Sequence record: PZ452596.1 | DNA length: 64,000 nucleotides | Source: a phage | Reading direction: 5' to 3' (one strand) | Part shown: positions 1-64,000 of the stretch, piece by piece | Position numbering within the stretch: position 1 is the first letter of the stretch | Layout of the letters: each line of letters opens with the position of its first letter | Position numbers and translations under genes: made by a program | The notes under the pieces: generated by a model | What the model was told of the DNA's origin: nothing | What the model saw: only the letters and a program-made list of their open reading frames with translations | Databases searched by the model: none

Positions 1-100
1 GTACCATCAGACTTTTCAAAAACTACGTTTGAAACACCCATGGACAATTTAGTTTTCAAAATTTCACGAATTGCTACTTTTTGTTCAGTCGTCAGTTTCA
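1..100 (-). CDS. hypothetical protein, N-terminal part only (runs off window start)
   Basis: ATG at 100..98 right after stop of upstream ORF; translation MKLTTEQKVAIREILKTKLSMGVSNVVFEKSDG... Confidence 0.35.
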
Positions 101-101
101 T

Positions 102-338
102 TTATTTACCTATCACAGTTTTAATATGAGTTGTTCCACGTTCTTTAAGAGTGGAAAGCAATTTTTGGCATTTTTCTAAATCAGATTTCCAACTATACGG
201 TCTATCAATACAAACCCAGTTTGACTTATAATACTGCTTCCATTTAGAGAAAAAATACTTCTTATACTCTACAGCAAATGAAATGTTCTCGTTGGAATAA
301 GAACTAATTGCAGTGAGTTGTACCAAACGAAATTTCAT
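102..338 (-). CDS. hypothetical small protein downstream of cd
   Basis: 78-aa ORF tightly packed (start overlaps cd stop); no motif recognised. Confidence 0.45.
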   Translation of the reverse strand: MKFRLVQLTAISSYSNENISFAVEYKKYFFSKWKQYYKSNWVCIDRPYSWKSDLEKCQKLLSTLKERGTTHIKTVIGK

Positions 339-919
339 TATTCACCACAGAATTCGTTGATATTTTCCCAGTTTAACTTATTTAAGTTTTTCTTAGGAAC
401 ATTAAACACTTCAATACCTGCATTTCGCAGAATATCATCCCAGCCAGGTTTATTTTTATCGTATGTTTCACAATAAACTAGCTTTTTAATACCAGATTGA
501 GCTATCGCTTTTGCGCAATCCGGACAAGGAGAAAGTGTTACATACATAGTAGCACCTTCAATAGAAGAACCATTTCGTGCAGCAAACAAAATTGCATTTA
601 GTTCAGCATGAATTTCATTTTTAGATGACCATTCCGAGTGAGCACTACGATGTTCTTTCGCCAAGACAAAACGATCAGTTGAACCAAATGATACGCATTC
701 AGGCTTATGGCCTTGAATGATAGTATGTTTAGGCTTATTCAACAACCATCCTTGCTCAGCAGCATAATCACAACAGTTCACACCCCCTGCGGGTGAACCA
801 TTATACCCAGTAGAAATAATACGTCCATTCTTTTCAATTACTGCTCCTACCTTCCAGGAGCAACATTTTGATTCTTGTGATACTAAATATGCAATTTGAA
901 GTACTGTACTCGCTTTCAT
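338..919 (-). CDS. cd: dCMP deaminase
   Basis: 193 aa; zinc-deaminase motifs (HAELNAI, SPCPDCAKAI); matches T4 Cd by recall. Confidence 0.93.
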   Translation of the reverse strand: MKASTVLQIAYLVSQESKCCSWKVGAVIEKNGRIISTGYNGSPAGGVNCCDYAAEQGWLLNKPKHTIIQGHKPECVSFGSTDRFVLAKEHRSAHSEWSSKNEIHAELNAILFAARNGSSIEGATMYVTLSPCPDCAKAIAQSGIKKLVYCETYDKNKPGWDDILRNAGIEVFNVPKKNLNKLNWENINEFCGE

Positions 920-1254
920 TTCATAATCACCAGATAAGCAGATTTAGCAGTTTCAACACGATAAATTTCGTGACGAAGTTTAGTTATACTTTTAATAACA
1001 GAACTAATTATATTCTGCCCATCTTTAAAGCGGTTTTTCTTATCAATAAAAACTGCGCCAACCATCTTTTTGTGAAGCTCAACTGGATACTTCGTCACAA
1101 TAATAGCATCATACACAGAAGGATGAATACTATTCACCAGAGTATCATTCATTAAAGTTATTCTAATGAACTGTGCTGTTTCAGAATCAAGCGCTCTATG
1201 ATCGCCAGTATCATTTTCAAGACAATTATCAATTATATCAGTTAAATTCATCAT
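916..1254 (-). CDS. hypothetical protein (cd-pseT cluster)
   Basis: 112-aa ORF, stop/start overlap with neighbours. Confidence 0.5.
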   Translation of the reverse strand: MMNLTDIIDNCLENDTGDHRALDSETAQFIRITLMNDTLVNSIHPSVYDAIIVTKYPVELHKKMVGAVFIDKKNRFKDGQNIISSVIKSITKLRHEIYRVETAKSAYLVIMK

Positions 1255-1490
1255 AGTACGCCATACACCCTTTGTGCTTCAACTAATCCATCAAAATCCA
1301 GTTTAAGATGCGATATTTGATCGCCATCACCTGGATTCACAATTACTAATACTGAACGAGGAGTTTCGGTAATAACACGAACCGATGTTTCAGGAAATCG
1401 TTCAGAAACCTTATTTACTAATTCCTGTGCAAATAGTTTAACTTTTTCTTGGAATTCTTTAACAGTAATTGGTTTTTCACTTAGTAGCAT
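1251..1490 (-). CDS. hypothetical protein (cd-pseT cluster)
   Basis: 79-aa ORF, overlapping stop/start. Confidence 0.5.
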   Translation of the reverse strand: MLLSEKPITVKEFQEKVKLFAQELVNKVSERFPETSVRVITETPRSVLVIVNPGDGDQISHLKLDFDGLVEAQRVYGVL

Positions 1491-2011
1491 GTTGATCCCA
1501 GCTCCTTACTTTCAACGTTTTTAACTAATTTGACAGAAACTAATTCAGCATCTTGGGTAATCATTACCGGACCTTCTTCATACTCTTCAAGATATTCTAG
1601 AGCTTTCTTTTTAGCTTCTTCCTTCGTATCAGTTTGAGCATAGATATAGAACATACAACCAGTAATACCTACTACTTTCCACTTAATTTCTTTATCAGTT
1701 TTAATTTCAAATTTACTTACAGAATCATCTTTTTGAACTTCTTCGAAAAAAGAATATTCTAACATATAAGCAATTGAAAATAACGGGCTAACTTTATAGG
1801 ATTCACCCATTACATCAACAGCTTTATACCAACAATCATCAATTTCGCGTTTAATGCTAATAACATTTTTCGCAGGATCTATTTTTACTTTAAATGAATT
1901 TTCCCCAATAAACTGGGCAATTCGTTTATTAGCCCCGCAAGTTTCATTAAAAATATCTTTATATCCAGCTTTAAAGCGATAAACCTTATCTTCTTCAAAC
2001 CATTCGCTCAT
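1481..2011 (-). CDS. hypothetical protein (cd-pseT cluster)
   Basis: 176-aa ORF preceded by early-promoter-like element. Confidence 0.55.
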   Translation of the reverse strand: MSEWFEEDKVYRFKAGYKDIFNETCGANKRIAQFIGENSFKVKIDPAKNVISIKREIDDCWYKAVDVMGESYKVSPLFSIAYMLEYSFFEEVQKDDSVSKFEIKTDKEIKWKVVGITGCMFYIYAQTDTKEEAKKKALEYLEEYEEGPVMITQDAELVSVKLVKNVESKELGSTCY

Positions 2012-2034
2012 TTCAATTTCCTCATTTGTTTTGG

Positions 2035-2075
2035 TAGAGCTATAATATCACAACTCTACCGTAAAGTAAACCATT
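2035..2075 (-). promoter_or_regulatory. early (sigma-70 type) promoter candidate
   Basis: minus strand GTTTAC -17- ATATTAT; flanked by inverted repeat GGTAGAG/CTCTACC. Confidence 0.4.
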
Positions 2076-2349
2076 AAATCGCTTTGAATTCCGCAGTTTG
2101 AGATTCAAAACGAATGTCGCCTTTGATAACTAGCTCAGCATCAAGACCAAATACGACAATGATATGCGCGGAACCTGGATACAACGTGATGGCAACAGAA
2201 TCCACCTGGTCTGGAAGCAAAGTATTCAATACATGAGTCACTTGAGCGTGGATTCGAAGCTCAGCTGCATTATCAAGTTTTTCAAACATATTATTAGCGA
2301 TAATTTGGCTAAACACTACTTCTACGATTTTAGAGTAAGTCGGAAACAT
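2074..2349 (-). CDS. hypothetical protein (cd-pseT cluster)
   Basis: 91-aa ORF. Confidence 0.5.
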   Translation of the reverse strand: MFPTYSKIVEVVFSQIIANNMFEKLDNAAELRIHAQVTHVLNTLLPDQVDSVAITLYPGSAHIIVVFGLDAELVIKGDIRFESQTAEFKAI

Positions 2350-2413
2350 ATTTACCTCACATAATTTTCTTCAAGCCAATTAATAATATCCCAAGTTTCA
2401 TGGTGCAAAGCCA

Positions 2414-3614
<1,201 letters not shown>

Positions 3615-3618
<4 letters not shown>

Positions 3619-3851
3619 TTATTTTTCTCAACCAATGATTGAATATAATCATGCAGGTCTTTAGATGCTTTACCCCACTTATTTTGATATTCATTTTTGA
3701 GATTAGCACGTGATTGAGCTAATAAAACATCATTAGTTGGAGGTAAAGATTCTAATCGTTGAATCTGGCGACCATAAATCATTGCAGCCATCTCGGATTC
3801 ATAAATCAATTCTTTGAGATGTTCAAATTGATGCCATGAAATCATTTGCAT
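3615..3851 (-). CDS. hypothetical protein (pseT-alc cluster)
   Basis: 78-aa ORF. Confidence 0.5.
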
Positions 3852-4141
3852 TTATCCTCTTTTAGCTCTTGACGATAATAACATATCATAGTTTTCTGGT
3901 CATGTACATATCGTTTTACATCATTAAGCCAAATACGAAATTCCTGGGAATCTTCAAATGGCATACCGACCCAAGCTTTACCATCAATAACTTTAACTTG
4001 CCAAGATAGTTTAGCTTCGTCATATGACTTTATCTGTACAGGCCAATTAGGATGAACTGTTTCTTTCTTTACTTCTAGAGGCTTTGTCGAACAACCAACT
4101 AGAAGACCAATAGATAATATTACTGCTGATAGTTTAATCAT
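3842..4141 (-). CDS. predicted lipoprotein
   Basis: N-terminus MIKLSAVILSIGLLVGCS: signal peptide with lipobox L-V-G-C. Confidence 0.5.
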   Translation of the reverse strand: MIKLSAVILSIGLLVGCSTKPLEVKKETVHPNWPVQIKSYDEAKLSWQVKVIDGKAWVGMPFEDSQEFRIWLNDVKRYVHDQKTMICYYRQELKEDKCK

Positions 4142-4491
4142 TTAGAAAGGTCCTGGATGTCTTCTGCGAACTTGTTGAAGGAGTTGTTGATTTGTTTTTC
4201 AACCAATCCTGGCTTATGAGCCACCACATCCGCCTTCTTTGCGTCTTTGCGCAGTTTTTCATTTTCACGCTCAATAGCAGCAATTGCCTCACGATTTTTA
4301 TTATTCATCGCATCAATATAATTATACTGAATTCGCAAATTATTTAATGCTAAGGCGTTTTCATTGGCCGTTTTTGTAATTTCAGTAACTGATGTTTCTA
4401 ATCTTTCTACCTTATTTTTTAAAATAATAGATGTTCCGCCAAATGCTATTACAAGTAATAGCAATCCAGCTGTAAAATTACTTACATGCAT
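4138..4491 (-). CDS. hypothetical membrane-anchored protein
   Basis: 117 aa; N-terminal hydrophobic helix then charged, coiled-coil-like region. Confidence 0.5.
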   Translation of the reverse strand: MHVSNFTAGLLLLVIAFGGTSIILKNKVERLETSVTEITKTANENALALNNLRIQYNYIDAMNNKNREAIAAIERENEKLRKDAKKADVVAHKPGLVEKQINNSFNKFAEDIQDLSK

Positions 4492-4988
4492 AAAGTTTTA
4501 ATAACCTCTATAATATCGTCTTGAGAAAGACCGTTAATTAAAATATGATGTTCAGCTGGAGATTTAGAAATTTTAAAGCATGCCTCAACATCTTCTGCCA
4601 TATCCGATGCACTACGATTTGGATTACTAATTCCAAGGCGGTGTTTTCCCGTCAAAGGATTAACGATGATATAGCATTTGCAGCTATTGATATGAACATT
4701 AGGCTGAGTCTGATTAATGAACACTTCACAATCATACTTAGCGAGTTGATTTTCTAAAAAGACTTTCATTTCCTCAACCGCATCAGGAAGCATATCACGG
4801 GCTTGCTCAAGACGACGATTTCGATATTCTTTAATGGTCGTTTTCCGCTTGACTTGCTTTGCTAAATCTTTCTTAAGATCGGTGATATATCCAACTCGAC
4901 GATTTCCTTTGAATACAGAAATCCCATCTGTAGTATCACCGTATGCTTCAACGACCATTTCAGTAGTAATAAGCTGTAAATCCATCAT
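4482..4988 (-). CDS. alc: Alc, inhibitor of host transcription
   Basis: 168-aa ORF between pseT and rnlA, matches T4 Alc size and position. Confidence 0.85.
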   Translation of the reverse strand: MMDLQLITTEMVVEAYGDTTDGISVFKGNRRVGYITDLKKDLAKQVKRKTTIKEYRNRRLEQARDMLPDAVEEMKVFLENQLAKYDCEVFINQTQPNVHINSCKCYIIVNPLTGKHRLGISNPNRSASDMAEDVEACFKISKSPAEHHILINGLSQDDIIEVIKTLCM

Positions 4989-4994
4989 AAAGTC

Positions 4995-5049
4995 CTCATG
5001 TTATGTCAGTAAGTCTACTATAACACAACACGAGGGACTTGTAAACAGC

Positions 5050-5050
<1 letters not shown>
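4995..5050 (-). promoter_or_regulatory. early promoter candidate upstream of alc
   Basis: minus strand GTTTAC -18- TATAGT. Confidence 0.4.
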
Positions 5051-6637
<1,587 letters not shown>

Positions 6638-6664
6638 AATAAAATGGGCCTTGCGGCCCACTCC

Positions 6665-7843
6665 TTAAAAGTATTTTTTAAAACTCATCATAACTTTATC
6701 ATCAACATCATTATCAATCTGTGCAACAAGATAAGATGACAGTTCTACTTCTTGTGGCGCGGATTGAACATTATCAGAATTAAGATATTCACGAATCCAA
6801 GGATATGGATGTTTAACCGGAGCATCGGTAATTGGGCATGGAAGACCGCACTGTTTCATACGAGATACAGTTAAGTAATCAATAAAGCTCCACATGCTAT
6901 TTGTATTTAATCCAGGAACATCGCCATCTTTAAATAAATGAACTGCCCAATCTTTTTCTTGGCGGTTAACTTCCATGAAAATATCAACTGCTTCTTGTTC
7001 ACACTCTTGAGCAATTTTAACCCATTGATCGCCATCAGTACCAGATTGAAGTTGACGAATAATATATTGGGTGCCTTTAAGGTGAAGCTGTTCATCGCGT
7101 GCAATGAACTTCATAATCTTGGCATTACCTTCCATGATTTCCATGTTCTTATGGAAGTTAAAGGTACATGCGAAAGATACATAAAAACGAATAGCTTCCA
7201 ATGCGTTGATTACATGCAAACAGAGGTAAAGAGATTTCATTAGCTCACGCTTCCAATATGTCTCATGCTCAATAGCATCTTCAATAACGTCTTCGTCTGC
7301 ATTAATTTCTTTTTGGTATTCGATATCAGCTTTAGCGTTTTCCCAATAACGAGTTTTAATCAGAACATCATCATAATAACGTCCAATGGATTCAGCACGT
7401 TTCATAATAGCTTCATCTAATACAATTTCATCAAATACCTTCGATGGATCAGTATAAAGATTTCGCATGATATGTGTATATGAACGGCTGTGAATAGTTT
7501 CACTAAAAGTCCATGTAGCAACCCATGTATCAAGGCTTGGGTCTGAAATTAATGACATAAGTACAGCAGACGGTGCACGTCCCTGAATGCTATCTAGAAG
7601 TGATTGATACTTCAAGTTATTAGTAAAAATATCTTGCTGATACTGAGGAAGCTTGTTAAATTGTGCAGCATCCATCATTAAGTTTACTTCTTCAGGCCGC
7701 CAGAAAAATGACAATTGCTTTTCGGTTAAATCTTCAAAAACTTTATGACGTTGAATATCATAACGCGCAATACCAAGACCTGAACCGAAGAACATAGGTT
7801 CTTTTAAAACATCAACTGGATTTGTATTAAAAACTGTGCTCAT
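6665..7843 (-). CDS. nrdB: ribonucleotide reductase small subunit
   Basis: 392 aa, uninterrupted (no group I intron, unlike T4 nrdB). Confidence 0.93.
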   Translation of the reverse strand: MSTVFNTNPVDVLKEPMFFGSGLGIARYDIQRHKVFEDLTEKQLSFFWRPEEVNLMMDAAQFNKLPQYQQDIFTNNLKYQSLLDSIQGRAPSAVLMSLISDPSLDTWVATWTFSETIHSRSYTHIMRNLYTDPSKVFDEIVLDEAIMKRAESIGRYYDDVLIKTRYWENAKADIEYQKEINADEDVIEDAIEHETYWKRELMKSLYLCLHVINALEAIRFYVSFACTFNFHKNMEIMEGNAKIMKFIARDEQLHLKGTQYIIRQLQSGTDGDQWVKIAQECEQEAVDIFMEVNRQEKDWAVHLFKDGDVPGLNTNSMWSFIDYLTVSRMKQCGLPCPITDAPVKHPYPWIREYLNSDNVQSAPQEVELSSYLVAQIDNDVDDKVMMSFKKYF

Positions 7844-7894
7844 AAATTTTCCACTTAGTTAATAGATAGTGACTCGTCCGTGAGTCAAATTATA

Positions 7895-10159
7895 TCATAA
7901 TTTACAGGATGAACAATCTTCAGCTTTTGGAGTTTCTATTTCATAATCATCAGTACCAGAACCATCACGGGTATTATGATAATAGAAATTTTTTCCGCCA
8001 AAATACCAAAAATACAAAAGGTCATCAATCATTATTGACATTGGAACCTTGCCTTTAGGGAAGATTTGGGGGTCATAATATGTATTCGCTGAAGCTGATT
8101 GACATACCCATTTCAGCATAATAGCTACCTGCGTAAGATAAGGTTTATTACCTTTCTTAGCTAATTTCCATGTATAATCATAGAGGTCTATGTTATGCTC
8201 AATATTGGGCACGACTTGATTAAAGGAGCCCTCTTTTGATTCTTTAACAGAGACTGGTCCACGTGGAGGCTCGATACCGTTTGTACTGTTAGAAACTTGG
8301 GAAGATGACTCACATGGCATAAGTGCTGATAATGTGCTATTACGGATGCCAAAGAGCTTAAGGTCTTCCCGCAGCGACGACCAGTCACAAACGTATTTTG
8401 GAGCTGCGATTTGGTCAATCTTTTTATTGTACCAGTCGATAGGTAATTCGCCTCGAGACCAACGAGTGTCTGAATAATATTCACAAGGTCCTTTTTCTTT
8501 GGCGAGCTTAATGGATGCTTTAATGAGTCCATACTGTAATCTCTCAAATAGTTCATGCGTTAAATCGTTAGCATCTTCATAAGAAGCAAAGTTACTTGCC
8601 AGCCAAGCTGCATAGTTAGTAACACCTACACCGAGGTTACGACGCTTTTTAGCTTTTTCTGCTTCAGGAACTGGATATCCTTGGTAATCCAAAAGATTAT
8701 CAAGAGCACGAACTTGGACTTCTGCCAATTCATTAATTTTATCTTGGTCTTGCCAGTCAAAATTATCTAGTACGAATGCAGATAACGTGCACAAGCCAAT
8801 TTCAGCATCAGGACTATTCACATCATTTGTTGGAATAGCAATTTCACAGCACAAGTTACTCTGACGAATAGGTGCCTTTTCACGAATAAACGGAGTATAG
8901 TTATTCGTATTATCAATGAACTGTACATAAATCCTTGCTGTTCCTGAACGTTCAGTCATGAGCAATTCAAATAGTTCACGGGCTTTAATACGCTTTTTAC
9001 GAATATTAGGGTCTTTTTCTGCTGCTTCATATAATTCACGGAAACGGTCTTGGTCTTTAAAATAAGAATAATAAAGCTCGCCACCCATTTCATGCGGACT
9101 GAACAAAGTAATGTAATCGTTCTTTCCGAATCGTTCCATCATCAAATCATTCAGTTGAACACCATAATCCATATGACGAATGCGGTTTTCTTCTACGCCT
9201 TTGTTATTTTTCAAAACGAGAAGATTTTCAACTTCCAAATGCCAAATAGGATAATAAGCAGTAGCAGCGCCGCCACGAATTCCACCCTGTGAACATGATT
9301 TAACTGCAGTCTGAAAATGTTTCCAAAAAGGAATAACACCAGTATGGCGTACTTCACCCATGCCAATCTTAGAACCTTCGGCACGAATCATACCAACGTT
9401 AATACCAATTCCAGCGCGTTTAGAGATATATTCTACAATCGAAGCGGAAGCCTTATTGATAGACTTTAATGAATCACCTGCCTCAATAACAACACATGAA
9501 CTAAACTGTCGAGTCGGAGTACGGCAACCAGCCATAATAGGAGTTGGCAATGAAATCTGTCGAGTAGATACTGCTTCATAAAAACGGATAACATGTTTTA
9601 ATCTATCAACAGGTTCATCTTGATGCAATGCCATTCCAATAGTCATAAATGCAAACTGCGGAGTTTCATAAATTTGACCAGTGGTTTTATCTTTAACTAG
9701 ATATTTTTCTTTTAATTGCATCGCTCCGGAATAAGTAAATTCCATATCCCTCTCGTGCTTAATTTTTGATTCTAAAAATGTAATTTCTTCTGCTGAATAT
9801 TTTGACAATAATTCAGGGTCGTATTTACCTTCATTTACGCAGTAAGAAATATGGTCAATAAATGAACGTGGTTCATATTGTCCGTAAACATGCTTACGAA
9901 GAGCAAACATTAAACAGCGTGCAGCTACGTATTGATAATCAGGCTCTTCAACTGAAATAGAATTCGCAGCAGCCTTAATTACAATGGTTTGAATGTCATC
10001 AGTGGTCATTCCATCACGGAGATATGATTTAATATTTTCATATAATTCATAAGGATCTACAGATGTTCCTTCAGCTGCCCAAGATAAAACTTTAATAATT
10101 TTTTGCGGGTCAAAGCTCTGAGAAACACCACTACTTTTGATAACATTAATTAATTGCAT
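7895..10159 (-). CDS. nrdA: ribonucleotide reductase large subunit
   Basis: 754 aa, same length as T4 NrdA. Confidence 0.95.
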   Translation of the reverse strand: MQLINVIKSSGVSQSFDPQKIIKVLSWAAEGTSVDPYELYENIKSYLRDGMTTDDIQTIVIKAAANSISVEEPDYQYVAARCLMFALRKHVYGQYEPRSFIDHISYCVNEGKYDPELLSKYSAEEITFLESKIKHERDMEFTYSGAMQLKEKYLVKDKTTGQIYETPQFAFMTIGMALHQDEPVDRLKHVIRFYEAVSTRQISLPTPIMAGCRTPTRQFSSCVVIEAGDSLKSINKASASIVEYISKRAGIGINVGMIRAEGSKIGMGEVRHTGVIPFWKHFQTAVKSCSQGGIRGGAATAYYPIWHLEVENLLVLKNNKGVEENRIRHMDYGVQLNDLMMERFGKNDYITLFSPHEMGGELYYSYFKDQDRFRELYEAAEKDPNIRKKRIKARELFELLMTERSGTARIYVQFIDNTNNYTPFIREKAPIRQSNLCCEIAIPTNDVNSPDAEIGLCTLSAFVLDNFDWQDQDKINELAEVQVRALDNLLDYQGYPVPEAEKAKKRRNLGVGVTNYAAWLASNFASYEDANDLTHELFERLQYGLIKASIKLAKEKGPCEYYSDTRWSRGELPIDWYNKKIDQIAAPKYVCDWSSLREDLKLFGIRNSTLSALMPCESSSQVSNSTNGIEPPRGPVSVKESKEGSFNQVVPNIEHNIDLYDYTWKLAKKGNKPYLTQVAIMLKWVCQSASANTYYDPQIFPKGKVPMSIMIDDLLYFWYFGGKNFYYHNTRDGSGTDDYEIETPKAEDCSSCKL

Positions 10160-10476
10160 AAGTCCTCAACTTGAAAATCGTCTTTAAACAATCGGTTAAC
10201 TATATGAGCTATTATATCACCATGACACGGCTTTGGTTTACATGTGCATCCTAGCCTCATTCCACGTAAAGGCTCTAAATGTGCTTTAGTTATTTCTCCG
10301 GATTTAATTCGACGTATAAAATCTTTTTTGAATAATTCAATGGCAGCCTCCCGGCTGCCAGCATCTTTACCGACGTAATTTCCCCAAAATGTACCGCGGT
10401 GAATATTAACATCAAAGTCGGATTTATATTTATTCACTACCTGGCATAGACGGCCCGCGCGGTGATAATTCGTCAT
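10150..10476 (-). CDS. hypothetical protein (nrdA.1 position)
   Basis: 108-aa ORF immediately downstream of nrdA. Confidence 0.55.
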
Positions 10477-10705
10477 ATTGTTTTTCCGTTAAAACAGTAA
10501 TATCATAGTAACAATCTGAAGAAGTTTTAACTGTAGAAATTTTATTATCAAAATACTCACGAGTCATTTTATGAGTATAATATTTTTTGCCATAAATGAT
10601 AATAGGCTGATTTGGTCCTGGAACTTCTAACTCGCTTGGATTAGGAAGTGTAAAAAGAACGACACCAGAAGTATCTTTAAATCGTAAAATCATATATCCT
10701 CGCAA
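10430..10705 (-). CDS. hypothetical protein (nrdA.2 position)
   Basis: 91-aa ORF; start uncertain, overlaps previous ORF. Confidence 0.45.
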
Positions 10706-10716
10706 TTAAATTAAAA

Positions 10717-11577
10717 TTATACCGCCATTTTTCCTTTCAAGACACCGTGGGACTGATAATCTTTGAGAACGAAATCTTTAGGCCTGAGTTTAAGAATGTA
10801 TTCCAATTGTTCTTTAGTAGAAAGATAGCGGAATTTATAAGGCAATCCGCCTATTACCAGTTCACAAAGCTCTTTAGGTTCACGACGTAAAATTTCTTTA
10901 CATTGTTCTACGTGATTCATATAGATATGAGTATTACCGCCAGAAAATATCAAATCTCCAGGAATAAGATTACACATCTTAGCTACAATATGAACTAACG
11001 CAGCATATGATGCAATATTAAATGGAAGGCCGAGAAAAACATCTACTGATCGTTGATACCACTGCAAATCTAAATAGCCATTACGCACATTAAACTGATA
11101 GAACACATGACAAGGCGGTAATGCCATATATTTAAGTTCAGCTGGATTCCACGCAGAAACAATTTGACGCCTATCATTTGGCAGTTTTTTAATACGATCA
11201 ACAACTTCTATAATTTGGTCTACACCGCCAAAATCACGCCACTGTTTTCCATAAATTGGACCAAGTTCACCGCTATGGTATCCTAAATCTTTTGCTTGAT
11301 TTTCGTAATTTTCATCCCAGACTGTTTTGCCTTGAATTAATGAATCATGTTGAATTAATCGTAAATCATTGACATTTGTGCTTCCTGATAAAAACCAAAG
11401 CAGCTCAGCAATGCAAGCTTTCCAGGCGAGCTTCTTAGTTGTTACCGCAGGAAAACCTTTAGTTAAATCCCAGCGCAATTTAGTACCGAACAAAGCAATT
11501 GTTCCTGTGCCTGTTCGGTCATCGGTTTCATAGCCATTTTCAAAAATGTCTTTAATTAAATCTTGGTATTGTTTCAT
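10717..11577 (-). CDS. td: thymidylate synthase
   Basis: 286 aa, ThyA active-site region ALPPCH; uninterrupted (no td intron or I-TevI). Confidence 0.95.
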   Translation of the reverse strand: MKQYQDLIKDIFENGYETDDRTGTGTIALFGTKLRWDLTKGFPAVTTKKLAWKACIAELLWFLSGSTNVNDLRLIQHDSLIQGKTVWDENYENQAKDLGYHSGELGPIYGKQWRDFGGVDQIIEVVDRIKKLPNDRRQIVSAWNPAELKYMALPPCHVFYQFNVRNGYLDLQWYQRSVDVFLGLPFNIASYAALVHIVAKMCNLIPGDLIFSGGNTHIYMNHVEQCKEILRREPKELCELVIGGLPYKFRYLSTKEQLEYILKLRPKDFVLKDYQSHGVLKGKMAV

Positions 11578-11622
11578 TTAGTACCTTATATAAATTATAA
11601 TACATTTTATGGAGCTAAATAA

Positions 11623-11982
11623 TCAATACGGTTTAGCATCAAATTTTCTTTCGATTTCAGGAGTGAAATATAATTCTTTACCGCGTTTAGAAAAGCGACC
11701 AATAATATGATAATTATTCTCATCAAACGTAATATTGCCAATATCCATGGCTTTCAACCAAATATCGATATTTCTATCCAGTTTTATATCAAAATTCCAA
11801 TACGGAGAACTATTACCGAAAATACTGCAAGCGGATTCAGTGAAACAACTACTATAAATCTTGTCTTTAGGAACTACTAATTGATAGACGCCTTTAATAA
11901 ACTGAGGACCCTGCCATTTTGGTTGTTTCGCGTCTTTTTCTAATAGAATAGGGTAATAATTAAAGTTCATATTTTCCGCCAC
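11623..11982 (-). CDS. hypothetical protein inserted between frd and td
   Basis: 119-aa ORF (MAENMNFNYYPILLEKD...) with its own spacing; no motif recognised. Confidence 0.5.
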   Translation of the reverse strand: MAENMNFNYYPILLEKDAKQPKWQGPQFIKGVYQLVVPKDKIYSSCFTESACSIFGNSSPYWNFDIKLDRNIDIWLKAMDIGNITFDENNYHIIGRFSKRGKELYFTPEIERKFDAKPY

Positions 11983-11990
11983 GCGTTATT

Positions 11991-12813
<823 letters not shown>

Positions 12814-12829
<16 letters not shown>

Positions 12830-13173
12830 TGAAAGGGGCCAGAAGCAAATCCGCTATCTTTAATCATTTTAACTAAAGTTACCATTCCTCTGTTAACTGC
12901 TTGTGAGATTTCATCAAAAACTTCATCACTATCACCATAAAGATCGCTAAAAAGTTCTAACACGTTCTTCTGAACTTTTAATTTACAGCCAACAAATTCG
13001 CCTACAGTAAATTCGTTTCCGCCAACTCCAGCGTAAAACGTAATTACACCAGTTAATGGTCTTTCACTAGAACATAGGTCGTGTGATAAATTAATATAAG
13101 CCGTCCCGGGTGCAGTTTTAAGTTGGCAACGAATACTTACTCGAGCAATTCCAGCTACACGAATGTCAGACAT
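12814..13173 (-). CDS. hypothetical protein (frd-32 cluster)
   Basis: 119-aa ORF. Confidence 0.5.
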
Positions 13174-13183
13174 ATTATTTTCC

Positions 13184-13426
13184 TCAAATAGACTTTTTCA
13201 CAATTTTCCAATCAGCTTTAAACTGCTCGACGTCAGAATGGTAAATCCAAAATCCTGCGCTTTCTCCATCCTCATAAAGAGGGCATCCATCACATTCATC
13301 TTCCCACCCCATATCGCGTAAAAGGTGTTCAGCTTTTTCAACAAGTTCAGAATCTTTACCGATGATATTAAAATACCATTTACCTCTAACTTCTGAATCT
13401 TTGATACTCTGACGTTGTAATCTCAT
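13184..13426 (-). CDS. hypothetical protein (frd-32 cluster)
   Basis: 80-aa ORF with CDGC motif. Confidence 0.5.
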   Translation of the reverse strand: MRLQRQSIKDSEVRGKWYFNIIGKDSELVEKAEHLLRDMGWEDECDGCPLYEDGESAGFWIYHSDVEQFKADWKIVKKSI

Positions 13427-13514
13427 TTTATTCTCCTTAGCAAGCTTTAATCAAAAGATATAAACAGACCAACATAACTGCTGCCATAATATAAGGTGCG
13501 AACATTTTCTTTTC

Positions 13515-13570
13515 TCCATTAGTTTTGATAGGGTAATAGTATCACACTACTACCCTGTTGTAAACAATTA
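13515..13570 (-). promoter_or_regulatory. early promoter candidate
   Basis: minus strand TGTTTAC followed by -10-like element; member of dispersed repeat family. Confidence 0.4.
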
Positions 13571-13861
13571 TTTTTGAATTTTATCGAGCCACTTACCAAG
13601 CTTAATCATTTCTTTAGTAGCCTTTTCCATACTTCTGAACTTAACCAATAGAGGATAGGTATCGACACCCATAACTAAACTGGTTACAAGACTGTGTTCA
13701 CCCACAAGCCATAATGAATACGTTTGAATATCGAGCCCGTAATTTCTGTCTTTATGGACCCGTACACCCATCACTTCAAATTTCTCACTAGCTTTTTCTA
13801 CCGCATCCAGGAAATCATCTTTAGTCATATTAGGCCTTAAAAGTTTTTCGCAAAAGTTCAA
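13568..13861 (-). CDS. hypothetical protein (frd-32 cluster)
   Basis: 97-aa ORF. Confidence 0.5.
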   Translation of the reverse strand: MNFCEKLLRPNMTKDDFLDAVEKASEKFEVMGVRVHKDRNYGLDIQTYSLWLVGEHSLVTSLVMGVDTYPLLVKFRSMEKATKEMIKLGKWLDKIQK

Positions 13862-14216
13862 TGATTTCGTCTACATTGTTTTCGTCAACAATGCAGTGAA
13901 TTTTTGTTACGCCAGAAACCTTGTCTTCGATTTCATCTTCTTCAGAAGTCGGTTCTTTATATTCGCGGAAACAATAAAACTCTTCTTCACGAAGTTCAAA
14001 ATAATCATCATCCATACCATCATCATTATAGATTTCACCATTAGCACAAATGATTTCGGTTACATAATCAAAGCCATCTAAACTTAATATTGATTTAACT
14101 TCAAACCAACCACCATTTTCTTGAATGATGCCGACCATACTAGCATTTGATGAACTAATATCAATGAAAGATTTAATATGACGTGGATTTAACTCGTATT
14201 TTTTGCCGATTTCCAT
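13830..14216 (-). CDS. hypothetical acidic protein (frd-32 cluster)
   Basis: start taken at second ATG (14216), which has SD GAGGAAAA; 128 aa. Confidence 0.5.
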   Translation of the reverse strand: MEIGKKYELNPRHIKSFIDISSSNASMVGIIQENGGWFEVKSILSLDGFDYVTEIICANGEIYNDDGMDDDYFELREEEFYCFREYKEPTSEEDEIEDKVSGVTKIHCIVDENNVDEIIELLRKTFKA

Positions 14217-14238
14217 TTTGATTTTCCTCATTTTAATA

Positions 14239-14272
14239 GGGGCTTGATAGCCCCTTGATAACCCCTTGATAA
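14239..14272. repeat. short tandem repeat with hairpin potential
   Basis: GGGG CTTGATAG CCCC TTGATAA CCCC TTGATAA: about 2.5 copies of an 11-nt unit, intergenic. Confidence 0.6.
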
Positions 14273-14503
14273 TTATTGTTCAATCAGTCCCATGTAAAAT
14301 TCTGCGTCTTCAGAATCCATGCCATCACAATATTCATTAGCCATAAAGCGGGTGAGGTCTTCAAGAGGACCTTCAATGACAATAGAAAAATTGCAATAAT
14401 TGGGATCATCGTGAATACTTGTGATACTAAGTTCAGGATAACGATTACGAATAATTTCTTCGATATATTCAAAATCAACGATGTCAATATCAACTTTAGC
14501 CAT
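14273..14503 (-). CDS. hypothetical acidic protein (frd-32 cluster)
   Basis: start at MAKVDIDIV with SD AAAGAGGAAAA; 76 aa. Confidence 0.5.
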
Positions 14504-14529
14504 ATTATTTTCCTCTTTAATCATCAGCA

Positions 14530-14590
14530 GTATTGCCGATAGTTGTATAGTACCATGGAAGAACAGGGATGTAAACAGTTTTGCGAAAAA
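14530..14590 (-). promoter_or_regulatory. T4-type early promoter (repeat family copy)
   Basis: minus strand GTTTACA -spacer- GGTACTATACAACTATC...; shares ~45 bp with copies at 31205, 34836, 62068. Confidence 0.5.
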
Positions 14591-14607
14591 ATTTTTGAAA
14601 TAAAAAA

Positions 14608-14626
14608 GGGGACCCTAGAGGTCCCC
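14608..14626 (-). terminator. rho-independent terminator after gene 32
   Basis: GGGGACC-CTAGA-GGTCCCC hairpin followed on minus strand by TTTTTTATTT. Confidence 0.8.
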
Positions 14627-14649
14627 CAATTAATTAGTAATATAATCTA

Positions 14650-15558
14650 TTAAAGGTCATTCAAAAGGTCATCCAGGTCCGTGTCATCAGCACTAGATGA
14701 ACTGCCAGAGCTTGAGCTCATAAAATCATCTTCAGTTTTTGTATTGAAGTCATCAACATTGAATGCATCCAAATCATCAGCAACTTTATCAGCTTTCTTA
14801 GCAGCAGTTGCAGCGGCACCGCCCATCACAGCAGTTCCCATAACTTGACCGAATTTAGTATTCAGTTCTTCAAACGATTTGAATTTATCTTTAGAAGTCA
14901 TTTCAGAAAGGTCAACCATTTGTTCGAACAGTTCTTTCTGGAAAGATTCATCATCAATGTTTGGAATCGCAGATTGATTCAGGAATTTAGATTCATCGTA
15001 GTTACTAAATCCAGAAACTTGTTTAACTTTCAGTACAAAGTTAGCACCTTCCCACGGACAAGTTACATCAACCGGAGTTTCACCCATTTCGACATCAACT
15101 GCAATCATCGCGTTGATTTTATCCCAGATTTTCTTACCGAAACGGTATTTAAATACTTTACCTTCGTTTTCTGGAGCAGCTGGGTCTTTTACTACAAGAA
15201 TGTTAGCCCAGTAAGAAGTTTTGCGTTTAATAAGACTGTACTCTTTATTGTCAGTGTTGTATAGATCATTTTTACTAATGTACTGACATACTGGACAAGA
15301 ATCGTAATCACCGTGGGTAGATGAGCAATTTTCGATATACCATTTACCGTTTTTCTTGAAACCGTGATTTACAAGAATTGCGAATGGTGCTTGTTCATCA
15401 TTTTTAGACGGAAGAAAACGAATTACTGCTTGACCGTTACCCGCATTATCGAGTTTCAGTTTCCACTCGCCTTTATCTTCAGAAGAAAAACCACCTTTAT
15501 TTCCAGCCAGTTTAGCCATTTGTGCAGCGAGTTCAGCAGTAGATTTACGTTTAAACAT
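14650..15558 (-). CDS. 32: single-stranded DNA-binding protein gp32
   Basis: 302 aa, acidic Ser/Asp-rich C-terminal tail; matches T4 gp32. Confidence 0.95.
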
Positions 15559-15640
15559 TTTTATTTCCTTTTTAATTTAATTAACAGTTGGTGCTATGAC
15601 GATGTATGACCTCATAGCTGGTCAGTGAGATAATTATAAT
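15559..15640 (-). promoter_or_regulatory. gene 32 leader / autoregulatory translational operator region
   Basis: AU-rich unstructured leader UUAAAUUAAAAAGGAAAUAAAA before AUG; operator role known from T4. Confidence 0.5.
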
Positions 15641-15641
15641 C

Positions 15642-15649
15642 TATTTATA
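15642..15649 (-). promoter_or_regulatory. late promoter core TATAAATA upstream of gene 32
   Basis: exact TATAAATA on minus strand. Confidence 0.4.
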
Positions 15650-15657
15650 ATAAGCAA

Positions 15658-16311
15658 TTAATACTTGCAGGATTTCACAGTTTCAATGAAAACACTTTTA
15701 GCTTTCTGTGAATCAATATTTAAAATTTTTCTATAAGCTTTTAACTTTATAGAAAAATTATTCCAAACTAAATTATCAGTCTGTTCATCATGTTTATCAA
15801 TTATATTTAAAAACGAATCAAGTAAGATAAACGTCTCAAACGAAATTATATTCGATTGAAGCAGTTTAAAAATATAACTTGACTGAACTTTTGGATTATA
15901 TTCAAAGATTTCTTTAAAAGCAGAAACTTCAACTTTCTTACTAAAATAATAAATGTTGCGAATATCTTCTTCAAACTTAAATTTAATTTGCTTTAAGCGT
16001 CCGATATATTCACGATAAAACACAAGTGCATCAGCGTCAGAGATGTCACCAATCCAAGCATCTTGGTTAGCAACAAGATTGCTTATAAAGATTAAAGCAA
16101 GTTCCTTTAATTTATATTTTTCTGATAACTTCTGGAAAAAATACTTATCCCTTCGCTTTTGATAAGCGGCATCAGACACCCGCATGCACCAATTATACTT
16201 AATTACATCATACTTTCCATTCATATGCTGTTTTATCATTAAGTATAATTTATAAACTGATTTACCATCAATGTATCTTTCACCACCAGCAGGCATGCGG
16301 AGTTTAATCAT
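15658..16311 (-). CDS. 59: helicase loader gp59
   Basis: 217 aa, same length and position as T4 gp59. Confidence 0.9.
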   Translation of the reverse strand: MIKLRMPAGGERYIDGKSVYKLYLMIKQHMNGKYDVIKYNWCMRVSDAAYQKRRDKYFFQKLSEKYKLKELALIFISNLVANQDAWIGDISDADALVFYREYIGRLKQIKFKFEEDIRNIYYFSKKVEVSAFKEIFEYNPKVQSSYIFKLLQSNIISFETFILLDSFLNIIDKHDEQTDNLVWNNFSIKLKAYRKILNIDSQKAKSVFIETVKSCKY

Positions 16312-16646
16312 AGCAGAAAATCTAATGTATTAGTTTTTTCACAACGAACAACAGAAGGACGTAAAAGATTTTCGTCAATGGCTTCTGACTGAATTTTTTC
16401 AATTATACCCGAAGGAATAAATTTAGCAAATTGAGTTTCAGGAATAGAATTTTCTTCTAAGAATGCTGTTGTAGCTTCAAGATAACTCATTCCAAACTCT
16501 TCTACCATTTTTTCAATAATAAATCCATTTTCTTGACGATCAAGAAGCTTTGCGATTTCATCTTTTTCCTTTTTAAGGGAAAGTTCTTTTTCTGAAAGCC
16601 CGGCCTCATCGACCGGGCGAATATCATTTAGAGAAAACTGTGTCAT
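16308..16646 (-). CDS. 33: late transcription co-activator gp33
   Basis: 112 aa from MTQFSLNDIRP...; position 59-33-dsbA. Confidence 0.85.
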   Translation of the reverse strand: MTQFSLNDIRPVDEAGLSEKELSLKKEKDEIAKLLDRQENGFIIEKMVEEFGMSYLEATTAFLEENSIPETQFAKFIPSGIIEKIQSEAIDENLLRPSVVRCEKTNTLDFLL

Positions 16647-16893
16647 AAAGTTCAACTACCTCTTCAGTTTCAGCTTCAAACACATCACGGTTATCTTTAT
16701 GATACAAAGCTAATAGACGATTAAACATCTTACCATCAACGCCAAGTTCATCTTTGGCACGAATTCGAATGTCTTTAATCAATTCATTATAACCGGAAAT
16801 TTTCAGTTTATGATCAGATGCTTCTTTAATAAATTTAGCCAAGTCTTCGCCATGGATAGCTTCATCAAATTCAACCATTTCTTTTTTAGCCAT
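16624..16893 (-). CDS. dsbA: dsDNA-binding protein DsbA
   Basis: 89 aa, position between rnh and 33. Confidence 0.85.
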   Translation of the reverse strand: MAKKEMVEFDEAIHGEDLAKFIKEASDHKLKISGYNELIKDIRIRAKDELGVDGKMFNRLLALYHKDNRDVFEAETEEVVELYDTVFSK

Positions 16894-16901
16894 TATTCAC
16901 C

Positions 16902-17819
16902 TCAAAATTCATTAATGCTATTAGTTAATTTAGAAAGACCCGCTTTTACAAAATATGAATAAATTTTGCCACGCGGTGGTAATTTATATGAATTATAGTA
17001 ATTCACAATGTTTGAAGCAATATTATCAGGAATATAATCAAAATCAATTAGAACTAAATTTTCTTTATAACGATTATATTCAGATTCTGTGAGAAGCACC
17101 TTAGCTTGCTCACGGTCATTAGCAATAGCTTCAACGATTGAAGTTTTCATTGAAGGAGTTCGTTCACCTTCAACTTTGGTAAACCAAAAGTCAGATCGTA
17201 CTTTAACTGAAGCAACGTTATCCTTTTTGTCGCCTTTAAGGATTTTAGTCATACAGTCAATTTCAGCAGAACCGCTTTTAATTTTAACCCATTTCTTATG
17301 CATCGGTGACCATTGCTTAACATTTGGGTATTTGTGAAGTTGAGTAAAGTCACCATCCGATGAAATGATTAAAATCTTGTGTCCTTCTAAAGAGAACTTT
17401 TTAACAAGAACAGCAATGTGGTCATCTGCTTCATACTTATCAATATCCATAACAATGTATGGCATATAAGCTTTTAATTCATCTATAACTTTGTGGCTGG
17501 ATTCAAAATAACCTTCCCAGTCCCAAGTCGATTCTTCTCGTGCTTTTCCACGGTTTTTCTTGTAATAATACGCGAAATCACGACGCCAGTATCCAGATTT
17601 CGCGTTATCAATACACAGTACAATTTTAGTGTATCCAAGCGTTTTTGCTTTTTTGACATTAAACTTAATTGAGTTCAATATCAAATGACGAACCATTGAT
17701 AAATTAATTTTTTCTTTATCTGGGAAGTTTACCAGAGCAGTTGAAAGCGCAATTTGACTAAAGTCAATAAAGCAAATTCCTTCTTTGTAATCTTCATCCA
17801 GCATCATTTCTAAATCCAT
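16902..17819 (-). CDS. rnh: RNase H (5'-3' exonuclease, FEN family)
   Basis: 305 aa from MDLEMMLDEDYKEG...; matches T4 Rnh. Confidence 0.9.
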   Translation of the reverse strand: MDLEMMLDEDYKEGICFIDFSQIALSTALVNFPDKEKINLSMVRHLILNSIKFNVKKAKTLGYTKIVLCIDNAKSGYWRRDFAYYYKKNRGKAREESTWDWEGYFESSHKVIDELKAYMPYIVMDIDKYEADDHIAVLVKKFSLEGHKILIISSDGDFTQLHKYPNVKQWSPMHKKWVKIKSGSAEIDCMTKILKGDKKDNVASVKVRSDFWFTKVEGERTPSMKTSIVEAIANDREQAKVLLTESEYNRYKENLVLIDFDYIPDNIASNIVNYYNSYKLPPRGKIYSYFVKAGLSKLTNSINEF

Positions 17820-17881
17820 ATGAACCTCGTTCAATTAGTGAGATTTCTATTATATACCATCCAAATCTTAAAGTAAACAAG

Positions 17882-17889
17882 TATAAATA
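17882..17889 (+). promoter_or_regulatory. late promoter core (gene 34)
   Basis: exact TATAAATA about 35 nt upstream of gene 34 ATG. Confidence 0.7.
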
Positions 17890-17923
17890 CTTATTATTGA
17901 AAACACAATAGGAGCCCGGGAGA

Positions 17924-20900
17924 ATGGCCGAGATTAAAAGAAAGTTCAGAGCAGAAGATGGTCTGGACGCAGGTGGCGATAAAATAATCAACGTAGCTTT
18001 AGCTGATCGTGCCGTAGGAACTGACGGTGTTAACGTTGATTACTTAATTCAAGAAAACACAGTTCAACAATACGATCCAACTCGTGGATATTTAAAAGAT
18101 TTTGTAATCATTTATGATAACCGCTTTTGGGCTGCTATAAATGATATTCCAAAACCAGCAGGAGCTTTTAATAGCGTACGCTGGAGAGCGTTACGTACTG
18201 ATGCAAACTGGACAACTGTTTCATCAGGACCTTATCAATTAAAATCGGGTGAATCAATTTCAGTTGATACTGCAGCTGGTAATGACATTACATTTACTTT
18301 ACCATCTACCCCAATTGACGGTGATACTATCGTTCTCCAAGATATTGGAGGAAAACCTGGAGTTAATCAAGTTTTAATTACAGCTCCGGTACAAAGCATT
18401 GTAAATTTTAGAGGTCAGCAAGTACGTTCAGTACTAATGACTCATCCAAAATCACAGATAGTTTTAATTTTTAGTAATCGTCTGTGGCAAATGTATGTCG
18501 CTGATTATAGTAGAGAAGCTGTAGTTGTAACGCCTGCGAGTCTCTATCAGGCGCAATCAAACGATTTTATCGTACGTAGATTTACTTCTGCTTCAGCAAT
18601 TAATATTAAACTTCCAAGATTTGCCAATCATGGCGATATTATTAATTTCGTTGATTTGGATAAATTAAATCCTCTTTATCACACAATTGTTACTACATAT
18701 GATGAAACAACTTCAGTACAAGAAGTTGGAACTCATTCCATTGAAGGTCGTACATCGATTGACGGTTTCTTGATGTTTGATGATAATGAGAAATTGTGGA
18801 GATTGTTTGATGGGGATAGTAAAGCACGTTTACGCATTATAACAACTAATTCTAATATTCGTCCAAATGAAGAAGTCATGGTATTTGGCGCGAATAATGG
18901 AACAACCCAAACAATTGAACTTCAGCTTCCGACTGATATTTCTGTTGGTGATACTGTCAAAATTTCCATGAATTACATGAGAAAAGGACAAACGGTTAAA
19001 ATCAAAGCTGCAGGTGAAGATAAAATTGCTTCTTCAGTTCAATTGCTGCAATTCCCAAAACGCTCAGAATATCCACCTGAAGCTGAGTGGGTTACAGTTC
19101 AAGAATTAGTTTTTAACGGTGAAACTAATTATGTTCCAGTTTTGGAGCTTGCTTATATTGAAGATTCTGATGGAAAATATTGGGTTGTACAGCAAAACGT
19201 TCCAACTGTAGAAAGAGTAGATTCTTTAAATGATTCTACTAGAGCAAGATTAGGGGTAATTGCTTTAGCTACACAAGCTCAAGCTAATGCTGATTTAGAA
19301 AATTCTCCACAAAAAGAATTGGCAATTACTCCAGAAACGTTAGCTAATCGTACTGCTACAGAAACTCGTAGAGGTATTGCAAGAATAGCAACTACTGCTC
19401 AAGTTAACCAGGATACTACATTCTCTTTTGCTGATGATATTATCATCACTCCTAAAAAGCTGAATGAAAGAACAGCTACTGAAACTCGCAGAGGTGTTGC
19501 TGAAATTGCTACACAGCAAGAAACTAATACAGGAACCGATGATACTACAATCATCACTCCTAAAAAGCTTCAAGCTCGACAAGGTTCTGAATCATTATCT
19601 GGTATTGTAACTTTTGTATCTACTGCAGGTGCTACTCCAGCTTCTAGCCGTGAATTAAATGGTACGAATGTTTATAATAAAAACACTAATAATTTAGTTG
19701 TTTCACCTAAAGCTTTGGATCAGTATAAAGCTACTCCAACACAGCAAGGTGCAGTAATTTTAGCAGTTGAAAGTGAAGTAATTGCTGGACAAAGTCAGGA
19801 AGGATGGGCAAATGCGGTTGTAACACCAGAAACGTTACATAAAAAGACATCAACTGATGGAAGAATTGGTTTAATTGAAATTGCTACGCAAAGTGAAGTT
19901 AACACAGGAACTGATTATACTCGTGCAGTCACTCCTAAAACTTTAAATGACCGTAGAGCAACTGAAAGTTTAAGTGGTATAGCTGAAATTGCTACGCAAG
20001 TTGAATTCGACGCAGGCGTCGACGATACTCGTATCTCTACACCATTAAAAATTAAAACCAGATTTAATAGTACTGATCGTACTTCTGTTGTTGCTCTATC
20101 TGGATTAGTTGAATCAGGAACTCTCTGGGACCATTATACCCTCAATATTCTTGAAGCAAATGAGACACAACGTGGTACACTTCGTGTAGCTACACAAGTT
20201 GAAGCTGCTGCAGGAACATTAGATAATGTTTTAATAACTCCTAAAAAGCTTTTAGGTACTAAATCTACTGAAGCGCAAGAAGGTGTTATTAAAGTTGCAA
20301 CTCAGTCTGAAACTGTGACTGGAACATCAGCAAATACTGCTGTATCTCCAAAAAATTTAAAATGGATCGTGCAGAGCGAACCTACTTGGGCAGCAACTAC
20401 TGCAGTAAGAGGCTTTGTTAAAACTTCATCTGGTTCAATTACATTCGTTGGTAATGATACGGTAGGTTCAACACAGCCATTAGAATCATATGAGAAAAAT
20501 AGCTATGCAGTATCACCATATGAATTAAACCGTGTATTAGCAAATTATCTGCCGTTAAAAGCAAAAGCTGTAGATAGTAATTTATTGGATGGTCTAGATT
20601 CATCTCAGTTCATTCGTAGGGATATTGCGCAGACGGTTAATGGTTCACTAACCTTAACCCAACAAACGAATCTGAGTGCCCCTCTTGTATCATCTAGTAC
20701 TGCTACGTTTGGTGGTTCAGTTACGGCAAATAGTGTACTAACTATTTCTAATACTGGAACAGAAACTCATCTGATTTTTGAGAAAGGACCTCAAACTGGA
20801 ACTAACCAAGCACAGACGGTGACTATTAGAGTGTGGGGTAATCAATTTAGTGGGGAATCAGATACAACACGTTCTACTGTATTTGAAGTTGGTGATGAAA

Positions 20901-21793
20901 CGTCTAATCACTTTTATTCTCAGCGCAATAAAGCTGGAAATATAACATTTAATATCAACGGTACAGTAACACCTATAAATGTTAATGCTTCAGGAACATT
21001 GAATGCAAATGGTGTAGCAACATTTGGTAATTCAGTCACTGCAACTGGTGAAATTATTTCTCGAAGCGCAAATGCTTTCCGTGCTATTAACGGAAATTAT
21101 GGTTTCATTGTTCGCAATGATGGATCAGTAACGAATTTTATGCTTACTGCATCGGGTGATCAGACTGGCGGATTTAATGGATTGCGTCCTTTAGCTATCA
21201 ATAATGCATCTGGTCAAGTAACGATTGGTGAAAGCTTAATCATTGTCAAAGGTGCTACTATAACTTCAGGTGGTTTAACTGTTAACTCGAGAATTCGTTC
21301 TCAGGGTACTAAAACATCTGACTTATATACCCGTGCGCCAACATCTGATACTGTAGGATTCTGGTCAATCGATATTAACGATTCAGCCACTTATAACCAG
21401 TTCCCGGGTTATTTTAAAATGGTTGAAAAAACTAATGAAGTGACTGGACTTCCATACTTAGAACGTGGCGAAGAAGTTAAATCTCCTGGTACATTGACTC
21501 AGTTTGGTAATACACTTGATTCGCTTTACCAAGATTGGATTACTTATCCAACTACCCCAGAAGCACGCACCACTCGCTGGACACGTACATGGCAGAAAAC
21601 CAAAAACTCTTGGTCAAGTTTTGTTCAGGTATTTGACGGAGGTAACCCTCCTCAGCCATCTGATATTGGTGCTTTACCATCTGATAATGCTATAATGGGT
21701 AATCTTACTATTCGTGATTTCTTACGAATTGGTAATGTTCGCATTATTCCTGACCCAGTGAATAAAACTGTTAAATTTGAATGGGTTGAATAA
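17924..21793 (+). CDS. 34: long tail fibre proximal subunit gp34
   Basis: 1289 aa, same length as T4 gp34; SD AGGAG; late promoter TATAAATA upstream; internal fibre repeats. Confidence 0.95.
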   Translation: MAEIKRKFRAEDGLDAGGDKIINVALADRAVGTDGVNVDYLIQENTVQQYDPTRGYLKDFVIIYDNRFWAAINDIPKPAGAFNSVRWRALRTDANWTTVSSGPYQLKSGESISVDTAAGNDITFTLPSTPIDGDTIVLQDIGGKPGVNQVLITAPVQSIVNFRGQQVRSVLMTHPKSQIVLIFSNRLWQMYVADYSREAVVVTPASLYQAQSNDFIVRRFTSASAINIKLPRFANHGDIINFVDLDKLNPLYHTIVTTYDETTSVQEVGTHSIEGRTSIDGFLMFDDNEKLWRLFDGDSKARLRIITTNSNIRPNEEVMVFGANNGTTQTIELQLPTDISVGDTVKISMNYMRKGQTVKIKAAGEDKIASSVQLLQFPKRSEYPPEAEWVTVQELVFNGETNYVPVLELAYIEDSDGKYWVVQQNVPTVERVDSLNDSTRARLGVIALATQAQANADLENSPQKELAITPETLANRTATETRRGIARIATTAQVNQDTTFSFADDIIITPKKLNERTATETRRGVAEIATQQETNTGTDDTTIITPKKLQARQGSESLSGIVTFVSTAGATPASSRELNGTNVYNKNTNNLVVSPKALDQYKATPTQQGAVILAVESEVIAGQSQEGWANAVVTPETLHKKTSTDGRIGLIEIATQSEVNTGTDYTRAVTPKTLNDRRATESLSGIAEIATQVEFDAGVDDTRISTPLKIKTRFNSTDRTSVVALSGLVESGTLWDHYTLNILEANETQRGTLRVATQVEAAAGTLDNVLITPKKLLGTKSTEAQEGVIKVATQSETVTGTSANTAVSPKNLKWIVQSEPTWAATTAVRGFVKTSSGSITFVGNDTVGSTQPLESYEKNSYAVSPYELNRVLANYLPLKAKAVDSNLLDGLDSSQFIRRDIAQTVNGSLTLTQQTNLSAPLVSSSTATFGGSVTANSVLTISNTGTETHLIFEKGPQTGTNQAQTVTIRVWGNQFSGESDTTRSTVFEVGDETSNHFYSQRNKAGNITFNINGTVTPINVNASGTLNANGVATFGNSVTATGEIISRSANAFRAINGNYGFIVRNDGSVTNFMLTASGDQTGGFNGLRPLAINNASGQVTIGESLIIVKGATITSGGLTVNSRIRSQGTKTSDLYTRAPTSDTVGFWSIDINDSATYNQFPGYFKMVEKTNEVTGLPYLERGEEVKSPGTLTQFGNTLDSLYQDWITYPTTPEARTTRWTRTWQKTKNSWSSFVQVFDGGNPPQPSDIGALPSDNAIMGNLTIRDFLRIGNVRIIPDPVNKTVKFEWVE

Positions 21794-21801
21794 GAGGTAT
21801 T

Positions 21802-22917
21802 ATGGAAAAATTTATGGCAGAGTTTGGACAAGGATATGTCCAAACGCCATTTTTATCGGAAAGTAATTCAGTAAGATACAAAATAAGTATAGCGGGTTCT
21901 TGCCCGCTTTCTACTGCAGGACCATACGTTAAATTTCAGGATAATCCTGTAGGAAGTCAAACATTTAGCGCAGGCCTTCATTTAAGAGTTTTTGACCCTT
22001 CCACCGGAGCATTAGTTGATAGTAAGTCATATGCTTTTTCGACTTCAAATGATACTACATCAGCTGCCTTTGTTAGTTTCATGAATTCTTTTTCAAGTAA
22101 TAGACTTGTTGCTATATTAACTAGCGGAAAGGTTAATTTTCCTCCTGAGGTAGTATCTTGGCTAAGAGCCGCGGGAACGTCTGCTTTTCCATCTGATTCT
22201 ATATTGTCAAGATTTGACGTATCATATGCTGCCTTTTATACTTCTTCTAAAAGAGCTATTGCATTAGAACATGTTAAACTAAGTAATAGAAAAAGCACAG
22301 ATGACTATCAAACTATTTTAGATGTTGTATTTGACAGTTTAGAAGACGTTGGAGCTACGGGATTTCCTAAAAGAACATATGAAAGCGTTGAGCAATTTAT
22401 GTCAGCGGTTGGTGGAACTAATAACGAAATTGCACGTTTACCAACTTCATCCGCGATAAGTAAATTATCTGATTATAATTTAATTCCTGGCGATGTTCTT
22501 TATCTTAAAGCGCAGCTATATGCTGATGCCGATTTACTTGCGCTTGGAACTACAAATATATCTATCCGTTTTTATGATGAATCGAATGGATATATTTCTT
22601 CAACACATGCTGAGTTTACTGGACAAGCTGAGACATGGGAATTAAAGGAAGATTATGTAGTTATTCCAGAAAATGCAGTAGGATTTACAATATATGCACA
22701 AAGAACTGCACAAGCAGGTCAAGGTGGCATGAGGAATTTAAGTTTTTCTGAAGTATCAAGAAATGGCGGAATTTCAAAACCTGCAGAATTTGGCGTCAAT
22801 GGTATTCGAGTTAATTATGTCTGTGAATCTGCTTCACCTCCAGATATAATGGTACTTCCTACACAAGCATCGTCTAAAACTGGTAAAGTGTTTGGACAAG
22901 AATTTAGAGAAGTTTAA
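21802..22917 (+). CDS. 35: long tail fibre hinge (knee) protein gp35
   Basis: 371 aa, follows gene 34 by 8 nt. Confidence 0.9.
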   Translation: MEKFMAEFGQGYVQTPFLSESNSVRYKISIAGSCPLSTAGPYVKFQDNPVGSQTFSAGLHLRVFDPSTGALVDSKSYAFSTSNDTTSAAFVSFMNSFSSNRLVAILTSGKVNFPPEVVSWLRAAGTSAFPSDSILSRFDVSYAAFYTSSKRAIALEHVKLSNRKSTDDYQTILDVVFDSLEDVGATGFPKRTYESVEQFMSAVGGTNNEIARLPTSSAISKLSDYNLIPGDVLYLKAQLYADADLLALGTTNISIRFYDESNGYISSTHAEFTGQAETWELKEDYVVIPENAVGFTIYAQRTAQAGQGGMRNLSFSEVSRNGGISKPAEFGVNGIRVNYVCESASPPDIMVLPTQASSKTGKVFGQEFREV

Positions 22918-22922
22918 ATTGA

Positions 22923-22949
22923 GGGAGCCTTCGGGTTCCCTTTTTCTTT
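22923..22949 (+). terminator. rho-independent terminator after gene 35
   Basis: GGGAGCC-UUCG-GGUUCCC hairpin followed by TTTTTCTTT. Confidence 0.7.
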
Positions 22950-22961
22950 ATAAATACTATT
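22949..22961 (+). promoter_or_regulatory. late promoter (gene 36)
   Basis: exact TATAAATACTATT 19 nt upstream of gene 36 ATG. Confidence 0.75.
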
Positions 22962-22979
22962 AAAATAAAGGGGCATACA

Positions 22980-23636
22980 ATGGCTGATTTAAAAGTAGGT
23001 TCAACAACCGGAGGCTCTGTCATTTGGCATCAAGGAAATTTTCCATTGAATCCAGCCGGTGACGATGTACTCTATAAATCATTTAAAATATATTCAGAAT
23101 ATAACAAACCGCAGGCTGCTGATAACGATTTTGTTTCTAAAGCTAATGGTGGTACTTATTTAAATAAAGTAATTTTTAATAAAGGAATGACTGTTCCTGG
23201 CGCAGGGTCAGGCGATAATGGTATTTTTGCTGGTCCTGGTGATAGTGCCACGTATGATACTACAAATATGGATATTGTTTCGTGGTATGGTATTGGTTTT
23301 AAATCATCACAAGGAACAGCAGGTAGAACTGTAGTAATTAACACACGAAATGGAGATATTAGCTCAAAGGGCGTAATTGAAGCATCACAAATCCGTGTAA
23401 CTTCGTTATCACCAGTAAATAATTATGACCTTACGCGGAAAGATTATGTTGATGGAGCAATAAATATTGTTACAGCAAACGCAAACTCTAGGGTATTACG
23501 CTCTGGAGACACTATGACAGGAAATTTAACTGCGCCAAACCTTTTTTCACAGAATCCTGCATCTCAACCCTCACATGTTCCACGATTTGATCAAATTGTT
23601 ATTAAGGATTCTGTTCAAGATTTCGGCTATTATTAA
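22980..23636 (+). CDS. 36: long tail fibre distal connector gp36
   Basis: 218 aa; late promoter TATAAATACTATT immediately upstream. Confidence 0.9.
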   Translation: MADLKVGSTTGGSVIWHQGNFPLNPAGDDVLYKSFKIYSEYNKPQAADNDFVSKANGGTYLNKVIFNKGMTVPGAGSGDNGIFAGPGDSATYDTTNMDIVSWYGIGFKSSQGTAGRTVVINTRNGDISSKGVIEASQIRVTSLSPVNNYDLTRKDYVDGAINIVTANANSRVLRSGDTMTGNLTAPNLFSQNPASQPSHVPRFDQIVIKDSVQDFGYY

Positions 23637-23644
23637 GAGGACTT

Positions 23645-26600
23645 ATGGCTACTTTAAAACAAATACAATTTAAAAGAAGCAAAACTGCAGGAGCACGTCC
23701 TGCCGCTTCAGTATTAGCCGAAGGTGAATTGGCTATAAACTTAAAAGACCGTGTACTTTTTACTAAAGATGACCAAGGAAATATCATTGATCTTGGTTTT
23801 GCTAAGGGCGGTAGTATTGACGGGAATGTTATTCATATAGGAAACTATAATCAAACTGGTGATTATACTTTAAATGGCGTCTTCACTCAGACTGGTAATT
23901 TTAATTTAACTGGTATTGCTCGAGTAACTCGCGATATTATTGCTGCTGGGCAGATTATGACTGAAGGCGGAGAACTTATTACAAAAAGTTCAGGTACAGC
24001 GCATGTTCGTTTTTTCGATGGCAATAGTCGCGAACGTGGAATCATTTATGCCCCGGCTAATGATGGTTTAACTACACAAGTACTTAATATCAGGGTTCAA
24101 GACTACGCCGCTGGTAGCGAAAGCACTTATGCATTTTCAGGCAGTGGCCTATTTACTTCACCTGAAGTATCAGCATGGAAATCTATTTCGTCTCCACAAA
24201 TTCTGACCGACAAAGTTATTACAAACGGGAAGAAGGCAGGAGATTATGATATCTATTCATTAGCAAATAACACCCCATTATCTGAAAGCACTACTGCTAT
24301 TAATCATCTTCGTGTCATGCGTAATGCCGTTGGTTCTGGTATTTTCCATGAAGTTAAAGATAATGATGGGATAACCTGGTATGCCGGTGACGGGTTGGAG
24401 GCTTATCTTTGGTCGTTTACGTGGTCCGGTGGGTTGAAAGCGGGTCATTCTATTTCTATAGGTACCCCAGGCGGTCCAAAAGGATATTCTGAATTAGGAA
24501 CGGCCTCAATTGTTCTTGGGGATAATGATACCGGATTTAAATGGCATCAGGACGGATATTATTTCAGCGTCAATAATGGAACAAAAACGTTTTTATTTAG
24601 TCCCAGAGAAACAACTAGCCTAAGAAAATTTGTAGCTGGATATTCTACTAACGGAACCGATTTAACTACTCCTCCAACTGAAAATTATGCTCTTGCTACT
24701 GTAGTAACATACCACGATAATAACGCGTTTGGAGATGGTCAGACTCTTTTAGGATATTATCAAGGCGGTAACTATCATCATTATTTCCGCGGCAAGGGTA
24801 CTACAAACATTAATACTCATGGCGGTTTGTTAGTTACTCCAGGTAATATTGATGTTATTGGCGGTTCTGTTAATATTGATGGTATAAATAATTCTTCTAC
24901 CCTGCTATTTAGAGGCAACACAACTGGTAGTAGTTCAGTTGATAATATGACAATTTCCGTTTGGGGCAATACGTTTACTAATCCTAGTGTAGGTAATCGT
25001 AAAAACGTCATGGAAATTTCTGATGCAACTAGTTGGATGAGCTATATTCAAAGACTTACAACAGGTGAAGTAGAAATGAACGTTAACGGTTCATTTGAAT
25101 CATCTGGTGTTACTGCTGGAAATAGAGGAGTTCACACAACAGGCGAAATTTCATCTGGAGCAGTGAATGCGCTTCGCATTTGGAACGCAGATTATGGAGC
25201 TATTTTTAGACGTTCAGAAGGTAGTCTTCATATTATTCCAACTGCTTACGGTGAAGGTAAACACGGCGATATCGGTCCACTTCGCCCGTTTAGTATGGCT
25301 TTAGATACTGGTAAAGTTACTATTCCAGATTTACAATCAAGTTACAATACGTTCGCTGCTAACGGTTATATTAAATTTGTTGGTCATGGAGCGGGTGCCG
25401 GCGGTTATGACATTCAATATGTTCAAGCGGCTCCTATTTTCCAGGAAATCGATGATGATGCTGTAAGCAAATATTATCCTATTGTTAAACAGAAGTTTTT
25501 AAACGGTAAATCCGTTTGGTCTTTAGGTACTGAAATTAATTCAGGTACATTTGTTTTACATCATTTAAAAGAAGACGGAACTCAAGGACATACGTCTCGT
25601 TTTAATCAAGACGGTACTGTTAACTTCCCAGATAACGTTCAGGTCGGCGGCGGTGAAGCTACTATTGCTCGCAATGGTAATATCTTCTCCGATATTTGGA
25701 AACCGTTTACTTCTGCAGGTGATACTACAAATATTCGCGATGCTATTGCGACTCGTGTTTCGAAAGAAGGCGACACGATGACCGGTAAGTTGATTATTAG
25801 AAGAGATTCTGACGCTATTAACTTAGCTGCGCCTTCGACAACTGATGCAAGTTACCTTCTTTCTACAGGCGCTGGTGAAAATCTATGGTATATTGGTAAA
25901 GGCGGCGCTGATAATACTGTATCATTTTACAACTATAAAACCAATGGGGCTGTGCAAATTAACTCTATTGGTGAAATCGCGCTGATTCCACAAGGTGCTG
26001 CAACATTTAACTTCAACCGTGATCGTCTCTATATAAATGGGTCTCAATGGACTGCACATCAAGCTGGTGACTGGGTTAACCAATGGCGTCAAGAAGCTCC
26101 TATATTTGTGGATTTTGGTAGTGTCGGCAATGACTGCTATTATCCTATTATTAAAGGAAAATCTGTTATTACGAATGAAGGATACGTATCTGGTGTTGAT
26201 TTCGGTATGCGCCGTATCACTAACCAATGGGCTCAGGCTATTATCCGTGTTGGTAACCAGGAAAATGCTAGCGATCCGCAAGCTATCTTCGAATTCCACC
26301 ATAATGGAAACATGTACGTTCCTGACATGGTTAAAGCTGGAGTAAGATTATCAGCTGGTGGAGGTGACCCTGTATGGACAGGCGCATGTGTTGTTATTGG
26401 TGATAATGACACTGGGTTAGTTCATGGCGGTGACGGTCGTATTAACATGGTTGCAAATGGAGTGCATATTGCTTCATGGTCGTCCGCTTACCATCTCCAT
26501 GAAGGTCTTTGGGATACCACCGGTGCTTTGTGGACTGAACACGGAAGAGCTATTATTTCTTTTGGTCATTTAGTTCAAGAAAGTGATGCCTATTCCACAT

Positions 26601-26959
26601 TTGTCCGCGATGTTTATGTCCGTTCTGATATTCGTGTTAAAAAAGACCTTGTTAAATTTGAAAATGCTTCTGAGAAGCTTTCTAAAATTAACGGTTACAC
26701 TTATATGCAGAAGCGAGGCCTAGATGAAGAAGGCAATCAGAAATGGGAACCTAACGCCGGTTTGATAGCTCAAGAAGTTCAAGCTATTTTGCCTGAATTA
26801 GTTGAAGGTGACCCTGATGGCGAAGCTTTACTTCGTTTGAACTATAACGGTGTAATTGGTTTAAATACAGCTGCAATCAATGAGCATACTGCAGAAATTG
26901 CGGAACTTAAATCAGAAATTGAAGAACTTAAAGCATTAGTTAAATCATTGTTAAAATAA
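23645..26959 (+). CDS. 37: long tail fibre distal subunit gp37 with C-terminal intramolecular chaperone domain
   Basis: 1104 aa; C-terminal ~120 aa ([10 protein letters not shown]...[15 protein letters not shown]...coiled coil) resembles auto-cleaving chaperone domains of phage fibres. Confidence 0.9.
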
Positions 26960-26990
26960 TAAGAGGGGCTTCGGCCCCTTGGAGGTTTAT

Positions 26991-27767
26991 ATGGCAGTAA
27001 CAGGACCGTGGGTAGGATCGTCTGCAGTAGTTAATACAGGACAAAATTGGATGTCCAGCGCGGCCCAACGATTAAGAATGGGTACTCCATTTTGGATGAG
27101 TAATATGATAGGTCGATCTGTTGAAGTAATTCATACACTTGGAGCAGATCATAACTTCAATGGTCAATGGTTCCGAGATAGATGTTTTGAGGCAGGTAGT
27201 GCACCTATAGTGTTTAATATCACTGGAGATTTAGTATCATATTCTAAAGATGTTCCTTTATTCTTCATGTATGGAGATACACCGAATGAATATGTTCAGT
27301 TGAATATACACGGCGTAACGATGTATGGACGTGGCGGTAATGGCGGTAGCAATAGTCCTGGTTCAGCTGGAGGTCATTGTATTCAAAACGATATTGGTGG
27401 GAGACTAAGAATTAATAATGGTGGAGCTATTGCTGGAGGTGGCGGCGGTGGCGGCGGCGGATATTATTCTCCTTTTTCACAAATGAGATTGACTTTTGGA
27501 GGTGGCGGCGGGCGTCCGTTTGGCGCACCGGGCGGATCTATTGATATGCAATCAGGAGCAACTGCTGGTACTATTTCTGCGCCTGGCGCAGGGTCTGTGA
27601 ACGGTATCTATAGCGGCGGTGGCGGTGGCGAAGTTGGCTCCGCAGGAGGTAGATGTAATATTCGTGGTCAAGGATCTGAATACGATGGCGGAGCTGCTGG
27701 TTATGCCGTCATAGGGTCTACACCGACATGGCAAAACGTTGGAGCAATATATGGTCCAAGAGTATAA
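26991..27767 (+). CDS. 38: tail fibre tip adhesin gp38 (T2-type, glycine-rich)
   Basis: start at MAVTGPW with SD GGAGG; poly-Gly tracts (GGGGGGGGG, GGGGG) separating variable segments. Confidence 0.85.
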
Positions 27768-27797
27768 TTTGAATAAATATCCTTAAAAGGAGGGTCT

Positions 27798-28454
27798 ATG
27801 GCAGCACCTAGAATATCATTTTCGCCCTCTGATATTCTGTTGGGTGTTCTAGATCGCTTGTTCAAAGATAACGCTACCGGGAAGGTTCTTGCTTCCCGAG
27901 TAGCTGTCGTAATTCTTTTATTTATGATGGCGATTGTTTGGTATAGGGGAGATAGTTTCTTTGAGTACTATAAGCAATCAAAGTATGAAACATACAGTGA
28001 AATTATTGAAAAGGAAAGAAATGCACGCTTTGAATCTGTCGCCCTGGAACAACTCCAGATAGTTCATATATCATCTGAGGCAGACTTTAGTGCGGTGTAT
28101 TCTTTCCGCCCTAAAAACTTAAACTATTTTGTTGATATTATAGCATACGAAGGAAAATTACCTTCAACAATAAGTGAAAAATCACTTGGAGGATATCCTG
28201 TTGATAAAACTATGGATGAATATACAGTTCATTTAAATGGACGTCATTATTATTCCAACTCAAAATTTGCTTTTTTACCAACTAAAAAGCCTACTCCCGA
28301 AATAAACTACATGTACAGTTGTCCATATTTCAATTTGGATAATATCTATGCTGGAACAATAACCATGTACTGGTATAGAAATGATCATATAAGTAATGAC
28401 CGCCTTGAATCAATATGTTCTCAGGCGGCCAGAATATTAGGAAGGGCTAAATAA
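27798..28454 (+). CDS. t: holin
   Basis: 218 aa, one N-terminal TM helix plus large periplasmic domain; matches T4 T. Confidence 0.93.
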   Translation: MAAPRISFSPSDILLGVLDRLFKDNATGKVLASRVAVVILLFMMAIVWYRGDSFFEYYKQSKYETYSEIIEKERNARFESVALEQLQIVHISSEADFSAVYSFRPKNLNYFVDIIAYEGKLPSTISEKSLGGYPVDKTMDEYTVHLNGRHYYSNSKFAFLPTKKPTPEINYMYSCPYFNLDNIYAGTITMYWYRNDHISNDRLESICSQAARILGRAK

Positions 28455-28727
28455 TTATTTGTTCGTATACATCTCTAGATATCGATATACACCCTCAAAA
28501 CCCTCGTTGAATTCGTCGATGAGGGTTTTCTTATCTTCTTGAGTTAATTCAGAAACAATTTTACGGAATGAATTCTGATTTAATTTTCTACCTTCATGCG
28601 TTACTCCAATCTCATTCAGAAATGCAATAAAATTAGCACGATTCTCAACAATATCTTCTCTGGAAAATTTAATCAAAATAGACGCAACAGTAATAATTTC
28701 ACGAACTGTATCAATGTTTTTATTCAT
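28455..28727 (-). CDS. asiA: anti-sigma-70 factor AsiA
   Basis: 90 aa, matches T4 AsiA; convergent with t, stop codons abut. Confidence 0.9.
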   Translation of the reverse strand: MNKNIDTVREIITVASILIKFSREDIVENRANFIAFLNEIGVTHEGRKLNQNSFRKIVSELTQEDKKTLIDEFNEGFEGVYRYLEMYTNK

Positions 28728-28739
28728 TAACTATACCAC

Positions 28740-28892
28740 TCAATTAGTTGACTTTGTTATAATATCATCAGACGCTTGATTTGTAAACTGGTCTGTGTTA
28801 TTTTCTTCAAAAATTTTTTCTACGAATTCCTTGAACGACTCGCGTTCCTGAGCTGCATTATGCTCGATTACCTTTTCAAGATTATGACTCAT
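28740..28892 (-). CDS. hypothetical small acidic protein
   Basis: 50-aa ORF (MSHNLEKVIEHNAAQ...) found by hand; ATGA overlap with arn stop. Confidence 0.35.
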   Translation of the reverse strand: MSHNLEKVIEHNAAQERESFKEFVEKIFEENNTDQFTNQASDDIITKSTN

Positions 28893-29167
28893 TCGAAATA
28901 ATCTTCAATTTCGTAATCATGGACGTAAATCATTATAGTTTTTAATATATCATCAATACTTTTTCCTGGAGCTGGAATTACGTAAAAATATCCTGCTTTT
29001 GAGAGGTTTTTATAAGTTCCAACCAAGAAATCATTATTCTCGAGATGTAATTCTTCAACTAATTCATTAACAATTGAATGGTATAAATTTGGTAGAAACT
29101 TATATAGCTTTTCTAGAATATCAATTTTGATTGTATATTGAACCACAGATTGAGAATCAATAATCAT
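28889..29167 (-). CDS. arn: Arn, anti-restriction protein (McrBC inhibitor)
   Basis: 92 aa, acidic; matches T4 Arn by recall and position. Confidence 0.8.
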   Translation of the reverse strand: MIIDSQSVVQYTIKIDILEKLYKFLPNLYHSIVNELVEELHLENNDFLVGTYKNLSKAGYFYVIPAPGKSIDDILKTIMIYVHDYEIEDYFE

Positions 29168-29250
29168 AGACCTTCCCCTTATGTTTCTGTTTGCGATTAG
29201 ATTCTTTAAACGCTTTCTTCTTATCTTTATGGACAGAAGCTTTATTAAAA

Positions 29251-29469
29251 TTATGTTTTGCGACTAAATTGTTCATAATTCTGAATTACCTCTCTTAAAC
29301 ATTTGCATGTGAATGAAAACTTTTTAGCTACACCACATTCAAATATATGTTCTCTTAAATCACGTGTGTCAGTATATCCCATCTCAACGATAAAATGCCG
29401 TATTAGATTTTTATCTTTATCATTGAGAGAATTAAAATAGTCAGATTTTGAATTAATTTCCCTGGCCAA
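29251..29469 (-). CDS. hypothetical protein (arn-motA cluster)
   Basis: 72-aa ORF with Cys pairs. Confidence 0.45.
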   Translation of the reverse strand: MAREINSKSDYFNSLNDKDKNLIRHFIVEMGYTDTRDLREHIFECGVAKKFSFTCKCLREVIQNYEQFSRKT

Positions 29470-29749
29470 ATTGAATCACCTTCAGTTGACGTTTTAGCTC
29501 TTTTATCATTTCTTCGTTCATCGCAATATAAAGATCGCGTAAAGCAGGTTTTAGCATGTCATTTATTATAGAACTAAATGGGCATACATAATCTTTTCCT
29601 ACAAGCTTTTTGGTGAATTCCATATCACAGAACTTAAATCCCGGCTCATTGGTATAAATTCCCCAATTAGTTGACATCATTTTATTAGCATATTCCAGTG
29701 CCTGGATTTGATTCATAATTCCATCAATTTGAAACTTTTTAATATTCAT
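29453..29749 (-). CDS. hypothetical protein (arn-motA cluster)
   Basis: 98-aa ORF. Confidence 0.45.
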   Translation of the reverse strand: MNIKKFQIDGIMNQIQALEYANKMMSTNWGIYTNEPGFKFCDMEFTKKLVGKDYVCPFSSIINDMLKPALRDLYIAMNEEMIKELKRQLKVIQFGQGN

Positions 29750-30210
29750 TAGTAAAGGTCCTCAGAGTAAAGTTCTTTTTCACTACCACCACGTTCAATA
29801 CGTACTTGTCCAGCGTAAGTTGCAATAATCATTGCTTCTTCACGTGTCCAATAATTACTATATTGGTCAATAAACCCCTGGTCATCATCACAAACTTGCT
29901 GAGTCACTAATTGAGGTTTAACTATATCTAAAACTGCTGCCATATCTTTAGAATAATGACGAGCACCTGGAATAATAAGAGTTCGTCCATCTTTTAATTT
30001 AAAACGGTTGGCTGCGCAAACAATCCGTCGTTGATACTTTTGGTTTTCATCCCAGTATGCAGACTGCCAACAGATTTCAGGAACTTCTTTTAGAATATCT
30101 TCTTCTGTGCATTTATAACCATGCGCTTTAAATTTTTCAGCAAGACTTTCTGGAGTTTCACGAGATAAAGGAACATTCAGCATTTTTAAACGATTGATAA
30201 ATGGGTTCAT
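29749..30210 (-). CDS. hypothetical protein (arn-motA cluster)
   Basis: 153-aa ORF. Confidence 0.5.
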
Positions 30211-30536
30211 TTAAACCATCCTTTAATACGTTGCCACAAAGTTTTCTGTTGAGCTTTGTTAACACCAATTGAGCGAATAACTGGTTGAGATTCCTGGAAT
30301 TCTTTATAATCAGCAAGGTAAATTTCGTAAGCTGCATTTGTAAATGAACTTATCGCTGCCATAAAATTATTGCGAATACCTACTGGAGCATCTTTACTTT
30401 CACGAATAATCATGTATTTACCAGTCTTAATCTTTACGATAGTTCCAAGATAAGCTCCATGATACCAGATGTCCCAACCCTCTTGAGTAGGTTCTGCACA
30501 ACGACGAAGTTCATTAACAATTTCTAACTTGTTCAT
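30207..30536 (-). CDS. hypothetical protein (motA.1 position)
   Basis: 109-aa ORF immediately upstream of motA. Confidence 0.5.
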
Positions 30537-30546
30537 TATTTATTCC

Positions 30547-31182
30547 TCACAGTTCAGATGCTACAGCGATTACTGCTTCAATGTTTTCTGCCGAGCGTTT
30601 AATGTCAAGATACACATTACCGTTTTTAGCGATTTTACATGACATTCCGATGTCAGTAAATTTCTGAATATGATGTTCCATCATTTTGTATCCAAAAATT
30701 CGCATATTTCCATTGTTGTTAATTTCAAAATTGCGAATTCCGTGAGTGCGTTTTTCTAAAATAGCGAGATAATTACTACGATAAGTTTCAACCTTTTTAA
30801 GAACAAATCCATTTTCATCTAAAAGTTTTAACATGAAGTCTTTATCTTCTTCCATATCAGAAGTAATCTCGCGAGCTTTACGAGTTGCTCGTTTTTTCAG
30901 CAGTTCCGGAGCATTTTCCTGTGCATATAAAGTTGCTGCATTTGAAATAATATCCTGAGCTTCACCAGTAATGATTAATCCATCACCAGATTTCTCCACC
31001 AGGCCTTTTTTAATCAATACCCCAATATTACTATTAACTACTGCGTTACCTAAATCTGGATGCACCTCACGAACTTCTGCAGCTGTAATGAAATCTTTCT
31101 TAGCAATAGTAATTAAAATCGCAGCAGTTTTTTCATTCAGAACATCGTTAGAAGCTTTGATGATGTAAGTTACTTTAGACAT
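30547..31182 (-). CDS. motA: middle-transcription activator MotA
   Basis: 211 aa, same length as T4 MotA. Confidence 0.9.
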   Translation of the reverse strand: MSKVTYIIKASNDVLNEKTAAILITIAKKDFITAAEVREVHPDLGNAVVNSNIGVLIKKGLVEKSGDGLIITGEAQDIISNAATLYAQENAPELLKKRATRKAREITSDMEEDKDFMLKLLDENGFVLKKVETYRSNYLAILEKRTHGIRNFEINNNGNMRIFGYKMMEHHIQKFTDIGMSCKIAKNGNVYLDIKRSAENIEAVIAVASEL

Positions 31183-31204
31183 TTTCTAATCTCCGTAATT
31201 CTGT

Positions 31205-31265
31205 ATCAGTAGTTGATAGTTGTATAGTACCACAGTATGCTTTGGTTGTAAACCGTTTTGTGAAA
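31205..31265 (-). promoter_or_regulatory. T4-type early promoter upstream of motA (repeat family copy)
   Basis: minus strand GTTTACA... GGTACTATACAACTATCAACTAC. Confidence 0.5.
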
Positions 31266-31284
31266 AAAATTTTTAAATAAAAAA

Positions 31285-31304
31285 GGGAGAGCCGAGGCTC
31301 TCCC
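31285..31304 (-). terminator. rho-independent terminator between motA promoter region and gene 52 operon end
   Basis: GGGAGAGCC..GGCTCTCCC hairpin followed on minus strand by TTTTTTATTT. Confidence 0.7.
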
Positions 31305-31309
31305 TAAAA

Positions 31310-31459
31310 TTACTGCATGACTGTGATAACTGTCATGATAACACGTTGAATTCCGAACGCAAGAAGACCTCCTGCTACAGCTGGAACAACGCCTAACCCC
31401 GCCAGTAAAATGCTACCAGATACTAATGCAGCGCTTGTAATACCAATGAATGGACTCAT
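31310..31459 (-). CDS. small hydrophobic membrane protein
   Basis: 49 aa (MSPFIGITSAALVSGSILLAGLGVVPAVAGG...); ATGA overlap with gene 52 stop; below ORF-track cutoff. Confidence 0.4.
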   Translation of the reverse strand: MSPFIGITSAALVSGSILLAGLGVVPAVAGGLLAFGIQRVIMTVITVMQ

Positions 31460-32784
31460 TTGATTTCCTCTAAATCTTTGGTGTATTCTGTAACTACATC
31501 AGTAGTTTTCCAATATTCGTTTTCTTCTTTTTTAGCTTTAGCTTCTTCAGCAAGTTTCTTCGCTTCATCGGAAGTCATATGAAAAATATTCATTCCAACT
31601 AGTTTATCAACATAAGAAGAATACATATCAATTTTCGAAAGTTCTTCGGTCAGTTCTTTACGAGTTTTACCCTGTACAACAATTTCACCTGAAATTACTT
31701 TCTTAATGAAATGCGCCTTGGCAAAGGCTAAACGAAAAGCTGATTCAGTTTCTTTGATTTTGTTATCAATTCGTTTTTGGACATAAGTTTTACGAACTTC
31801 AACAAAGTCTTTAATTAAATCAACTACGTTATCGTAAACTTGCAGTTTTCCTTTCTCATTAATAACCGTAATATTCTGAGAACGACGCTCAATCAACCCA
31901 AAGTCTTTCATAATTTTTGCATGGCGTTCTTCTTCATTATCGCTCAAAGAATATTCTTTACGGAATTTAACTTTGAACCCAAAACCATGCTCACCACAAG
32001 CATCATCCCATGTAATGAAGCCTTTATCTTCAAGTGGGTCTAAGATTTTACTCACATAAGTTTCACGATCATACTTATACGGAATCTCAGTGATATGCAT
32101 TTGAGTTCGTGAAGTAAACTTATATGTTCCACGAATTTCATATTGGCCATCAATCTCAACGACTTCACCACGAAATTCTGGGAATTCTACCTTCGGTTTA
32201 GTTACTTTCTTTCCTTGAAGAGCTTGTAATACAGCTTTCTTGACAGAAGAAACACTATGAGGAAGAATGTAAGTTGCATAACCAGTTGCAATACCGGAAA
32301 CGCCATTAAGAAGAACAGTAGGAATAATAGGCAAATAGAAAGCAGGCGGAATATGTTCTTTATCTTGATGTACCGGAGCATATTCAGTATCTTTATATAC
32401 GTTATAGAAATTTTTACTTACACGAGCAAAAATATAACGACTTGCCGCTGCCTTTTGGACAGTACGAGAACCAAAGTTTCCTTGACCGTCTAACAAAGGA
32501 AAGTTATTATTCCAAGTATTAGCCATCAAAGCCCCCGCATCTTGTGCAGAGTTTTCACCATGATGATATCCAAGGTCAGCTACACCACCTGCAATAGAAG
32601 CAAGTTTGTGAAACTTATCTTTATTTCCTCGCGCCAAATCAAGAGCTCGAGCAATAACAAATCGTTGAACTGGCTTAAATCCATCAATCATATTTGGAAT
32701 AGCACGATTTTCAACCGTGTACATAGCATAAGCCAATGCTTCATTATCAATGATACTTTTTAAATCGCGATTATTCAGTTGCAT
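31456..32784 (-). CDS. 52: DNA topoisomerase II medium subunit gp52
   Basis: 442 aa, GyrA-like region; matches T4 gp52. Confidence 0.95.
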   Translation of the reverse strand: MQLNNRDLKSIIDNEALAYAMYTVENRAIPNMIDGFKPVQRFVIARALDLARGNKDKFHKLASIAGGVADLGYHHGENSAQDAGALMANTWNNNFPLLDGQGNFGSRTVQKAAASRYIFARVSKNFYNVYKDTEYAPVHQDKEHIPPAFYLPIIPTVLLNGVSGIATGYATYILPHSVSSVKKAVLQALQGKKVTKPKVEFPEFRGEVVEIDGQYEIRGTYKFTSRTQMHITEIPYKYDRETYVSKILDPLEDKGFITWDDACGEHGFGFKVKFRKEYSLSDNEEERHAKIMKDFGLIERRSQNITVINEKGKLQVYDNVVDLIKDFVEVRKTYVQKRIDNKIKETESAFRLAFAKAHFIKKVISGEIVVQGKTRKELTEELSKIDMYSSYVDKLVGMNIFHMTSDEAKKLAEEAKAKKEENEYWKTTDVVTEYTKDLEEIK

Positions 32785-32788
32785 AAAT

Positions 32789-32929
32789 TTACCATACTAG
32801 TGAATGTAGTGCCATAATAACATCAGAAATGAAAAGCACGACTTGAATTAATCCGAACATTACTCCATAATATAGTGCTACTAATAAAGTAGCAAGGGCT
32901 AATGAATAGCCCAAGATTTTCTTAATCAT
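32789..32929 (-). CDS. small hydrophobic membrane protein (ac / 52.1-like position)
   Basis: 46-aa ORF MIKKILGYSLALATLLVALYYGV... found by hand. Confidence 0.35.
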   Translation of the reverse strand: MIKKILGYSLALATLLVALYYGVMFGLIQVVLFISDVIMALHSLVW

Positions 32930-33080
32930 TAGTAGATAACAACACAAATGTTAAATATGCACACATACCCTGAGCTAAAGCTTGCGAAAACACACTGCTG
33001 GCATCAATACAGATAGTTAAAACACATGCTACTATCCAACAAATAAATGAAATAACTCCTAATAATTTTGCAATATTCAT
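32922..33080 (-). CDS. small hydrophobic membrane protein (ac-like position)
   Basis: 52-aa ORF MNIAKLLGVISFICWIVACVLTIC... found by hand. Confidence 0.35.
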   Translation of the reverse strand: MNIAKLLGVISFICWIVACVLTICIDASSVFSQALAQGMCAYLTFVLLSTND

Positions 33081-33087
33081 ATTTTCC

Positions 33088-33168
33088 TCACTGGCGTCCG
33101 AAGACGCCTTTAGTTTTAAGATTATTACGATAGAACTGCATCACGTGTTCGTTGTGGAAATTACTCAT
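33088..33168 (-). CDS. stp: Stp peptide (activator of host PrrC anticodon nuclease)
   Basis: 26-codon ORF translating to [26 protein letters not shown]; start overlaps ndd stop by 1 nt; not in ORF track. Confidence 0.8.
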
Positions 33169-33626
33169 TAATATGCCTGCAAAACGAATTTAAAATTATC
33201 AGCCAACATACGGTTCATTTCTTCAAGTGTTTGATACTCAGAATGATGATTACGAGTAAACGCTAAAGCTAACTGTCCTTTTCCAAATCCCGTCGTCAGA
33301 GGTTTCATCTTAGAAGCAGGCAGATAAAATACTGTGTATGGAACATTGTTATTTGCAATAGTACGTGCAAGCTGAGACCGACGTTGACGAATATGACTTA
33401 GAACTGCACTGAATCCTTGCTTAGAACGCTGATTACCTACATAAAATCGTGCTGACACACATGGATTACTAAATGGACGACCATCTAATTTACTTACTAA
33501 AAAGTAAAATCCAGGTTTAGATAAAATATCTTTATGCGGAGTTCCCAAAAACCACTCACCGCCCTTGATTGTACCAATAACAGTAGCGCCTGCATTATTC
33601 AGATCAGTAACAGTCATGTATTTCAT
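33168..33626 (-). CDS. ndd: nucleoid disruption protein Ndd
   Basis: 152 aa from [18 protein letters not shown]...; track ORF is N-terminally over-extended. Confidence 0.9.
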
Positions 33627-33684
33627 ATTAATTTCCTCTAAATTATTTTCTACTCCAAGGCCGCATGAATACGCGGCCATTAAA

Positions 33685-33900
33685 TTAATCGTCGCAGTCG
33701 ACGCTCAATTCCCAAAACTCTTCTACAGTATAAGTTTCAGTATCATTTTCAATACAGAAACGTTCATTACTATTATTTGCTAAAGTAGCATTAACTGTCG
33801 GTTTCTCGCCAGTGCTCTTAAGAGGTGAAATACGAATTAACTGATCACCATTATCTAAACAAAAAATTTCACCAACTTTTACATCTTTAAAGATTTTCAT
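33685..33900 (-). CDS. hypothetical protein (ndd-denB cluster)
   Basis: 71-aa ORF. Confidence 0.45.
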
Positions 33901-34015
33901 AATTCACCTCAAGGAGTATAAAATCCAAATGCAGTTGTTGACCATCCCATCCAATACGGGAAATTTGCGCCAATGTAAAACATGAGAATATAAAACCAAC
34001 CACTCAGCAAATTCA

Positions 34016-34234
34016 TCATTTTACATCATTCCAAATTGTTTCAACTACAGATTTTAAGCCATTTTGATGAATGTCCATTCCGACAACTGCCATCAAATAG
34101 ATTCCAACTACAACTGAACCCAAGGCGAAAATCAGCATGAAAATGAATAAAGCCGGAAAAATATTATCGAAAAACCATTCAATAAATGTAAAAGCACTAC
34201 GTTTACGCTTCATATTTTCCTCACATAAATCCAA
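34016..34234 (-). CDS. small membrane protein (ndd-denB cluster)
   Basis: 72-aa ORF with hydrophobic helix. Confidence 0.4.
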   Translation of the reverse strand: MDLCEENMKRKRSAFTFIEWFFDNIFPALFIFMLIFALGSVVVGIYLMAVVGMDIHQNGLKSVVETIWNDVK

Positions 34235-34334
34235 AATAAGCGTTTAATACATCAATCATTAAAACGATTGGGAATATACTCAAAACTATTAGTATTATAA
34301 CTACATTCCATATAGCTTTAACAATCTTTTTCAT
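34221..34334 (-). CDS. small membrane protein (ndd-denB cluster)
   Basis: 37 aa from MKKIVKAIWNVVIILIVLSIFPIV...; early promoter just upstream. Confidence 0.35.
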   Translation of the reverse strand: MKKIVKAIWNVVIILIVLSIFPIVLMIDVLNAYFGFM

Positions 34335-34344
34335 TTTCTGTTCC

Positions 34345-34405
34345 TCCGTAGTTGATAGGGTAATAATACCACAGAGGAACAGTCTTGTAAACAACTTTTT
34401 AAAAA
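34345..34405 (-). promoter_or_regulatory. T4-type early promoter (repeat family copy)
   Basis: minus strand GTTTACAAGACTGTTCC... ; variant -10. Confidence 0.45.
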
Positions 34406-34608
34406 TATTCGTAATAAATGTGAATACCAATCACCACTGCCGAAACTTGTGCAACCCACCACGCACAAGCAATAAGTACAGAATTAAAAATTTTCATAAT
34501 AACCTCATCACAAAAGTAAATGTTAAACAAATTAATGGAATACTAATTAACCAAACAAAACACCACCATAATGAACTCATAGTTCAATCTCAACGATTTT
34601 CATTTTAC

Positions 34609-34827
34609 TCAATAATCCGCTAAAAGATCGACGATTGCATCACGAAGACACTTATTCGCAATACGTTTAAGAGCAATTTCAGTTTCTGGAGCATTTTGAA
34701 TAATCATTGAATTCAATTCAGCCTCAGCAAACTGAAGTTCTTTAACTAATTCAGCTTTATATTTTCCTTGCCCTTTCTTAGCTTTTGCTCGTTTTAATTC
34801 AGCTGTAGTAAACATTTTATTCTCCAA
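34609..34827 (-). CDS. hypothetical protein (ndd-denB cluster)
   Basis: 72-aa ORF preceded by early-promoter repeat. Confidence 0.45.
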   Translation of the reverse strand: MENKMFTTAELKRAKAKKGQGKYKAELVKELQFAEAELNSMIIQNAPETEIALKRIANKCLRDAIVDLLADY

Positions 34828-34831
34828 ATCC

Positions 34832-34895
34832 GTATCAGTTGATAGTTGTATATTACCACAGTCCTTGTGGTATGTAAACAGTTTTGTGAAAAAAT
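34832..34895 (-). promoter_or_regulatory. T4-type early promoter (repeat family copy)
   Basis: minus strand CTGTTTACATACCACAAGG...GGTAATATACAACTATCAAC. Confidence 0.45.
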
Positions 34896-34899
34896 TTTT

Positions 34900-35457
34900 T
34901 TAAATGGAAAGATACCATCCATTGTAGTTGCTTTTTCTTACAACCTTACGAAGGTCTTCTCTATCACCGATGAATTTCGGAGTGTACTGGATGACACCTG
35001 GATGAATTTCTTTAGTGTTGAATATAATTATACAGTCAGCGACTTGGTGATTCAGAATGGGCCCTAGATTTATTCCAGAACCGTATGGATACTCTCCGCT
35101 GCATCCGGTTGTTACCGAAATCCATCGTGAGTCAGTTTGATGTGTTTTGACTTCTACACGAAGCCCACAGTATTTTGGATGCGCCAATACATCCCATGCA
35201 TATGTATATGGGTCATTAACATCCTCTTGGCCTTTGTTAACATACCCGCTTAGCCAATCTGCTACAAAAAATTCTGCGTACACAGCGATACGGCATCTTT
35301 CGATAACTTCTGCCTTATCCTGATTTGGGTTTTGTTTTAAAGAGTATCTTGCAGTATCAGCAATTTTGACCTTCATTTCATTGGTTAAATCGCTGTTCGA
35401 TAGAGTAAATGTCGGAATCTGAAATAGTCTCTGTAGCCCCGGATTCGTTTTCTGCAT
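34900..35457 (-). CDS. denB: endonuclease IV (dC-specific)
   Basis: 185 aa, same length and position as T4 DenB. Confidence 0.88.
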   Translation of the reverse strand: MQKTNPGLQRLFQIPTFTLSNSDLTNEMKVKIADTARYSLKQNPNQDKAEVIERCRIAVYAEFFVADWLSGYVNKGQEDVNDPYTYAWDVLAHPKYCGLRVEVKTHQTDSRWISVTTGCSGEYPYGSGINLGPILNHQVADCIIIFNTKEIHPGVIQYTPKFIGDREDLRKVVRKSNYNGWYLSI

Positions 35458-35525
35458 TTAAACTTTCCTTTATGTCGGAATCACTGATATTCATATAATA
35501 AATCATAATTTCTCTTAAAACAAAA

Positions 35526-35537
35526 GGGCCGAAGCCC
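35526..35537 (-). other. UUCG-tetraloop hairpin immediately 3' of stop codon
   Basis: minus strand GGGC-UUCG-GCCC directly after TAA of the 64-aa ORF; identical copy at 35752. Confidence 0.5.
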
Positions 35538-35540
35538 TTA

Positions 35541-35735
35541 TTATTTGAATTGTGCAATTCTTTTCTCTAGACATTCAGCATAAGATTTCATTGAAATGAA
35601 CTGTGAAAGCAGCAGTTCTTGCTCAACTGCACTAACCGTTAGAAACTTTGCGCTTTCTAAAAATTTACTAAGCGCATTAATTTTGAGCATTAATTGATCG
35701 TATTCTTCTTTTACTCGTGCTTGATAACCTAACAT
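35541..35735 (-). CDS. hypothetical small protein between rIIB and denB
   Basis: 64-aa ORF flanked by two identical UUCG-loop hairpins. Confidence 0.45.
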   Translation of the reverse strand: MLGYQARVKEEYDQLMLKINALSKFLESAKFLTVSAVEQELLLSQFISMKSYAECLEKRIAQFK

Positions 35736-35751
35736 AATTTTCCTTAGTTAA

Positions 35752-35763
35752 GGGCCGAAGCCC
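35752..35763 (-). other. UUCG-tetraloop hairpin immediately 3' of rIIB stop codon
   Basis: identical 19-nt element TAAGGGCUUCGGCCCUU as at 35526. Confidence 0.5.
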
Positions 35764-36702
35764 TTATTTAAATTGTTCAGTAACGTCTTCAACTACTTCG
35801 TATTGGCAGGTACGCATTTTAGCGTCGTTGTAATCAATCGGAATTGATACTACATCGCGAGGATGTACTTTAACTTTTACAACTCGGCTGGTTGAACTGC
35901 CAAAGTGACGAATATAAGATTTAGAACACACATGCAGACCGCGAGAACAAGTTTGTGTATCATCGTCATTCACACGAGTACGTGGCATTTTAACTACTTT
36001 ACCCGGACTGTTATCAAATGTGTTTGAGTGACAGTCAAAGTAATTGCTGCGAACTACTTTCCAAGCATAGAAGTAACCATCTTCTGTAATTTCAATATCG
36101 TTTGCTACCAAGAAATCAAAGAGTCGAGATACCGCTTTTTGGCTTGGGTTTTCCAGCAGATTTTCCAAGAACGGAAAATAAAATTCAAAGTTTTCGCCTT
36201 TTTCCATCGAGTCAAGAATACGATCAACTAAACCGGACCGCAATTCGATATTTTGATAGAACAAGCTTCCACCTTCAATTCGAACATCGCCGGAAATATA
36301 TTTTTCAACAGCGCGACGAACATTAATTTTTTGCACAGCTTCTTCCAGCTTATCCGCTACAAGCAGATTAAGAATTTCCTGGAAGTTTGAATGAGTATTA
36401 GGAGTTGCGTTATAAGTTACGCCATCAACAGTAATTGAAATGAATTTTTTAGATGCATTCCAAATAATGTCAGATTTAGCAACTGGAGCAATAACTGCAT
36501 CGCTATTAACTTTAACTGTAATATCACCGCTAATAGTAACTTTAGGGTGTTTAGCTTCTTCAGCATTTTTCAAAACACGACGGATTGTGTCAACCGATAC
36601 ACCTTGCCAATCAGCCAATTCCTGTTGGGTGTAATTACCACTTGAATACAGTTTAACAATTTCAGCTTGTTCATTTTTGGTCAGGCATTTAATATTGTAC
36701 AT
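35764..36702 (-). CDS. rIIB: rIIB protein
   Basis: 312 aa, matches T4 rIIB. Confidence 0.95.
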   Translation of the reverse strand: MYNIKCLTKNEQAEIVKLYSSGNYTQQELADWQGVSVDTIRRVLKNAEEAKHPKVTISGDITVKVNSDAVIAPVAKSDIIWNASKKFISITVDGVTYNATPNTHSNFQEILNLLVADKLEEAVQKINVRRAVEKYISGDVRIEGGSLFYQNIELRSGLVDRILDSMEKGENFEFYFPFLENLLENPSQKAVSRLFDFLVANDIEITEDGYFYAWKVVRSNYFDCHSNTFDNSPGKVVKMPRTRVNDDDTQTCSRGLHVCSKSYIRHFGSSTSRVVKVKVHPRDVVSIPIDYNDAKMRTCQYEVVEDVTEQFK

Positions 36703-36713
36703 AATTTTCCTTA

Positions 36714-38891
36714 TTAGGCCGCAAGGGCCTTCATAGTTTTAGCGATTTGGGAAACTTCATCATCACTTAAAGAGTTGCGATAACCGATGAAGTCGGAAAC
36801 AATACGGAATTTCTTGGTAAACTCAGCAACCATTTTATCACTGTTTTTTGAAGCATTATTTGATAATACATCAAAAAGATTAGTTACTGTCCAGATGTCA
36901 TGACCGATAGTATCTTTTCCACCATTAAAATATACACCCTGTAATGAACTAACCATATTAGCGAGTCGTGTATATTCTTCAGAAACTTCATCTACACTGA
37001 AGTACTTCATCATAAAATCTAGCTCAGGATACTTGATAATTTTATCAATATATCGTTTAGCTGAACTTGAATAACCTACATACTTATCATAATCTACATC
37101 ATCAAAAGCATCTACATATAAATCACGCAAAGCTTCAAAAATACATTGGCACTGACCGAGTTCTTTTACCTTTTTCTGTAAAAGCGGACGAATAACATAA
37201 AATTCATTAATGCCAATAAGATTAGCCATACGAATCAAAATATTCATAGATGGATGACAAAGAGATGTAGTACCATCCATAGAAAAAATATCAGAACGAT
37301 GCATATACGCTACATAACCAGTAATTTCATCTGCTTCTGACGTGAGCGTAAATAATTCCTCTTTTTCCCAGCGCCCGTCTTTAATTTCAAACTTAAATGC
37401 TGTAGCAGCTTTAGGACGAGGAGCTTTACTTTTAACTACCTTTGGAATATAGCTTTTAACTAAAGCTTCAATTTCTGACAAATAATGAATGTTAACTTCA
37501 TCACTTTCAAACATTGCCATAATATCAGGAAGCAAATCAATCTGCGATTCTACTTCTGGGTTAATAAACAGAAGACGCTCATTGTGATGAATATTCAAAG
37601 TGTTATTAAATTCACTATCATCTAACGCACGTGCTAATCCACGAACAATATTAACACGATTTTTAATATTATCAATAACGATATTAATTTTTGTTGTATT
37701 AATACCAAACAGACGATAACTTGATGCAACGGCTGAAGTTTCATGGCTTTGCTTAATACGTTTCAGCCGAGGGTCAAGATTTACTTCATACACAACCCCT
37801 GCATTACATAACTTACTATCAGGTTCAAACATGCTCTGCATCTTCTTATATGACAGATTTTTAGTCGTGAATTTGACTGAATTACTAATCATATAATCTC
37901 GAGCAGAATACCCCATCTTCATTAATTCGCGATATGTATGACGAGGAGATGTAGATTCTTTAAATCGTTTTACATCTTCATTAAATGCTTTCTCACTGAG
38001 TTCTTTAACTCGTTCAATAATATTTTTACGAGTACGATCATCCAGTGAAAGAGCCTCACGAGATGGAGCAATATCAAGTGAACCCATTGGGAACTTAATG
38101 TAATTCACTTCATTGCGAATGCTTAGCCAGTTACGGTCTCTAATAACACCATCGATAGGATAAACAATACCGCCATAGATAGCATATAATCCACCGCGAT
38201 CAGGCCAGTATCTTTCTGGATTTACGCCATAATAATCATCAAAATCCGGAAAATAATCAATTTCGCGGTCAAGACCATTAATGATAGCCAAATCTTTGAA
38301 CGGTCGCATGATATAAGAAACTTCATAAGCAAAGTTTCTAAAGTCTTTTTCTTCAACTGGAACTACGATTTCAATACCAGTTTTATCATCTGGACCCATT
38401 TCTTTTACGAATGTAGGTTTAATCTGTGGGCCATCACCATCCATATAAGCTACATAACCACGAATTTCACCTTTATGATACGAAGTAATACTAAACGTAT
38501 CAGTATAACTAAACGGAGATTTAGAACCTAAACCAAATCCGCCAATGAAATCGTTAGATTCAGCCTTAGATGAACTGAAGTATGAATTATACAGACCAGG
38601 AGAATTATCATCACCCTGAATATCAAAATCACTCATACCTGGACCAAAATCTCGGCAAACAAATCGTGGATCTAAACGTCCAGGAACTTGAATGATAAAT
38701 TTTTCAGGATTTCCATTGAGAGCATGGGCATCAATCATGTTGGTAATCAATTCACGGACTACTGCGCGAATTTTGTTTGTATACAAATCAGATGACAGAA
38801 TTTTAAATACTTTAGGAGATGCTGTGATGCTAAATGCTTTTGATTTAGAACCATTACCAAGAATTGTTTCTTTTTCAGTGGTGATAATCAT
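36714..38891 (-). CDS. rIIA: rIIA protein
   Basis: 725 aa, N-terminal GHKL-like ATPase region; matches T4 rIIA. Confidence 0.95.
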
Positions 38892-38901
38892 AATTTCCTC
38901 A

Positions 38902-39105
38902 TTAATTCATATTACGCTTAATAACTTCAGCAACTTCTAGTAGTTCATCTTTAGTTGCGGTGTCGGATTGAATTTTATCTCTAATATCTTTAAAGCGGTT
39001 TTTAAATTCTTCGGCTTCTCCCATATCGAAAAAGCGTTGAATGATTCTATATTCTCGATAAACTGCTTTATCAAAAAGTTCTAAATTTACTCTATATGAT
39101 TTCAT
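38902..39105 (-). CDS. hypothetical protein (rIIA.1 position)
   Basis: 67-aa ORF. Confidence 0.5.
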
Positions 39106-39124
39106 TTCAATATCCTCATTTGCC

Positions 39125-39165
39125 CAATTAATTATACCACATCCTTGTGGTAAAGTAAACTACTG
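39125..39165 (-). promoter_or_regulatory. early promoter upstream of rIIA.1/rIIA
   Basis: minus strand GTTTAC -16- GGTATAAT. Confidence 0.5.
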
Positions 39166-40980
39166 GCTCATCCATTCTTTACGAAGGTCAGCATTATCTC
39201 CCATGAGCATTTCAAAAAGCTCTTTCCAGTTCTCAGGAAGTTTAACAACATCATATACTGGATTTTGAATCATCTCACGATATTCAGATTTTTCCAAAGA
39301 GCCAAGTCCCTTAATATAACGGATACTATGTTTAGGTAGAGCATCTTTAGCACTCTCATATTCAGCGACTGTATAAAACCATTCTTGTTTTTTACCGACC
39401 TGAGCGATGATTACAGGAGTTTTGACAAAGCGAATTCGTCCTTGCTCAAACAATTCTGGCCAATTACTAAAAAATCCGAGCAGAGAAGGATAAATGCTTC
39501 CTAAACCATCATGGTCAGCATCAGTCATAATAGCAATATTATGATAATTCAAGTTTTCAGCTTTTTCACCTAGAACTAAACCCGTGATTGCGCAAATATC
39601 AAACAGTTCTTTGTTTTTAAGCATATCAGCATATGACATACCCCAACTGTTGAGAACTTTACCACGCAATGGATAACCACCATGAAGTTCTTTATCACGA
39701 ACATCAATAAGATATCCGATAGCAGAATCACCCTCAGTCAAGAAAAGAGTAGTGTCAGCATCTTTACCACAAAGATTCGCTTTAATATGTTTATGAACCT
39801 TAGCTTTAGAAGCCTTTTTAGCTGCTTTAGTTTCTGCTGCTTTTTCTGCTGCCAATTTACGAGCTAATGCTGCTTCAATAATTGGCATCAAAATTGCTTC
39901 ATTATTTAGAATAGCGCGTGAAATCTTTTTAGCATCAAGTTGAATATGACTACGGATTTCACCAAATGGAGAAGTCAAACGCTCTTTAGTTTGAGAATCA
40001 AATCGCATGTTTTTCATATCACGAACAAACATAACGATAGTCAAACATTCTTTGACACGTGCTTTAGTTACATCAATTTTGAACTTACGTTTGATTTGTG
40101 GAATAAGGTCTTCACAAATATCATCCATAACACAGTCAATGTGATGGCCACCATTCTTAGTGTGAATGTTATTCACATAAGTTAATTGACGAAATCCATC
40201 CGGTGAACGACCAACCGCAATAGAACAATTTTCTTGTTCTTGAACAATAGCATGTTCATCATACTGTCGTGCATATTTCTTAAAATTGCCCTGAACCTTT
40301 TTACCATTAAAGGTAAATTGAATATCAGGATAAACAACAGCAAGTGTCTGGAGACGATCCAGTGTAATGTCAAGATAAACTTGGGACAGCTCATTAGTTT
40401 CAAATGACATAAAATCAGGAATGAAAGTAACACGAGTTCCTTTCCATTTTCCAGGAATATCTTCCCATGATTTATTTTCCATGCCATTTGAACAACGAAC
40501 TACAATATTATTTTGACCATCACCAGTTTCACCGACAAACATCACAGAAAAAATGTTTGTCAAACTAGAACCAACACCATTCATACCACCGGTGACGCGT
40601 TCTTTATCATCACCGAAGTTACCACCTGCTTTTGGAATAGTCCACGCAGCAACAGGACCAGGAATTTCTTCACCTGTAGGTGTTTTAACCATCGCCTGTG
40701 GAATACCGCGACCGTTATCTTCAACTGTTACCTGATTATTTTTAATAGTAACATTAATTTTATTTGCGAATTTAAACTTAGTACGAATACCTTCATCTAC
40801 TGAGTTATCAATAATTTCATCAATAAGCTTAACAAGACCAGGTACATACTGAACACTTTCCCATTTACCAAACAGAAAGCGCTCATGCATTTCATTAGCA
40901 GAAGAGCCAATATACATGCCGCTACGCTTTTTGATATGTTCAATATCGCTCAGAATTTTAATTTCATTCTTAATCATCAC
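39160..40980 (-). CDS. 39: DNA topoisomerase II large (ATPase) subunit, unsplit gene 39
   Basis: 606-aa GyrB-like ORF in one frame; in T4 this protein is split into genes 39 and 60. Confidence 0.9.
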   Translation of the reverse strand: MMIKNEIKILSDIEHIKKRSGMYIGSSANEMHERFLFGKWESVQYVPGLVKLIDEIIDNSVDEGIRTKFKFANKINVTIKNNQVTVEDNGRGIPQAMVKTPTGEEIPGPVAAWTIPKAGGNFGDDKERVTGGMNGVGSSLTNIFSVMFVGETGDGQNNIVVRCSNGMENKSWEDIPGKWKGTRVTFIPDFMSFETNELSQVYLDITLDRLQTLAVVYPDIQFTFNGKKVQGNFKKYARQYDEHAIVQEQENCSIAVGRSPDGFRQLTYVNNIHTKNGGHHIDCVMDDICEDLIPQIKRKFKIDVTKARVKECLTIVMFVRDMKNMRFDSQTKERLTSPFGEIRSHIQLDAKKISRAILNNEAILMPIIEAALARKLAAEKAAETKAAKKASKAKVHKHIKANLCGKDADTTLFLTEGDSAIGYLIDVRDKELHGGYPLRGKVLNSWGMSYADMLKNKELFDICAITGLVLGEKAENLNYHNIAIMTDADHDGLGSIYPSLLGFFSNWPELFEQGRIRFVKTPVIIAQVGKKQEWFYTVAEYESAKDALPKHSIRYIKGLGSLEKSEYREMIQNPVYDVVKLPENWKELFEMLMGDNADLRKEWMSQ

Positions 40981-41046
40981 TTATCCTCGTTTGGTTTCGG
41001 GAATATTATACTCCGGTAATCATAAAGCTAAAGGCCCGAAGGCCTT

Positions 41047-41307
41047 TTATTTAAAACGAATAGTTGAATCCTTAAAGAACAGCCCAGAACATACTGTTCC
41101 TTCTACTTTCTGCCCGGTAGGTCCAATAGCACGAAATCCAGTATGCTGGAAATCATTTTCAGAGCAACCGAACCAATTATATCCAGTGATTTCAATATTA
41201 GTAAAACCACTTGAAGACAAAACTTTGGTTGCATTATCAGCATCAGTACATCCTACTAAAGACACTACTAATACTAATGCTGCGATAGAACGATTAATAT
41301 ATTTCAT
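41047..41307 (-). CDS. predicted lipoprotein
   Basis: start at MKYINRSIAALVLVVSLVGCTD: signal peptide plus lipobox L-V-G-C; about 86 aa. Confidence 0.5.
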   Translation of the reverse strand: MKYINRSIAALVLVVSLVGCTDADNATKVLSSSGFTNIEITGYNWFGCSENDFQHTGFRAIGPTGQKVEGTVCSGLFFKDSTIRFK

Positions 41308-41311
41308 AATT

Positions 41312-41683
41312 TCACTTAAATTTAATGGCTTGAAGAAGACTAATAACTCCCAAGCGACTTCTTTCATCTTTAACTGTAAAAGAAAGAGGGTCACCAGACT
41401 TCATAGTAATAGTGCATTCAAAATCAAAACCTTCGGGAACTTCTTCGAATAGGTCAAATTCTTCATCATAAATTAGAACACTACTTTGCAGACTGTGAAG
41501 AGTTTTTCCAGCATTTCCAGATGCTGTACCAATCATTGTAACATTATGACCTTTCATATCTTCAACGATAAATTCACTAGTCAATATTACAGCATTAATA
41601 GAACTATTCCTATTACTAGCAGAAAGTAGAAATTTCTGTTCTTCACCTTCGCGAATACGATATTTCTTACCCATTTTAAACAT
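41312..41683 (-). CDS. hypothetical protein (gene 39 upstream cluster)
   Basis: 123-aa ORF. Confidence 0.5.
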   Translation of the reverse strand: MFKMGKKYRIREGEEQKFLLSASNRNSSINAVILTSEFIVEDMKGHNVTMIGTASGNAGKTLHSLQSSVLIYDEEFDLFEEVPEGFDFECTITMKSGDPLSFTVKDERSRLGVISLLQAIKFK

Positions 41684-41694
41684 AATTATCCCTT

Positions 41695-41862
41695 AAGTAA
41701 GTCGTAAAATCCGCCATTCACATGCTTAGGAGCAGAAGCCCGACGAGTAGACAAACGATGACATTTAGGGCAAACATCATTTTCTCGTTCAGAAATCTTT
41801 TTAATTTTTTCATATTCATGCCCGCAATCTTCAGATTGGCATTTATAATCATACATTGGCAT
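41695..41862 (-). CDS. small zinc-ribbon protein
   Basis: 55 aa MPMYDYKCQSEDCGHEYE...CPKCHRL: CxxC-x17-CxxC; found by hand. Confidence 0.45.
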
Positions 41863-41864
41863 AA

Positions 41865-42284
41865 TTATTCCTTAAAATGTGCTTTCAACATCTGATACAA
41901 GGACCATGCCTGTTCATTATTTTCAATAGTAACTTTCATTACCGGGAATTCTGTGAAATCTTCTATTTGTTCTTGCTCTTCCTGCTCTTGTTCTTTAGCA
42001 TCCTGATATGGATTTTCAACTTCATCAAAGAACCCAGCTTCGTTAGTAGAAAGCCAGATAAAGTTTTCGTCAAGGATATCACCATGTGTTGCATATCCAA
42101 CTGTGCCAGTAGATGTCACAATTTTAGTAGGACGACCAAGATGGTCAACATCTAAAATTTTAAAAGGATGCATACCTAAACGGCGTGCATAGATTCCGTT
42201 ATCAGTATGGTCTTTAATAAAATTTTCTTGAGCCTGTTTATTTTTAAATTGATACCATTTATTAACTTCAAATTTAATAGCCAT
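41865..42284 (-). CDS. hypothetical acidic protein (goF position in T4)
   Basis: 139-aa ORF; name by position only. Confidence 0.4.
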
Positions 42285-42499
42285 TAATAAATTTCCTTCC
42301 AGTAAGTTGTGCCATCTTCAGTAATTTCACGAAATACACCGTAAATTGGTTGTTTATCACCAACCTTTTCATACACATAAACCGAAGTCAAGTGAGTAAA
42401 CTTGATGGTGTGTTCCTTTTGAACTACTACCAAATCTGGATCGAATAATACATCTTCAAATTCGTCATTAGTGCAGTTCTGAACAATTTTACGTTTCAT
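42284..42499 (-). CDS. hypothetical protein (cef position in T4)
   Basis: 71-aa ORF; T4 Cef is 71 aa by recall. Confidence 0.4.
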
Positions 42500-42512
42500 T
42501 ACAATTTCCTCA

Positions 42513-42782
42513 TTAATTGAACAGTGGAGCGATACGTTTCAGAAGAGTAGCAGCACCTTTGGCAAATTTTACATCATGAAAAACAGTTTCTTCTTCCGTT
42601 ACAACACGAGCTTTAATGTTTTCACAATCCCAATTTTTGCGAACAATCTTCAAAAGCTGCAGTAAATCTTTACATTCAGCAATATCGATAACACATCCAC
42701 GAGAATCTTCCATTATCGCACGATAACCGTAAGCCATACCATAATCATTGAAAGATTGCTCGATGATAATTAAATTTTCCAT
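42513..42782 (-). CDS. hypothetical protein
   Basis: start at MENLIIIEQ; track ORF start overlaps the upstream early promoter. Confidence 0.45.
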   Translation of the reverse strand: MENLIIIEQSFNDYGMAYGYRAIMEDSRGCVIDIAECKDLLQLLKIVRKNWDCENIKARVVTEEETVFHDVKFAKGAATLLKRIAPLFN

Positions 42783-42804
42783 TTTATTCTCCAAGTTTTT
42801 CTGT

Positions 42805-42870
42805 ATCAGTAGTTGATATTGATATAGTACCATAATCAACTACTGATGTATATAGTTTTATGAAAAAAAT
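42805..42870 (-). promoter_or_regulatory. T4-type early promoter (repeat family copy, diverged)
   Basis: shares CAGTAGTTGATA...TAGTACC core with other copies. Confidence 0.4.
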
Positions 42871-42888
42871 TTTAAACTTTATGCAAAT

Positions 42889-43308
42889 TTATGCTAAAGC
42901 TGCTTCGCACCATTTTTTAATTTGGAATTCAGGAACTACCATGAACTGGCCTGCAAAAACAATATTGTAGAGCTTGACACCATCTTCTACCCAACGGTCC
43001 GAAATAAAACCAGCGACTTGATTCGTTGTCCATGGAGTTCCATCTGTTGCCGCCGCAATTGTGAATTTATGGTCTTTTACAACTAAAACTGAAGAACAAA
43101 GTTTCCATTTAAATGCGCTTTCTTCTGGCTCAATGAACTGACTTGAGACATAACCAATGTTACCATCAGCGTCACGAACTTTAACCTCGTTACGACCAAA
43201 AACTGGATCACTTACAGAAAGAACTTCAACCAGCTTTCCTGCAACTTTAGAACGAGAAGCAACGGATACATATACGTAATCACCAGTAGAGAGATTTACA
43301 ATATTCAT
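42889..43308 (-). CDS. MotB-region paralog 1
   Basis: 139 aa; shares SRSKVAGKLVEV N-terminal motif and GFISDRWVEDGVKLYNIVF C-terminal motif with next ORF. Confidence 0.5.
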   Translation of the reverse strand: MNIVNLSTGDYVYVSVASRSKVAGKLVEVLSVSDPVFGRNEVKVRDADGNIGYVSSQFIEPEESAFKWKLCSSVLVVKDHKFTIAAATDGTPWTTNQVAGFISDRWVEDGVKLYNIVFAGQFMVVPEFQIKKWCEAALA

Positions 43309-43317
43309 AATAATTCC

Positions 43318-43836
43318 TTAAGCTTTACGAGGAGAAGCATAACGAGTGATTTCAGATTCTTCAACAACCCGGAAGTCACCTAAGAATACGATATTGTAGA
43401 GCTTTTCACCATCTTCAACCCATTGGTCTGTGATGAAGCCACACATCCTATCAGTTTTACTTGGACCAGCGAAATCATCAATATAATCGAATTCTTCATC
43501 AGTTACAAATTCAACGCCTTTACACAACGCCCATTTAAATTGTGCATTAGACTCAGTGGATTCAACTTCTTCAACAGAAGCAAAATGAGAGCTAACACGA
43601 GTTTCCAGAAATTTAGGACTTACGTAAGCGTACTGAGTTTCAGTTTTTCCAGAACTAGGAATGATTCGAACTTTAACTTCTTTAACACGACCAGTACCAT
43701 TAGTACGAAGTCCTACCACTTCAACTAGACGACCTGCAGCTTTAGAACGAGATGCAGACGATACACGCTTAATTTCACCGATAGTAATCATAATTTTTCT
43801 CTCTTTGTTGTTAAGATTTATACTCCGCAGGACCAT
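43318..43836 (-). CDS. MotB-region paralog 2 (MotB-like by position and size)
   Basis: 172 aa; SRSKAAGRLVEV and GFITDQWVEDGEKLYNIVF motifs. Confidence 0.5.
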   Translation of the reverse strand: MVLRSINLNNKERKIMITIGEIKRVSSASRSKAAGRLVEVVGLRTNGTGRVKEVKVRIIPSSGKTETQYAYVSPKFLETRVSSHFASVEEVESTESNAQFKWALCKGVEFVTDEEFDYIDDFAGPSKTDRMCGFITDQWVEDGEKLYNIVFLGDFRVVEESEITRYASPRKA

Positions 43837-43863
43837 TATACTCTGGTCCCAAGAGTTTGTAAA

Positions 43864-44301
43864 TTAGCTTACACGAACATTAATCACTGCGCTGCGAGGA
43901 ACTACAGAGTACTCTCCAGCATGAACTACGTTCAGAAGTTCAACACCATCTTCAATCCACTGATCAGTCACCCATCCACCCACAGGATTCGCGAATGGAC
44001 GACGAATATAAACTGCCTTACACAGCAGATCAGTTGGATCTTCAGGTTTTTCAATTTCTGTCAATAGACTAAAATCTTTTTCATAAATAATAAGCGATGA
44101 TACCATTCCATAATAGTTTCTAATTTCAATATACATCATACCGATAAGAATTCCGCTATTAACACTAATAACAGTAAAAGGATATCCGCCAGTTAAACCA
44201 AGAAGTTCACAAAACTTATTATGAGCTGTATTAGACAGTACCGAAAAATTCTTAATTTCATCAAATTTTTTCAATTGATAAACAGCATTATTTTTAATCA
44301 T
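43864..44301 (-). CDS. MotB-region paralog 3 (C-terminal domain only)
   Basis: 145 aa; C-terminal GGWVTDQWIEDGVELLNVVHAGEYSVVP homologous to the two preceding ORFs. Confidence 0.5.
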   Translation of the reverse strand: MIKNNAVYQLKKFDEIKNFSVLSNTAHNKFCELLGLTGGYPFTVISVNSGILIGMMYIEIRNYYGMVSSLIIYEKDFSLLTEIEKPEDPTDLLCKAVYIRRPFANPVGGWVTDQWIEDGVELLNVVHAGEYSVVPRSAVINVRVS

Positions 44302-44311
44302 GATTTTCTCT

Positions 44312-44815
44312 TTAATCTAAAGTAATAAAGCCTTTTAATTCGGCATGTGATTTGCGGAACATTACTTGGTGCCCGCCAATGATAACTTGATCATCTGGAA
44401 CTTCGTATACAGCGAGATAAAATCCTTTAGAAGATAATTCTTCACGCTCTTCTCGTGTGAACCATCTCATCATATCATATTCGCTAGCGAAAGCAAAATG
44501 ATAAAGAGCTATAAACCATCCTGGAATATAGTGATCTACGCCTACATATTCTTCTTTCTCAAAATTAGTATTAATTGCTATATTAGCATTTTTAACTAAT
44601 AATTTGTCTTCGTGTGGAAGAGGAATTCTTTTATTATCATTACTATGATGCATAAAATTAGGTCTGTCATAACCTACGTGTAATAACCACTCTTCGCTCC
44701 ATGAATCTATTATACTCCTGTATGGCGTTATTTGAACACAAAGATTTCGACGTATTGTTATAGCATCTTCATTATTAAGAATACTAAAAGATGATTCAAC
44801 ACGATAAATTTTCAT
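44312..44815 (-). CDS. hypothetical protein (dexA.1 position)
   Basis: 167-aa ORF downstream of dexA with early promoter upstream. Confidence 0.5.
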   Translation of the reverse strand: MKIYRVESSFSILNNEDAITIRRNLCVQITPYRSIIDSWSEEWLLHVGYDRPNFMHHSNDNKRIPLPHEDKLLVKNANIAINTNFEKEEYVGVDHYIPGWFIALYHFAFASEYDMMRWFTREEREELSSKGFYLAVYEVPDDQVIIGGHQVMFRKSHAELKGFITLD

Positions 44816-44829
44816 TTTATTATCCTCAG

Positions 44830-44880
44830 TAGCTATAGTGTTATAATACCATAACTAACCGAGGAAGTAAACAACTTTTT
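44830..44880 (-). promoter_or_regulatory. early promoter candidate downstream of dexA
   Basis: minus strand GTTTAC with GGTATTATAAC -10 region. Confidence 0.4.
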
Positions 44881-45562
44881 ATCGTTTTGTTGGAAGAGAC
44901 AGAGGATCGCACTCTTCCTCTGACGGAGCATCTTCAAGACCCATAGCGTATCGCAAAGCATACTTCATCATCAGGATGTCTTTCGCGCAGTCATGAATAG
45001 AATCATGTGCAACGAATCCATCTAAAGTTCCTTTTGGAAGAGGACACGTGGTCATATCACGAACAAGCAGAAGTGCTTCAATTCTGGTACGAATATCACG
45101 CTGATTCCAGAATTTACAAGGTTCTAACTTAAATGTATCAAGCTCATTCTCGGAAACGCCGTTAAGACGTTGAATATCGCGAATGAGATCGACTAAAATT
45201 GGAAAATCAAACGACATTCCACGGCACCAACCTTGAGATTTCCAAGGATCGATGTTATGTGCATTGATGTAATCATTAAATTTTGCAATACCATCGATAG
45301 TGCTTACATCTTCATCGGATGGTGCAATATTTTTTCGAGCTTCAGGAGACTGGTTTTTCCACCATTCGATAGTGCTTTTAGTAAAAAGACGATGTCCTTT
45401 TTGGCTTTTTAAATCAAATTTGATTTTAATGCCACGTGAAACTAATTCATCAAATGTTTCAACAACTTCTGGGTTAGGGTCAAAGGCAATAACAGCCAAA
45501 TCAATAACAGCTGCTTTTTCACCACTTCCCATTGTTTCAAAATCTATAATAAAATCAAACAT
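44879..45562 (-). CDS. dexA: exonuclease A (DnaQ-like 3'-5' exonuclease)
   Basis: 227 aa, DFETMG exonuclease motif at N-terminus; matches T4 DexA. Confidence 0.9.
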   Translation of the reverse strand: MFDFIIDFETMGSGEKAAVIDLAVIAFDPNPEVVETFDELVSRGIKIKFDLKSQKGHRLFTKSTIEWWKNQSPEARKNIAPSDEDVSTIDGIAKFNDYINAHNIDPWKSQGWCRGMSFDFPILVDLIRDIQRLNGVSENELDTFKLEPCKFWNQRDIRTRIEALLLVRDMTTCPLPKGTLDGFVAHDSIHDCAKDILMMKYALRYAMGLEDAPSEEECDPLSLPTKR

Positions 45563-45819
45563 TAAACTTTCCTCGCTAAATCGCGAATTTGGCCTACAGT
45601 ATAGTCTTGAATATAAACTTTATTAATAGGCTCATCAATAAATTTTGCCATAGATTCAATATCTTTTTGTATCTTTTCAAGACTGTATACTATCTTTGAA
45701 GCTTTTTCACGAATAGTAATATTTTCAGGACCTGGATTTTCTTCAATGACAGCTTTAACATTTGTCATAAGAGATTTAAACTGGTACCAACTCAACTCAA
45801 TCATTAATAATCGCCTCAT
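45562..45819 (-). CDS. hypothetical protein, paralog A (dexA-dda spacer)
   Basis: 85 aa; similar to adjacent 86-aa ORF. Confidence 0.45.
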   Translation of the reverse strand: MRRLLMIELSWYQFKSLMTNVKAVIEENPGPENITIREKASKIVYSLEKIQKDIESMAKFIDEPINKVYIQDYTVGQIRDLARKV

Positions 45820-46057
45820 AAAGATAGCTAATTTCGCCTAAAACGTAATCATTGATTGTAACAGTTTTCACTTCACCACAAAAGAATTCTAACGCAATTA
45901 AATCTCGTTCAATTTCTTCTAATTGAAGCATCAACTTACTAGATTCAATTTTTACAGTTTCACGATTTTTACCATGAGCAATTTCATAAATTTCGCTAAC
46001 TTTATCCTGAAGAAGATAAAACTGATCTTTAGTTATTTCCACGAATAGCTTCCTCAA
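45797..46057 (-). CDS. hypothetical protein, paralog B (dexA-dda spacer)
   Basis: 86 aa; aligns with paralog A (MRxL..E..QF..L...V..I.E...NDY..G.I). Confidence 0.45.
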   Translation of the reverse strand: MRKLFVEITKDQFYLLQDKVSEIYEIAHGKNRETVKIESSKLMLQLEEIERDLIALEFFCGEVKTVTINDYVLGEISYLYEAIIND

Positions 46058-46289
46058 ATTTAATTAGTAATTTACAGACACTTTCATCTAGTGTAATTAC
46101 CGTATCTGTATTACTGTGATATGATTGTTTTTCAATTCGTTTAATTGCTAATATAGTATCACTTATAAGATAAAGCTTATGAAGGAGCTCAGCTCCTGTT
46201 ATCATAACATTAAGATTATCTTGCTTATTAGTATGCTTCCTTATACCATCTATTAGACGATTTAAATATTTTGAATTGATGTTAATCAT
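46029..46289 (-). CDS. hypothetical protein (dexA-dda spacer)
   Basis: 86-aa ORF. Confidence 0.45.
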   Translation of the reverse strand: MININSKYLNRLIDGIRKHTNKQDNLNVMITGAELLHKLYLISDTILAIKRIEKQSYHSNTDTVITLDESVCKLLIKFEEAIRGNN

Positions 46290-46295
46290 ATATCC

Positions 46296-47615
46296 TCACA
46301 CATAAAATACGTCATAACGACCACGGGTAACACCAACATAAAGAAGTTGTTGAGCCAATTCAGCATCTGCATAATGAATACAAGGTGTATAAATGAAAGC
46401 ACGGTCTACAGACATACCCTGAGCTTTATGGAATGTTGATGCAGGAAGTGCTTTCACTTTACTAAACTGTGATTTAGCATCCCAAAAATCACTCCACGGA
46501 GCTTTTCCGCCTTTGTTCCAATTTTTATAAGTTTCTGCCGTTTTACCTAAAAATAGGTTAAACTTATATAGCTCTTCATCAGATGAAATTATTTTAATCT
46601 TTTCACGATAATATTCATCATCGCCGTAAGTTTCTACTGTTAAATCCCAATGACGAATTAAGTATTCTCCATGAACACCACGGGCTTTAACAAACGTTGA
46701 TGTATACTCTGCTTCTATAATACGAACTAATTGTCCGTTATTAAAAATAATTTCTGACACAGGCTTTCCATCAATTTTATATGTTTTAATTAATGGTTCC
46801 TGCATTACAATAATTTCACCAACAATAAAATCTTTATCAGTTTCAAAAATCTTTTTACGAATAATGCTATTTAACTTGTCAACGGATTTATTCGTAAATG
46901 CCATTACGCGATTTTCAAACAAATCATCTAGTGATTTGACAATTGAAAAATAATTTACCATAAAATCGCGTAAAGCGGTATCACCAGTAAATCCACGTAC
47001 TCCATGACCGTCAACAACTTTATCATAAATCCACTTACCGTTGCGAACATCAGTAGCTACATCAATAATAGGAGCATTACTGCGTTTAACTTCAGTAAGT
47101 TCACACTGATAAAAATCTTTGTGTGTAAAGAATGGACTGATATAAGCAGTATTTTCTCCTGGATCAACAGGTCTAATTTGCTTATTATCACCTATTCCAA
47201 TTATAGTACACCAAGGTGGAATAGTTGAAAGCAGAATTTTAAATAGCTTTCTATCATACATTGACACTTCGTCGCAGATTAATACCCTGCATTTAGCTAA
47301 ATCTGGTACTTCCTTCTGTTCAAAAAGAACGTTTTCTTCATACGTAACTGGGTTAATTTTAAGAATACTATGAATAGTACTCGCTTCTTTCCCCGACAGT
47401 TTTGAAAGAATCTTTTTAGCTGCATGTGTAGGAGCTGCTAAAATAATACCAGTTTCACCCGTAGATATTAAAGCTTCAATGATGAATTTAGTAAGAGTAG
47501 TCTTACCGGTACCAGCAGGTCCATTAATAGTTACATGATGTTTCTTTTCTTTAATAGCCCTCATAACGATGTTAAAGGCATTTTTCTGGCCTTCTGTCAA
47601 ATCATCAAATGTCAT
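46296..47615 (-). CDS. dda: Dda DNA helicase (SF1B)
   Basis: 439 aa, Walker A GPAGTGKTT; matches T4 Dda. Confidence 0.95.
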   Translation of the reverse strand: MTFDDLTEGQKNAFNIVMRAIKEKKHHVTINGPAGTGKTTLTKFIIEALISTGETGIILAAPTHAAKKILSKLSGKEASTIHSILKINPVTYEENVLFEQKEVPDLAKCRVLICDEVSMYDRKLFKILLSTIPPWCTIIGIGDNKQIRPVDPGENTAYISPFFTHKDFYQCELTEVKRSNAPIIDVATDVRNGKWIYDKVVDGHGVRGFTGDTALRDFMVNYFSIVKSLDDLFENRVMAFTNKSVDKLNSIIRKKIFETDKDFIVGEIIVMQEPLIKTYKIDGKPVSEIIFNNGQLVRIIEAEYTSTFVKARGVHGEYLIRHWDLTVETYGDDEYYREKIKIISSDEELYKFNLFLGKTAETYKNWNKGGKAPWSDFWDAKSQFSKVKALPASTFHKAQGMSVDRAFIYTPCIHYADAELAQQLLYVGVTRGRYDVFYV

Positions 47616-47923
47616 CGGAAAGTCCCTGCAATTGGAATACTAACAATACGCCCAGTATCTAAAATTCGCTGATATAATCTTTGTGTGTCTACGTCAGGCT
47701 TAACATGTTTAACTTCTATTTTATTAAACCAAAATTTACGTGGAGTCTCAACTAATCTTGGAATTCCCTTACCTAAAGCTAGTTGATACTGCTCTTTAAG
47801 AGTGGTAAATACTTTATCAGCAATCTTCCATTCAAAAAATACAGCAGGACGATGTTCATCGAGCGGAACTGGCGCCGTAAATCCGTCTTTGTCTCGGTAA
47901 ACTATCGCATATACATAAACCAT
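47612..47923 (-). CDS. hypothetical protein (dda.1 position)
   Basis: 103-aa ORF overlapping dda start. Confidence 0.5.
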   Translation of the reverse strand: MVYVYAIVYRDKDGFTAPVPLDEHRPAVFFEWKIADKVFTTLKEQYQLALGKGIPRLVETPRKFWFNKIEVKHVKPDVDTQRLYQRILDTGRIVSIPIAGTFR

Positions 47924-47924
47924 A

Positions 47925-48671
47925 TTATCCTCGGATAAGTTTAAAAATTGAACAATTTAGCGGGTATCCTCTTTTTAATTTGAGTTTATCAATAAATGAT
48001 AAGTTTTGAAACCGCTCTACACCTTGAATAATTTTATCACACATATCATATTGCATTTCTGCTTCTGACAACTTTTTCACAATTTTCCAATCCGAGCCTT
48101 TAAGAAGAACGTTCAGTTTAACAACTTCAGCGCCTTCTGCTATACGAGAACCATCAATACGAGCTTTAAGTGCTATAATTCTTAGCTTAATGTCAGAGGT
48201 CTGTTTTGACTTAGAAAGCTGAGAAATGTGTTCAATTCGGTTTTCACGTTTTTTCTGTATAGCTTTAATTTGATTATAAGTCTTTTTGATTTTAGCCCAT
48301 TTCTTTTCATCTAAATTTAGTTTATGAACTTTTTTCGCAGATGAACGACCAATTCGCAAAGCAAACAAATCACGTTTTTCAATCAACTCCTCTAAAGTAT
48401 AATCAGAACGAAATGTATTATACTTTTTCTTTACTGCAATAACATTCCCTTTAATGTATCCAACGTTATTATCAAAACGTTCTAATGATAATTTCTCTCC
48501 TTCAATACGATTATCAAAAGGTTCTCCCGAGTAAGCACAAACTTTTTGATCTAAAATGTTCTTAATGTAATTGAAGTCTAAGTTAAAATCTTTAGAACGT
48601 CTTTTTGCAGATGCCTGAGTGTGCTCTAAACGACGTTTAATTTTACGAATTTGATTATTAGACAGTTTCAT
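47925..48671 (-). CDS. srd: Srd-like protein (position-based)
   Basis: 248-aa basic ORF between dda.1 and modA; contains CAYSGEPF...SLERFDNNVGYIKGNV motif. Confidence 0.45.
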   Translation of the reverse strand: MKLSNNQIRKIKRRLEHTQASAKRRSKDFNLDFNYIKNILDQKVCAYSGEPFDNRIEGEKLSLERFDNNVGYIKGNVIAVKKKYNTFRSDYTLEELIEKRDLFALRIGRSSAKKVHKLNLDEKKWAKIKKTYNQIKAIQKKRENRIEHISQLSKSKQTSDIKLRIIALKARIDGSRIAEGAEVVKLNVLLKGSDWKIVKKLSEAEMQYDMCDKIIQGVERFQNLSFIDKLKLKRGYPLNCSIFKLIRG

Positions 48672-48796
48672 ATTTTTCTCACATCTTACAGACGATTTAA
48701 TACTTTATTACTATAACATTTTTACCTTAACTTGTAAACAACTTTATGTAAAAATGCTTTAAAAATTTCATGGTATAATGAATCTAAGTCCTTCCA

Positions 48797-49399
48797 TTAT
48801 AGATTAAATCCTTCAAAATCAAGAGTATAGATAGTGTATGTTGAATACTTTTTATACTCATATCTATCTGCAATTCTAAATACACTTCCAGCTGGTATCA
48901 TTACTTCTTGTTCATCTGAAACTAATTCCATATTACGATAACGATGGCTATCCGGAAACTTAAAGTTTGGATTGTATTCTTTACAGCGTAGAGCTTTTAT
49001 AGCATACTCCTGGAAATTGAATACCATAGGAGCTTTGAATTCAAAAATAACTTGTGTGTTATACTCTAAACCGGAAGCAAAATGTAGAGCTATATTTTTA
49101 TCATATGAAGCTGATACGACTTTATCAAATGTAATAATATCAATTCCTTGATTTAATACTTGCTTAGTCTCAGCTGGAACACCTCTCCAAAGAGGTTTAT
49201 CGTTTGGAACCAAACGAGATTTGATTATTTCATTTAACCAAGAATGATCGTCTGGTTTATTAGTAATACAATGAATTAAAAGTTCAATTTCAGATAAATT
49301 AAACCCTTCAGAAAGTAATTCTTCACGAATAGAAGCACGCACCGATGCATCCATTGATTTTATTTTAAAATCTTTTAGTTGCATTACTGAGTATTTCAT
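48797..49399 (-). CDS. modA: ADP-ribosyltransferase ModA
   Basis: 200 aa, same length and position as T4 ModA. Confidence 0.85.
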   Translation of the reverse strand: MKYSVMQLKDFKIKSMDASVRASIREELLSEGFNLSEIELLIHCITNKPDDHSWLNEIIKSRLVPNDKPLWRGVPAETKQVLNQGIDIITFDKVVSASYDKNIALHFASGLEYNTQVIFEFKAPMVFNFQEYAIKALRCKEYNPNFKFPDSHRYRNMELVSDEQEVMIPAGSVFRIADRYEYKKYSTYTIYTLDFEGFNL

Positions 49400-50019
49400 T
49401 CAACTACCTCAATATCATAAACTTTAAATGTTCCAAATGAATCGTGTAATTTTTCTTTTGAAATAGAAGTTATTCTATACTTTCCAATTGGAATCATCCA
49501 TTCTTGTTCACGCACAATCATCATTAAGTTGTCAGTACGCTCTGAATCTAGCCCATCAGTATCTTCATACGTGTACTTAAACTCAGTATTAGGAGAAGAA
49601 AGTATAATATCGCTGATATGGTCAGAATAATTAAAAGCTTTATCAGTTTTTAAGCGAAATATTATTTCAGTGAAATACTCAACATAAGAAAAACCACATG
49701 CTGTGTGCAAACTAGTAGTAAATGAATCTACCCTGTTCGTTGAAAACACTTCTCCAACTTGTAAATCTTTAATGAGTTCTTTTGTCGATTTTGATATACC
49801 ACGATATAACTGATAAGGTGATTTAGTTAAATGCTTTTTAATGATTTTATTCAACTGCCTATGAAGAGCTTCATTCTTTTTGGCTTCCATACATTGCCAA
49901 AGAACGGATTGTTCAAAGTCAGTAAATTTTTCACAGACTTTTTTATACATATCATATTGAAAATCAACGCTTTCAGCTTTTATAGATAACTGTTCAACAT
50001 CTTCAAGATTAATAATCAT
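49396..50019 (-). CDS. modB: ADP-ribosyltransferase ModB
   Basis: 207 aa, paralogous to ModA; early promoter upstream. Confidence 0.85.
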   Translation of the reverse strand: MIINLEDVEQLSIKAESVDFQYDMYKKVCEKFTDFEQSVLWQCMEAKKNEALHRQLNKIIKKHLTKSPYQLYRGISKSTKELIKDLQVGEVFSTNRVDSFTTSLHTACGFSYVEYFTEIIFRLKTDKAFNYSDHISDIILSSPNTEFKYTYEDTDGLDSERTDNLMMIVREQEWMIPIGKYRITSISKEKLHDSFGTFKVYDIEVVE

Positions 50020-50034
50020 GATAGCCTCCGTATA

Positions 50035-50085
50035 CTTCAGAAGCTATCATATCATTGTTAGAAAGGAAAGTAAACAACTTTTTGA
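50035..50085 (-). promoter_or_regulatory. early promoter candidate upstream of modB
   Basis: minus strand AAGTTGTTTAC then -10-like ATGATATGATA. Confidence 0.4.
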
Positions 50086-50086
50086 A

Positions 50087-50269
50087 TTATTTTGCCCAGG
50101 GAGCCCAGGGCGGAGGGTCAAGATGGTATGAAGCTAGTTCTTCTAGAAGAGCATCTGGGGCTTCAATTCCATAATTCTGTAATACTATACGGTACTCTTT
50201 CTTATAATCACTAGAATCATTCTGGATATTCGTAGAATGATTATCTTCTAACATCTCAAATAAATCCAT
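50087..50269 (-). CDS. hypothetical small acidic protein
   Basis: 60-aa ORF. Confidence 0.4.
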   Translation of the reverse strand: MDLFEMLEDNHSTNIQNDSSDYKKEYRIVLQNYGIEAPDALLEELASYHLDPPPWAPWAK

Positions 50270-50277
50270 ATTAATTC

Positions 50278-50559
50278 CTAGCGATAAAAACCAAAATAAC
50301 GATTAGCTTCAATAATCTTTCTTTCTTCTTCGGACATTCTCCAGCGTAGTCCAACGTCAAAATGAGCCCAGACCATCTTAACAAATGCATTTATATCTTT
50401 AATATCTTCAATAATGAATGTTTTACTTTTCGAAGGTTGACTCGCTAATTTAACTTTATCATCTTCAAACAGGTCAAAAAGACCATATTCGTGAGCTCTT
50501 TTATAGCCTTTAATAGTTAAAGCTTCAGAAGAAGAAAATGGTGAATCTGTATTCTGCAA
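50278..50559 (-). CDS. hypothetical protein, possibly 3' part of a frame-disrupted gene
   Basis: 93-aa ORF begins at TTG; same frame stays open to 50673 with no ATG; upstream 28-codon ORF ends in another frame. Confidence 0.35.
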   Translation of the reverse strand: MQNTDSPFSSSEALTIKGYKRAHEYGLFDLFEDDKVKLASQPSKSKTFIIEDIKDINAFVKMVWAHFDVGLRWRMSEEERKIIEANRYFGFYR

Positions 50560-50900
50560 AATATCTTCAGTATGCTTTATAATTAGAATAACATTTTCTG
50601 GATATTTTCTTTCTTTTATATCTTTAATTAAAAAATCCGGATTTTCTGCTAAAGGAATAATTAATGAGCATTTTTATCAAGCGTATTTACTGATTTACCT
50701 TCTTTAGACATAAATTCTATTGAATATAGTTTTGCTACTTCAATCATGTGATTTCCTTTTGCCTACTAATGGACCGTCAGGAATTTTGTTTTCCTGAATG
50801 TATTTCTCATTTTCTTCCATCATTTTACTGCCAATTTTAAGAAGCAAATCCATTGCTTCATTTGCTTTTGCTTTAGCCTCTTCCAATGTCATATCTTTGT

Positions 50901-51104
50901 TCATGATTTATCACCATAGATGTCTCTCATCAATTTAAGCGCTGAGCGCTCTAATTTCTTTTCTTTCTCAGCACTAATCATTGATTTCATCCATTCTTCC
51001 GATTCGTTCTGCATTTCTTTATTTGCTTGTTCAACCCAACCATCATCAATATACATTGAGTTTGGTCTATTGAACCATTCAAGAATCTTCTTGAAAGCTT
51101 TCAT
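50901..51104 (-). CDS. hypothetical protein
   Basis: 67-aa ORF. Confidence 0.4.
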
Positions 51105-51564
51105 TTATTTTACCTAAAATAATAGTAGGAGCATCGTCAAATTTATGAATTTTTAGCAAATTTGGATTTAAATTATTCCATAAAGAGGTAATAAAATATG
51201 ATAGCGCACTTTCGTCCGTAATTATAAATTTATTTCCCTTATCTATTTTCCAGTCATATATTGAATCATATGAATAGAAGGACAATGGTTTATTATTATA
51301 ATATGCTTCACTAACATCAATATAGTTAGATTTAGTAAATGCTTGAATTGCCATAAATGGAGAATTTTGTACAGTTTCAATAATTCCGATCTTTTTAAGT
51401 TTTATTTCAACATCTTCTGGAATTGGCATTGAAATAAAATCTTCTACTAGATACATATTATTGTCATATCTTTTATCAATCATTACTGCTACGGTAATTG
51501 GAACATCCTTGACAAACGCCATACTAATACTATTGATAGACATTTCAAACAAAATTGCTTCCAT
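51079..51564 (-). CDS. hypothetical protein (mrh position in T4)
   Basis: 161 aa from MEAILFEMS; name by position only. Confidence 0.4.
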
Positions 51565-51572
51565 AATTTTCC

Positions 51573-51917
51573 TCAATCACAAGATGTAGATGAACAACTA
51601 GAATCACAAGAACTTCCGCATGAATCGCCCGTCCATACATGAACAGGAACATTAGTATCATATGAATCAGAACTAGATTGTGTATTCTGTGTGTTAGATG
51701 ATGTAGTAGGTACTGACCATCGCCAAGGATTTTTATAATATTCTTGGGCTTCTTCATAAGTCATAGTAACTGCTTCTACTGTTCCATCTCCCATATAAAC
51801 ATACTCAACTACAGTTAAAGGAAGGTAGTCATTTGAAATAGGAACTACACCTTCCCCAGGAGTCGTAGAGAAAAAATCCGTAAAGAAACTTTTAAACCAA
51901 TTAAAGATAAACATCAC
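51573..51917 (-). CDS. hypothetical protein with Cys/Ser-rich C-terminal tail
   Basis: 114 aa; hydrophobic N-terminus; C-terminus [18 protein letters not shown]. Confidence 0.45.
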
Positions 51918-52126
51918 AAAAATCCTCTTTGAAATTCGACTCTTTGAAATCCACCCCAGTCAGTATATCGCATTTCAGCATTGAACTCGACTGAACCATC
52001 TGCATGCATCATGAATGAATGCGTGACGACATCACAATCCCAGCTTTTCATACCCCATTTATCAGCGATAGCTTTATCAAGAACCTTCTGGAGGTCTTCA
52101 TTTGGTTTAATCCAACGATTTAACAT
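51914..52126 (-). CDS. hypothetical protein
   Basis: 70-aa ORF. Confidence 0.45.
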   Translation of the reverse strand: MLNRWIKPNEDLQKVLDKAIADKWGMKSWDCDVVTHSFMMHADGSVEFNAEMRYTDWGGFQRVEFQRGFL

Positions 52127-52204
52127 AGTGTTCTCCTCTATAAGATATTTTTATTATACCACACTCATTTTGACATGTAAACCATAAAATGAAAAAAGGA
52201 ATCC

Positions 52205-52226
52205 CGGAGGATTCCTTAAAATATTT
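52205..52226 (-). terminator. rho-independent terminator after soc
   Basis: AAGGAATCC-CGGA-GGATTCCTT hairpin followed on minus strand by TTTTTTTCATTTT. Confidence 0.75.
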
Positions 52227-52482
52227 AACCACCGACACCTGGTGTCGGTGTAACAGTCCAAAGACCTTCATTAGCAGTGATCCATTCAGTACGCTGATTT
52301 TCTTCATATACTGTAGAATATGCTGCTTTTTCAGAAGGGAATGTCTGATAATGAGCACCAGAAATTTTGTGAACATCAGAATAAAGAGGGAAAGCTACAG
52401 AAATTTCTTTACCCTGAATTGTACCACCATCAACTGCTTGGTCAAATGTTTTGATATTAACATAACCGCGAGTACTAGCCAT
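52225..52482 (-). CDS. soc: small outer capsid protein Soc
   Basis: 85 aa MASTRGYVNIKTFDQ...; late promoter TATAAATA upstream, terminator downstream. Confidence 0.88.
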   Translation of the reverse strand: MASTRGYVNIKTFDQAVDGGTIQGKEISVAFPLYSDVHKISGAHYQTFPSEKAAYSTVYEENQRTEWITANEGLWTVTPTPGVGG

Positions 52483-52512
52483 GTAATTCTCCTTTTATTT
52501 AAATTACATGAT

Positions 52513-52520
52513 TATTTATA
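52513..52520 (-). promoter_or_regulatory. late promoter core (soc)
   Basis: exact TATAAATA on minus strand about 30 nt upstream of soc ATG. Confidence 0.65.
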
Positions 52521-52550
52521 ATAAATTCTCGCGGCTTTTAAGACGAGCTG

Positions 52551-53069
52551 TTAATAACCTCGGTCTTGACGAGCAAAGTTTTCAGCATTTTTCAGATAAT
52601 AAAGTTTAAAGATTTCTTCTGCTGTAAGACCAAGACCTTGGAACATGTTCAGAACGAAATGGAGAATATCAATCATTTCAAATTTAATTTCCAATTGGTC
52701 TTGTGGAGACAAATCAGTAATCAAAGTTTCACGGCGTTCACCATGCTGCGACTTCCAAGGTTTCCATACAGCAGATGCATCTTTTTCACCATTGCTCATA
52801 CCACCAAGAGAAGTCAGAAGTTCGCGGAATTCATCATCAATATAATCTTTCTGATTGCGTAGCCAATCAACAACTTCACCTGCAGTAGCCAAATCATCAG
52901 GATGACGGTTATATTCAGGTTTATCTTTAGCTAAACGAACCTGTAGAGATTTCTGCATATCAAGCATAACCTGCAGCGGGTCTTTTTCGTCACCGAGAAT
53001 ATCCCAATATTCATTTTGAGCTTTATCAGCGCCTTCAATCAGTTGTGAGCATTCATTAAAGTAAGCCAT
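52551..53069 (-). CDS. 56: dCTP pyrophosphatase (dCTPase/dUTPase, MazG-like) gp56
   Basis: 172 aa from MAYFNECSQLIEGADKA...; track ORF start is a GTG over-extension. Confidence 0.88.
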   Translation of the reverse strand: MAYFNECSQLIEGADKAQNEYWDILGDEKDPLQVMLDMQKSLQVRLAKDKPEYNRHPDDLATAGEVVDWLRNQKDYIDDEFRELLTSLGGMSNGEKDASAVWKPWKSQHGERRETLITDLSPQDQLEIKFEMIDILHFVLNMFQGLGLTAEEIFKLYYLKNAENFARQDRGY

Positions 53070-53140
53070 TATTTTTCCTTTCAATTCGTGGGTTAGTAGA
53101 TCAATTATACAATAAATATATAAAGCAATAAGGAGGACAT

Positions 53141-53341
53141 ATGGTACAAAAATTAATGGCACTTGTTAATGCCATCAAAGGTAATAAAAAGCGTATAGCT
53201 TTTACTATTTCTGCTATGGTAGGAATTTTACTCTGGAACTTTATTTTATCACCAATTGCAATTGCGCATGGTGTTAATATTCCAGTAGTTACTCTTGATA
53301 CATTTGTAGATTTAGCATTTGCTTTAGTTGGGTTAATTTAA
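53141..53341 (+). CDS. putative small membrane protein, antisense to the early transcription unit
   Basis: 66-aa ORF with strong SD (TAAGGAGG, 6 nt spacer); two hydrophobic segments. Confidence 0.3.
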   Translation: MVQKLMALVNAIKGNKKRIAFTISAMVGILLWNFILSPIAIAHGVNIPVVTLDTFVDLAFALVGLI

Positions 53342-54366
53342 ATCTTAGCATATTTAGATAACCGCATTTTAGCCATTAACCCCTGGGCAATATTATTTTT
53401 CATATATTCCATAATTTGTTCAGGGGTTGCACCTTCCTTTCTAATCATATCATTAACATCTTTTGATTTCCAGGGAGATTTATCCCAAAACATAACCCTT
53501 TCTCCTGCATCAACTAATTTAGTCATTCGTTTAATAGTGTCAGGGTGACGAGGTTCATTATCTAAAACCCACACACGTCTATCTTTAAATGGAACAACTT
53601 CTAGGTCTAATTGACCACCTGTAATAGCTATACCATTTTCAATAAAAAGTGAATCTATAGGTCCTTCTAGAACATATACATCACCATCTTTAACTCGTTC
53701 GACTCCATAGATTTTTGTTGCTTCAGGATAAGCTTTGATAGTGATATATTTTTGGGGAGCATCTTTCTTTAATGCACGTCCTTGAAAAGACTCGGCTTTT
53801 CCATTAGCATTATAAATTGGAATAACAAGACGAGGCTCAGGTATTTCCTTTTTATATGTTCCCGGTGCTATGCTATTAACTAATTTAGGCCATTCAGTTG
53901 TAAACCAAAGATATTTCCATTTATCCTTTGGAATACAACGAGCTTTTACATATTTTATAATTGCATGGTCTTCCTCCAGTTTATCTAATCGAACACATGA
54001 CGGAAGAGATTTAATTATTTTCTTCTCAGGTTGTTTAGGAAGTTCTTTAGGTTTTTCTACTGGACGACTTTTACCTTTTTCTTTTCTTATTTCAAAGATA
54101 TACTCACGATATAAATCAGGTTCAAACTCCTTTAAATATATTCCGATTGGTGCATGATAGTTACAGTTATAACAATGAATATTTCCTTCATTATTATCAC
54201 CATAATACCATCCACGAGCTTTATTCTGGTCGGTTTTTGAATCTCCACAAACAGGGCATCTAAACCGCAATTTAAAAGTTGAACTATTATTTACTTGTGT
54301 GAATTTAGGTAAATGAGCCAATGCACGATACGCAAACTCATTATCAATCCAAGGTATTGATGACAT
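53338..54366 (-). CDS. 61: DNA primase gp61
   Basis: 342 aa, zinc-binding CPVCGDS...CYNCNYH; matches T4 gp61. Confidence 0.95.
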   Translation of the reverse strand: MSSIPWIDNEFAYRALAHLPKFTQVNNSSTFKLRFRCPVCGDSKTDQNKARGWYYGDNNEGNIHCYNCNYHAPIGIYLKEFEPDLYREYIFEIRKEKGKSRPVEKPKELPKQPEKKIIKSLPSCVRLDKLEEDHAIIKYVKARCIPKDKWKYLWFTTEWPKLVNSIAPGTYKKEIPEPRLVIPIYNANGKAESFQGRALKKDAPQKYITIKAYPEATKIYGVERVKDGDVYVLEGPIDSLFIENGIAITGGQLDLEVVPFKDRRVWVLDNEPRHPDTIKRMTKLVDAGERVMFWDKSPWKSKDVNDMIRKEGATPEQIMEYMKNNIAQGLMAKMRLSKYAKI

Positions 54367-54368
54367 TT

Positions 54369-54533
54369 TTACTCTTCTTTTTCTTTAGATTCCTCTTTTT
54401 TCTTTTTAGGAATCTGTTCAGGACCTTTATTTACTACAGCACCTGATGTTGTTCCAGTAGAGATATTTTCAGGATTACCACCTGAATCTCCAGCAACCAT
54501 ATCTTCTTTAATAAATTCTTTATATGTTTTCAT
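54369..54533 (-). CDS. hypothetical small protein
   Basis: 54-aa ORF MKTYKEFIKEDMVAG... found by hand; ATG lies inside the 49-bp repeat. Confidence 0.35.
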   Translation of the reverse strand: MKTYKEFIKEDMVAGDSGGNPENISTGTTSGAVVNKGPEQIPKKKKEESKEKEE

Positions 54534-54579
54534 ATTAACCTCTATTCATAAAAGCATTAAAAATTTGGTCATCAATAGA
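54531..54579. repeat. 49-bp direct repeat, copy 1
   Basis: catattaa[c]ctctattcataaaagcattaaaaatttggtcatcaataga; 48/49 identical to copy 2. Confidence 0.9.
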
Positions 54580-54891
54580 TGGAATAGCAACCTTTTCGGC
54601 ATCATTTAGCAAATCATTAATTTCATCAGATAGCATAACACATGTGCCTTTATTTCCTGTAATTGTTACTGCACAATTACGAACGTTTTCTTTATCAAAT
54701 TTTAGGTTAATATTTTCGTAGTGAAAATCCTTTAATGCCGAGTATATCTTTAAAATGAAATTGTCTTTTACTACAATAAACCCAACTTCACTATTAAAAC
54801 GTGGTTCATGGAAACTGTAATAAACCTTTTCATCTATGAAATCGTATGAAATTTTTTCCATTTTTAAATATGAAAATTCAGAACTATACAT
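54535..54891 (-). CDS. 61.x-family paralog (short)
   Basis: 118 aa; C-terminal SIDDQIFNAFMNR identical to next ORF; one copy of GFIVVKDN domain. Confidence 0.5.
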   Translation of the reverse strand: MYSSEFSYLKMEKISYDFIDEKVYYSFHEPRFNSEVGFIVVKDNFILKIYSALKDFHYENINLKFDKENVRNCAVTITGNKGTCVMLSDEINDLLNDAEKVAIPSIDDQIFNAFMNRG

Positions 54892-54937
54892 ATTAATCTC
54901 TATTCATAAAAGCATTAAAAATTTGGTCATCAATAGA
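54889..54937. repeat. 49-bp direct repeat, copy 2
   Basis: same sequence 358 bp away; spans C-terminal 13 codons, stop and next ATG of the paralog. Confidence 0.9.
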
Positions 54938-55534
54938 AATATTTACTTTAGACTGTTTTTCAGATGGCAATTCATATCCACATATTACAATTTTATGATC
55001 AATATCAAAATACACAGAAGCAATATGATTAATGATATTTTCAGTGAAGTCTAAATCAACATCAATATCTTTTTGACCACAGCCCAAAGGATAAATAATG
55101 CGAGTAATTCGATTATCTTTAACAAATATTCCACCGACATACTCTGTACTGCGTTTAAAGTCTACACGCCGACGAAATGAAAAATATTCAGGCTCTCTAT
55201 GAGCTCGGCTCATAGGACACAACGAGTAACTAGAATAAGAGATGTCAAATCCTACACCTTCAATATGAGCCAACGTGTCATGATTAAACCAATTATAATC
55301 GTACGCCAAATCCATTATATTGTAATATGTGAAAGGCACCGGATTAACATCATGTGTTGTACCTTTAAAATCTGCCCAGGCAACGATTTCGTTATCTTTA
55401 ACAATTACAAAAATTGTGCCAATAAGATATCCACGGTTATTTTCATCAGGCGTTATATTATAACATTGTGCATCAGGAAATTTACCGTATTTAAACGGTG
55501 GATTTTTGTGCATATAATAAATCATATTATTCAC
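54893..55534 (-). CDS. 61.x-family paralog (long; 61.2 position)
   Basis: 213 aa; two copies of the G.I.V.KDN domain; same C-terminal 13 aa as the short paralog. Confidence 0.5.
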   Translation of the reverse strand: MNNMIYYMHKNPPFKYGKFPDAQCYNITPDENNRGYLIGTIFVIVKDNEIVAWADFKGTTHDVNPVPFTYYNIMDLAYDYNWFNHDTLAHIEGVGFDISYSSYSLCPMSRAHREPEYFSFRRRVDFKRSTEYVGGIFVKDNRITRIIYPLGCGQKDIDVDLDFTENIINHIASVYFDIDHKIVICGYELPSEKQSKVNISIDDQIFNAFMNRD

Positions 55535-55820
55535 CTGTGATTTCGGTTACGATATTTTTGTTATTAAAGTTTTTATCGCAATACAGAACATAATTATACT
55601 GCATTACACCACCAGACTTAAGCTGTTTTTGTACTTCAGCTTTCATTTCAGGACGATCACGCTCAACGATATTCATAATATCTGCTTCAATCTGAGTTTC
55701 AACCTCAGTCTGATCTGCAGTCATAGACCATTCGCACAAATCTTTATCATAACCCGCCATAGCAGGCTGAGCAGCACAAGAAGCCAAAGCAAAAATTGCA
55801 GCAAAAATAAATTTTTTCAT
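55527..55820 (-). CDS. sp: Spackle periplasmic protein (lysozyme inhibitor / superinfection exclusion)
   Basis: 97 aa, signal peptide MKKFIFAAIFALASCAAQPAMA; matches T4 Sp. Confidence 0.85.
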   Translation of the reverse strand: MKKFIFAAIFALASCAAQPAMAGYDKDLCEWSMTADQTEVETQIEADIMNIVERDRPEMKAEVQKQLKSGGVMQYNYVLYCDKNFNNKNIVTEITGE

Positions 55821-55880
55821 GATAATCTCCTCAGTAGTTTATGTTTATATAGTATCTCAATTTCCAACAAAAGTAAATAG

Positions 55881-56183
55881 TTATTTTAAAACTTCTGCGT
55901 AATCACATGTTACAAACTGTTTCTCTAGCTTGACGATTTTACGAAAGTATCTTTTACATTGACGAATCTGCCGCTTCGTAGGGCGCACAGCAAACTTAAT
56001 AAATTCTACTCGACCAAATGGAGGGCTTTCTTCCGCTGGAATATCTAACACCAATTCCCACGTATCCGCAATAAGTGCCTTGAATTGAGTATTTTTCCTG
56101 ACATTATACGGAGTAGGTTTAAATAAAACCGTATGCATATTACCCTCGCCAATCAGATTCAAAAACTTTTTTATCATTAACAA
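55881..56183 (-). CDS. hypothetical protein (61.4 position)
   Basis: 100-aa ORF. Confidence 0.5.
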   Translation of the reverse strand: MLMIKKFLNLIGEGNMHTVLFKPTPYNVRKNTQFKALIADTWELVLDIPAEESPPFGRVEFIKFAVRPTKRQIRQCKRYFRKIVKLEKQFVTCDYAEVLK

Positions 56184-56331
56184 ATGCTTTAACTAAAGCT
56201 TTATTAACTTCAGCGAGTTGTGAAGTGACCCATAGAACTTGGTCTCTATCAGACACATCCATAGTGATTTCTTTGGTAAACATATTACCATTTTCAAACC
56301 AGCCAATAAAAACAACCTTTGCTAATTCCAT
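56140..56331 (-). CDS. dmd: Dmd-like antitoxin (inhibitor of RnlA/LsoA)
   Basis: 63-aa ORF immediately downstream of gene 41, the T4 dmd position; sequence identity not verified. Confidence 0.55.
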   Translation of the reverse strand: MELAKVVFIGWFENGNMFTKEITMDVSDRDQVLWVTSQLAEVNKALVKAFVNDKKVFESDWRG

Positions 56332-56349
56332 AACAATCTCCCCATTTAA

Positions 56350-56395
56350 CCAACAAGACTACTATACCATAGTCTTGTCAGCTTGTAAACTAAAA
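56350..56395 (-). promoter_or_regulatory. early promoter candidate upstream of dmd
   Basis: minus strand GTTTACA then ATGGTATAGT -10-like. Confidence 0.4.
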
Positions 56396-57817
56396 TTTTA
56401 ATTCATTTGCTAAAGCATCTAACTGAGCTCGAGTGGATTCATTTCTTTGATAGCGATTCTGTTCAGCCTGAATCTGTTGTGAACCTGCTACTTCACTCAC
56501 TTCAGTTGGAGTAGAATCTTGTTCAATTTCTACCCATTTTTGATTTCCTTTTTGAACACCCATCAAAAACTTATTCCACTTATTCTTATCACCATATCGT
56601 GATTTGATTTGCTTAATGAGTTGCTGTTCAGCAGCTGCTAGCTCCTCGGTTTCAATGACCGCAAGCATAAAATCAGCTGTCGCTGGAAGACCAGCAGATT
56701 CTGCGATATCACTCATGTTAACATCAGAAGAGTCCCAAGCTTGTTTACCGACCTGTGCTGCAGTCCAAAGAACAGTTTCGGTTTCAACAGCAAGAGCACG
56801 CAATTCCTCTGCAATAGCTTTAACAGTTGTGTAACTATTTTCTGAATAAACTCTAATGCGGCAAGATTTACAAATACCTAGATAGTCGACAATAATGATT
56901 GTTGGAACAAAATTCTTTTTGAGCTTCAATTCATTCAAGAGAGACCTGAATGTGTTAGCATCTGCCCCACCAGTAGGGTACTGTTTAACAATTAAACGAC
57001 CGAGAGTAGATTTCTCACGCCATTTTTCCATTTTTCCTTTATACTCAGCGTAAGAAATATGCCCATCATCAATGTCATCAAGAGAAACATCAAGCATATT
57101 AGCATCAATACGCTTAGCACAGACTTCTTCTGCCATTTCCATGGAAATGTAAAGAACATTATGTCCGAGCTGCAAATAATCTGCTGCCAATGAACACAGA
57201 CCTAATGACTTACCAACGTTAACGCCAGCCATTAAAACGTTCAGTGTTCCAGTCTCAGCTCCACCTTTAGTAATTTTGTTCAGAATTCTGAGTTTAAATG
57301 GAACCTTACGAGCTTTATTCATATAAGATAGCCAACGTGCTTCGTAGTCATCCATCCAATCATGACCAACGTAACTATCAAATGAAATTGATAATGCCTG
57401 GCGCATGATGTCAGGAATAGCACCAACATCCGGCATTTTCTTATTTCGTTTTTCCGGAGGAAGCTCAGCATTAGTTTGAATTTCGATTATTTTAGACGTA
57501 GCATTAAACATCGCCCTTTGCTGAACATATTTTTCTGTTTCTTTTACTAACCAGCTGTGGTCTTCCGGAGAATCAGCCAGTTTTGAAATAAGTGTTTTTA
57601 CACCAGAATATTCTGTTTCAGTAAATGAACTATTTTCTAATGCAACATTTAACGCATTAATAGATGGAACGCTATGATACTCATTAACATGAGATTTAAT
57701 TAATTTGAATGTATTTTTAGCTGGACCACTTTCAAAATATTCTGAATCCATATATGGCCAAACTTTTGAAAAATAAGCTTGATCAAATATGAGATGAGAA
57801 AGAATAATTTCTACCAC
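56390..57817 (-). CDS. 41: replicative DNA helicase gp41 (DnaB family)
   Basis: 475 aa, Walker A GVNVGKS; matches T4 gp41. Confidence 0.95.
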   Translation of the reverse strand: MVEIILSHLIFDQAYFSKVWPYMDSEYFESGPAKNTFKLIKSHVNEYHSVPSINALNVALENSSFTETEYSGVKTLISKLADSPEDHSWLVKETEKYVQQRAMFNATSKIIEIQTNAELPPEKRNKKMPDVGAIPDIMRQALSISFDSYVGHDWMDDYEARWLSYMNKARKVPFKLRILNKITKGGAETGTLNVLMAGVNVGKSLGLCSLAADYLQLGHNVLYISMEMAEEVCAKRIDANMLDVSLDDIDDGHISYAEYKGKMEKWREKSTLGRLIVKQYPTGGADANTFRSLLNELKLKKNFVPTIIIVDYLGICKSCRIRVYSENSYTTVKAIAEELRALAVETETVLWTAAQVGKQAWDSSDVNMSDIAESAGLPATADFMLAVIETEELAAAEQQLIKQIKSRYGDKNKWNKFLMGVQKGNQKWVEIEQDSTPTEVSEVAGSQQIQAEQNRYQRNESTRAQLDALANELKF

Positions 57818-57826
57818 ACTTACTCC

Positions 57827-58189
57827 TTAAAAGAATTTAAATTTTTTCTTTGACCTTTTATTAAATGCATCTTGCAGTTGCATTGTAATACATTTTTCTA
57901 CATGAGGAGCTAACTCAGCTTTTCTTTCTTGGTCAAGAACAGCAAAGTCCATTACAACCTTTCCATCAACCCAATCCAGTTTAGTTACATACACTATATG
58001 TGTAGAACCATCTTCTAGTTTAATGACAATCTCCTGGATAACATTTTCCATAGCGGATTTAATTATCTTAAGAGACTCATTAAAAAGACGTTCTTTTCTT
58101 TCTTCTTCCCCCTCCGAAGAGGGGGATTCATCGATAATTTCTAGATCTAAGTCTAAATCATCTTTATTCATTAAATTCTTCCATATCAC
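57827..58189 (-). CDS. 40: head vertex assembly chaperone gp40
   Basis: 120-aa ORF between 41 and uvsX. Confidence 0.8.
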   Translation of the reverse strand: MIWKNLMNKDDLDLDLEIIDESPSSEGEEERKERLFNESLKIIKSAMENVIQEIVIKLEDGSTHIVYVTKLDWVDGKVVMDFAVLDQERKAELAPHVEKCITMQLQDAFNKRSKKKFKFF

Positions 58190-59345
58190 TTAACTGCTCG
58201 AGGTCAGTTTCTAAATCAGCAGCTGATTTACTTTTACTTTCTGGAGATTTAAATTTTTCAACCTTTGAGTTAATCAATTCATCAACTTCAGCTTCAACAA
58301 TTTCATTACTATCAATAGCACCTAACTGATAAGCACGTTTAATAGCATCTCGGAATGGTTGATGCTTAAATAAAGGACCCCAGAATGTAGTGCAGTTGGT
58401 ATCTTTTGCACGCCAAGATTTTTCTTCGCGAATCATCTCGCCGGTTTCTTCATCAAGAAATTCACGAGCATACCAGCCATTTTTAGGTTTTACCACGAAT
58501 CCTAATTCTAGAGCCATATCTAACAATCCAGAATAAGGATCGATACCACCGTCAAATTTAACATCAATAAAGAATTTACTTTTTTCTTTAACGGTACGAG
58601 ATTTTTCTACATTTAGAACAAATTGATACCCCTGAAGATCAGAACCATCTTTAATTTGGCGTTTACCGATAATGAATACAGTATCAGCCGAATACATTAC
58701 GCCTGTACCACCTGTCATCACGGTTTTACTAAACATTTCAATTGTTTCAATTGTATGGTTAACCGCAACACATGGAATATTTTTAATGCTAAAATAAGGA
58801 GTAACAATACGGAATAATGACTTCAGTGATTTAGCACGAGTCATATCTGCCACAGATTTTTCATTCAAGGCATCTTCCGTTTCTTTCTTAGAAGCCATAT
58901 TACCGATTGAGTCGATGAATACAATAACCTTTTCACCACGCTCAATAGCTTCAAGCTGATTCACCATATCAATTTTCAGCTGTTCAACTGACTGAATTGG
59001 CGTATGAATTACTCGTTCCGGGTCAACTCCCATGGATCGCAAATAAGCTGGAGTAATACCAAATTCGCTATCATAGAATAGACAAACCGCGTCAGGATAT
59101 TTGTTCAAATATGCCGCAACCATAGTCAAAGACATATTTGATTTAAAGTGTTTAGAAGGCCCTGCGAAAATAGTTAAACCAGACTGCATACCGCCATCAA
59201 TCGCACCAGAAATAGCAATATTAAGCATTGGGATTTTTGTACGGATTACATCCTTTTCATTAAAGAATTTAGATGTAGTCAGTTCAGCAGTCATTTTAGA
59301 AGTGGAAGCTTTAATCAAACGGGATTTTAAATCTGCAATAGACAT
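58164..59345 (-). CDS. uvsX: UvsX recombinase (RecA-like)
   Basis: 393 aa, matches T4 UvsX. Confidence 0.95.
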   Translation of the reverse strand: MSIADLKSRLIKASTSKMTAELTTSKFFNEKDVIRTKIPMLNIAISGAIDGGMQSGLTIFAGPSKHFKSNMSLTMVAAYLNKYPDAVCLFYDSEFGITPAYLRSMGVDPERVIHTPIQSVEQLKIDMVNQLEAIERGEKVIVFIDSIGNMASKKETEDALNEKSVADMTRAKSLKSLFRIVTPYFSIKNIPCVAVNHTIETIEMFSKTVMTGGTGVMYSADTVFIIGKRQIKDGSDLQGYQFVLNVEKSRTVKEKSKFFIDVKFDGGIDPYSGLLDMALELGFVVKPKNGWYAREFLDEETGEMIREEKSWRAKDTNCTTFWGPLFKHQPFRDAIKRAYQLGAIDSNEIVEAEVDELINSKVEKFKSPESKSKSAADLETDLEQLSDMEEFNE

Positions 59346-59422
59346 TCATTTTTTCCATAGGCATCATTATATTTTCCTCACTGGTTAAAGATAGAGTAAT
59401 TATAACACAATAAATTTAGGCA

Positions 59423-60271
59423 TTAATCAACTGCTATTGGATGAATAGCATTAAACTTATGAAATGCTTCTGATTTTTCTTTACGCGAAACGCACATGCG
59501 AAGAACCTTTAATGGTTCGTCTTCTTCACCCAACGATTTTCGTTTTTCAATATTAGAAGTTTTCCAACGAGCTTGCTCTGGAAACTCTCTATTGATTTGC
59601 TCGAGCGCTCTATTATGTTTAGAATTACTGCGAATTGAACTGCACCCGCCGGGAGCTTGTGCTTTTCCGGATACAACTAGATATTTGAACAAGGCCAAAT
59701 GCGGATAACCTTGATTAATTAAATTGAGAAATGCATACATATCTTCGCACAAATCAATTTTTCCATACCCAATTTGTTCTGTCGTAAGTTTTCCAAGGTC
59801 ATACCATGTATTCGTGAATCCATATGAATTTTCACGATAATTACCCCAAGATGAAGTAATTTTAAAAATAGGTAGACGAGCATGACCGTGATAATATCCG
59901 CAATCCATAGCATCTTCAACGTATTGAATCAATTCGTAGAATTGTTCACGGGTTAATTGATTGACTTTATCTACACAGCGACGATCATCTCTTTTTCGCA
60001 TTGAGCTCATACGAATAGTAGTATCATCGTCAATCATCCAGATTCGTTGACCTGCATACATATCAGTAATTGCTTTACGAGTACCAGCAATTCCATTTAC
60101 GTCATCAGGAATAGTTATAATTTTAGCTCTAGACCCATAGGCATCATAATAAGCTTTTTCTTCATGTTCACGTACTACAATATGGGGTTCATAATCAGTC
60201 GGAAACATATCAAGGGCAGAAACTGCCCCGACACGCTGATAACTTGGAATTACGAATTGAATCATTTCCAC
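59423..60271 (-). CDS. putative GT-A-fold glycosyltransferase at the beta-gt locus
   Basis: 282 aa; FVIPSYQR N-terminus and IWMIDDDTT (DxD) motif; does not resemble T4 beta-glucosyltransferase. Confidence 0.6.
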   Translation of the reverse strand: MEMIQFVIPSYQRVGAVSALDMFPTDYEPHIVVREHEEKAYYDAYGSRAKIITIPDDVNGIAGTRKAITDMYAGQRIWMIDDDTTIRMSSMRKRDDRRCVDKVNQLTREQFYELIQYVEDAMDCGYYHGHARLPIFKITSSWGNYRENSYGFTNTWYDLGKLTTEQIGYGKIDLCEDMYAFLNLINQGYPHLALFKYLVVSGKAQAPGGCSSIRSNSKHNRALEQINREFPEQARWKTSNIEKRKSLGEEDEPLKVLRMCVSRKEKSEAFHKFNAIHPIAVD

Positions 60272-61002
60272 TCACCGTTATAATCTTTTTTCACAATATG
60301 AGTTTCGCCAGTATTCCACCAATGATCAACCAAGTAAAAATGACGAGAATATACATGAAGACTTCCAACATTCCATATAATAGAACCTGCTTTATACTGA
60401 CGAGTTGAATCGCCTGCATTCAAATCAGATACTAATTTATCTAATACGTATTTTTGCCATGCATAATCATTACGGAATCCGAAGACCACGTCATTTGAGC
60501 GCATGCTTACTACTGCATTGACTTTCTTATCACGAATCAGGTACTGTACTGTATTCGTACACATGAAATCTGACATACCATCTTTATTGTAGTCAAATTG
60601 CATGGATGGACGAGTATAAATCATGATACCACGTCGAGAATCAGGATTTTGACCAAGTTCAGCTAAACACATGTCATATTGAGCATAGTTATCTTCTGAC
60701 CAGATAGCCCAACCATAATTCGAGTTAATTTCACCTTTAGAAGATGCTACTTGTTGCCAAATCTTCGGTGTTTCACCCGGAATATCTTTAACGAACAAGC
60801 TCTTAGATTTATACCATTCAAGTTCACGCTGAATGTATTCATCATTAAGAGCGCCAAAAATAAACGGTTCATCTGCTACAAATGATGCGCCAATAATTTC
60901 AATAGTTTTAACACCAGTTTTATCAACTACGAAATCTTTTTCTTTTAATGCAAGCCCCAAATGAAGACGGATTTCTTCAACTGTCATAGAGTCACTAATC
61001 AT
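60262..61002 (-). CDS. 42: dCMP hydroxymethylase gp42
   Basis: 246 aa, ThyA-like fold; matches T4 gp42. Confidence 0.95.
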   Translation of the reverse strand: MISDSMTVEEIRLHLGLALKEKDFVVDKTGVKTIEIIGASFVADEPFIFGALNDEYIQRELEWYKSKSLFVKDIPGETPKIWQQVASSKGEINSNYGWAIWSEDNYAQYDMCLAELGQNPDSRRGIMIYTRPSMQFDYNKDGMSDFMCTNTVQYLIRDKKVNAVVSMRSNDVVFGFRNDYAWQKYVLDKLVSDLNAGDSTRQYKAGSIIWNVGSLHVYSRHFYLVDHWWNTGETHIVKKDYNGEWK

Positions 61003-61009
61003 TTAAACC

Positions 61010-61159
61010 TCAATTGATACATTCATATTTAACTTGTAACAGTAATAAACCCCAACCTAAAATAATAGTCGGAATCATAAGAGGAACCGTTACACTATAG
61101 TATATACTTATTATAATCATCAAGATTAAAAGCAACACTGCTATAATTTTGCTTTTCAT
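61010..61159 (-). CDS. small hydrophobic membrane protein (imm.1 position)
   Basis: 49 aa MKSKIIAVLLLILMIIISIYYSV... found by hand; ATGA overlap with imm. Confidence 0.35.
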   Translation of the reverse strand: MKSKIIAVLLLILMIIISIYYSVTVPLMIPTIILGWGLLLLQVKYECIN

Positions 61160-61407
61160 TCCTTCTCTCTGATGATAATTACTTGATTTGGCTGTGCAGA
61201 CTTTTTGGTTTCACCCGCAATTGACCAAATAAATGTAATAAACCAACCAATAATTGACCAGTTAAACAGCAAAGACGTGAAAAAGATTCCTACTGTCGAT
61301 TTTGACCCACGCATCAAGGCGATAAACCATGGAAGCATGTATATAATAATAGCCAACACACCTGAAACTAAAACCATAAAAATTGAACCTGCTACTAAAG
61401 TTTCCAT
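61156..61407 (-). CDS. imm: Imm, immunity to superinfection membrane protein
   Basis: 83 aa, two TM helices; matches T4 Imm. Confidence 0.9.
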   Translation of the reverse strand: METLVAGSIFMVLVSGVLAIIIYMLPWFIALMRGSKSTVGIFFTSLLFNWSIIGWFITFIWSIAGETKKSAQPNQVIIIREKE

Positions 61408-61414
61408 GTTTTCC

Positions 61415-61795
61415 TCACTTAGTCAAATTTTTTACACATGAATTATAAGAATTCACTACATACTCCATCGGAGCATTTTTACCAGTACGCCATTGGTAAT
61501 TATTAGCCCAATTAGCCCAAAGCTCGGCGCAGTAGTTTTCAATTTTTTCTTCGCGTGTAATTACATCCGAATTACGATATGCTTGAGCAGATTCATCTGG
61601 ACGAATAGCTTCGTCAAAATTCGCCTGCATTTGTTCTACTGTTTGCTTTGGAGCTTCTTTATAACACTTGACATTAGGATTATAAAATTTGCTTGAACAG
61701 TTTACAATTTTTCCTACATCAGACTGATTTACTACCGGTCCTTGAGCTACACAACCAGTAAGACCTAATGCAATAACCAAAATAGCGATTTTCAT
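61415..61795 (-). CDS. predicted lipoprotein
   Basis: 126 aa; MKIAILVIALGLTGCVAQG: signal peptide plus lipobox L-T-G-C. Confidence 0.5.
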   Translation of the reverse strand: MKIAILVIALGLTGCVAQGPVVNQSDVGKIVNCSSKFYNPNVKCYKEAPKQTVEQMQANFDEAIRPDESAQAYRNSDVITREEKIENYCAELWANWANNYQWRTGKNAPMEYVVNSYNSCVKNLTK

Positions 61796-61807
61796 AATAA
61801 TTTCCTC

Positions 61808-62059
61808 TTAAAACTTAACAAATAACTTTAAAGCATCTTCAGTTTTAATTCCTTTTCTTACACCCATAACAGAAATTGGCTGTGACTGAAATTTTCCTTT
61901 ACCATTATAAATTTCTAATCCAGTAACCATTCCATTTTGTTCTATAATACCGTAAGTGTTACCTTCATTTTCAAATTCTTTAACTTTAAAGAGTTTATTA
62001 GCTTTTTCTGCGTTAACAACTTTTAAATTTTGAATAAAATTAGTTTGAATATTTTTCAT
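61808..62059 (-). CDS. hypothetical protein
   Basis: 83-aa ORF directly downstream of an early promoter repeat. Confidence 0.45.
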   Translation of the reverse strand: MKNIQTNFIQNLKVVNAEKANKLFKVKEFENEGNTYGIIEQNGMVTGLEIYNGKGKFQSQPISVMGVRKGIKTEDALKLFVKF

Positions 62060-62067
62060 TTTGTGTT

Positions 62068-62128
62068 CCTCCGTAGTTGATAGTTGTATAGTACCATGGA
62101 AGAACAGTCTTGTAAACAGTTTTGTGAA
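62068..62128 (-). promoter_or_regulatory. T4-type early promoter downstream of gene 43 terminator (repeat family copy)
   Basis: near-identical to copies at 14535 and 31210. Confidence 0.5.
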
Positions 62129-62204
62129 AATTTTTTAGGGAATTCTAAAGGTCCAGAATCATCTGTTTTTCATAAGTATAGATTTATATTACTTGTATGA
62201 AAAA

Positions 62205-62220
62205 GGGACCCGGAGGTCCC
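62205..62220 (-). terminator. rho-independent terminator after gene 43
   Basis: GGGACC-CGGA-GGTCCC hairpin followed on minus strand by TTTTTCAT. Confidence 0.75.
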
Positions 62221-62233
62221 TAGATTTATTCTA

Positions 62234-64000
62234 TCAGCCAAACAGGAAGTCTAACGAAGCTTTTTCTTCATAGTCCATACCAGCCGATTCACACATGCCT
62301 GCAAGCGGTTTAACAAACGATTTTTGGAACAAAGTTGAGTAGTCAATCCAAGACAGTACGTCAGAACGAATTTCTTTTGGAAGTTCTGTGCCCGACGGCC
62401 AAGCAATGCACTTGTCACCAAATGGATTTCCTTCACGCAATGGAAGAACCATTACTTTATTTCCATCCAAAATTGGAGCTACACCCAGACCACTAACAGC
62501 TCGACGATAAGTTAGCACACCACGAATATGGAACGGGCATTTAAATCCTGGCCAACCTTTATCATCATATTTCGCTATATCGTTCGCAGTTTTTACTTCA
62601 GCAATAACTTTATAGTCAAGTTGACGATATTCTTTCTCGAAGTTCTTGTAATATTCTTGGACAGACTCTTCACCTTCCTGAAGAATACGACGAATACTTT
62701 CTTCAAGAGCTTCTTGCACTGCTTTAGGCGTTGAACTTTGCTGAGTTTCCATACCCATGATTTTTAGATGCGGTTCAGCAAATCGCTTATCTTCCATATC
62801 ATAAACGTTCAGAGCATAACGCTTTTTCGCTTTCCAAAATCCGCCAATGCCCTTTGAACCAAGTGGAGGGCAAGAAATAGCTTCACGGTCCATATGCATC
62901 AGATGCTCGCGGTTATTCATATAATCACATAACTCACGATATGCAACATCAATCATAGGTTCCATCTTTTTCTTACCAAACTGATTCATGAATTCAACTA
63001 AATCATTTTGTTCTTTAAAGCGGTCAAGACCTACTTTTTCAATTACTTTATCTACACAAACATATACCGAATCAGTATCACCTGCTGCAATGAAATCTTC
63101 GCCATTAGTTCCGCATACTTTATTCAGATATTCATTAATTTTACGAGCAATCCACTGAATACCAACTTGGCCGAAAATTGTGATAGCAGTAGCATTTCGC
63201 AAATCATAGTAACGAAAATGAATATTACCAAGAGCACCGTAAAGACTGTTAATAAGAATTTTACGGTTCAGCTGATTTGTGTTAGCAAGTGTAGCTGCTT
63301 TTTCACATTCTTCAATCAAACTATTGAGAACAGATTCGGTGTAATTCGATAGTTCATTTAAGAAATCATCACTGAACTTAACATATCGTTCAACTTCAGG
63401 TTTAGTTGAACAAGACCCTGCGCCTTTCATAATAATCTTTTTAATAGCTTCGGCATTCATTTCTTCAGCGAACATTTTCTTTTTCCAGTCTTTACGCTGG
63501 AAAAATACTTTAGCGATTTCCTTTGGAATGATACCTTCTTGATGCTTATCATACATCCATCCATTCGGAGAACAAGAATATTCATCACTCGGTTTAGGAG
63601 CTGTTCCTGCGATATATTCATGAATTGGATGAACTTTAAACTGCCCACGAATAGTCTCAGGACTAATGTTAACCTGACGAATAATGCTCGGATACAGAGA
63701 CGTCAAGTCAAAACTCATAATGTATCGACGAGCAATCGGTTTAGGTTCAAACACAAATGCACCCGGAAAACTTTGTTTAACGTGCGAACCTTGTTGAGGA
63801 ATAACCTTATGTTCACCTTTCAATGAGTTAAAAATAATAGCATCCCAAGTTTTAATAGGACTCATTACACCAGAAAAAGGCATTTTAGCATAATAAGACA
63901 TACTTAAAACTAGATCGATAAACCCGCGAATTTTATCAATTGCTTGAACTGATTCTACGTCAATGATGTTATAACTAATGTATCGTTGATGATTAGTCTC
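62234..64000 (-). CDS. 43: DNA polymerase gp43, C-terminal part (gene continues past window end)
   Basis: family B polymerase motifs (SLYPSI, YGDTDS); frame stays open from 63901 to window end. Confidence 0.95.
   Translation of the reverse strand, partial: ETNHQRYISYNIIDVESVQAIDKIRGFIDLVLSMSYYAKMPFSGVMSPIKTWDAIIFNSLKGEHKVIPQQGSHVKQSFPGAFVFEPKPIARRYIMSFDLTSLYPSIIRQVNISPETIRGQFKVHPIHEYIAGTAPKPSDEYSCSPNGWMYDKHQEGIIPKEIAKVFFQRKDWKKKMFAEEMNAEAIKKIIMKGAGSCSTKPEVERYVKFSDDFLNELSNYTESVLNSLIEECEKAATLANTNQLNRKILINSLYGALGNIHFRYYDLRNATAITIFGQVGIQWIARKINEYLNKVCGTNGEDFIAAGDTDSVYVCVDKVIEKVGLDRFKEQNDLVEFMNQFGKKKMEPMIDVAYRELCDYMNNREHLMHMDREAISCPPLGSKGIGGFWKAKKRYALNVYDMEDKRFAEPHLKIMGMETQQSSTPKAVQEALEESIRRILQEGEESVQEYYKNFEKEYRQLDYKVIAEVKTANDIAKYDDKGWPGFKCPFHIRGVLTYRRAVSGLGVAPILDGNKVMVLPLREGNPFGDKCIAWPSGTELPKEIRSDVLSWIDYSTLFQKSFVKPLAGMCESAGMDYEEKASLDFLFG

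Follow-up and report, generated by a model that had tools for sequence, protein, structure and literature searches.

Three adjoining open reading frames (ORFs) on the minus strand of a T4-like phage genome raise the question of what they encode, whether the likeness among their products reflects descent from one gene, and what they would do for the phage. They occupy positions 42889-44301 of the 64,000-nucleotide stretch of phage DNA that was analysed (the window), and the ORF map confirmed the arrangement that an earlier note had described from the letters alone.

Identity and transcription of the three genes

The DNA of the window is 100% identical to that of phage RB27, a Tequatrovirus whose RefSeq record names the genes, and it is virtually certain that the trio is formed by motB.1, motB and a second motB paralogue, called motB' here (Table 1). 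The gene order is dda-dexA-motB.2-motB.1-motB-motB'-(89-aa ORF)-cef-goF-39, which places the trio between dexA and cef, a few genes before goF, in the early region of a Tevenvirinae genome. By synteny with T4 (dexA-motB.2-motB.1-motB-cef-goF), the three genes stand in the slot of T4 motB and its neighbours, as had been proposed. motB', which is missing in T4, starts 9 nt past the stop of motB and has its own AAGGA ribosome-binding site.

Table 1. Features of the motB region (window coordinates; barrels as predicted, regulatory sites as candidates)
Feature	Position	Strand	Basis
motB.1 orthologue, 145 aa, RB27_012	43864..44301	-	phrog_2333 E=6.7e-68; RefSeq note 'motB.1'
motB orthologue, 157 aa, RB27_011	43318..43791	-	PF17613, phrog_1671 E=2e-68, RefSeq annotation
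motB', extra MotB-like paralogue, 139 aa, RB27_010	42889..43308	-	PF17613, phrog_1671 E=9.8e-51
Predicted C-terminal barrel of motB.1	about 43867-44031	-	
Predicted C-terminal barrel of motB	about 43321-43539	-	
Predicted C-terminal barrel of motB'	42892-43113	-	
Strong early-promoter-like site TTTACA-17-TATAAT (43863-43835) with stem-loop	43822..43863	-	11/12 consensus matches
Early-promoter-like site TTTACT-17-TATTAT, upstream of motB.2	44843..44871	-	Promoter scan; conserved in T4
Long hairpin with arms of 20 nt, in the spacer after motB'	42805..42847	-	Inverted repeat; RNA fold z-score -4.9

The middle ORF had been given as 172 aa, which is the maximal ORF, and was corrected to 157 aa because the ATG of the longer reading (43836-43834) falls inside the -10 hexamer of the early promoter of motB itself (TTTACA-17-TATAAT, 43863-43835). 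The start of homology also ruled out the longer reading, since its Pfam match begins at residue 16; the ATG at 43791 is backed by the RB27 annotation and by the start of T4 MotB. The promoter sequence ahead of motB is conserved in T4 upstream of motB. Both this site and the one upstream of motB.2 (44871-44843) agree with the T4/PST early promoter consensus TTTACW-N17-TAYWAT quoted in PMC4122927, and the second is likely, judging from its sequence, to be the start of the motB.2-motB.1 transcript. Transcription would probably proceed from these two strong sigma-70-type early promoters as a motB.2-motB.1 unit and a motB-motB' unit.

The -10 hexamer of the motB promoter lies within a stem-loop (43822-43856) that has an RNA fold z-score of -3.6; none of 200 shuffles folded as well. 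The site resembles the PeSL composite promoter/stem-loop cassettes (Arbiol 2010; Comeau 2014; PMC4122927), which combine an early promoter with a stem-loop and border variable gene modules, but in those elements the stem-loop is placed differently, whereas here it overlaps the -10. The hairpin downstream of motB' is conserved in T4 directly 3' of its single motB and marks the downstream edge of the variable segment; a U-run is absent after it, so a terminator role is unsupported.

A common C-terminal domain

The C-terminal core G-[FW]-[IV]-[ST]-D-[QR]-W-[VI]-E-D-G-x-x-L-x-N-[IV]-V is common to the three proteins, and MotB' and MotB also share SRSK-x-AG-[KR]-LVEV and FKW-x-LC, all as first described; a six-frame regular-expression scan of the window found no fourth copy of the core. 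BLASTP aligned MotB' with MotB over the full length (E=1e-29, 40% identity, 154 columns), MotB' with MotB.1 over a 32-residue core (E=2e-11, 53% identity) and MotB with MotB.1 at E=4e-11. All three proteins passed the curated gathering threshold of Pfam PF17613 (motB), which is 25 bits: MotB with 141.6 bits over its full length, MotB' with 72.1 and MotB.1 with 32.7, the latter at residues 104-139 only. MotB.1 matched PHROG 1671 at E=2.2e-15 (the other two are in Table 1). The core is conserved at the protein level, and its DNA copies are only 72-74% identical among the three genes. The shared motifs are therefore statistically significant (E=1e-29 and about 1e-11, Pfam threshold passed). That they represent chance or compositional similarity of unrelated small ORFs, or that the ORFs are not genes, is next to impossible: the BLASTP and Pfam statistics refute chance similarity, and hundreds of orthologues, purifying selection and confident structure models also stand against it.

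The paralogy claimed for the trio holds over the full length for motB and motB', while motB.1 is related to them only in its C-terminal domain. MotB' and MotB have the full two-domain layout, that is, an SRSK-type N-terminal domain and then a C-terminal one in which FKW and the DQWVEDG core are found; MotB.1 has neither FKW nor a MotB-type N-terminal domain. N-terminal homology between MotB and MotB.1, hinted at by pairwise alignment, was ruled out by profile-profile comparison (hhalign probability 0.2%). The product of the third ORF fits the MotB.1 pattern: an N-terminal domain of non-MotB kind is followed by a MotB.1-type C-terminal domain (DLLC...GWVTDQWIEDGVELLNVVH...VVPRS, checked in an alignment of at least 40 MotB.1 proteins), and the gene is just upstream of motB. 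The protein has 81% identity to the intact T4 form of 143 aa (P0120). The N-terminal domain of MotB.1 has been described as an LSm-like five-stranded barrel, common to GoF and Frd.2 (Kim et al. 2025, PMC12152347).

In all subfamilies the core motif is near-invariant while the remaining sequence diverges. Across the family the C-terminal domain is joined to at least three kinds of N-terminal region, and some members pair an SRSK-type N-terminal domain with a MotB.1-type C-terminal one; motB.1 would have originated when the family C-terminal barrel was joined to an N-terminal domain of another kind. In a profile search covering 1.84 billion representatives, the C-terminal domain had no relatives beyond this family; only 26 clusters came back, all of small proteins (43-251 aa) with the same motif at the C-terminus.

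AlphaFold2 predicted two all-beta domains in MotB' (pLDDT 84.9; 92.4 for the C-terminal domain alone), and the predicted domains have five strands each, of which the fourth and fifth are connected by a short 3-10 turn. The shared C-terminal domain models confidently as an SH3/Tudor-like barrel of roughly 60-75 residues around the G-[FW]-[IV]-T-D-Q-W-[VI]-E-D-G-x-x-L-x-N-V-V hairpin. The OB-fold of cold-shock DNA-binding type that has been published for the C-terminal domain of MotB calls for a five-stranded barrel in which a helix links strand 3 to strand 4, with OB-fold proteins as structural neighbours; the model does not fit this description and has the features of an SH3-like barrel. The N-terminal domain of MotB and MotB' would be a second small barrel, of KOW/SH3 type, with SRSK-x-AG-K-LVEV, and each of the three proteins would be small, all-beta and two-domain.

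By comparison with known structures, the modelled C-terminal domain is alike in fold to Tudor, chromo, PWWP, BAH and KOW barrels (53BP1 tandem Tudor, PHF19 Tudor, NusG, Spt5 KOW), at a sequence identity of only 8-22%. Pfam Tudor, chromo and PWWP gave no match to the trio at E<=1, and nothing linked them at the sequence level. For this reason the trio is kept out of the Tudor or 'royal family', and the resemblance is one of fold only. A profile search for relatives of solved structure found none, and a BFVD fold search at E<=0.001 returned MotB-family proteins only.

T4 MotB binds DNA without sequence specificity (PMC6070864). Its pI is 9.2 (net +6), whereas that of all three RB27 proteins is about 5.4, and the largest single-copy MotB clade is acidic (mean pI 5.8). 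The basic charge of T4 MotB is thus untypical of the family, and the activity that is conserved may be something other than DNA binding. The tight non-specific DNA binding of T4 MotB might not extend to the acidic RB27 proteins, and the most conserved motif, the acidic D-Q-W-x-E-D-G, is unlikely to be a DNA contact. In RB27 MotB the N-terminal domain carries +4 and the C-terminal domain -7, with an acidic linker between them; MotB' has an acidic N-terminal domain and a near-neutral C-terminal one.

A different division of labour between the domains could be considered here, in which the C-terminal domain is a protein-binding module for one conserved host target (H-NS/StpA or RNA polymerase) and the variable N-terminal domains bring different nucleic-acid or effector activities. 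The three genes would then supply three activities with one partner, and the DNA binding of T4 MotB would come from its basic N-terminal domain. We hold this to be possible but not probable. It agrees with the near-invariance of the core, with the acidic and aromatic nature of the motif, with its combination with several N-terminal kinds, with a charge that is basic in the N-terminal domain of T4-type and RB27-type MotB and ranges from +2 to -7 in the C-terminal domain, and with the isolation of MotB from a complex containing RNA polymerase (PMC6070864).

Distribution and history of the motB-motB' pair

The gene motB' was found at >=80% identity in 208 of 774 T4-like phage records, in every case with a second motB present. 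Both tblastn searches gave exactly 208 records with two matches, which are those carrying motB', and no case of motB' without its partner appeared in complete records; about 73% of the T4-like records have a single motB. The earlier note had also proposed local duplication followed by divergence. With respect to T4 the window has an extra repeat unit of about 429 nt, which reads as the footprint of a tandem duplication, but this duplication was neither local nor recent in RB27. The identity of MotB' proteins to the other MotB clades is only 45-48% in every case, and these distances, together with the presence of the pair in Mosigviruses, ruled out a recent lineage-specific event.

The Mosigvirus RB69 (NC_004928) has the same motB.1, motB and MotB-like (RB69p010) layout with a 9-nt gap, and the same spacer is found in five further phages, four Mosigviruses and JK45, which is a Tequatrovirus according to its record. 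RB69 MotB (P0232) is 85% identical to that of RB27. The two phages differ in that motB.2 lies downstream of the pair in RB69 and upstream of motB.1 in RB27, and motB.1 of the RB69 reference is broken by two single-base insertions. T4 MotB (PF17613; Patterson-West et al. 2018, 2021) is like that of RB27 in family, slot, upstream promoter, two-domain layout and the SRSK, FKW and DQWVEDG motifs, but the two are 46% identical, and RB27 has an overall acidic protein with an acidic C-terminal domain plus the second paralogue. Reference MotB.1 also differs, with 119 aa and most of the C-terminal barrel missing in T4, as against 145 aa and an intact barrel in RB27. From its sequence, T4 reference motB.1 appears to have been cut short by a reference-only frameshift; exact-match IMG/VR scans found neither the T4 frameshift site nor the corrected form, and have no bearing on the frameshift.

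Between RB27 and the Mosigviruses the dS of the pair is 0.4-0.7, whereas that of the flanking dexA is above 2 and cef is saturated. This points to transfer of a two-gene module, and the pair looks to have been exchanged between genera. Chimeric single genes that stand in place of the pair are P0028 (on 5 contigs from at least 3 samples), P0029 and P0031, and also Mosigvirus motB genes with T4-type N-terminal domains. The 5' part of the single motB of T4 aligns to motB of the window and its 3' part to motB', and the last 32 residues of T4 MotB are about equally similar to both proteins; whether the T4 gene is a fusion of a former pair is undecided. An old tandem duplication of motB would have given rise to the pair. 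With conserved regulatory sequence flanking it, the pair would travel as a module from genus to genus, and it could be fused back to one chimeric gene by unequal recombination at the FKW and DQWVEDG stretches, which are conserved.

The same data bear on whether motB' is a redundant or accessory spare copy that has diverged in a hyperplastic region, giving dosage or host-specific help with no distinct mechanism. The region is dispensable in T4 (PMC6070864), a single motB is the common state, the pair is able to collapse to one chimeric gene, and motB' of the Mosigvirus vB-Eco-KMB38 has a nonsense codon, W93*. However, motB' is under strong purifying selection (dN/dS of 0.09-0.35 among orthologues, over dS up to 0.7), it keeps a constant length of 139 aa throughout two genera, and it never occurs partnerless in complete records. 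It is, moreover, only 40-46% identical to its partner, which makes simple dosage unlikely. We therefore regard the spare-copy explanation as improbable.

Possible action in the host and meaning for the family

T4 MotB copurifies with H-NS/StpA and doubles the burst size (PMC6070864), changes the footprints of H-NS and relieves repression in part of its regulon (PMC7827196), and is toxic on overexpression (PMC6070864, PMC7827196). Knockdown of motB in T4 barely alters the phage transcriptome (PMC6070864), and deletion of motB.1 has no phenotype (PMC12152347). Like MotB, T4 Arn and T7 gp5.5 are non-essential, are made early by the phage and interfere with H-NS, but they bind H-NS directly, whereas T4 MotB is seen with H-NS only in the presence of DNA (PMC7827196).

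The reading that we prefer combines the identity of the genes, their structure, early expression, MotB-like action and the evolution of the trio, and we give it as a whole a probability of about 0.55. Shortly after infection the MotB proteins would accumulate, associate with nucleoid DNA and alter the placement of H-NS/StpA on it, with a better phage yield. By homology to T4 MotB, the odds that this mechanism operates in RB27 are roughly even. In phages of the RB27/RB69 type the MotB job would be split between two co-transcribed, always co-occurring paralogues. The complementary domain charges of MotB and MotB' suggest subfunctionalisation or a heteromer; drawn from co-occurrence and crude charge counts, this idea is speculative. 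It is rather doubtful that MotB and MotB' constitute an obligate system of two proteins, as a heteromer or as two subfunctionalised halves, replacing the single basic MotB of T4, with a C-terminal Tudor/SH3-like module that docks on host H-NS/StpA or RNA polymerase and is not a DNA-binding OB-fold.

The shared domain, the idea of duplication and the multi-copy genomes were already described by Patterson-West et al. 2021 (PMC7827196), where MotB.1 is Category 2. The trio is real but ordinary: its members belong to a small family of early proteins for host takeover that is confined to phages, and their relationship was published in 2021 and is annotated in RefSeq. The trio has little discovery value and is of practical use for MotB researchers. 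What is added is that the family domain models as an SH3/Tudor-like barrel rather than an OB-fold, and that the RB27 proteins are acidic, as against the basic T4 MotB, so that DNA binding may not be what the family conserves. The T4 reference MotB.1 of recent experiments is apparently frameshift-shortened and without most of the barrel. That motB' never occurs without motB points to a joint, testable function, and an obligate pair with a docking C-terminal domain, if true, would change the working model of MotB action.

The three ORFs and their neighbourhood

The window's first 4 kb, its last 4 kb, and 3.8 kb around the trio matched Enterobacteria phage RB27 (Tequatrovirus; NC_025448/KM607000) at 100% identity, and the window corresponds to positions 128467-165179 of the RB27 record joined to 1-27287. 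All the genes near the trio are on the minus strand, in the order dda, three small dexA.1/.2-like ORFs, dexA, motB.2, ORF3 (motB.1), ORF2 (motB), ORF1 (motB'), an 89-aa ORF, cef, goF, 39.2, a 123-aa ORF, 39.1, and gene 39. The earlier note had placed the trio in the motB neighbourhood of T4, which has the order motB.2, motB.1, motB, and cef, and the three ORFs were found at the coordinates that it gave.

By alignment, we confirmed that the C-terminal core is common to the three ORFs and that SRSK-x-AG-[KR]-LVEV and FKW-x-LC are carried by ORF1 and ORF2. This sharing was significant and not due to chance: in BLASTP, ORF1 and ORF2 matched over the full length (E=1e-29, 40% identity), ORF1 and ORF3 over a 32-residue core (E=2e-11, 53% identity), and ORF2 and ORF3 with E=4e-11, and all were above the gathering score of PF17613, the Pfam motB family. 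ORF2 covered the entire PF17613 profile, ORF1 most of it, and ORF3 the last 36 residues only; in PHROGs, ORF1 and ORF2 were assigned to phrog_1671 (MotB-like) and ORF3 to phrog_2333, with a weaker phrog_1671 match. A six-frame scan detected the core motif three times in the window, always within the trio. Since at the DNA level the three cores are only 72-74% identical to one another, it is the protein sequence that is conserved. The proposal of a paralogous triplet by local duplication stood in part: ORF1 and ORF2 are full-length paralogues, ORF3 is a domain-level relative, and the event was ancient and not local. The length of 172 aa proposed for ORF2 was corrected to 157 aa. The ATG of the longer reading overlaps the -10 hexamer of a TTTACA-17-TATAAT promoter and its MotB homology starts at residue 16, and the 157-aa form agrees with the RB27 annotation and with T4 motB.

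The two early-promoter-like sites follow the T4-type early consensus (PMC4122927), and motB' starts 9 nt past the motB stop, preceded by AAGGA. T4 motB and motB.1 are expressed early (PMC12152347, PMC7827196, PMC6070864), and we infer early expression of the RB27 trio. Two intergenic stem-loops, which fold far better than shuffled controls, lie at the borders of the stretch in which T4 and RB27 differ; they are reminiscent of promoter/stem-loop cassettes for which a role in module shuffling has been proposed (PMC4122927).

It was also possible to see other differences around the trio. In T4 the 89-aa ORF is an internally deleted remnant, which keeps the first and last few codons out of frame with each other. 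A second small tandem set, formed by dexA.1/.2-like ORFs, adjoins the locus, and on a related contig the counterpart of its third member had a weak match to PF26837, the Pfam family common to the dexA.1/dexA.2 set. Window segment 41321-41680 was unaligned to T4. The large subunit of topoisomerase II is unsplit in RB27, whereas in T4 its two parts, genes 39 and 60, are separated by mobA and 60.1.

Features of the motB region and of related loci
Feature	Position	Strand	Remarks
ORF1 (motB')	42889-43308	-	RB27_010; RefSeq label 'MotB-like transcriptional regulator'
ORF2 (motB)	43318-43791	-	RB27_011; RefSeq label 'motB'
ORF3 (motB.1)	43864-44301	-	RB27_012; RefSeq note 'motB.1'
Early-promoter-like site	44871-44843	-	fits TTTACW-N17-TAYWAT; upstream of motB.2-motB.1; conserved in T4
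Early-promoter-like site	43863-43835	-	fits TTTACW-N17-TAYWAT; upstream of motB-motB'; conserved in T4
Stem-loop	43822-43856	-	encloses -10 of motB promoter; z -3.6; conserved in T4
Hairpin, 20-bp arms	42805-42847	-	after motB'; z -4.9; same sequence after the single motB of T4
89-aa ORF	42513-42782	-	RB27_009; phrog_3720, unknown function; between motB' and cef
dexA.1 (85 aa) and dexA.2 (86 aa)	within 45562-46289	-	paralogues, 31% identity
Third 86-aa ORF	46029-46289	-	RB27_017; absent from T4
123-aa ORF	41312-41683	-	RB27_005; between 39.1 and 39.2; no T4 counterpart
Gene 39 (large topoisomerase II subunit)	39160-40980	-	single unbroken 606-aa ORF
Chimera contigs (metagenomic, run-assembly)	L003 1373-1894; L004 4001-4492; L006 37-528		single motB replacing the pair
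Chimera contig (metagenomic, run-assembly)	L005		single motB replacing the pair
Extra G in T4 motB.1	L002 (T4 reference) 5305-5306; NC_000866.4 about 7304-7305		compared with window 43945-43965
RB69 motB.1	L007 (RB69 reference) 4877-5373; NC_004928 8376-8872		two single-base insertions relative to intact relatives
vB-Eco-KMB38 motB'	L010 (OR525701) 1601-2020		W93*, TGG-to-stop

Duplication, probable exchange, and recombination of the pair

No counterpart of ORF1 was found in T4. When the window was compared with T4 by blastn, the 5' part of T4 motB aligned with the 5' part of ORF2 (43604-43791), and its 3' part plus the downstream spacer with the 3' part of ORF1 (42773-42993). The window-specific stretch (42994-43603) is longer than the T4-specific one by about one gene length, and ORF1 and ORF2 show direct repeats at 429-nt spacing. 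Spacing and extra length together have the geometry of a motB tandem duplication; the single motB of T4 may be the ancestral state or a re-fusion of the pair.

In tblastn, the ORF1 query matched 774 phage records, of which 208 had a copy with at least 80% identity and exactly 208 had two matches; for ORF2, 738 records were matched, 208 with two matches and 202 with a copy of at least 60% identity. Since both searches gave 208 two-match records, the ORF1-type gene occurs only beside a second motB, and about 27% of T4-like records have it. In RB69 (Mosigvirus) the order (motB.1-motB-MotB-like) and the 9-nt gap are those of RB27, and this also holds for four other Mosigviruses and for JK45, classed as Tequatrovirus in its record. 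The MotB-type proteins (n=132) were grouped in five clades. The ORF1-type is the most divergent, with 45-48% identity to all others, and the ORF2-type, the T4-type, and a large single-copy clade including JS98, UPEC07, and SP18 have mutual identities of 50-55%. Judging from the sequences, the motB duplication is old.

For motB, dS between RB27 and Mosigviruses was 0.40-0.46, and for motB' 0.47-0.68, while in the flanking genes it was >2 for dexA and saturated for cef; MotB residues 1-64 had no amino acid change between RB27 and one Mosigvirus. Taking into account these values, far below those of the flanks, and the unchanged 64 residues, the pair looks like a module exchanged between genera. 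The ORF1 orthologues do not vary in length (139 aa) and had dN/dS of 0.09-0.35, by which motB' qualifies as a functional gene. In the Mosigvirus vB-Eco-KMB38, motB' is interrupted and annotated as a 92-aa product, which would reflect an error of sequencing or else a natural knockout.

Three chimeric MotB proteins were detected in public assemblies. In P0028 a T4-type N-terminal half passes into an ORF1-type C-terminal domain at FKWKL; in P0029 and P0031 the N-terminal half is ORF2-type and the C-terminus ORF1-type, and the junctions lie at FKW and at the DQWVEDG core. Each chimera was the sole motB on its contig, with motB.1 on one side and cef or the 89-aa ORF on the other. P0028 was present on five contigs, which come from at least three samples, and this counts against an artefact of assembly. 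In some Mosigviruses, motB also has a T4-like N-terminal half and an ORF2-type C-terminal half. Such junctions indicate that unequal recombination took place at FKW and DQWVEDG; these motifs thus act as crossover points, and the pair can collapse to one gene.

Architecture of motB.1 and its reference sequences

In a profile-profile comparison, the N-terminal halves of MotB (n=114) and MotB.1 (n=27) matched with a probability of 0.2%; on sequence comparison, motB.1 shares only the C-terminal domain with MotB. Many MotB.1 relatives (101-252 aa) align to ORF3 only from residue 67-71 on, and their N-terminal regions are of other kinds. When 1.84 billion representative proteins were searched with a profile built from the C-terminal domains of the trio, only 26 clusters were found, all of small proteins that end in this domain; in several of them, the C-terminal domain is of the MotB.1-type and the N-terminal one of the SRSK-type. 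What emerges is a narrow family, restricted to phages and assembled by domain shuffling. The 43-aa predicted protein P0280 carries the first 13 residues of motB.2 (MKIYRVESSFSIL) and the last 27 of a MotB.1 C-terminal domain, apparently by a deletion fusing these neighbours in some phage.

The T4 reference motB.1 (119 aa, '13.8 kDa') has an additional G within the W-I-E-D-G core, giving ...DQWIGRWR*, and the next frame reads on as EDGVELLNVVHAGEYSVVPRSAVVAILN. This G is limited to the two copies of the reference record; the site has one base fewer in 13 other records (eleven T4 or T4T, RB55, and RB59), and the intact 143-aa MotB.1 was found on 256 contigs, the 119-aa form on 2. A sequencing error of the reference or a private mutation is the probable cause. 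The size given in the 2025 MotB.1 study is the 13.8 kDa of the 119-aa form, and its constructs follow the reference coordinates (PMC12152347). In RB69, the motB.1 insertions lead to a 132-aa product and a '29-aa peptide', listed as a separate Category 3 protein (PMC7827196), which is the end of motB.1 out of frame.

Predicted structure, charge, and possible function

The AlphaFold2 model of ORF1 (51-sequence alignment) has two all-beta domains with a mean pLDDT of 84.9. Modelled alone (residues 66-139, 45-sequence alignment), the C-terminal domain reached 92.4 and showed five strands, the last two (4 and 5) being linked by a short 3-10 turn. The full-length model had the structural neighbours of the C-terminal domain model plus NusG and Spt5 KOW domains. 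The predicted N-terminal domain is KOW/SH3-like, which fits the published description, and the C-terminal one looks SH3/Tudor-like and not the published OB-fold. No solved structure of a relative was found, and the viral structure library gave MotB-family proteins only.

T4 MotB reaches high levels early in infection and is toxic if overexpressed. [quoted passage not shown] Our best guess, by homology, is that the RB27 proteins would act on the nucleoid and H-NS as T4 MotB does. However, T4 MotB has a pI of 9.2 (net +6) and RB27 MotB, MotB', and MotB.1 are each about 5.4, which weakens the transfer of function from T4; the T4-type is the sole uniformly basic clade. The invariant core is acidic and aromatic, which favours the main alternative, a structural or protein-binding role of the core and not DNA contact. 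In RB27 MotB the N-terminal domain is +4 and the C-terminal -7, and in MotB' they are -3 and +1 (near-neutral). These complementary charges and the strict co-occurrence suggest, speculatively, that MotB and MotB' may act jointly or split ancestral roles.

The relationship within the trio is already known. A common conserved C-terminal domain with differing N-terminal regions in MotB and MotB.1 was published by Patterson-West et al. 2021 (PMC7827196), so the finding is a correct rediscovery, and the MotB.1 N-terminal domain was described as LSm-like, related to GoF and Frd.2 (Kim et al. 2025, PMC12152347); the literature searched had no mention of motB.1 beyond these two studies. The new points are minor: the apparent frameshift artefacts in motB.1 of the T4 and RB69 references, the predicted SH3/Tudor-like C-terminal domain instead of an OB-fold, the single chimeric genes, and the obligate pairing of motB and motB' with complementary charges.

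Follow-up and report, generated by a model that had tools for sequence, protein, structure and literature searches.

The stretch of phage DNA analyzed here (64,000 nucleotides of sequence record PZ452596.1, hereafter the window) carries on its minus strand five genes arranged in the order dda, ORF3, dexA.2, dexA.1, and dexA. Its positions 44800-47700 match Enterobacteria phage RB27 (NC_025448, Tequatrovirus) with 100% identity, and RB3, RB5, RB6, RB7, and RB9 show 99.9% identity to the same region. The two large genes encode an SF1B helicase (dda, 46296-47615) and exonuclease A (dexA, 44879-45562). Between them lie three small genes, i.e., ORF3 (annotated RB27_017 in RB27; 46029-46289, 86 aa); dexA.2 (45797-46042, 81 aa, GTG start); and dexA.1 (45562-45804, 80 aa, ATG start). 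The five genes are tightly packed. A GAGG serving ORF3 (46297-46294) overlaps the TGA stop codon of dda, and the Shine-Dalgarno GAGG of dexA.2 (46055-46052) lies inside the terminal 22-nt segment of ORF3 that precedes the dexA.2 start codon (46043-46064, ATTAAATTTGAGGAAGCTATTC, delimited by alignment with T4). Direct reading of the minus strand gives an overlap of 8 nt between dexA.2 and dexA.1 (45797-45804, ATGATTGA) and a Shine-Dalgarno GAGG for dexA.1 at 45814-45817, 9 nt before the ATG at 45804, while the stop codon of dexA.1 and the ATG of dexA share one base (TAATG). Since stops and starts overlap or abut throughout and since each start possesses its own GAGG, the five genes from dda to dexA are probably subject to coupled translation from one early/middle transcript. 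A search against Rfam revealed no significant match (best E = 0.56), and, within the array, sequences resembling promoters or terminators are no more frequent than expected by chance. The surroundings contain takeover genes (srd, modA/B, and motB).

An earlier note, made on the letters of the window only, had described two tandem, overlapping ORFs of 85 and 86 aa between dexA and dda as paralogs of no known function. Both ORFs are present at this place, on the minus strand (45562-45819 and 45797-46057); the proposed lengths hold for the maximal ORFs, the second of which begins at a TTG codon, but not for the products, which are 80 and 81 aa long. The 85- and 86-aa translations align by BLASTP with 32% identity over 76 aa (E = 1e-10), and the profile comparison of the two ortholog alignments by hhalign gives a probability of 95% (E = 3e-8) over 81 columns. 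When the annotated 80- and 81-aa products are compared by Smith-Waterman, the score is 92, against 27.2 ± 5.1 for shuffled sequences (z = 12.6), and none of 5000 shuffles scored as well. The full-length similarity proposed for the pair thus lies far beyond shuffles, at the opposite of an absence of significant similarity; it is genuine and not compositional. On this sequence evidence, we regard dexA.1 and dexA.2 as diverged copies of one ancestral gene, i.e., as true paralogs.

The true start codons are ATG 45804 for dexA.1 and GTG 46042 for dexA.2, as annotated in RB27, T4, and Sf25. The GTG start of dexA.2 was found in all 12 Tequatrovirus sequences examined, and, in the alignment with the single-copy homologs, residue 1 of the latter coincides with these two starts. 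The 81-aa form is also retained because it fits the T4 protein, a DexA.2 of 9.5 kDa modified at lysine 5 (MEITK; PMC10097602); the computed mass of this form is 9494 Da. The correction of the starts bears on the motifs that the pair had been said to share. QF and I-x-D-Y-x-x-G-x-I are real and invariant in both ortholog groups, but "MRxL" is not protein. The "MR" found upstream of both starts corresponds to xTG-AGG, i.e., to the GAGG Shine-Dalgarno located 9 nt before the true start and read in frame, so that what the two ORFs have in common at "MRxL" is a similar ribosome-binding junction and not a protein similarity.

The claim of paralogs of no known function was borne out, the two genes being the T4-type dexA.1 and dexA.2, and this first reading was incomplete rather than wrong. 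Both window proteins belong to phrog_1700 (E = 1.7e-43 for dexA.1 and 6.4e-49 for dexA.2), to which the CRISPRi-ART annotation table also assigns both genes, and all database homologs of DexA.1 and DexA.2 carry the precomputed Pfam match PF26837. Their paralogy is thus already captured in databases through a common PHROG and a common Pfam match; none of the papers that our literature search found discusses it. The product names given to these proteins are another matter. "Dextranase", the RefSeq product name of DexA.2, is a name-propagation error from the gene symbol, without sequence support: Pfam and NCBIfam reveal no glycoside-hydrolase domain in its 81 aa. "Exonuclease", carried by DexA.1 or DexA.2 in many records, was rejected in the same way, as we found neither a match to a nuclease family nor catalytic acidic motifs. 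The phrog_1700 profile is 160 positions long, which at first suggested fused DexA.2-DexA.1 proteins. A 1-nt deletion that fuses the two is present in the ime09 record only (two accessions) and in none of more than 190 related records, and the dexA.2/dexA.1 overlap contains no slippery site. We did not retain a fusion or frameshift reading, and the ime09 fusion was taken as a probable sequencing error or private mutation.

The third ORF of 86 aa that had been noticed next to the pair is ORF3 (46029-46289, minus strand), and here the result goes beyond the initial claim, as ORF3 is a remote member of the same family. Compared directly by BLASTP, it has no significant match to either neighbor, and hhalign with shallow alignments restricted to Tequatrovirus did not reveal any link. 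This link emerged only once the profile combined several genera, using a wider family set, i.e., the small gene located between dda and dexA, collected from other genera. Within this set, the single-copy proteins chain to DexA.2 and DexA.1 by pairwise E values of about 1e-9, notably from DexA.2 to SP18 and onward to Merlin, KP185, and CBH8 (pairwise E 1e-9). Against an HMM of ten members from which it had been left out, ORF3 scores 20.2 bits, while its shuffles have a mean of 1.7 and a maximum of 13.3, so that none of 2000 reaches this score; in the full set of 1562 ORFs, taken from stop to stop in the window and in the loci fetched for comparison, this corresponds to E = 4.4e-5, the best non-member reaching 8.1 bits. 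The phrog_5263 profile, which matches 9 of 11 family members, recognizes all three window proteins, with E = 2.7e-3, 2e-7, and 1.6e-5, the last value being that of ORF3. By hhalign, the multi-genus profile aligns with the ORF3 alignment over 77 collinear columns (E = 4e-4, with a probability of only 34%).

Predicted structures agree with this link. The AF2 model of ORF3 (pLDDT 88.3) has the same topology as that of DexA.1 and superposes with a TM score of 0.94 on the model that BFVD provides for its Sf25 ortholog, which was predicted independently. Its next Foldseek neighbors are small proteins of T4-like phages that also neighbor DexA.1, and DexA.2 is found at TM 0.72-0.75. In the databases, ORF3 is a full-length member of phrog_4967 (E = 1.6e-58); it has no phrog_1700 match, and its homologs carry no Pfam match. 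We consider ORF3 as a third, remote copy of the same ancestral gene, so that the array consists of three copies. The family HMM, applied to the ORFs of the rest of the 64-kb window, did not detect any further member.

The presence or absence of these genes across T-even genomes gives a clear picture. For dexA.1 as for dexA.2, about 480-500 close relatives carry the gene; ORF3 is present in 309 and absent from about 40% of the Tequatrovirus records. T4 has dexA.1 and dexA.2 without ORF3, hence two copies between dda and dexA, where RB27, like the present window, has three; T6 apparently has ORF3, the only indication being the name of the UniRef representative of its cluster. A single copy is found in at least eight genera. 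It occupies the slot in Dhakavirus, Gaprivervirus, Jiaodavirus, Moonvirus, Winklervirus, Kanagawavirus, and Muldoonvirus and, according to tblastn, in Salmonella phages of the S16/Melville type and Enterobacter phages of the CC31/PG7 type. Mosigvirus has no copy, its dda and dexA being separated by a 9-nt spacer, and no Mosigvirus match appeared among the matches listed in the tblastn searches. By sequence, the DexA.1/DexA.2 family is very narrow: a DexA.1+DexA.2 profile (HMMER) obtained only 10 matches among 1.84 billion cluster representatives, none of them fused to a domain already known, the relatives obtained by word-indexed protein searches all had at least 74% identity, and a related-locus search in IMG/VR gave only five loci. 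Two candidates, P0097 and P0099, were discarded as chimeras on contigs of about 0.6 kb. At the level of structure, BFVD neighbors include proteins of Acinetobacter and Aeromonas T4-like phages. In Acinetobacter phage Acj9, the interval from dda to dexA holds two tandem genes (92 and 71 aa); by their lengths, they are presumably two of the Foldseek matches.

The history of the array can be partly retraced. In a neighbor-joining tree, DexA.1 groups with the Dhakavirus single copy (92% bootstrap), to which it is 42-45% identical, and DexA.2 is sister to that pair (97%), while ORF3 branches deep, with a position that the tree leaves unresolved. Of the two, dexA.1 is thus the paralog orthologous to the Dhakavirus single copy. 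The search for DNA repeats found none with the period of a gene and no repeat left at the nucleotide level; the duplications are therefore old. Concerning the variable presence of ORF3, T4 and four other ORF3-less genomes present one common boundary, with the last 22 nt of ORF3 conserved; in all five loci, the same 36 nt are kept, 14 of them inside dexA.2. Besides, ORF3 presence is independent of dexA.2 similarity. For instance, two loci (L019 and L020) have equally similar dexA.2 genes and only the former has ORF3. The common boundary indicates that the absence of ORF3 results from a single deletion (or insertion) event, which has since been spread by recombination.

The AF2 model of DexA.1 (pLDDT 94.7, pTM 0.82) consists of a beta-alpha-alpha-beta-alpha arrangement, with strands at residues 2-5 and 62-65 and helices at 6-22, 26-56, and 67-79. 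Those of ORF3 are predicted at nearly the same places (strands 2-5 and 64-67; helices 6-21, 26-54, and 69-83), and the wider dda-dexA family is predicted to share this fold of about 80 aa. The BFVD neighbors of DexA.1 are only small uncharacterized proteins of T4-like phages (TM 0.6-0.9), and Foldseek against the PDB gave nothing significant, the best match (E = 0.43) being to bacteriocin immunity proteins. As the fold has no PDB match, structure offers no functional hint. The top result of a PDB sequence search, the C-terminus of YacP/Rae1 (E = 0.013), was rejected, its domain E value being about 1. Searches of Pfam (in a set without PF26837), NCBIfam, and PADLOC gave only sub-threshold chance matches (Csn2, ESAT-6, YabA, and MinE); this is how we interpreted the PADLOC match of DexA.1 to Csn2 (E = 0.005), and the three proteins do not belong to the catalogued defense families (PADLOC, which covers proteins of defense systems and not phage counter-defense proteins).

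The sole nearly invariant polar residue of the family is one Asp, located at the beta2/alpha3 junction, in a helix-capping position. The other conserved positions are mainly residues of the hydrophobic core, without a catalytic motif, and an enzymatic activity is therefore unlikely. Charge sets the three paralogs strongly apart: the isoelectric points of DexA.1, DexA.2, and ORF3 are 6.3, 4.4, and 8.8, respectively, DexA.2 being acidic (net charge -9) and ORF3 mildly basic. DexA.2 resembles most single-copy members of the family in being strongly acidic (net -3 to -10).

The three small genes are under purifying selection, with dN/dS values of 0.18 (dexA.1), 0.14 (dexA.2), and 0.16 (ORF3); this selection is 5-13 times more relaxed than that acting on dexA (0.013) and dda (0.033), as is typical for accessory genes. 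In T4, dexA.1 and dexA.2 belong to a transcript initiated upstream of dda.1 and are co-transcribed with dda.1 and dda (bioRxiv 10.1101/2024.04.04.588121); their RNA is early and their proteins, both detected, are middle (PMC9697503 supplements). T4 DexA.2 is, moreover, sufficiently accessible for conjugation to cGAS at K5 (PMC10097602). Both genes are non-essential on E. coli K-12, 24 of 24 TA sites being hit in each of them (HIDEN-SEQ supplement), and both are classed as "Not Fit" by CRISPRi-ART. They are not among the conditionally essential genes reported from T4 transposon screens with RexAB, RnlAB, CBASS, DarTG1, or DarTG2, or in minimal medium, and, in the one comparison table of T4 transposon data that we consulted, neither is depleted (p = 0.93 for dexA.1 and 0.62 for dexA.2). 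Paralog redundancy could mask an effect in such single-gene screens. Taken with the T4 data on dexA.1 and dexA.2, the small genes are real, expressed, and dispensable in the laboratory.

The reading that we favor, to which we give a probability of roughly 45%, is that these products are non-enzymatic accessory binding proteins with different partners; we reach it by exclusion and by analogy. One ancestral small gene holds the dda-dexA slot in most T4-like phages; here it is present as three diverged tandem copies, ORF3, dexA.2, and dexA.1. Their products would act as binding modules devoid of enzymatic activity, i.e., as accessory proteins for takeover or counter-defense, each paralog binding a different host or phage macromolecule after the copies had diverged in surface and charge. 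Different partners are suggested by the divergence of the isoelectric points. Several features argue for accessory binders: the small size, the stable fold, the variable surfaces, and the relaxed selection, together with the copy-number variation, the dispensability in the laboratory, and the location among takeover genes. Against such a role stands the silence of the T4 transposon screens on dexA.1 and dexA.2. The position of the family just upstream of dexA, with overlapping start and stop, is constant in at least nine genera, and a role linked to DexA or Dda would fit it equally well.

This last role constitutes the main rival explanation, in which the small proteins would be accessory subunits, adaptors, or regulators of DexA and/or Dda; for instance, they might tether or modulate these enzymes, with a fixed ratio ensured by translational coupling. 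We judge it to have perhaps one chance in four. Wherever a genus has a family member, one copy directly precedes dexA, its stop codon overlapping or abutting the dexA start, structure-level relatives are found between dda and dexA even in Acj9, and, in T4, the small genes share transcript and timing with dda and dexA. However, T4-like genomes keep their gene order all along this region, which makes adjacency alone weak evidence, and in Mosigvirus dda and dexA are both present, 9 nt from each other, without any small gene, so that neither enzyme needs it. Moreover, dexA and dda evolve 5-13 times more slowly than the small genes, and a number of copies varying from 0 to 3 would be unusual for an obligate subunit.

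Distinctly less probable is a role of the three small proteins in binding nucleic acids or modulating transcription, as for their neighbors Srd, ModA/B, MotB, and Mrh. The genes do sit among transcription modifiers, and weak PHROG matches point in this direction, to phrog_11451 ("CI-like repressor") for the Dhakavirus copies and to phrog_16084 for DexA.1; all are marginal, however, and never reach a significant level for the window proteins. Indeed, only the Dhakavirus copies match phrog_11451 (E = 2e-4 to 4e-3), the best value of the window proteins against transcription-regulation PHROGs is that of DexA.1 with phrog_16084 (E = 0.079), and Pfam reveals no HTH or RHH domain, so that we do not assign them to CI-like repressors or HTH proteins. 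The I-x-DY-x-x-G-[EQ]-[IL] motif recurs in the repeat protein P0107, where it is HTH-like by eye only. The homology of P0107 itself (E = 8.8e-5 summed over six repeats) was rejected, as only the DY..G[EQ][IL] motif is common. Besides, the protein chains stop at the point where a recognition helix would be expected to start, and DexA.2 and most single-copy members are too strongly acidic to fit this role easily. As for functionless or decaying duplicates, or mis-called ORFs whose similarity has no biological meaning, the dispensability in the laboratory, the ORF3-less Tequatrovirus records, and the absence of the family from Mosigvirus could suggest them, but they are very improbable, and data on selection and from proteomics already contradict them, with ORFs intact in 309-531 phage records, dN/dS of 0.14-0.18 for all three genes, T4 proteins detected by mass spectrometry, confident AF2 folds, and a similarity far outside the shuffle distribution.

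The accessory-binder reading can be carried one step further, at the cost of a lower probability. In this more speculative form, which we hold to be doubtful, the dda-dexA slot would be an "accessory hotspot" where one fold, without a PDB match by Foldseek, is repeatedly duplicated, diverged, deleted, and reshuffled, each paralog neutralizing or recruiting a different host factor. It would comprise the 0-3 copies found in Tevenvirinae and the apparently separate pair of Acj9. Its target might be, e.g., a defense system as yet untried, and the paralogs, being redundant in single-gene screens, would have been missed. If this were true, these genes would represent a new family of counter-defense or takeover proteins. 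If they turn out, more simply, to be binders directed at the host or at its defenses, the array would neatly illustrate how tandem duplication diversifies accessory genes, and why redundant paralogs escape single-gene essentiality screens.

The pair as first reported is thus correct, but dexA.1 and dexA.2 are named T4 genes, already catalogued, and their biology is unremarkable for the early region of a T4-like phage. The gains are modest: what is new, and small, consists of the remote link to ORF3, a third paralog not connected before, the corrected starts, and the T4 remnant of ORF3, which, with its one boundary, explains the polymorphism of this gene. To this can be added the description of a positionally conserved, copy-number-variable T4-like family with a predicted fold that has no PDB match.

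Compared with known systems, the window genes are orthologs of those of T4 DexA.1 (NP_049630, P32285) and DexA.2 (NP_049631, P39418), with about 95-96% nucleotide identity; their position and overlaps are the same in T4, and nothing of substance differs. The single-copy gene of Gaprivervirus, Moonvirus, Jiaodavirus, and Winklervirus (and of Kanagawavirus and Muldoonvirus), which corresponds to phrog_5263/phrog_18278, is like those of the window in its dda-dexA slot, its size, and its predicted fold, but it is present in one copy instead of three, and its products share only 20-35% sequence identity with the window proteins. As for phrog_4967, which groups the "hypothetical protein" RB27_017 with RB14 ORF15 and ar1_017, it is not linked to DexA.1/DexA.2 in PHROGs. 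Finally, the same 6-kb stretch contains other products of tandem duplication and divergence among small early/middle accessory genes, i.e., MotB/MotB.1/RB27_010 and ModA/ModB. These sets belong to protein families unrelated to DexA.1/2 and, whereas ModA and ModB have a known enzymatic activity, none is known for DexA.1/2.

In T4, the 21-nt "spacer" that separates dda from dexA.2 (2890-2910 of the T4 comparison locus, L002; equivalent to 46043-46064 of the window) corresponds to the 3' terminus of ORF3, the gene that T4 lacks. The boundary is identical in all five of the ORF3-less genomes that we examined. In phage ime09 (JN202312), a 1-nt deletion in the overlap between dexA.2 and dexA.1 (equivalent to window 45806-45812) creates a single fused ORF of 159 aa, located at 1216-1695 of locus L018. 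This deletion is probably a sequencing error, since it is restricted to the ime09 record among more than 200 related ones. The fused entry also explains why the profile of phrog_1700, the PHROG family common to DexA.1 and DexA.2, has 160 positions.

The product names of these two proteins, both encoded on the minus strand (DexA.2, 45797-46042; DexA.1, 45562-45804), are misleading in RefSeq (NC_025448 and NC_000866) and in many GenBank records. DexA.2 is called "dextranase" in RefSeq, and many database entries, including UniRef clusters, label both proteins "exonuclease". We found no sequence support for either name in DexA.1 or DexA.2, and both names appear to have been propagated from the gene symbol dexA.

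The window carries another set of tandem paralogs on the minus strand, just downstream of dexA, i.e., RB27_010 (42889-43308), annotated as MotB-like, motB (43318-43836), and motB.1 (43864-44301). Comparison of the motB/motB.1 pair gave an E-value of 4e-11 with 30% identity, and, as judged by eye, the translations of all three genes have [TS]D[QR]W[VI]EDG..L.N[IV]V in common as a C-terminal motif.

The C-terminal motif of the dda-dexA family, I-x-DY-x-x-G-[EQ]-[IL], is matched at E = 8.8e-5 (the sum for all repeats) by P0107, a metagenomic protein of 352 aa in which a unit of about 47 aa occurs six to seven times. This unit contains ADYIAGELT...ICEKYNI and looks HTH-like by eye; we treat its likeness to the family as one of motif level only.

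In some other phages, the dda-dexA interval contains two to four small ORFs, as observed in Klebsiella phage Roth23 (L014, 3845-4438), Krischvirus Whisky (L013, 3891-4302), and Acinetobacter phage Abraxas (L015, 3862-4927). None of these ORFs matches the sequence HMM of the family. Foldseek comparison of predicted models gave matches in related Slopekvirus and Acinetobacter phages, which suggests that some of these small ORFs may share the fold of the family.

Follow-up and report, generated by a model that had tools for sequence, protein, structure and literature searches.

A PacI-type His-Me finger domain in the N-terminal part of the T4-type phage protein Srd

The srd locus and its product

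The analysed window, a stretch of 64,000 nucleotides of phage DNA (sequence record PZ452596.1), contains the srd gene at positions 47925..48671 of the minus strand, where an open reading frame (ORF) with an ATG start comprises 248 codons and a stop. All coordinates below refer to this window, and the features within and immediately upstream of srd are likewise on the minus strand. The neighbors of the gene are dda.1 (47612..47923), followed by dda, on one side and modA (48797..49399), followed by modB, on the other. The translated product has 248 amino acids, a computed mass of 29 kDa and a pI of 10.0, which confirms the description in the earlier note of a basic protein of this length between dda.1 and modA. 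The order dda.1-srd-modA is the same as in T4 and RB27. At the DNA level, this region of 1.85 kb matches phage RB27 with 100% identity, including the synteny dda / dda.1 / srd / modA / modB, and hundreds of T4-type genomes, in which the gene is annotated as srd, with 95–99% identity.

The earlier note had placed the ORF in the Srd position and proposed a comparison with T4 Srd. The protein from the window and T4 Srd (NP_049634.1; gene srd, T4p019) have equal length and are identical at 247 out of 248 positions (99.6%), the sole substitution being at residue 222, which is F here and Y in T4. In a PHROG profile search, the ORF matched phrog_1400, "Srd anti-sigma factor", over residues 4–248 with an E-value of 1.3e-108. 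Judged by its sequence, the ORF at 47925..48671 is thus a T4-type Srd belonging to the phrog_1400 family. A consensus scan of the 125-nt spacer between modA and srd identified a candidate promoter at 48710..48738, composed of TTTACA, a 17-nt interval and a TG-extended TATAGT, which was recognized from its consensus match alone (10 of 12 positions plus the TG). A six-frame search for a second copy of the N-terminal domain described below gave no match in the window, no Rfam families were found in the whole window, and the PADLOC models detected no defence systems.

Later papers credit Qi et al. 2015 with the finding that T4 Srd attaches to the catalytic, N-terminal half of RNase E and promotes the degradation of host mRNA, which places it among the very few proteins reported to bind this half of the enzyme. 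Expression of srd impairs the growth of E. coli (Mosig et al. 1998, as cited in PMC6070864). Among the searchable papers, none links Srd to HNH, His-Me finger or PacI proteins.

The N-terminal domain and its relationship to PacI

The conserved-looking motif noticed earlier in this protein spans residues 45–77 (CAYSGEPFDNRIEGEKLSLERFDNNVGYIKGNV; 48441..48539). It reads CAYSGEPF...LSLERFDNNVGYIKGNV, is identical in T4 Srd and proved to be real, since it forms the most conserved stretch of the family and is widespread in copies of the domain. Among 17 Srd-family proteins with identities down to 31%, almost all invariant positions fall within residues 21–96. They include C45, A46, Y47, S48, G49, E50, F52, E64, R65, N68, G71 and Y72, as well as G75, N76, V77, V80, K81, K83, Y84, N85 and R88. 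A profile built from the N-terminal 100 residues and compared with 1.84 billion cluster representatives retrieved 10093 of them at E<=1e-3, of which 683 reached E<=1e-10. For the calculation of conservation percentages, 320 copies of the domain were extracted from these proteins. All 320 copies (100%) have C45 and N76; R65 and Y72 are present in 319 copies each (99.7%, the column of R65 being Arg), and G71 and N85 in 98% of the copies, with N at position 85 in 314 of 320. Position 64 is acidic throughout (D in 178 and E in 142 copies), and position 88 is occupied by K or R in 293 copies (92%).

The N-terminal domain (aa 1–110; 48342..48671) was assigned to the PacI-type His-Me finger (HNH-variant) fold using AlphaFold2, Foldseek and hhalign. 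The AlphaFold2 model of residues 1–112, built from a 64-sequence alignment, has a pLDDT of 91.6 and consists of helices 5–24 and 33–40, strands 61–65 and 77–81, and helices 82–90 and 93–108. In this model, the hairpin 61–65/77–81 and the helix 82–90 have the beta-beta-alpha topology. [quoted passage not shown]

Four partly independent routes tie the N-terminal domain of Srd to PacI. First, the 64-sequence domain profile was compared with the sequences of all PDB chains, and PacI (3LDY/3M7K) ranked first, with an E-value of 0.08 that is marginal when taken alone. The match was obtained only with this profile; the same search gave 0 matches with the single Srd sequence, and a 12-sequence profile retrieved cold-shock noise only. 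Second, the Foldseek search of the PDB with the N-domain model returned the Gme HNH nickase 4h9d at rank 1 (probability 0.99) and PacI 3ldy at rank 2 (probability 0.98, TM-score 0.61 normalised to the query), the lower ranks being noise. To give this informative result the domain had to be folded alone, as the full-length model yielded only coiled-coil noise from the C-terminal half. The Foldseek E-values of these matches are 0.02–0.08, so that the statistics of either of these single routes are modest. Third, hhalign aligned the Srd N-domain family with the PacI family over 89 columns with a probability of 94.9% and an E-value of 4.3e-8, although the PacI profile is shallow and contains four close relatives only, found in a PacI homologue search. 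The alignment covers Srd 13–100 and PacI 28–129, i.e., the whole of PacI except its N-terminal zinc ribbon.

The fourth route relies on the PHROG families and an intermediate sequence. Residues ~10–98 of Srd match phrog_3322 "endonuclease" (1e-18), phrog_3118 "HNH endonuclease" (1e-16) and phrog_1035 "endonuclease VII" (1e-7), and PacI matches the same three families (phrog_1035 at 8e-12, phrog_3322 at 5e-5 and phrog_3118 at 3e-4). P0272, a Patescibacteria protein that has the layout of PacI with the zinc ribbon and CxxC...CxxCN, matches both phrog_1035 (2e-25) and the Srd family phrog_1400 (8e-13). When Srd, its stand-alone relatives, the intermediates and PacI were aligned jointly, seven columns proved invariant, namely A22, C45, R65, G71, Y72, N76 and N85. 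We conclude that the N-terminal domain of Srd is homologous to PacI and has kept the PacI-type set of catalytic residues. It should be noted that the common domain libraries do not reveal this relationship. No Pfam or NCBIfam model scored above noise for Srd, and none covered the domain in its relatives. In the Pfam search with ten relatives and the intermediates of PacI layout, HNH or HNH_5 gave sub-threshold matches only, and the Pfam HNH model did not match Srd at E<=10.

The correspondence of individual residues follows from the PDB profile alignment, the hhalign alignment and the joint alignment, the first of which pairs C45/C63, E64-R65/D92-R93, D67/D95, G71-Y72/G99-Y100, N76/N104, N85/N113 and R88/K116 (Srd/PacI). 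E64-R65 (48477..48482) corresponds to the "DR" of PacI that stands for the canonical "DH", and its acid is a presumed metal ligand. Y72 of the G71-Y72 pair (48456..48458) matches the loop Tyr that replaces the catalytic His in PacI, N76 (48444..48446) is the counterpart of the middle Asn of H-N-H, and N85 (48417..48419), a helix Asn, is the second putative metal ligand. R88 (48408..48410) takes the place of a Lys. C45 (48537..48539) is the lone survivor of the CxxC...CxxC zinc site, as the other cysteines of this site in PacI, C66, C109 and C112, are aligned to S48, K81 and Y84 of Srd. Among the His-Me finger nucleases PacI is an exception: it has no catalytic His, and a loop Tyr acts as the general base or nucleophile (PMC5714182; PMC4081073). 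Its single metal ion is bound by Asp and Asn side chains (PMC4081073; PMC5714182), and its catalytic residues have been given as "H, DR and CxxCN", to which the Tyr following DR is added (PMC11529989). In the classification of His-Me fingers by Jablonska et al. 2017, PacI forms group 20, with 78 members from giant viruses, 4 from bacteria and 6 from eukaryotes and with no Pfam family; Srd is not mentioned there (PMC5714182).

These results bear on the nature of the resemblance pointed out in the earlier note, which had compared the spacing of Cys, D-N-N, G-Y and G-N-V to degenerate nuclease or DNA-binding motifs but had not named a family with confidence. A nuclease-type resemblance does exist and is of the PacI kind. 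The Cys, G-Y and G-N-V elements, with E-R ahead of them and N85 behind, make up the PacI signature. The D-N-N element matters least: the column of D67 holds D or N in 99% of the 320 copies, N68 is N in 70% of them, and N69 is variable. The key residues are E64-R65, G71-Y72 and N76, plus N85, which is located outside the motif as originally quoted. The word "degenerate" fits only a comparison with canonical HNH enzymes, relative to which Srd has Arg in place of the general-base His and retains just one of the four aligned zinc cysteines; compared with PacI, the catalytic signature is complete. The earlier note had also reckoned that a clear homology to T4 Srd combined with the lack of a nuclease-like fold would speak against its idea. 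The protein is clearly a homologue of T4 Srd, yet it does have a nuclease-like fold, and hence the idea stands.

Distribution of the two halves of Srd

In the full-length AlphaFold2 model of Srd (pLDDT 88), the C-terminal half (aa 111–248; 47928..48341) contains three long helices, 122–153, 159–191 and 194–222. In addition, this half has a conserved tail, with R220, G235 and P237 and the pattern ...RFxNLSFIDKxKLKxGxPL.... A tblastn search of 50,697 phage records detected the N-terminal domain in 1334 records, including genomes of Acinetobacter, Pseudomonas and Streptomyces phages and of cyanophages. The C-terminal half was detected in 837 of the same 50,697 records, and all hosts among the matches listed are enterobacterial, the phages being T4-like. 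Based on this sequence distribution, the C-terminal half is a lineage-specific addition in enterobacterial T4-like phages, which may serve in partner binding or oligomerisation. One match initially scored as "tail-only", in phage SonariX (H90), turned out to be an ordinary full-length Srd orthologue beside dda and so provides no evidence for the C-terminal tail as an independent module.

Among 289 proteins that possess the domain, 93 have the Srd-like layout, 75 are stand-alone copies (<=150 aa), 54 carry the domain at their C-terminus and 46 have it in tandem. The PacI-like upstream CxxC..CxxC ribbon occurs in 35 of these 289 proteins, and some domain proteins bear HTH repeats. Given these stand-alone, tandem, C-terminal and ribbon layouts, the N-terminal domain behaves as an autonomous module. 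For one stand-alone homologue (P0216), the surroundings are small unannotated genes on a phage contig of ~200 kb. In the BFVD collection, 80 viral structures match at E<=1e-3, and these are labelled "anti-sigma factor", "HNH endonuclease" or uncharacterised. In the Acinetobacter phage Stupor, the positional Srd orthologue adjacent to dda is annotated as "putative HNH endonuclease", so that automated pipelines have at times caught the HNH link. Srd therefore divides into a widespread head of the enzymatic type and a lineage-specific helical half.

Possible roles of the domain and comparison with known systems

On the whole, we think it fairly probable that the motif represents the catalytic core of a His-Me finger of the PacI type occupying about the first 100 residues of Srd, that this finger works as a metal-dependent nucleic-acid module with predicted catalysis, and that the C-terminal half tethers it to RNase E. 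In this variant, Arg of E64-R65 stands in the place of the general-base His of HNH enzymes, and Y72, on the loop between the two strands, would take over the chemistry. E64 and the helix residue N85 would hold one divalent metal, and N76 would brace the hairpin. The N-terminal domain would bind nucleic acid in a metal-dependent manner and probably cleave it. The C-terminal half would tether or position this domain on the catalytic N-terminal half of RNase E, or would oligomerise, and the two parts together would accelerate the decay of host mRNA early in infection. HNH-type cleavage leaves products with 5'-phosphate ends, which are the ends preferred by RNase E, so that faster decay could be explained if RNase E carried a docked nuclease head. 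The occurrence of the domain alone, in tandem or behind a zinc ribbon is the pattern expected of an autonomous nuclease module.

The main rival explanation, which we regard as somewhat unlikely, is an exapted and catalytically silent PacI-like fold that offers a binding surface for RNA or RNase E, in which case Srd would act purely as an adaptor or allosteric activator in the manner of RapZ, with its conserved residues needed for binding and folding and not for catalysis. Several observations favour this explanation, and some of them also weaken the catalytic model. Srd-dependent destabilisation of mRNAs is reportedly not seen in cells with defective RNase E, and this speaks against a self-sufficient RNase activity of Srd. 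The searchable literature portrays Srd solely as an RNase E-binding activator. Cleavage by PacI is stated to need zinc binding (PMC11529989), and Srd has lost the ribbon and three of the four aligned ligands. A point against the catalytic model alone is that the column of K27, the equivalent of the auxiliary active-site H42 of PacI, is not conserved in the wider domain family (K, L or I). Finally, SMAD MH1 and ENPP are known examples of inactive His-Me fingers that have been reused for binding (PMC5714182). However, both the His and the equivalent Tyr are gone from these known inactivated fingers (PMC5714182), whereas in Srd and its relatives the positions of the acid, Arg, Tyr and two Asn are kept in 98–100% of the 320 copies. 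Binding alone hardly accounts for conservation of this degree, which is common to the stand-alone and tandem copies that lack the C-terminal half of Srd.

A fully active form of the preferred PacI-type module is less easily granted. In this form, Srd would itself be an active nuclease that depends on a tyrosine and one metal. Attached to RNase E via its C-terminal half, it would introduce the initial cuts into host transcripts (or nick host DNA) and leave 5'-phosphate ends feeding RNase E; we consider it unlikely. If it were true, the published "stimulation" of RNase E would be partly the catalysis of Srd itself, and the zinc-less PacI-like domain, present in hundreds to thousands of phage protein clusters, would represent a large uncharacterised clade of active nucleases.

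The second rival explanation assigns Srd mainly to DNA, as an endonuclease similar to PacI that would, for example, nick cytosine-containing host DNA and spare the glucosyl-hydroxymethylcytosine DNA of T4, the RNase E effect being secondary or separate. In agreement with it, every characterised relative (PacI and the HNH enzymes) cuts DNA, some relatives resemble homing endonucleases in having HTH repeats or tandem copies, and expression of Srd is toxic to E. coli (PMC6070864). Nevertheless, srd is fixed in synteny beside dda in T4-like phages, which is not the behaviour of a mobile homing gene. Its one published phenotype is mRNA decay through RNase E, and no DNA phenotype of Srd was found in the searchable papers. 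We hold a primary role in DNA cleavage to be very unlikely.

The family label, which most database annotations share, invites another reading, namely that Srd is a decoy of sigma-70/sigma-S or an anti-sigma factor in which the motif mimics a part of sigma. The name "similarity with rpoD" rests on short patches of 27–30 residues only, since the pairwise similarity with E. coli RpoD is limited to Srd 89–118 versus RpoD 569–598 (13 of 30 residues identical, E 0.008) and Srd 3–29 versus RpoD 353–379 (E 0.09). Both patches fall within the PacI-like fold and are conserved in the stand-alone nuclease-type relatives and in PacI, and the motif at residues 45–77 has no counterpart in RpoD. The Pfam sigma-70 regions did not match Srd even at E<=10, the profile of the Srd family gave a probability of 0.3% against RpoD, and no paper in the searchable literature describes binding of Srd to the RNA polymerase core or to sigma. 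As the similarity is confined to short patches, homology to sigma-70 was rejected, and a sigma-directed role is extremely improbable. The anti-sigma/sigma decoy label has thus spread to hundreds of phage genomes without profile-level support from the sequences. The possibility that the motif is an accidental pattern in a basic, low-complexity protein, for which there is nothing except the uncertainty expressed by the earlier reader, deserves practically no credence in view of its invariance across the Srd family, the 683 representatives at E<=1e-10 and the confidently modelled fold.

Srd was known as an activator of RNase E; what is new is its PacI-type HNH domain, which makes it one more member of a known fold. 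The PacI-type signature provides concrete hypotheses for the mechanism of Srd and allows the naming of point mutants, specifically Y72F, E64A, R65A, N85A and C45S. The analysis also exposes a large domain family in phages that has no Pfam or NCBIfam model and among whose relatives only a rare-cutting restriction enzyme has been characterised.

Similar to PacI, the domain of Srd has the common fold over residues 13–100 (PacI 28–129), in which an acid-Arg pair ends strand 1, the loop contains Gly-Tyr, an Asn lies ahead of strand 2, and the helix carries Asn-x-x-Lys/Arg. The preceding helical segment is also shared, with A22 corresponding to A37 and F29-x-L31 to the region of the FT motif in PacI. 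The sequence identity between the two proteins is ~16–18%. The N-terminal Cys4 zinc ribbon (C4, C7, C24 and C27) is present in PacI only, and the second zinc site of PacI (C63, C66, C109 and C112) is represented in Srd by one Cys of four, C45. H42 of PacI aligns to K27, in a helix where the alignment may be off by a residue or two. Srd, in turn, has the added helical C-terminal half of 140 residues. PacI cuts DNA in a sequence-specific manner as a homodimer, whereas the published partner of Srd is RNase E and not DNA.

Canonical HNH enzymes, such as the Gme HNH nickase (4H9D), the HNH domain of Cas9 and T4 endonuclease VII, have in common with Srd the beta-beta-alpha-metal topology, the middle Asn and the helix Asn. 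Their general-base His corresponds to Arg65 in Srd, for which Tyr72 on the loop is the presumed substitute, and Srd has no CxxC...CxxC zinc site. An Arg instead of His at the end of strand 1 is also found in PacI (R93), which undoubtedly belongs to the His-Me finger superfamily.

Outside the nucleases, the E. coli adaptor RapZ offers a functional analogy only: like Srd, it is reported to stimulate cleavage by RNase E through contact with the catalytic half of the enzyme, whereas no relationship in fold or sequence was found between the two proteins in this analysis. RapZ targets one sRNA, and Srd acts on bulk host mRNAs. The SMAD MH1 domain and the nuclease-like domain of ENPP are the precedent for the reuse of this fold in binding, but Srd, unlike them, has the complete PacI-type set of residues.

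Conserved residues of Srd and its likeness to RpoD

Within the PacI-type His-Me finger domain of Srd, C45 (48537–48539, minus strand) is the only cysteine left of the ancestral Cys4 zinc site; it is 100% invariant among 320 domain copies, and the remaining three zinc ligands are gone. In the C-terminal half of the protein, the family alignment shows a single strongly conserved stretch, the tail of residues 212–248 (47928–48038, minus strand; DKIIQGVERFQNLSFIDKLKLKRGYPL...), which contains the invariant residues R220, G235 and P237. The tail is kept in a short relative of 195 amino acids (P0027) that lacks the long helices, which makes it a candidate partner-binding peptide.

Likeness to E. coli RpoD is limited to two patches of Srd, namely residues 89–118 (48318–48407, minus strand), which resemble RpoD region 4.2, and residues 3–29 (48585–48665, minus strand), which resemble RpoD around residues 353–379. 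These patches are probably the source of the name "similarity with rpoD". Homology between Srd and RpoD on the basis of the two patches was unsupported when the Srd-family profile was compared with RpoD.

Putative transcription signals around srd

The 125-nt spacer between modA and srd (48672–48796, minus strand) contains a promoter-like site at 48710–48738 on the same strand, composed of TTTACA, 17 nt and a TG-extended TATAGT (10/12 matches), and followed by an A-rich stretch. The srd mRNA is reported to be NAD-capped (bioRxiv 10.1101/2024.04.04.588121), which would agree with a transcript from the putative srd promoter that starts with A in this stretch. On the plus strand, three terminator-like hairpins were observed versus 0.4 ± 0.6 expected from shuffles, one antisense to dda.1 (47787–47807) and two antisense to modA (49181–49196 and 49200–49217).

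Orthologues and relatives of the domain

Srd orthologues appear in GenBank under various names, including anti-sigma factor, decoy of sigma70, anti-termination protein, putative HNH endonuclease and hypothetical protein. Since the Srd N-domain encoded in PV654520.1, "Pseudomonas phage vB_PSGBLB0006", is 100% identical, this record appears to be a T4-type genome carrying a Pseudomonas label.

A domain homologue annotated as "HNH endonuclease" is encoded by gene 108 of Streptomyces phage Kenrey (locus L002, 2737–3285). This gene directly follows a gene for a Ro-like RNA-binding protein, with tRNA genes nearby, which may hint at a role connected with RNA in this neighbourhood.

Five long proteins (P0041, P0089, P0100, P0149 and P0163), eukaryotic or giant-virus-like in appearance, are built of two to four tandem modules, each combining a CxxC..CxxC zinc ribbon with a PacI-like domain. 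They probably represent the giant-virus part of His-Me finger group 20, the PacI group (Jablonska et al. 2017), and their layout probably links PacI to Srd.

Follow-up and report, generated by a model that had tools for sequence, protein, structure and literature searches.

The modA.3 locus and its neighbours

The DNA analysed here is a window of 64,000 nucleotides of phage sequence, in which the region under study is 100% identical to the Tequatrovirus RB27 (KM607000 / NC_025448). Positions 39001-64000 of the window correspond to positions 2288-27287 of the RB27 record, and the window must therefore cross the arbitrary ends of this linear, circularly permuted GenBank record, at about window position 36,700. 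Every gene around the modA.3 locus is carried on the minus strand (Table 1), and T4, T6, RB51 and RB27 share the arrangement modA.4-modA.3-modA.2, followed downstream by modB and modA. In T6, the slot between modA.4 and modA.2 is filled by a single modA.3 gene (dda.7) of 471 nt, encoding 156 aa; T4 likewise has one unbroken gene of 471 nt at 13,389-13,859, and RB51 one unbroken ORF of 483 nt, encoding 160 aa. T2 and nearly all of about 500 relatives also possess modA.3 as one ORF, of 156 or 160 aa.

Table 1. Genes and sequence features at the modA.3 locus of RB27 (positions in the window)
Feature	Position	Strand	Description
mrh	51564..51079	-	Intact gene of the same operon, distantly paralogous to modA.3; PF24070 E 2e-41, phrog_1234
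srh	51104..50901	-	Gene between mrh and modA.4
modA.4	50904..50740	-	Upstream neighbour; stop overlaps the modA.3 start; phrog_2681
modA.3 (dda.7), probable pseudogene	50278..50747	-	470-nt remnant of a 471-nt gene for a 156-aa T4_MRH-family protein
N-terminal remnant	50747..50661	-	Native ATG 50747, 28 codons, premature TAA 50663..50661
Lesion site	50670..50675	-	A5 run 50675..50671, then a single T at 50670; one base short compared with A6-T / A5-TT
C-terminal remnant	50673..50278	-	131 sense codons and TAG 50280..50278, now in the -1 frame, without a start codon of its own
RB27_024 'modA.3'	50559..50278	-	93-aa TTG ORF; the only piece annotated by GenBank and RefSeq
modA.2	50269..50087	-	Downstream neighbour; own Shine-Dalgarno sequence (AGGA); phrog_1647
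modB	50019..49396	-	Downstream of modA.2
modA	49399..48797	-	Last in transcription order, after modB

Two strong matches to sigma-70 / T4-early-like promoters were observed on the minus strand of this region, one at 52181..52153 (TTTACA-17-TATAAT with TG, 11/12) and one at 50074..50046, just upstream of modB (TTTACT-17-TATGAT with TG). The latter early-promoter-like site is likely to serve modB and modA as their own.

The names given to these genes in public records require some caution. The product of T4 modA is an ADP-ribosyltransferase. In many GenBank phage records the homologues of modA.2, modA.3 and modA.4 are described as 'molybdenum ABC transporter, periplasmic molybdenum-binding protein ModA'; this label is a name-propagation error from the T4 symbol modA, and these small proteins are unrelated to the bacterial molybdate-binding protein. 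Similarly, the RefSeq product name 'Mrh transcription modulator' attached to ModA.3 (RB27_024; T4 NP_049638) is a family label and not a tested function.

The family in question is that of T4 Mrh (PF24070, T4_MRH; phrog_1234), of which ModA.3 is a full-length member, encoded two genes apart in the same early operon. However, ModA.3 shares only about 26-28% identity with Mrh (28% over 53 aa), and the rpoH-related phenotype has been shown for mrh, not for modA.3. A connection of Mrh with sigma-32 and with late transcription during heat shock has been made, and in vitro the protein assembles into a very large complex (PMC8076793). The same article describes a megadalton assembly of T4 Mrh and refers to a cryo-EM structure at 3.3 Å, given as 'data not shown' (PMC8076793).

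A sequence search of the PDB returned no homologue of either ModA.3 or Mrh. The AF2 model of an intact ModA.3 homologue, built on a shallow alignment of 11 sequences (pLDDT 67, pTM 0.65), is a single alpha/beta domain with strands at residues 2-14, 26-32, 53-65 and 108-112, and a Foldseek comparison of this model with the PDB found no match (best E 1.2). A literature search for 'modA.3' returned irrelevant papers only.

Two fragments of one reading frame

The earlier note had described a 28-codon ORF stopping at 50661-50663 and a different frame which stays open from 50673 through a 93-aa ORF, with no ATG before a TTG. All of these coordinates are exact, and the latter was confirmed as an open stretch of 131 codons. 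The context of a small early gene also holds, the gene being modA.3, which in T4 belongs to the early, dispensable 39-56 region.

The beginning of the gene is preserved in RB27. A Shine-Dalgarno sequence with a good match (AAGGA) lies 7 nt upstream of the ATG at 50747, and this ATG overlaps the modA.4 stop (ATGATTGA) in the same way as in the intact orthologues. The -1 frame is shut by TGA TAA at 50679..50674, directly before it opens, and the first ATG, GTG or TTG within its 131 codons is the TTG at 50559, which opens the 93-aa ORF. With the local sequence containing 38% A and 30% T, the probability of a stop is 0.086 per codon, giving a probability of about 7e-6 for 131 open codons, and a stretch of this length was reached in one of 2000 shuffles of the surrounding 1.2 kb. 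The 131-codon frame is thus a coding remnant rather than a product of chance. Its translation aligns to residues 26-156 of the intact ModA.3 proteins.

A -1 ribosomal shift, or one extra base, would rejoin both frames. The rejoined protein of 156 aa covers positions 1-143 of the 144 in PF24070 (E 6e-39, score 133.6 against a cut-off of 24.4 bits) and positions 4-165 of the 165 in phrog_1234 (E 3e-52). Since both matches run straight over the junction, the two ORFs are fragments of one gene.

The position of the lesion is defined by alignments with T6, T4, RB51 and other loci, in which RB27 reads GAT AAAAA TGC (window 50675..50668) and lacks one base at codons 25-26. Aligned with the orthologous region of T4, as the earlier note had suggested, RB27 is one base short of a single uninterrupted gene. 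The alignments with T6 and RB51 each contain one 1-nt gap; apart from it, RB27 differs from these phages only by substitutions or by an indel of 12 nt which preserves the frame. This indel, at about window position 50449 (codon ~101), separates the ModA.3 proteins of 156 aa (T4, T6, RB27) from those of 160 aa (RB51, RB68 and others), which have an additional 'LALN'; it falls in a low-confidence loop, residues 94-107, of the AF2 model.

The alleles at the run of A residues were tabulated for 30 loci. Most relatives, including RB51 and T2, carry six A residues and one T (A6-T; GAT AAA AAA TGC, Asp-Lys-Lys-Cys), while T4 and T6 carry five A residues and two T residues (A5-TT; GAT AAA AAT TGC, Lys-Asn-Cys). 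The alleles AAAAAG and AAAGAA, both in frame, are rarer than these two. In the nearest intact relatives codon 26 encodes K, N or E, and the base missing from RB27 is either an A from A6 or a T from A5TT. Among the readings proposed in the earlier note, i.e. a pseudogene, a sequencing indel or a -1 frameshift site, the first is favoured by the intact single gene in T4, T6 and RB51 and by the one missing base in RB27.

Intact and broken alleles among relatives

Searches of public collections indicated how far the two states of the gene are distributed. A 65-nt query over the site gave a 100% match only to the two copies of the RB27 record (GenBank phages, 417 records), and a synthetic A5-T query in the commonest background matched none of 496 GenBank phage records exactly. 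The extra base is spanned in all 88 GenBank matches listed (28 of 417 and 60 of 496 records, two lists which may overlap). With a degenerate pattern accepting both states, the alleles were in frame in all six matches from IMG/VR and all four from JGI metagenomes, and GTDB genomes gave no match; the RB27 allele as an exact pattern gave no match in IMG/VR. At the protein level, about 95 of 104 modA.3 clusters are full length, with 156 or 160 aa, and codon 26 among 106 full-length clusters is K in 78, N in 15 and E in 13. Over 12 unique intact modA.3 alleles dN/dS is about 0.25. These comparisons show that intact modA.3 is under purifying selection and that the disrupted state is the derived one. 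Moreover, the downstream frame of RB27 carries no further damage, which makes the deletion a recent event.

Broken alleles were nonetheless found outside RB27. A collection of 15 billion proteins gave a handful of calls of a 93/97-aa ORF ('MQNTDSPF…'), the DNA of which was then read. The identical A5-T lesion is present in five further haplotypes, which differ from RB27 and from each other by SNPs lying 2-12 nt away from the run as well as in other parts of the gene: SRR17235754 / SRR17276506, in a GGT background with in-frame twins (loci L017, L021 and L024); GCA_050222245 / SRR33434684; SRR12217730; ERR10215114, in a 160-aa background and with a second indel, a +1 T insertion upstream; and SRR35767381. 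A run of seven A residues, i.e. a +1 allele, occurs in two haplotypes (ERR13951886 and SRR26103359 / GCA_031654825), against six with A5 when RB27 is included. Some of the sources of these recurrent alleles are automatic assemblies of unknown quality.

The haplotype from ERR10215114 (locus L018, ERR10215114_7531) shows a peculiar arrangement over codons 10-27, in which the +1 T insertion (AATAGAA to AATTAGAA) is followed 50 nt downstream by the A5-T deletion. The frame is restored on balance, but stops are present in the shifted stretch, and the locus represents either a pseudogene with two hits or an assembly of poor quality.

These contigs also bear on the annotation of the locus. A shorter ModA.3, translated independently from TTG 50559, would agree with the annotated CDS RB27_024 and with the calling of the same 93/97-aa ORF in other assemblies, yet on every contig with such a call a lesion lies upstream in an otherwise full-length gene, and the counterpart of this ORF sits inside intact modA.3 in all relatives. 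Furthermore, no Shine-Dalgarno sequence precedes the TTG, and the codon itself is not conserved, being TTA in RB51. The AF2 model, of moderate confidence, argues in the same direction by placing strands from the first 65 residues together with those at residues 108-112 within a single alpha/beta domain, and in it neither fragment looks like a unit able to stand alone. Two separate genes with a conserved second start, the finding which according to the earlier note would have spoken against a disrupted gene, were thus not what the orthologues revealed. An independent gene of 93 aa was rejected on these grounds and is barely conceivable; the 93-aa TTG ORF is a gene-caller artefact.

Taken together, the sequences describe modA.3 as a gene which is functional yet dispensable, and in which null alleles seem to arise repeatedly, about one third of them at the A-run, without persisting. 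The recurrence of A5 and A7 alleles in differing haplotypes points to a slippage hot spot, as a single origin followed by recombination would call for repeated breakpoints, many of them, only a few bases away from the run.

Origin and consequences of the missing base

The loss of a base in a homopolymer raises the question of whether it occurred in the phage or in the record, as indel errors concentrate at such runs. In the latter case modA.3 would be intact in the stock, and the deposited consensus would have lost one base at the A-run. There is a single deposited RB27 sequence, KM607000 being the same as NC_025448, and it derives from a de novo Velvet assembly which was manually post-processed; the underlying data are MiSeq 2x250 reads with a median coverage of 2,966x (PMC4293622). 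At this depth a consensus indel in a run of 5-6 nt is very unlikely. A comparison of RB27 with RB51, covering 25 kb and about 48 genes, found inside coding sequence a single isolated gap with a length that is not a multiple of three, the one in modA.3. The remaining gaps of this kind are intergenic, or belong to compensated clusters in divergent patches of goF, dmd and the end of motB.1. Besides, the identical lesion recurs in independent assemblies of other phages, and twice the two assemblers of the same sample agree on it, which means that the A5 and A7 alleles really exist. The sequencing indel considered in the earlier note is therefore improbable, although slightly less so than the independent 93-aa gene, and the deletion appears to be physically present in the RB27 stock. 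In dmd (window 56248-56260), the comparison with RB51 shows a block of an 8-nt and a 1-nt insertion, net +9 and in frame, in a locally divergent patch.

Recoding was weighed as a way in which RB27 might still make full-length ModA.3 in useful amounts, through a -1 frameshift on GAU AAA AAU G or through an A added in the A5 run by slippage of the RNA polymerase. Lysine codons rich in A are intrinsically somewhat shifty in E. coli, and dnaX uses A AAA AAG. The RB27 site resembles that of E. coli dnaX in the -1 direction and in its A-rich sequence with Lys codons, shifting by -1 at AAA-AAU would yield precisely the T4-type ...LDKNCSLII, and the 131 downstream codons are still intact. However, the similarity ends there. 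The absence of a classic slippery heptamer, already remarked in the earlier note, was agreed: the zero frame reads GA U AAA AAU G, and the heptamer U AAA AAU does not conform to X XXY YYZ. With U as its first position, the P-site Lys tRNA would have to re-pair with UAA. The zero-frame stop follows just two codons later, the nearest sequence similar to a Shine-Dalgarno (GAAGGT) lies about 25 nt upstream, too far for stimulation, whereas dnaX has one upstream together with a downstream hairpin, and the 94 nt downstream fold at -6.6 kcal/mol (z +0.58), with 148 of 200 shuffles folding as well or better. The split arrangement is not conserved either, given that the ten collection matches are in frame and that the 88 listed GenBank rows carry the extra base, and the variation of codon 26 among K, N and E indicates that selection never maintained the site for frameshifting. 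Productive transcriptional slippage is known from runs of roughly 8-9 nt or more, and A5 is far below this length. Both a programmed -1 frameshift and transcriptional slippage as a designed mechanism were thus rejected, and recoding, including the -1 frameshift site put forward in the earlier note, is highly improbable as a source of useful amounts of protein. As with any frameshift mutant, spontaneous slippage of ribosomes or of the RNA polymerase may provide some rescue at a low level.

We consider it probable, with good though not full confidence, that RB27 modA.3 is a recent pseudogene produced by a genuine, fixed one-base deletion, most likely of the slipped-strand type, and that it represents a tolerated null. 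Frameshifts of ±1 at runs of A are the classical Streisinger mechanism and the basis of the rII hot spots. On this model, the phage DNA polymerase would have slipped on a short mononucleotide run, and the mispairing of the strands would have cost one base at codons 25-26. Ribosomes would start at the native ATG, translationally coupled to modA.4, and release a peptide of 28 residues at the premature TAA (50663..50661), while the remaining 131 codons in the -1 frame, having no usable start, would be essentially untranslated. modA.3 would then be a null allele in the RB27 stock, and RB27 probably makes no functional ModA.3 product. The closest parallel is offered by Benzer's hot spots of T4 rII, including the A6 run of rIIA: the phage group and the polymerase are the same, and a ±1 change in an A-run of 5-6 nt gives a null which is revertible by the opposite slip. 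In contrast to those selected mutants, the RB27 allele stands in the consensus deposited for an isolate of natural or laboratory origin, and a phenotype is known only for rII.

The phage would tolerate the loss for two reasons, the location of modA.3 in the dispensable early 39-56 (delta12) region and the presence of mrh as an intact, if distant, paralogue. On the T4 map delta12, a large dispensable region, spans 16,280-3,778 (PMC6070864), and T4 modA.3 falls within it. The effect on the phage is accordingly expected to be neutral or nearly so. As regards the neighbouring genes, 391 nt (50270-50660) separate the last translated codon from modA.2, which might suffer some polarity despite its own Shine-Dalgarno sequence.

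A more far-reaching proposal is that the A-run acts as a contingency locus of T-even phages, at which ±1 slippage turns an early protein of the Mrh family ON and OFF. The OFF state of RB27 and at least seven other haplotypes would then have been selected repeatedly, for instance as an escape from a host function triggered by ModA.3, the protein being costly or sensed by a host function in some strains. Simple sequence repeats (SSRs) of at least 6 nt in T2, T4 and T6 have been called 'contingency loci' in a recent preprint by Gomez, Barrick & Waters (2025), where the A6 run in rIIA was found to revert about 10^4-fold faster than a SNP (bioRxiv 10.1101/2025.10.21.683753). In that work SSRs of T2 agt and T4 rIIA behave as switches which can be reversed, and the T2 modA.3 run, at coding positions 73-78 of 471, is listed in Supplemental Table 5 (bioRxiv 10.1101/2025.10.21.683753). 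The likeness extends to the recurrence of ±1 alleles among isolates, observed in at least eight haplotypes here, with A5 in six, A7 in two and a single 7-bp read among 1990 in T2. Furthermore, the A-run accounts for all six of the N-terminal -1 lesions, and the homopolymer of T with the same length (T6), 40 nt downstream, has none.

Several observations stand against a working switch. The repeat is not conserved across relatives: by the 6-nt measure an A6 run is found in RB51, T2 and many others, whereas T4 and T6 have A5TT, others have AAAGAA and RB27 itself has just A5, and the alternatives A5TT, AAAAAG and AAAGAA are common, with N or E at codon 26 in 28 of the 106 full-length clusters. OFF alleles are rare, one in about 496 finished genomes among the matches listed. 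In two populations of T2, variant reads at the modA.3 run numbered 0 of 1922 and 1 of 1990, the latter with 7 bp, against a mean variant-read frequency of about 3e-4 for SSRs (bioRxiv 10.1101/2025.10.21.683753); slippage at these frequencies (0 and 5e-4) marks the run as an ordinary SSR and not an exceptional one. A full-text literature search for modA.3 found no relevant paper and no known phenotype. Finally, modA.3 carries other, independent lesions at many places, the pattern expected of simple decay; phage NiC89 has a frameshift in the C-terminal part, and elsewhere a stop follows KMV or indels lie close to KYPEN. An adaptive role of the run is for these reasons unlikely, even if it is the least improbable of the alternatives to a tolerated null.

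The preferred explanation, a slip which became fixed in the absence of any particular advantage, has a counterpart in T2. In nrdC.6 (T2 NC_054931, 49198-49203) a 7-bp run was present in 2526 of 2527 reads, compared with 6 in the reference (bioRxiv 10.1101/2025.10.21.683753). That slip was already fixed in the T2 stock, and the fixation of such events in laboratory stocks is hence not unusual, in parallel with RB27.

In itself the RB27 allele matters little, being a recent loss of function in an accessory gene by a type of event known in T-even phages since the rII work. It has, nevertheless, some practical implications. In the RB27 record modA.3 should be marked as a pseudogene, in place of the annotated 93-aa TTG ORF, and RB27 provides a ready-made natural modA.3 null for phenotype hunts on this Mrh paralogue. 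Of mild interest is the fact that ±1 alleles recur at the run in unrelated isolates, which constitutes a field example for the claim that short homopolymers are mutational switches in phages.

A second recurrent truncation of ModA.3, '...KRAHEYGPF*', was observed at the protein level in P0126 (Salmonella phage SG1), P0127 and P0101; it would map to the T5 run in GGTCTTTTTGACC and occurs in at least two backgrounds.

Follow-up and report, generated by a model that had tools for sequence, protein, structure and literature searches.

Mrh.1 of T4-like phages ends in a conserved two-cysteine tail that may serve as a tethered thiol arm

We analysed a 64,000-nucleotide stretch of phage DNA (PZ452596.1; hereafter the window) with a focus on one open reading frame that an initial annotation, made from the sequence alone, had singled out for its C-terminus. 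The coding sequence lies on the minus strand at 51573-51914 and comprises 113 codons followed by a TGA stop (51573-51575, from the ORF reading of the window). It had initially been described as a 114-aa ORF, the length obtained when counting begins at a GTG at 51917, one codon upstream of the ATG; the coordinates hold, but the ATG at 51914 is the start used in RefSeq and in all homologues, giving a protein of 113 residues. In the 1.6 kb surrounding the ORF, the window matches Enterobacteria phage RB27 (NC_025448.1) at 100% identity and many Tequatrovirus genomes at 91-97%. RB27 carries the ORF as RB27_028, annotated as “hypothetical protein, mrh.1”, and the window protein is identical to RB27_028 and shares 96% identity with the RB68/T4-type cluster of relatives (P0001). 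The earlier placing of the ORF between modB and soc is borne out: it is mrh.1 of T4, and the gene order in RB27 runs 56 (dCTPase)-soc-mrh.2-mrh.1-mrh-srh-modA.4/.3/.2-modB-modA-srd.

Both the gene mrh.1 and its family are already catalogued, the latter as DUF7206 in Pfam and as PHROG 2031. The Pfam match (PF23836) reaches 103.1 bits (E=1.6e-29) against a gathering cut-off of 25.6, aligning Mrh.1 residues 3-113 to profile positions 1-107 of 107, and the PHROG 2031 match (E=2.8e-33) extends over the whole profile length. Tail fragments searched alone match DUF7206 profile positions 71-107 with E values of 3e-4 to 5e-3, meaning that the tail lies inside the Pfam model. All hallmarks of the family are found in the window protein, namely the [WF]-[LI]-K helix, the E-Y-x-Y-x-G-D-G motif and a terminal ...S-C-D-S...S-C-D-COOH. 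The literature searched yielded neither an analysis of the tail nor a main-text discussion of mrh.1, which appeared in supplementary tables only.

The gene directly 5' of mrh.1, mrh.2 (51914-52126, minus strand; 70 aa, PHROG 1873), is a conserved partner that holds this position in four of the loci compared (L008, L010, L012 and L014). The mrh.1 ATG (51912-51914) and the mrh.2 stop TGA (51914-51916) share one base (gTGAtg), and this stop/start overlap, also present in distant phages, suggests that translation of the two genes is coupled. A Shine-Dalgarno-like AAGAGGA (51923-51929, minus strand) can be read about 9 nt 5' of the mrh.1 ATG. On the other side, the downstream gene mrh begins with an ATG at 51562-51564 (the RefSeq start), and its GAGG Shine-Dalgarno sequence (51571-51574, minus strand) overlaps the mrh.1 stop codon; in RB69- and JS98-like phages the start of srh falls right at the mrh.1 stop. 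Both mrh and srh are annotated as acting on the host sigma-32/heat-shock circuit. A sigma-70 promoter-like TTTACA-17-TATAAT with a TG extension (52153-52181, minus strand), found by consensus scan only with a score of 11/12, lies 27 nt upstream of mrh.2 and is probably the early promoter of mrh.2-mrh.1-mrh-srh. Right after the soc stop, the same type of scan, again as the only source, places a terminator-like hairpin with a 9 bp stem followed by a T-run (52196-52217, minus strand).

The tail occupies residues 96-113 of the window protein (51576-51629, minus strand), as delimited from two alignments (A1 and A2), family statistics, codons and pN/pS. Its 18 residues comprise 8 Ser, 4 Cys, 3 Asp, 2 Gly and 1 Thr, so that the Ser/Cys-rich C-terminal tail reported initially is real and can be read directly in the ORF. 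Its description as unusual also holds within the window, where it is unique: among all 18-aa stretches of the 167 ATG-initiated ORFs of at least 50 aa it ranks highest for Cys+Ser, with 12/18 such residues against 9/18 in the next best stretch. At the window's amino-acid frequencies, the probability of at least 12/18 Cys+Ser is 1.3e-9, so that chance alone would produce about 3e-5 stretches of this kind over 64 kb. A tandem DNA repeat was considered as the source of the tail and ruled out, as none underlies it at a minimum score of 30.

Every Cys in the window protein falls within its final 15 residues, and its last residue is D113. Alignment A1 identifies C107 (51594-51596) and C112 (51579-51581) as the family-wide pair, while C99 (51618-51620) and C103 (51606-51608) are Tequatrovirus additions at Ser/Tyr positions (all four codons on the minus strand); the resulting T4-type tail reads C-x3-C-x3-C-x4-C within a Ser/Gly/Asp/Thr matrix. 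The alternation of Ser and Cys emphasised in the initial annotation therefore applies in Tequatrovirus but not family-wide, where two S-C-D motifs are kept, the second of them at the C-terminus. Since the C99 and C103 positions are Ser or Tyr elsewhere, we regard the alternation as a Tequatrovirus elaboration of the two-Cys motif.

Conservation of the tail was assessed through a profile search, which returned 145 clusters, the best 120 of which were taken further; removal of fragments and of two low-complexity false hits left 116 full-length clusters among the matches listed. Single-sequence searches recovered near-identical proteins and two distant ones only; further, more distant copies came from viral-contig loci. 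A tblastn search of the phage collection is uninformative on tail conservation, because its low-complexity filter masks the tail and the alignments end at residue 94. The named relatives among the matches listed are T4-like phages of Escherichia, Salmonella, Enterobacter, Serratia, Cronobacter and Edwardsiella; a search of 185,579 bacterial and archaeal species genomes found no relative.

The tail was found in every full-length relative among the matches listed, which answers the question, raised initially, of whether homologues share it. Cys occupies position -2 in 116/116 of these full-length clusters, none of which extends further, and the C-terminal end is Cys-Asp in 114 and Cys-Asn in 2 of the 116, with SCD as the final three residues in 107. 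Among the same listed clusters, 106/116 have exactly two Cys in the whole protein and 109/116 confine their Cys to the last 25 residues; Asp comes directly after the upstream Cys in 104/116, and this Cys stands in an S-C-D-S context in 102/116. The gap between the two Cys ranges from 4 to 10 residues in the listed matches, nearly all of them Ser or Gly, and is 6 in 57 clusters and 8 in 37. This variable Ser/Gly spacing is more in keeping with a flexible loop than with a rigid knuckle. Over the listed family, Ser makes up 44% of the final 20 residues, Asp 17%, Gly 15%, Cys 10% and Tyr 8%, and no His occurs in the tail of the listed clusters examined. The motif is kept across genera that share only ~30-60% identity overall, and in one mosaic protein (P0003) the N-terminal domain and the tail are of T4 type although the middle is of RB69 type. 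The only copies that lack the tail are rare frameshifted or truncated fragments. These comparisons show, at the level of the alignment, that the last thiol must adjoin a free C-terminus, and because every full-length relative found has a flexible tail with a penultimate Cys, the tail is probably the working end of Mrh.1.

The codon view indicates at which level this conservation is maintained. Ser codons alternate between TCN and AGY, and changes between TGT and TGC and between GAT and GAC occur at conserved tail residues; such synonymous changes at conserved positions imply selection on the protein, not on the DNA. Across 22 distinct gene sequences from the phage loci, pN/pS is lowest in the tail (0.37), intermediate in the N-terminal domain (0.52) and highest in the linker (0.70); these figures are rough, as synonymous sites approach saturation. 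The possibility that the last codons are conserved as part of the mrh ribosome-binding site was considered separately and dismissed: in RB27 the overlap with the GAGG is limited to the stop, and in other phages the codons for Cys and Asp show synonymous variation.

Published large-scale data sets on T4 bear on expression and fitness. Table S2 of PMC9697503 classes the T4 mrh.1 transcript as “early” and lists its protein as undetected in proteomics. The predicted tryptic peptides of Mrh.1 are 8, 53, 4 and 48 residues long, and with peptides of 53 and 48 residues non-detection by mass spectrometry is expected. The candidate promoter at 52153-52181 agrees with the early class of the T4 transcript. 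According to the supplement of PMC11879866, RBS-directed knock-down in a genome-wide CRISPRi-ART screen renders mrh.1 “Semi-Fit” (gene score 0.79, listed value 0.069), one of only five T4 genes of purely unknown function so classed and flagged there as adding to T4 fitness; the same screen lists its neighbours mrh.2, mrh, srh and soc as “Not Fit”. The effect is weak and could be polar in origin. The supplement of a transposon study in E. coli K-12 (bioRxiv 10.1101/2025.11.20.689424) records insertions at 31/31 TA sites of mrh.1; as all 31 sites carry insertions, the gene is non-essential on this host. These data show mrh.1 to be a genuine accessory gene whose phenotype in the laboratory is modest at most. 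Non-translation of the ORF, which the initial annotation had named as an outcome that would undo its reading, is countered by the coding-level selection, the early T4 transcript and the weak knock-down phenotype.

Mrh.1 is strongly acidic overall (14 Asp+Glu against 3 Lys+Arg). AlphaFold, the hydrophobic moment and the family logo together indicate an N-terminal amphipathic, aromatic-rich helix at residues 4-15 (51870-51905, minus strand). The 15-residue N-terminal segment has a muH of 0.45, and the family logo gives its motif as M-I-x-[WF]-[LI]-K-N-[LF]-F. The hydrophobic N-terminus noted initially thus stands as an aromatic-rich amphipathic helix but not as a membrane-spanning segment: the best 19-residue Kyte-Doolittle mean in the whole protein is 0.84, which is too low, and a transmembrane anchor was rejected on this value. 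A folded module is predicted at residues 34-66 (51717-51815, minus strand), where AlphaFold places a beta-hairpin (34-40/46-52) and then a helix (53-66). It contains the motif E-Y-[VI]-Y-[MV]-G-D-G-x-x-E at residues 37-47 (EYVYMGDG in the window), whose G-D-G and final E are invariant in 114/114 sequences among the matches listed. A Ser/Thr/Asn/Gln-rich linker follows at residues 67-95 (51630-51716, minus strand), delimited from pLDDT and pN/pS and predicted to be disordered. Neither its length nor its sequence is kept across genera, and the distance from the GDG to the upstream tail Cys varies from 50 to 116 residues across the family among the matches listed.

The AlphaFold models, built on a 117-sequence alignment, are of low overall confidence (mean pLDDT 59.8 and pTM 0.29 for the window protein; 60.0 and 0.20 for the RB69-type protein P0014). 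The N-terminal helix is modelled at residues 4-15 in the window protein and 3-8 in P0014, and the P0014 hairpin at 28-32/38-42 with later helices at 60-71 and 78-87. The best pLDDT block is the hairpin-helix in the window protein (79-88) and the hairpin in P0014 (83). Residues 70-111 of the window protein have pLDDT below 50 and the corresponding 10-residue block means of the P0014 tail are 47-53, and the tail is accordingly predicted to be disordered in two independent models. A sequence search of solved structures with the family profile gave one chance match (E=0.66), and Foldseek against the PDB gave no match at E<=0.001, its best reaching E=2, a value without meaning for a query model of pTM 0.29.

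Our preferred explanation, which we regard as possible and put forward tentatively, is that Mrh.1 carries a tethered C-terminal dithiol arm that acts on the metal or thiol site of a partner. We infer both that the tail acts through its thiols and that it has another protein as its target. The N-terminal amphipathic helix and the hairpin-helix module of ~35 residues would probably dock Mrh.1 on the partner or on a surface, and a disordered tether, of ~45 residues in the window protein, would end in the dithiol arm. The working end of the arm would be the invariant penultimate Cys, with the second Cys 4-10 residues upstream across a Ser/Gly loop; the arm would enter a site on its partner, which might be a metal centre, a reactive Cys or a persulfide. 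Ligation or attack at this site would fall to the terminal thiolate, with the upstream Cys as second ligand or as resolving thiol. In the Tequatrovirus form, the window included, the arm has two extra Cys. We favour this explanation because a strictly penultimate Cys is combined with a second Cys, at variable distance across a flexible loop, and with a small non-enzymatic body, a design known from swinging-arm carriers. It is weakened by the lack of any sequence or fold relation to a carrier or redox family in Pfam, NCBIfam or the PDB, by the conserved Asp after Cys and the T4-type Tyr-to-Cys swaps, which fit metal chelation at least as well, and by the non-detection of the protein in T4, the tolerance of 31/31 TA insertions and the weak knock-down effect.

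Chelation of free metal by the tail itself, the metal-binding role proposed initially, is a plausible close competitor, if likewise a tentative and slightly less probable one. The bound species would be Zn2+, Fe2+, Cu+ or an Fe-S cluster bridged in a dimer; its ligands would be two Cys and two Asp together with the C-terminal carboxylate, or, for the T4 type, four Cys, and Mrh.1 would be a small metal buffer, a chaperone or a metal-dependent switch. The T4-type tail is metallothionein-like in composition, Asp follows each conserved Cys, and the replacement of Tyr or Ser of other genera by Cys in Tequatrovirus can be read as a gain of ligands; there is also an architectural echo of the FeoB-associated family PF12669, but it falls short of significance (E=3.2; 8.5 bits, where the cut-off is 27). 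Against this, 106/116 clusters among the matches listed have two Cys only and no tail His to supplement them, the spacing of the Cys varies from 4 to 10 with no fixed CxxC-type ligand arrangement, and searches of Pfam (E<=1) and NCBIfam (E<=10) matched no metal-binding family. To our knowledge, ending strictly after Cys-Asp is not typical of chelating tails, which also counts against chelation. Compared with the thiol arm, chelation accounts better for the conserved Asp and the gain of Cys, and less well for the terminal constraint and the variable spacing. Mrh.2 was considered as a source of the missing metal ligands and set aside, since the Cys of its WDCDV is absent in other T4-type copies and its HSFMMH is absent in PEi20.

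That the last two residues and their terminal position are constant in 116/116 clusters among the matches listed would also be expected if the free ...S-C-D-COOH were a docking or turnover signal read by a host protease adaptor or a peptide-binding domain, with Cys mattering for recognition and not for chemistry. The predicted disorder of the tail and the annotation of neighbouring genes for the sigma-32/heat-shock circuit are in keeping with such a signal. It would nevertheless leave unexplained the second conserved S-C-D-S motif and why both positions hold Cys and not any small residue; we know of no E. coli C-terminal recognition motif that resembles S-C-D, and we consider this explanation distinctly unlikely.

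Very improbable, in our assessment, is a RiPP-like precursor in which an N-terminal leader precedes a Ser/Cys/Asp tail that is modified as the core (thioether, azoline or similar). The Cys/Ser/Thr-rich C-terminal composition recalls such cores, and residues 95-109 resemble the FxLD lanthipeptide core TIGR04363, but only below threshold (E=0.034, 14.1 bits, cut-off 30) and without a counterpart for the two-Cys tails of other genera. The annotated neighbours include no modifying enzyme and distant loci have similar neighbours; the family, absent from the 185,579 bacterial and archaeal species genomes, never adjoins a maturase there; and a protein of 113 aa that contains a folded module and an extended linker is atypical for a precursor.

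A neutral low-complexity tail or an untranslated ORF would agree with the failure to detect the protein in T4 proteomics and with the dispensability of the gene on K-12, yet different genera share the motif, pN/pS is lower in the tail than elsewhere in the gene and truncated copies are rare and limited to frameshifts or fragments, while the ribosome-binding site and start/stop coupling speak for translation and the tryptic peptides of 53 and 48 residues account for non-detection; the comparative data largely refute this reading, to which we give an extremely small probability. Lipidation of the tail as a membrane anchor by S-acylation or prenylation, the lipidated tail proposed initially, has in its favour a Cys near the C-terminus and an aromatic N-terminus, nothing more, and is very unlikely given that signal peptide and lipobox are both absent, that the conserved Cys is at -2 and not at -4 as in CaaX, that the tail is strongly polar and acidic with an Asp as its final residue in the window, and that we know of no C-terminal protein lipidation pathway in E. 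coli.

The dithiol arm can be taken one step further, to a proposal that we consider unlikely. Mrh.1 would then represent a type of host-takeover effector confined to phages, a tethered thiol warhead: a tiny docking module would bear the long disordered tether, and the penultimate Cys, with the second Cys behind it, would enter a host enzyme's active site. Its target could be a metal centre, as in a cysteine switch, for example that of the membrane Zn-protease FtsH, or a persulfide/thiol relay such as IscS-Tus, and the arm would block or hijack the target site. As a candidate, FtsH, which controls sigma-32, would fit both the amphipathic helix at the N-terminus and the setting of the gene beside mrh and srh.

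Few phages have been studied as closely as T4, yet a good number of its genes, for the most part small and early, have no assigned function. The features described here provide a testable handle on mrh.1: two conserved Cys, the last of them invariant in every full-length relative found, a free C-terminus and a disordered tether. We regard the two-Cys signature with its terminal Cys-Asp/Asn as a useful lead rather than a surprise, and the neighbouring genes make the sigma-32/heat-shock circuit one place to look for a target. Should the tail only bind metal or have a minor role, what is gained is an improved annotation of DUF7206.

Comparison with known systems brings out what Mrh.1 shares with them and where it differs. 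Like PF12669, it combines an N-terminal hydrophobic element with a C-terminal Cys/Ser/Gly-rich segment; unlike PF12669, it lacks a transmembrane helix, and most of its relatives have two Cys only. Membership in PF12669 is excluded by the sub-threshold score given above and the maximum KD-19 of 0.84. Three other memberships were likewise rejected: that of the FxLD precursors (TIGR04363), on a score of 14.1 bits against a cut-off of 30 and the absence of a nearby modifying enzyme; that of metallothioneins and zinc fingers, on the absence of any Pfam or NCBIfam match and a Cys spacing of 4-10; and that of lipoproteins or CaaX proteins, on the position of Cys at -2 followed by Asp and the confinement of all Cys to the last 15 residues. 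Closer to hand, Srh (the “sigma-32 decoy”) belongs to the same early gene cluster and shares an N-terminal x-W-[LI]-K-x-[WL]-[LF]-x-x-P-G. Srh lacks the Cys tail, however, and the similarity spans ~12 residues only; a profile-profile comparison of Srh and Mrh.1 covers 12 columns at a probability of 43% (P=2.5e-4), which is not significant alone.

Flexible Gly/Ser-rich C-terminal Cys tails are found in the R1 subunit of class Ia RNR, in MsrA, in MerA, in mammalian thioredoxin reductase and in the GGCGG end of SoxY, and in such tails one or two Cys near the end shuttle electrons or sulfur into an active site. With the exception of SoxY, these redox tails serve their own enzyme, whereas Mrh.1 has no enzyme domain, so any target of Mrh.1 would be a separate protein. 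TusE follows a swinging-arm logic like that of DsrC. In DsrC, the active region is the flexible C-terminus, in which the penultimate Cys111 carries sulfur and Cys100 lies ten residues upstream (PMC3397948). Like the small DsrC/TusE proteins (~100 aa), Mrh.1 has a strictly conserved penultimate Cys in a flexible C-terminal arm, and like DsrC it has a second Cys upstream, at 10 residues in DsrC and 4-10 in Mrh.1. It differs from both in its body, a tiny hairpin-helix and not the globular domain of DsrC, and in its arm, which is much longer, Ser/Asp-rich and Asp-ended, with no sulfur-relay partner encoded nearby. DUF7206 is its sole Pfam match at E<=1, and NCBIfam, searched up to E<=10, likewise yields no DsrC/TusE match (PF04358/TIGR03342). 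The likeness of Mrh.1 to swinging-arm carriers thus appears to be one of design only, a small protein that would present a penultimate thiol on a flexible arm, and not one of membership.

The Mrh.1 protein of Escherichia phage 235Ecol030PP (P0003, 164 aa) is a mosaic in which a T4-type N-terminal domain and a T4-type four-Cys tail are combined with an inserted RB69-type middle segment (EEIIRQPEKAGNVG...LPLNSKKLKEHLD...ATAVSSW). This mosaic is evidence of intragenic recombination in mrh.1 and of a modular organisation. Truncated or frameshifted copies also occur, in metagenome contigs and phage ERS-1 (L007, locus positions 1501-1587; P0005, P0006, P0008, P0009 and P0069), and may represent either sequencing errors or occasional pseudogenes. 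One of them, P0006, runs on in an alternative frame, and the same frame gives a 70-aa ORF at window positions 51545-51757 (-). Among the full-length copies found, none is without the tail.

Directly upstream of mrh.1 lies mrh.2 (51917-52126 (-), 70 aa, PHROG 1873), and this adjacency recurs in four other phage or viral-contig loci: the mrh.2 stop and mrh.1 start overlap in the three RB69/JS98-like loci (L008, L010 and L012), whereas a short gap separates them in L014. The Mrh.2 motif V-H-S-F-M-M-H-x-D-G-S-x-E-F-N is conserved among Escherichia-phage copies, and was not found in Mrh.2 of Edwardsiella phage PEi20. Between soc and mrh.2 on the (-) strand, the interval 52153-52217 contains, in order, a terminator-like hairpin immediately 3' of soc (52196-52217 (-)) and a near-consensus sigma-70 promoter-like site with an extended -10 (TTTACA-17-TATAAT, 52153-52181 (-)), located 27 nt upstream of mrh.2. 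This predicted site is probably the early promoter of an mrh.2-mrh.1-mrh-srh unit.

The N-termini of Mrh.2 (MLNRWIKPN, 52090-52126 (-)), Mrh.1 (MIxWLKNLFKxKPGEG, 51870-51914 (-)) and the neighbouring Srh (srh, 50901-51104 (-); MKPLSWLKDWLxRPG in relatives) have a W-[LI]-K motif in common. When the Mrh.1 and Srh profiles were compared using hhalign, the first 12 columns aligned with a probability of 43% (P = 2.5e-4), which is not significant alone. The likeness may reflect a shared docking peptide or be a relic of duplication. Separately, an ORF at window positions 50278-50559 (-), found also at L001 (4542-4823), is a candidate Mrh paralogue encoded a few genes downstream.

Gene content around mrh.1 varies between phages. 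In the three RB69/JS98-like loci, mrh is absent between mrh.1 and srh (locus positions ~1500-2050), and the srh ATG adjoins or overlaps the mrh.1 stop. In L008, gene 56 and soc are also separated by a 223-aa ORF; judged by position alone, it looks like a homing endonuclease gene. In this interval RB27 is without any ORF and T4 has segF.
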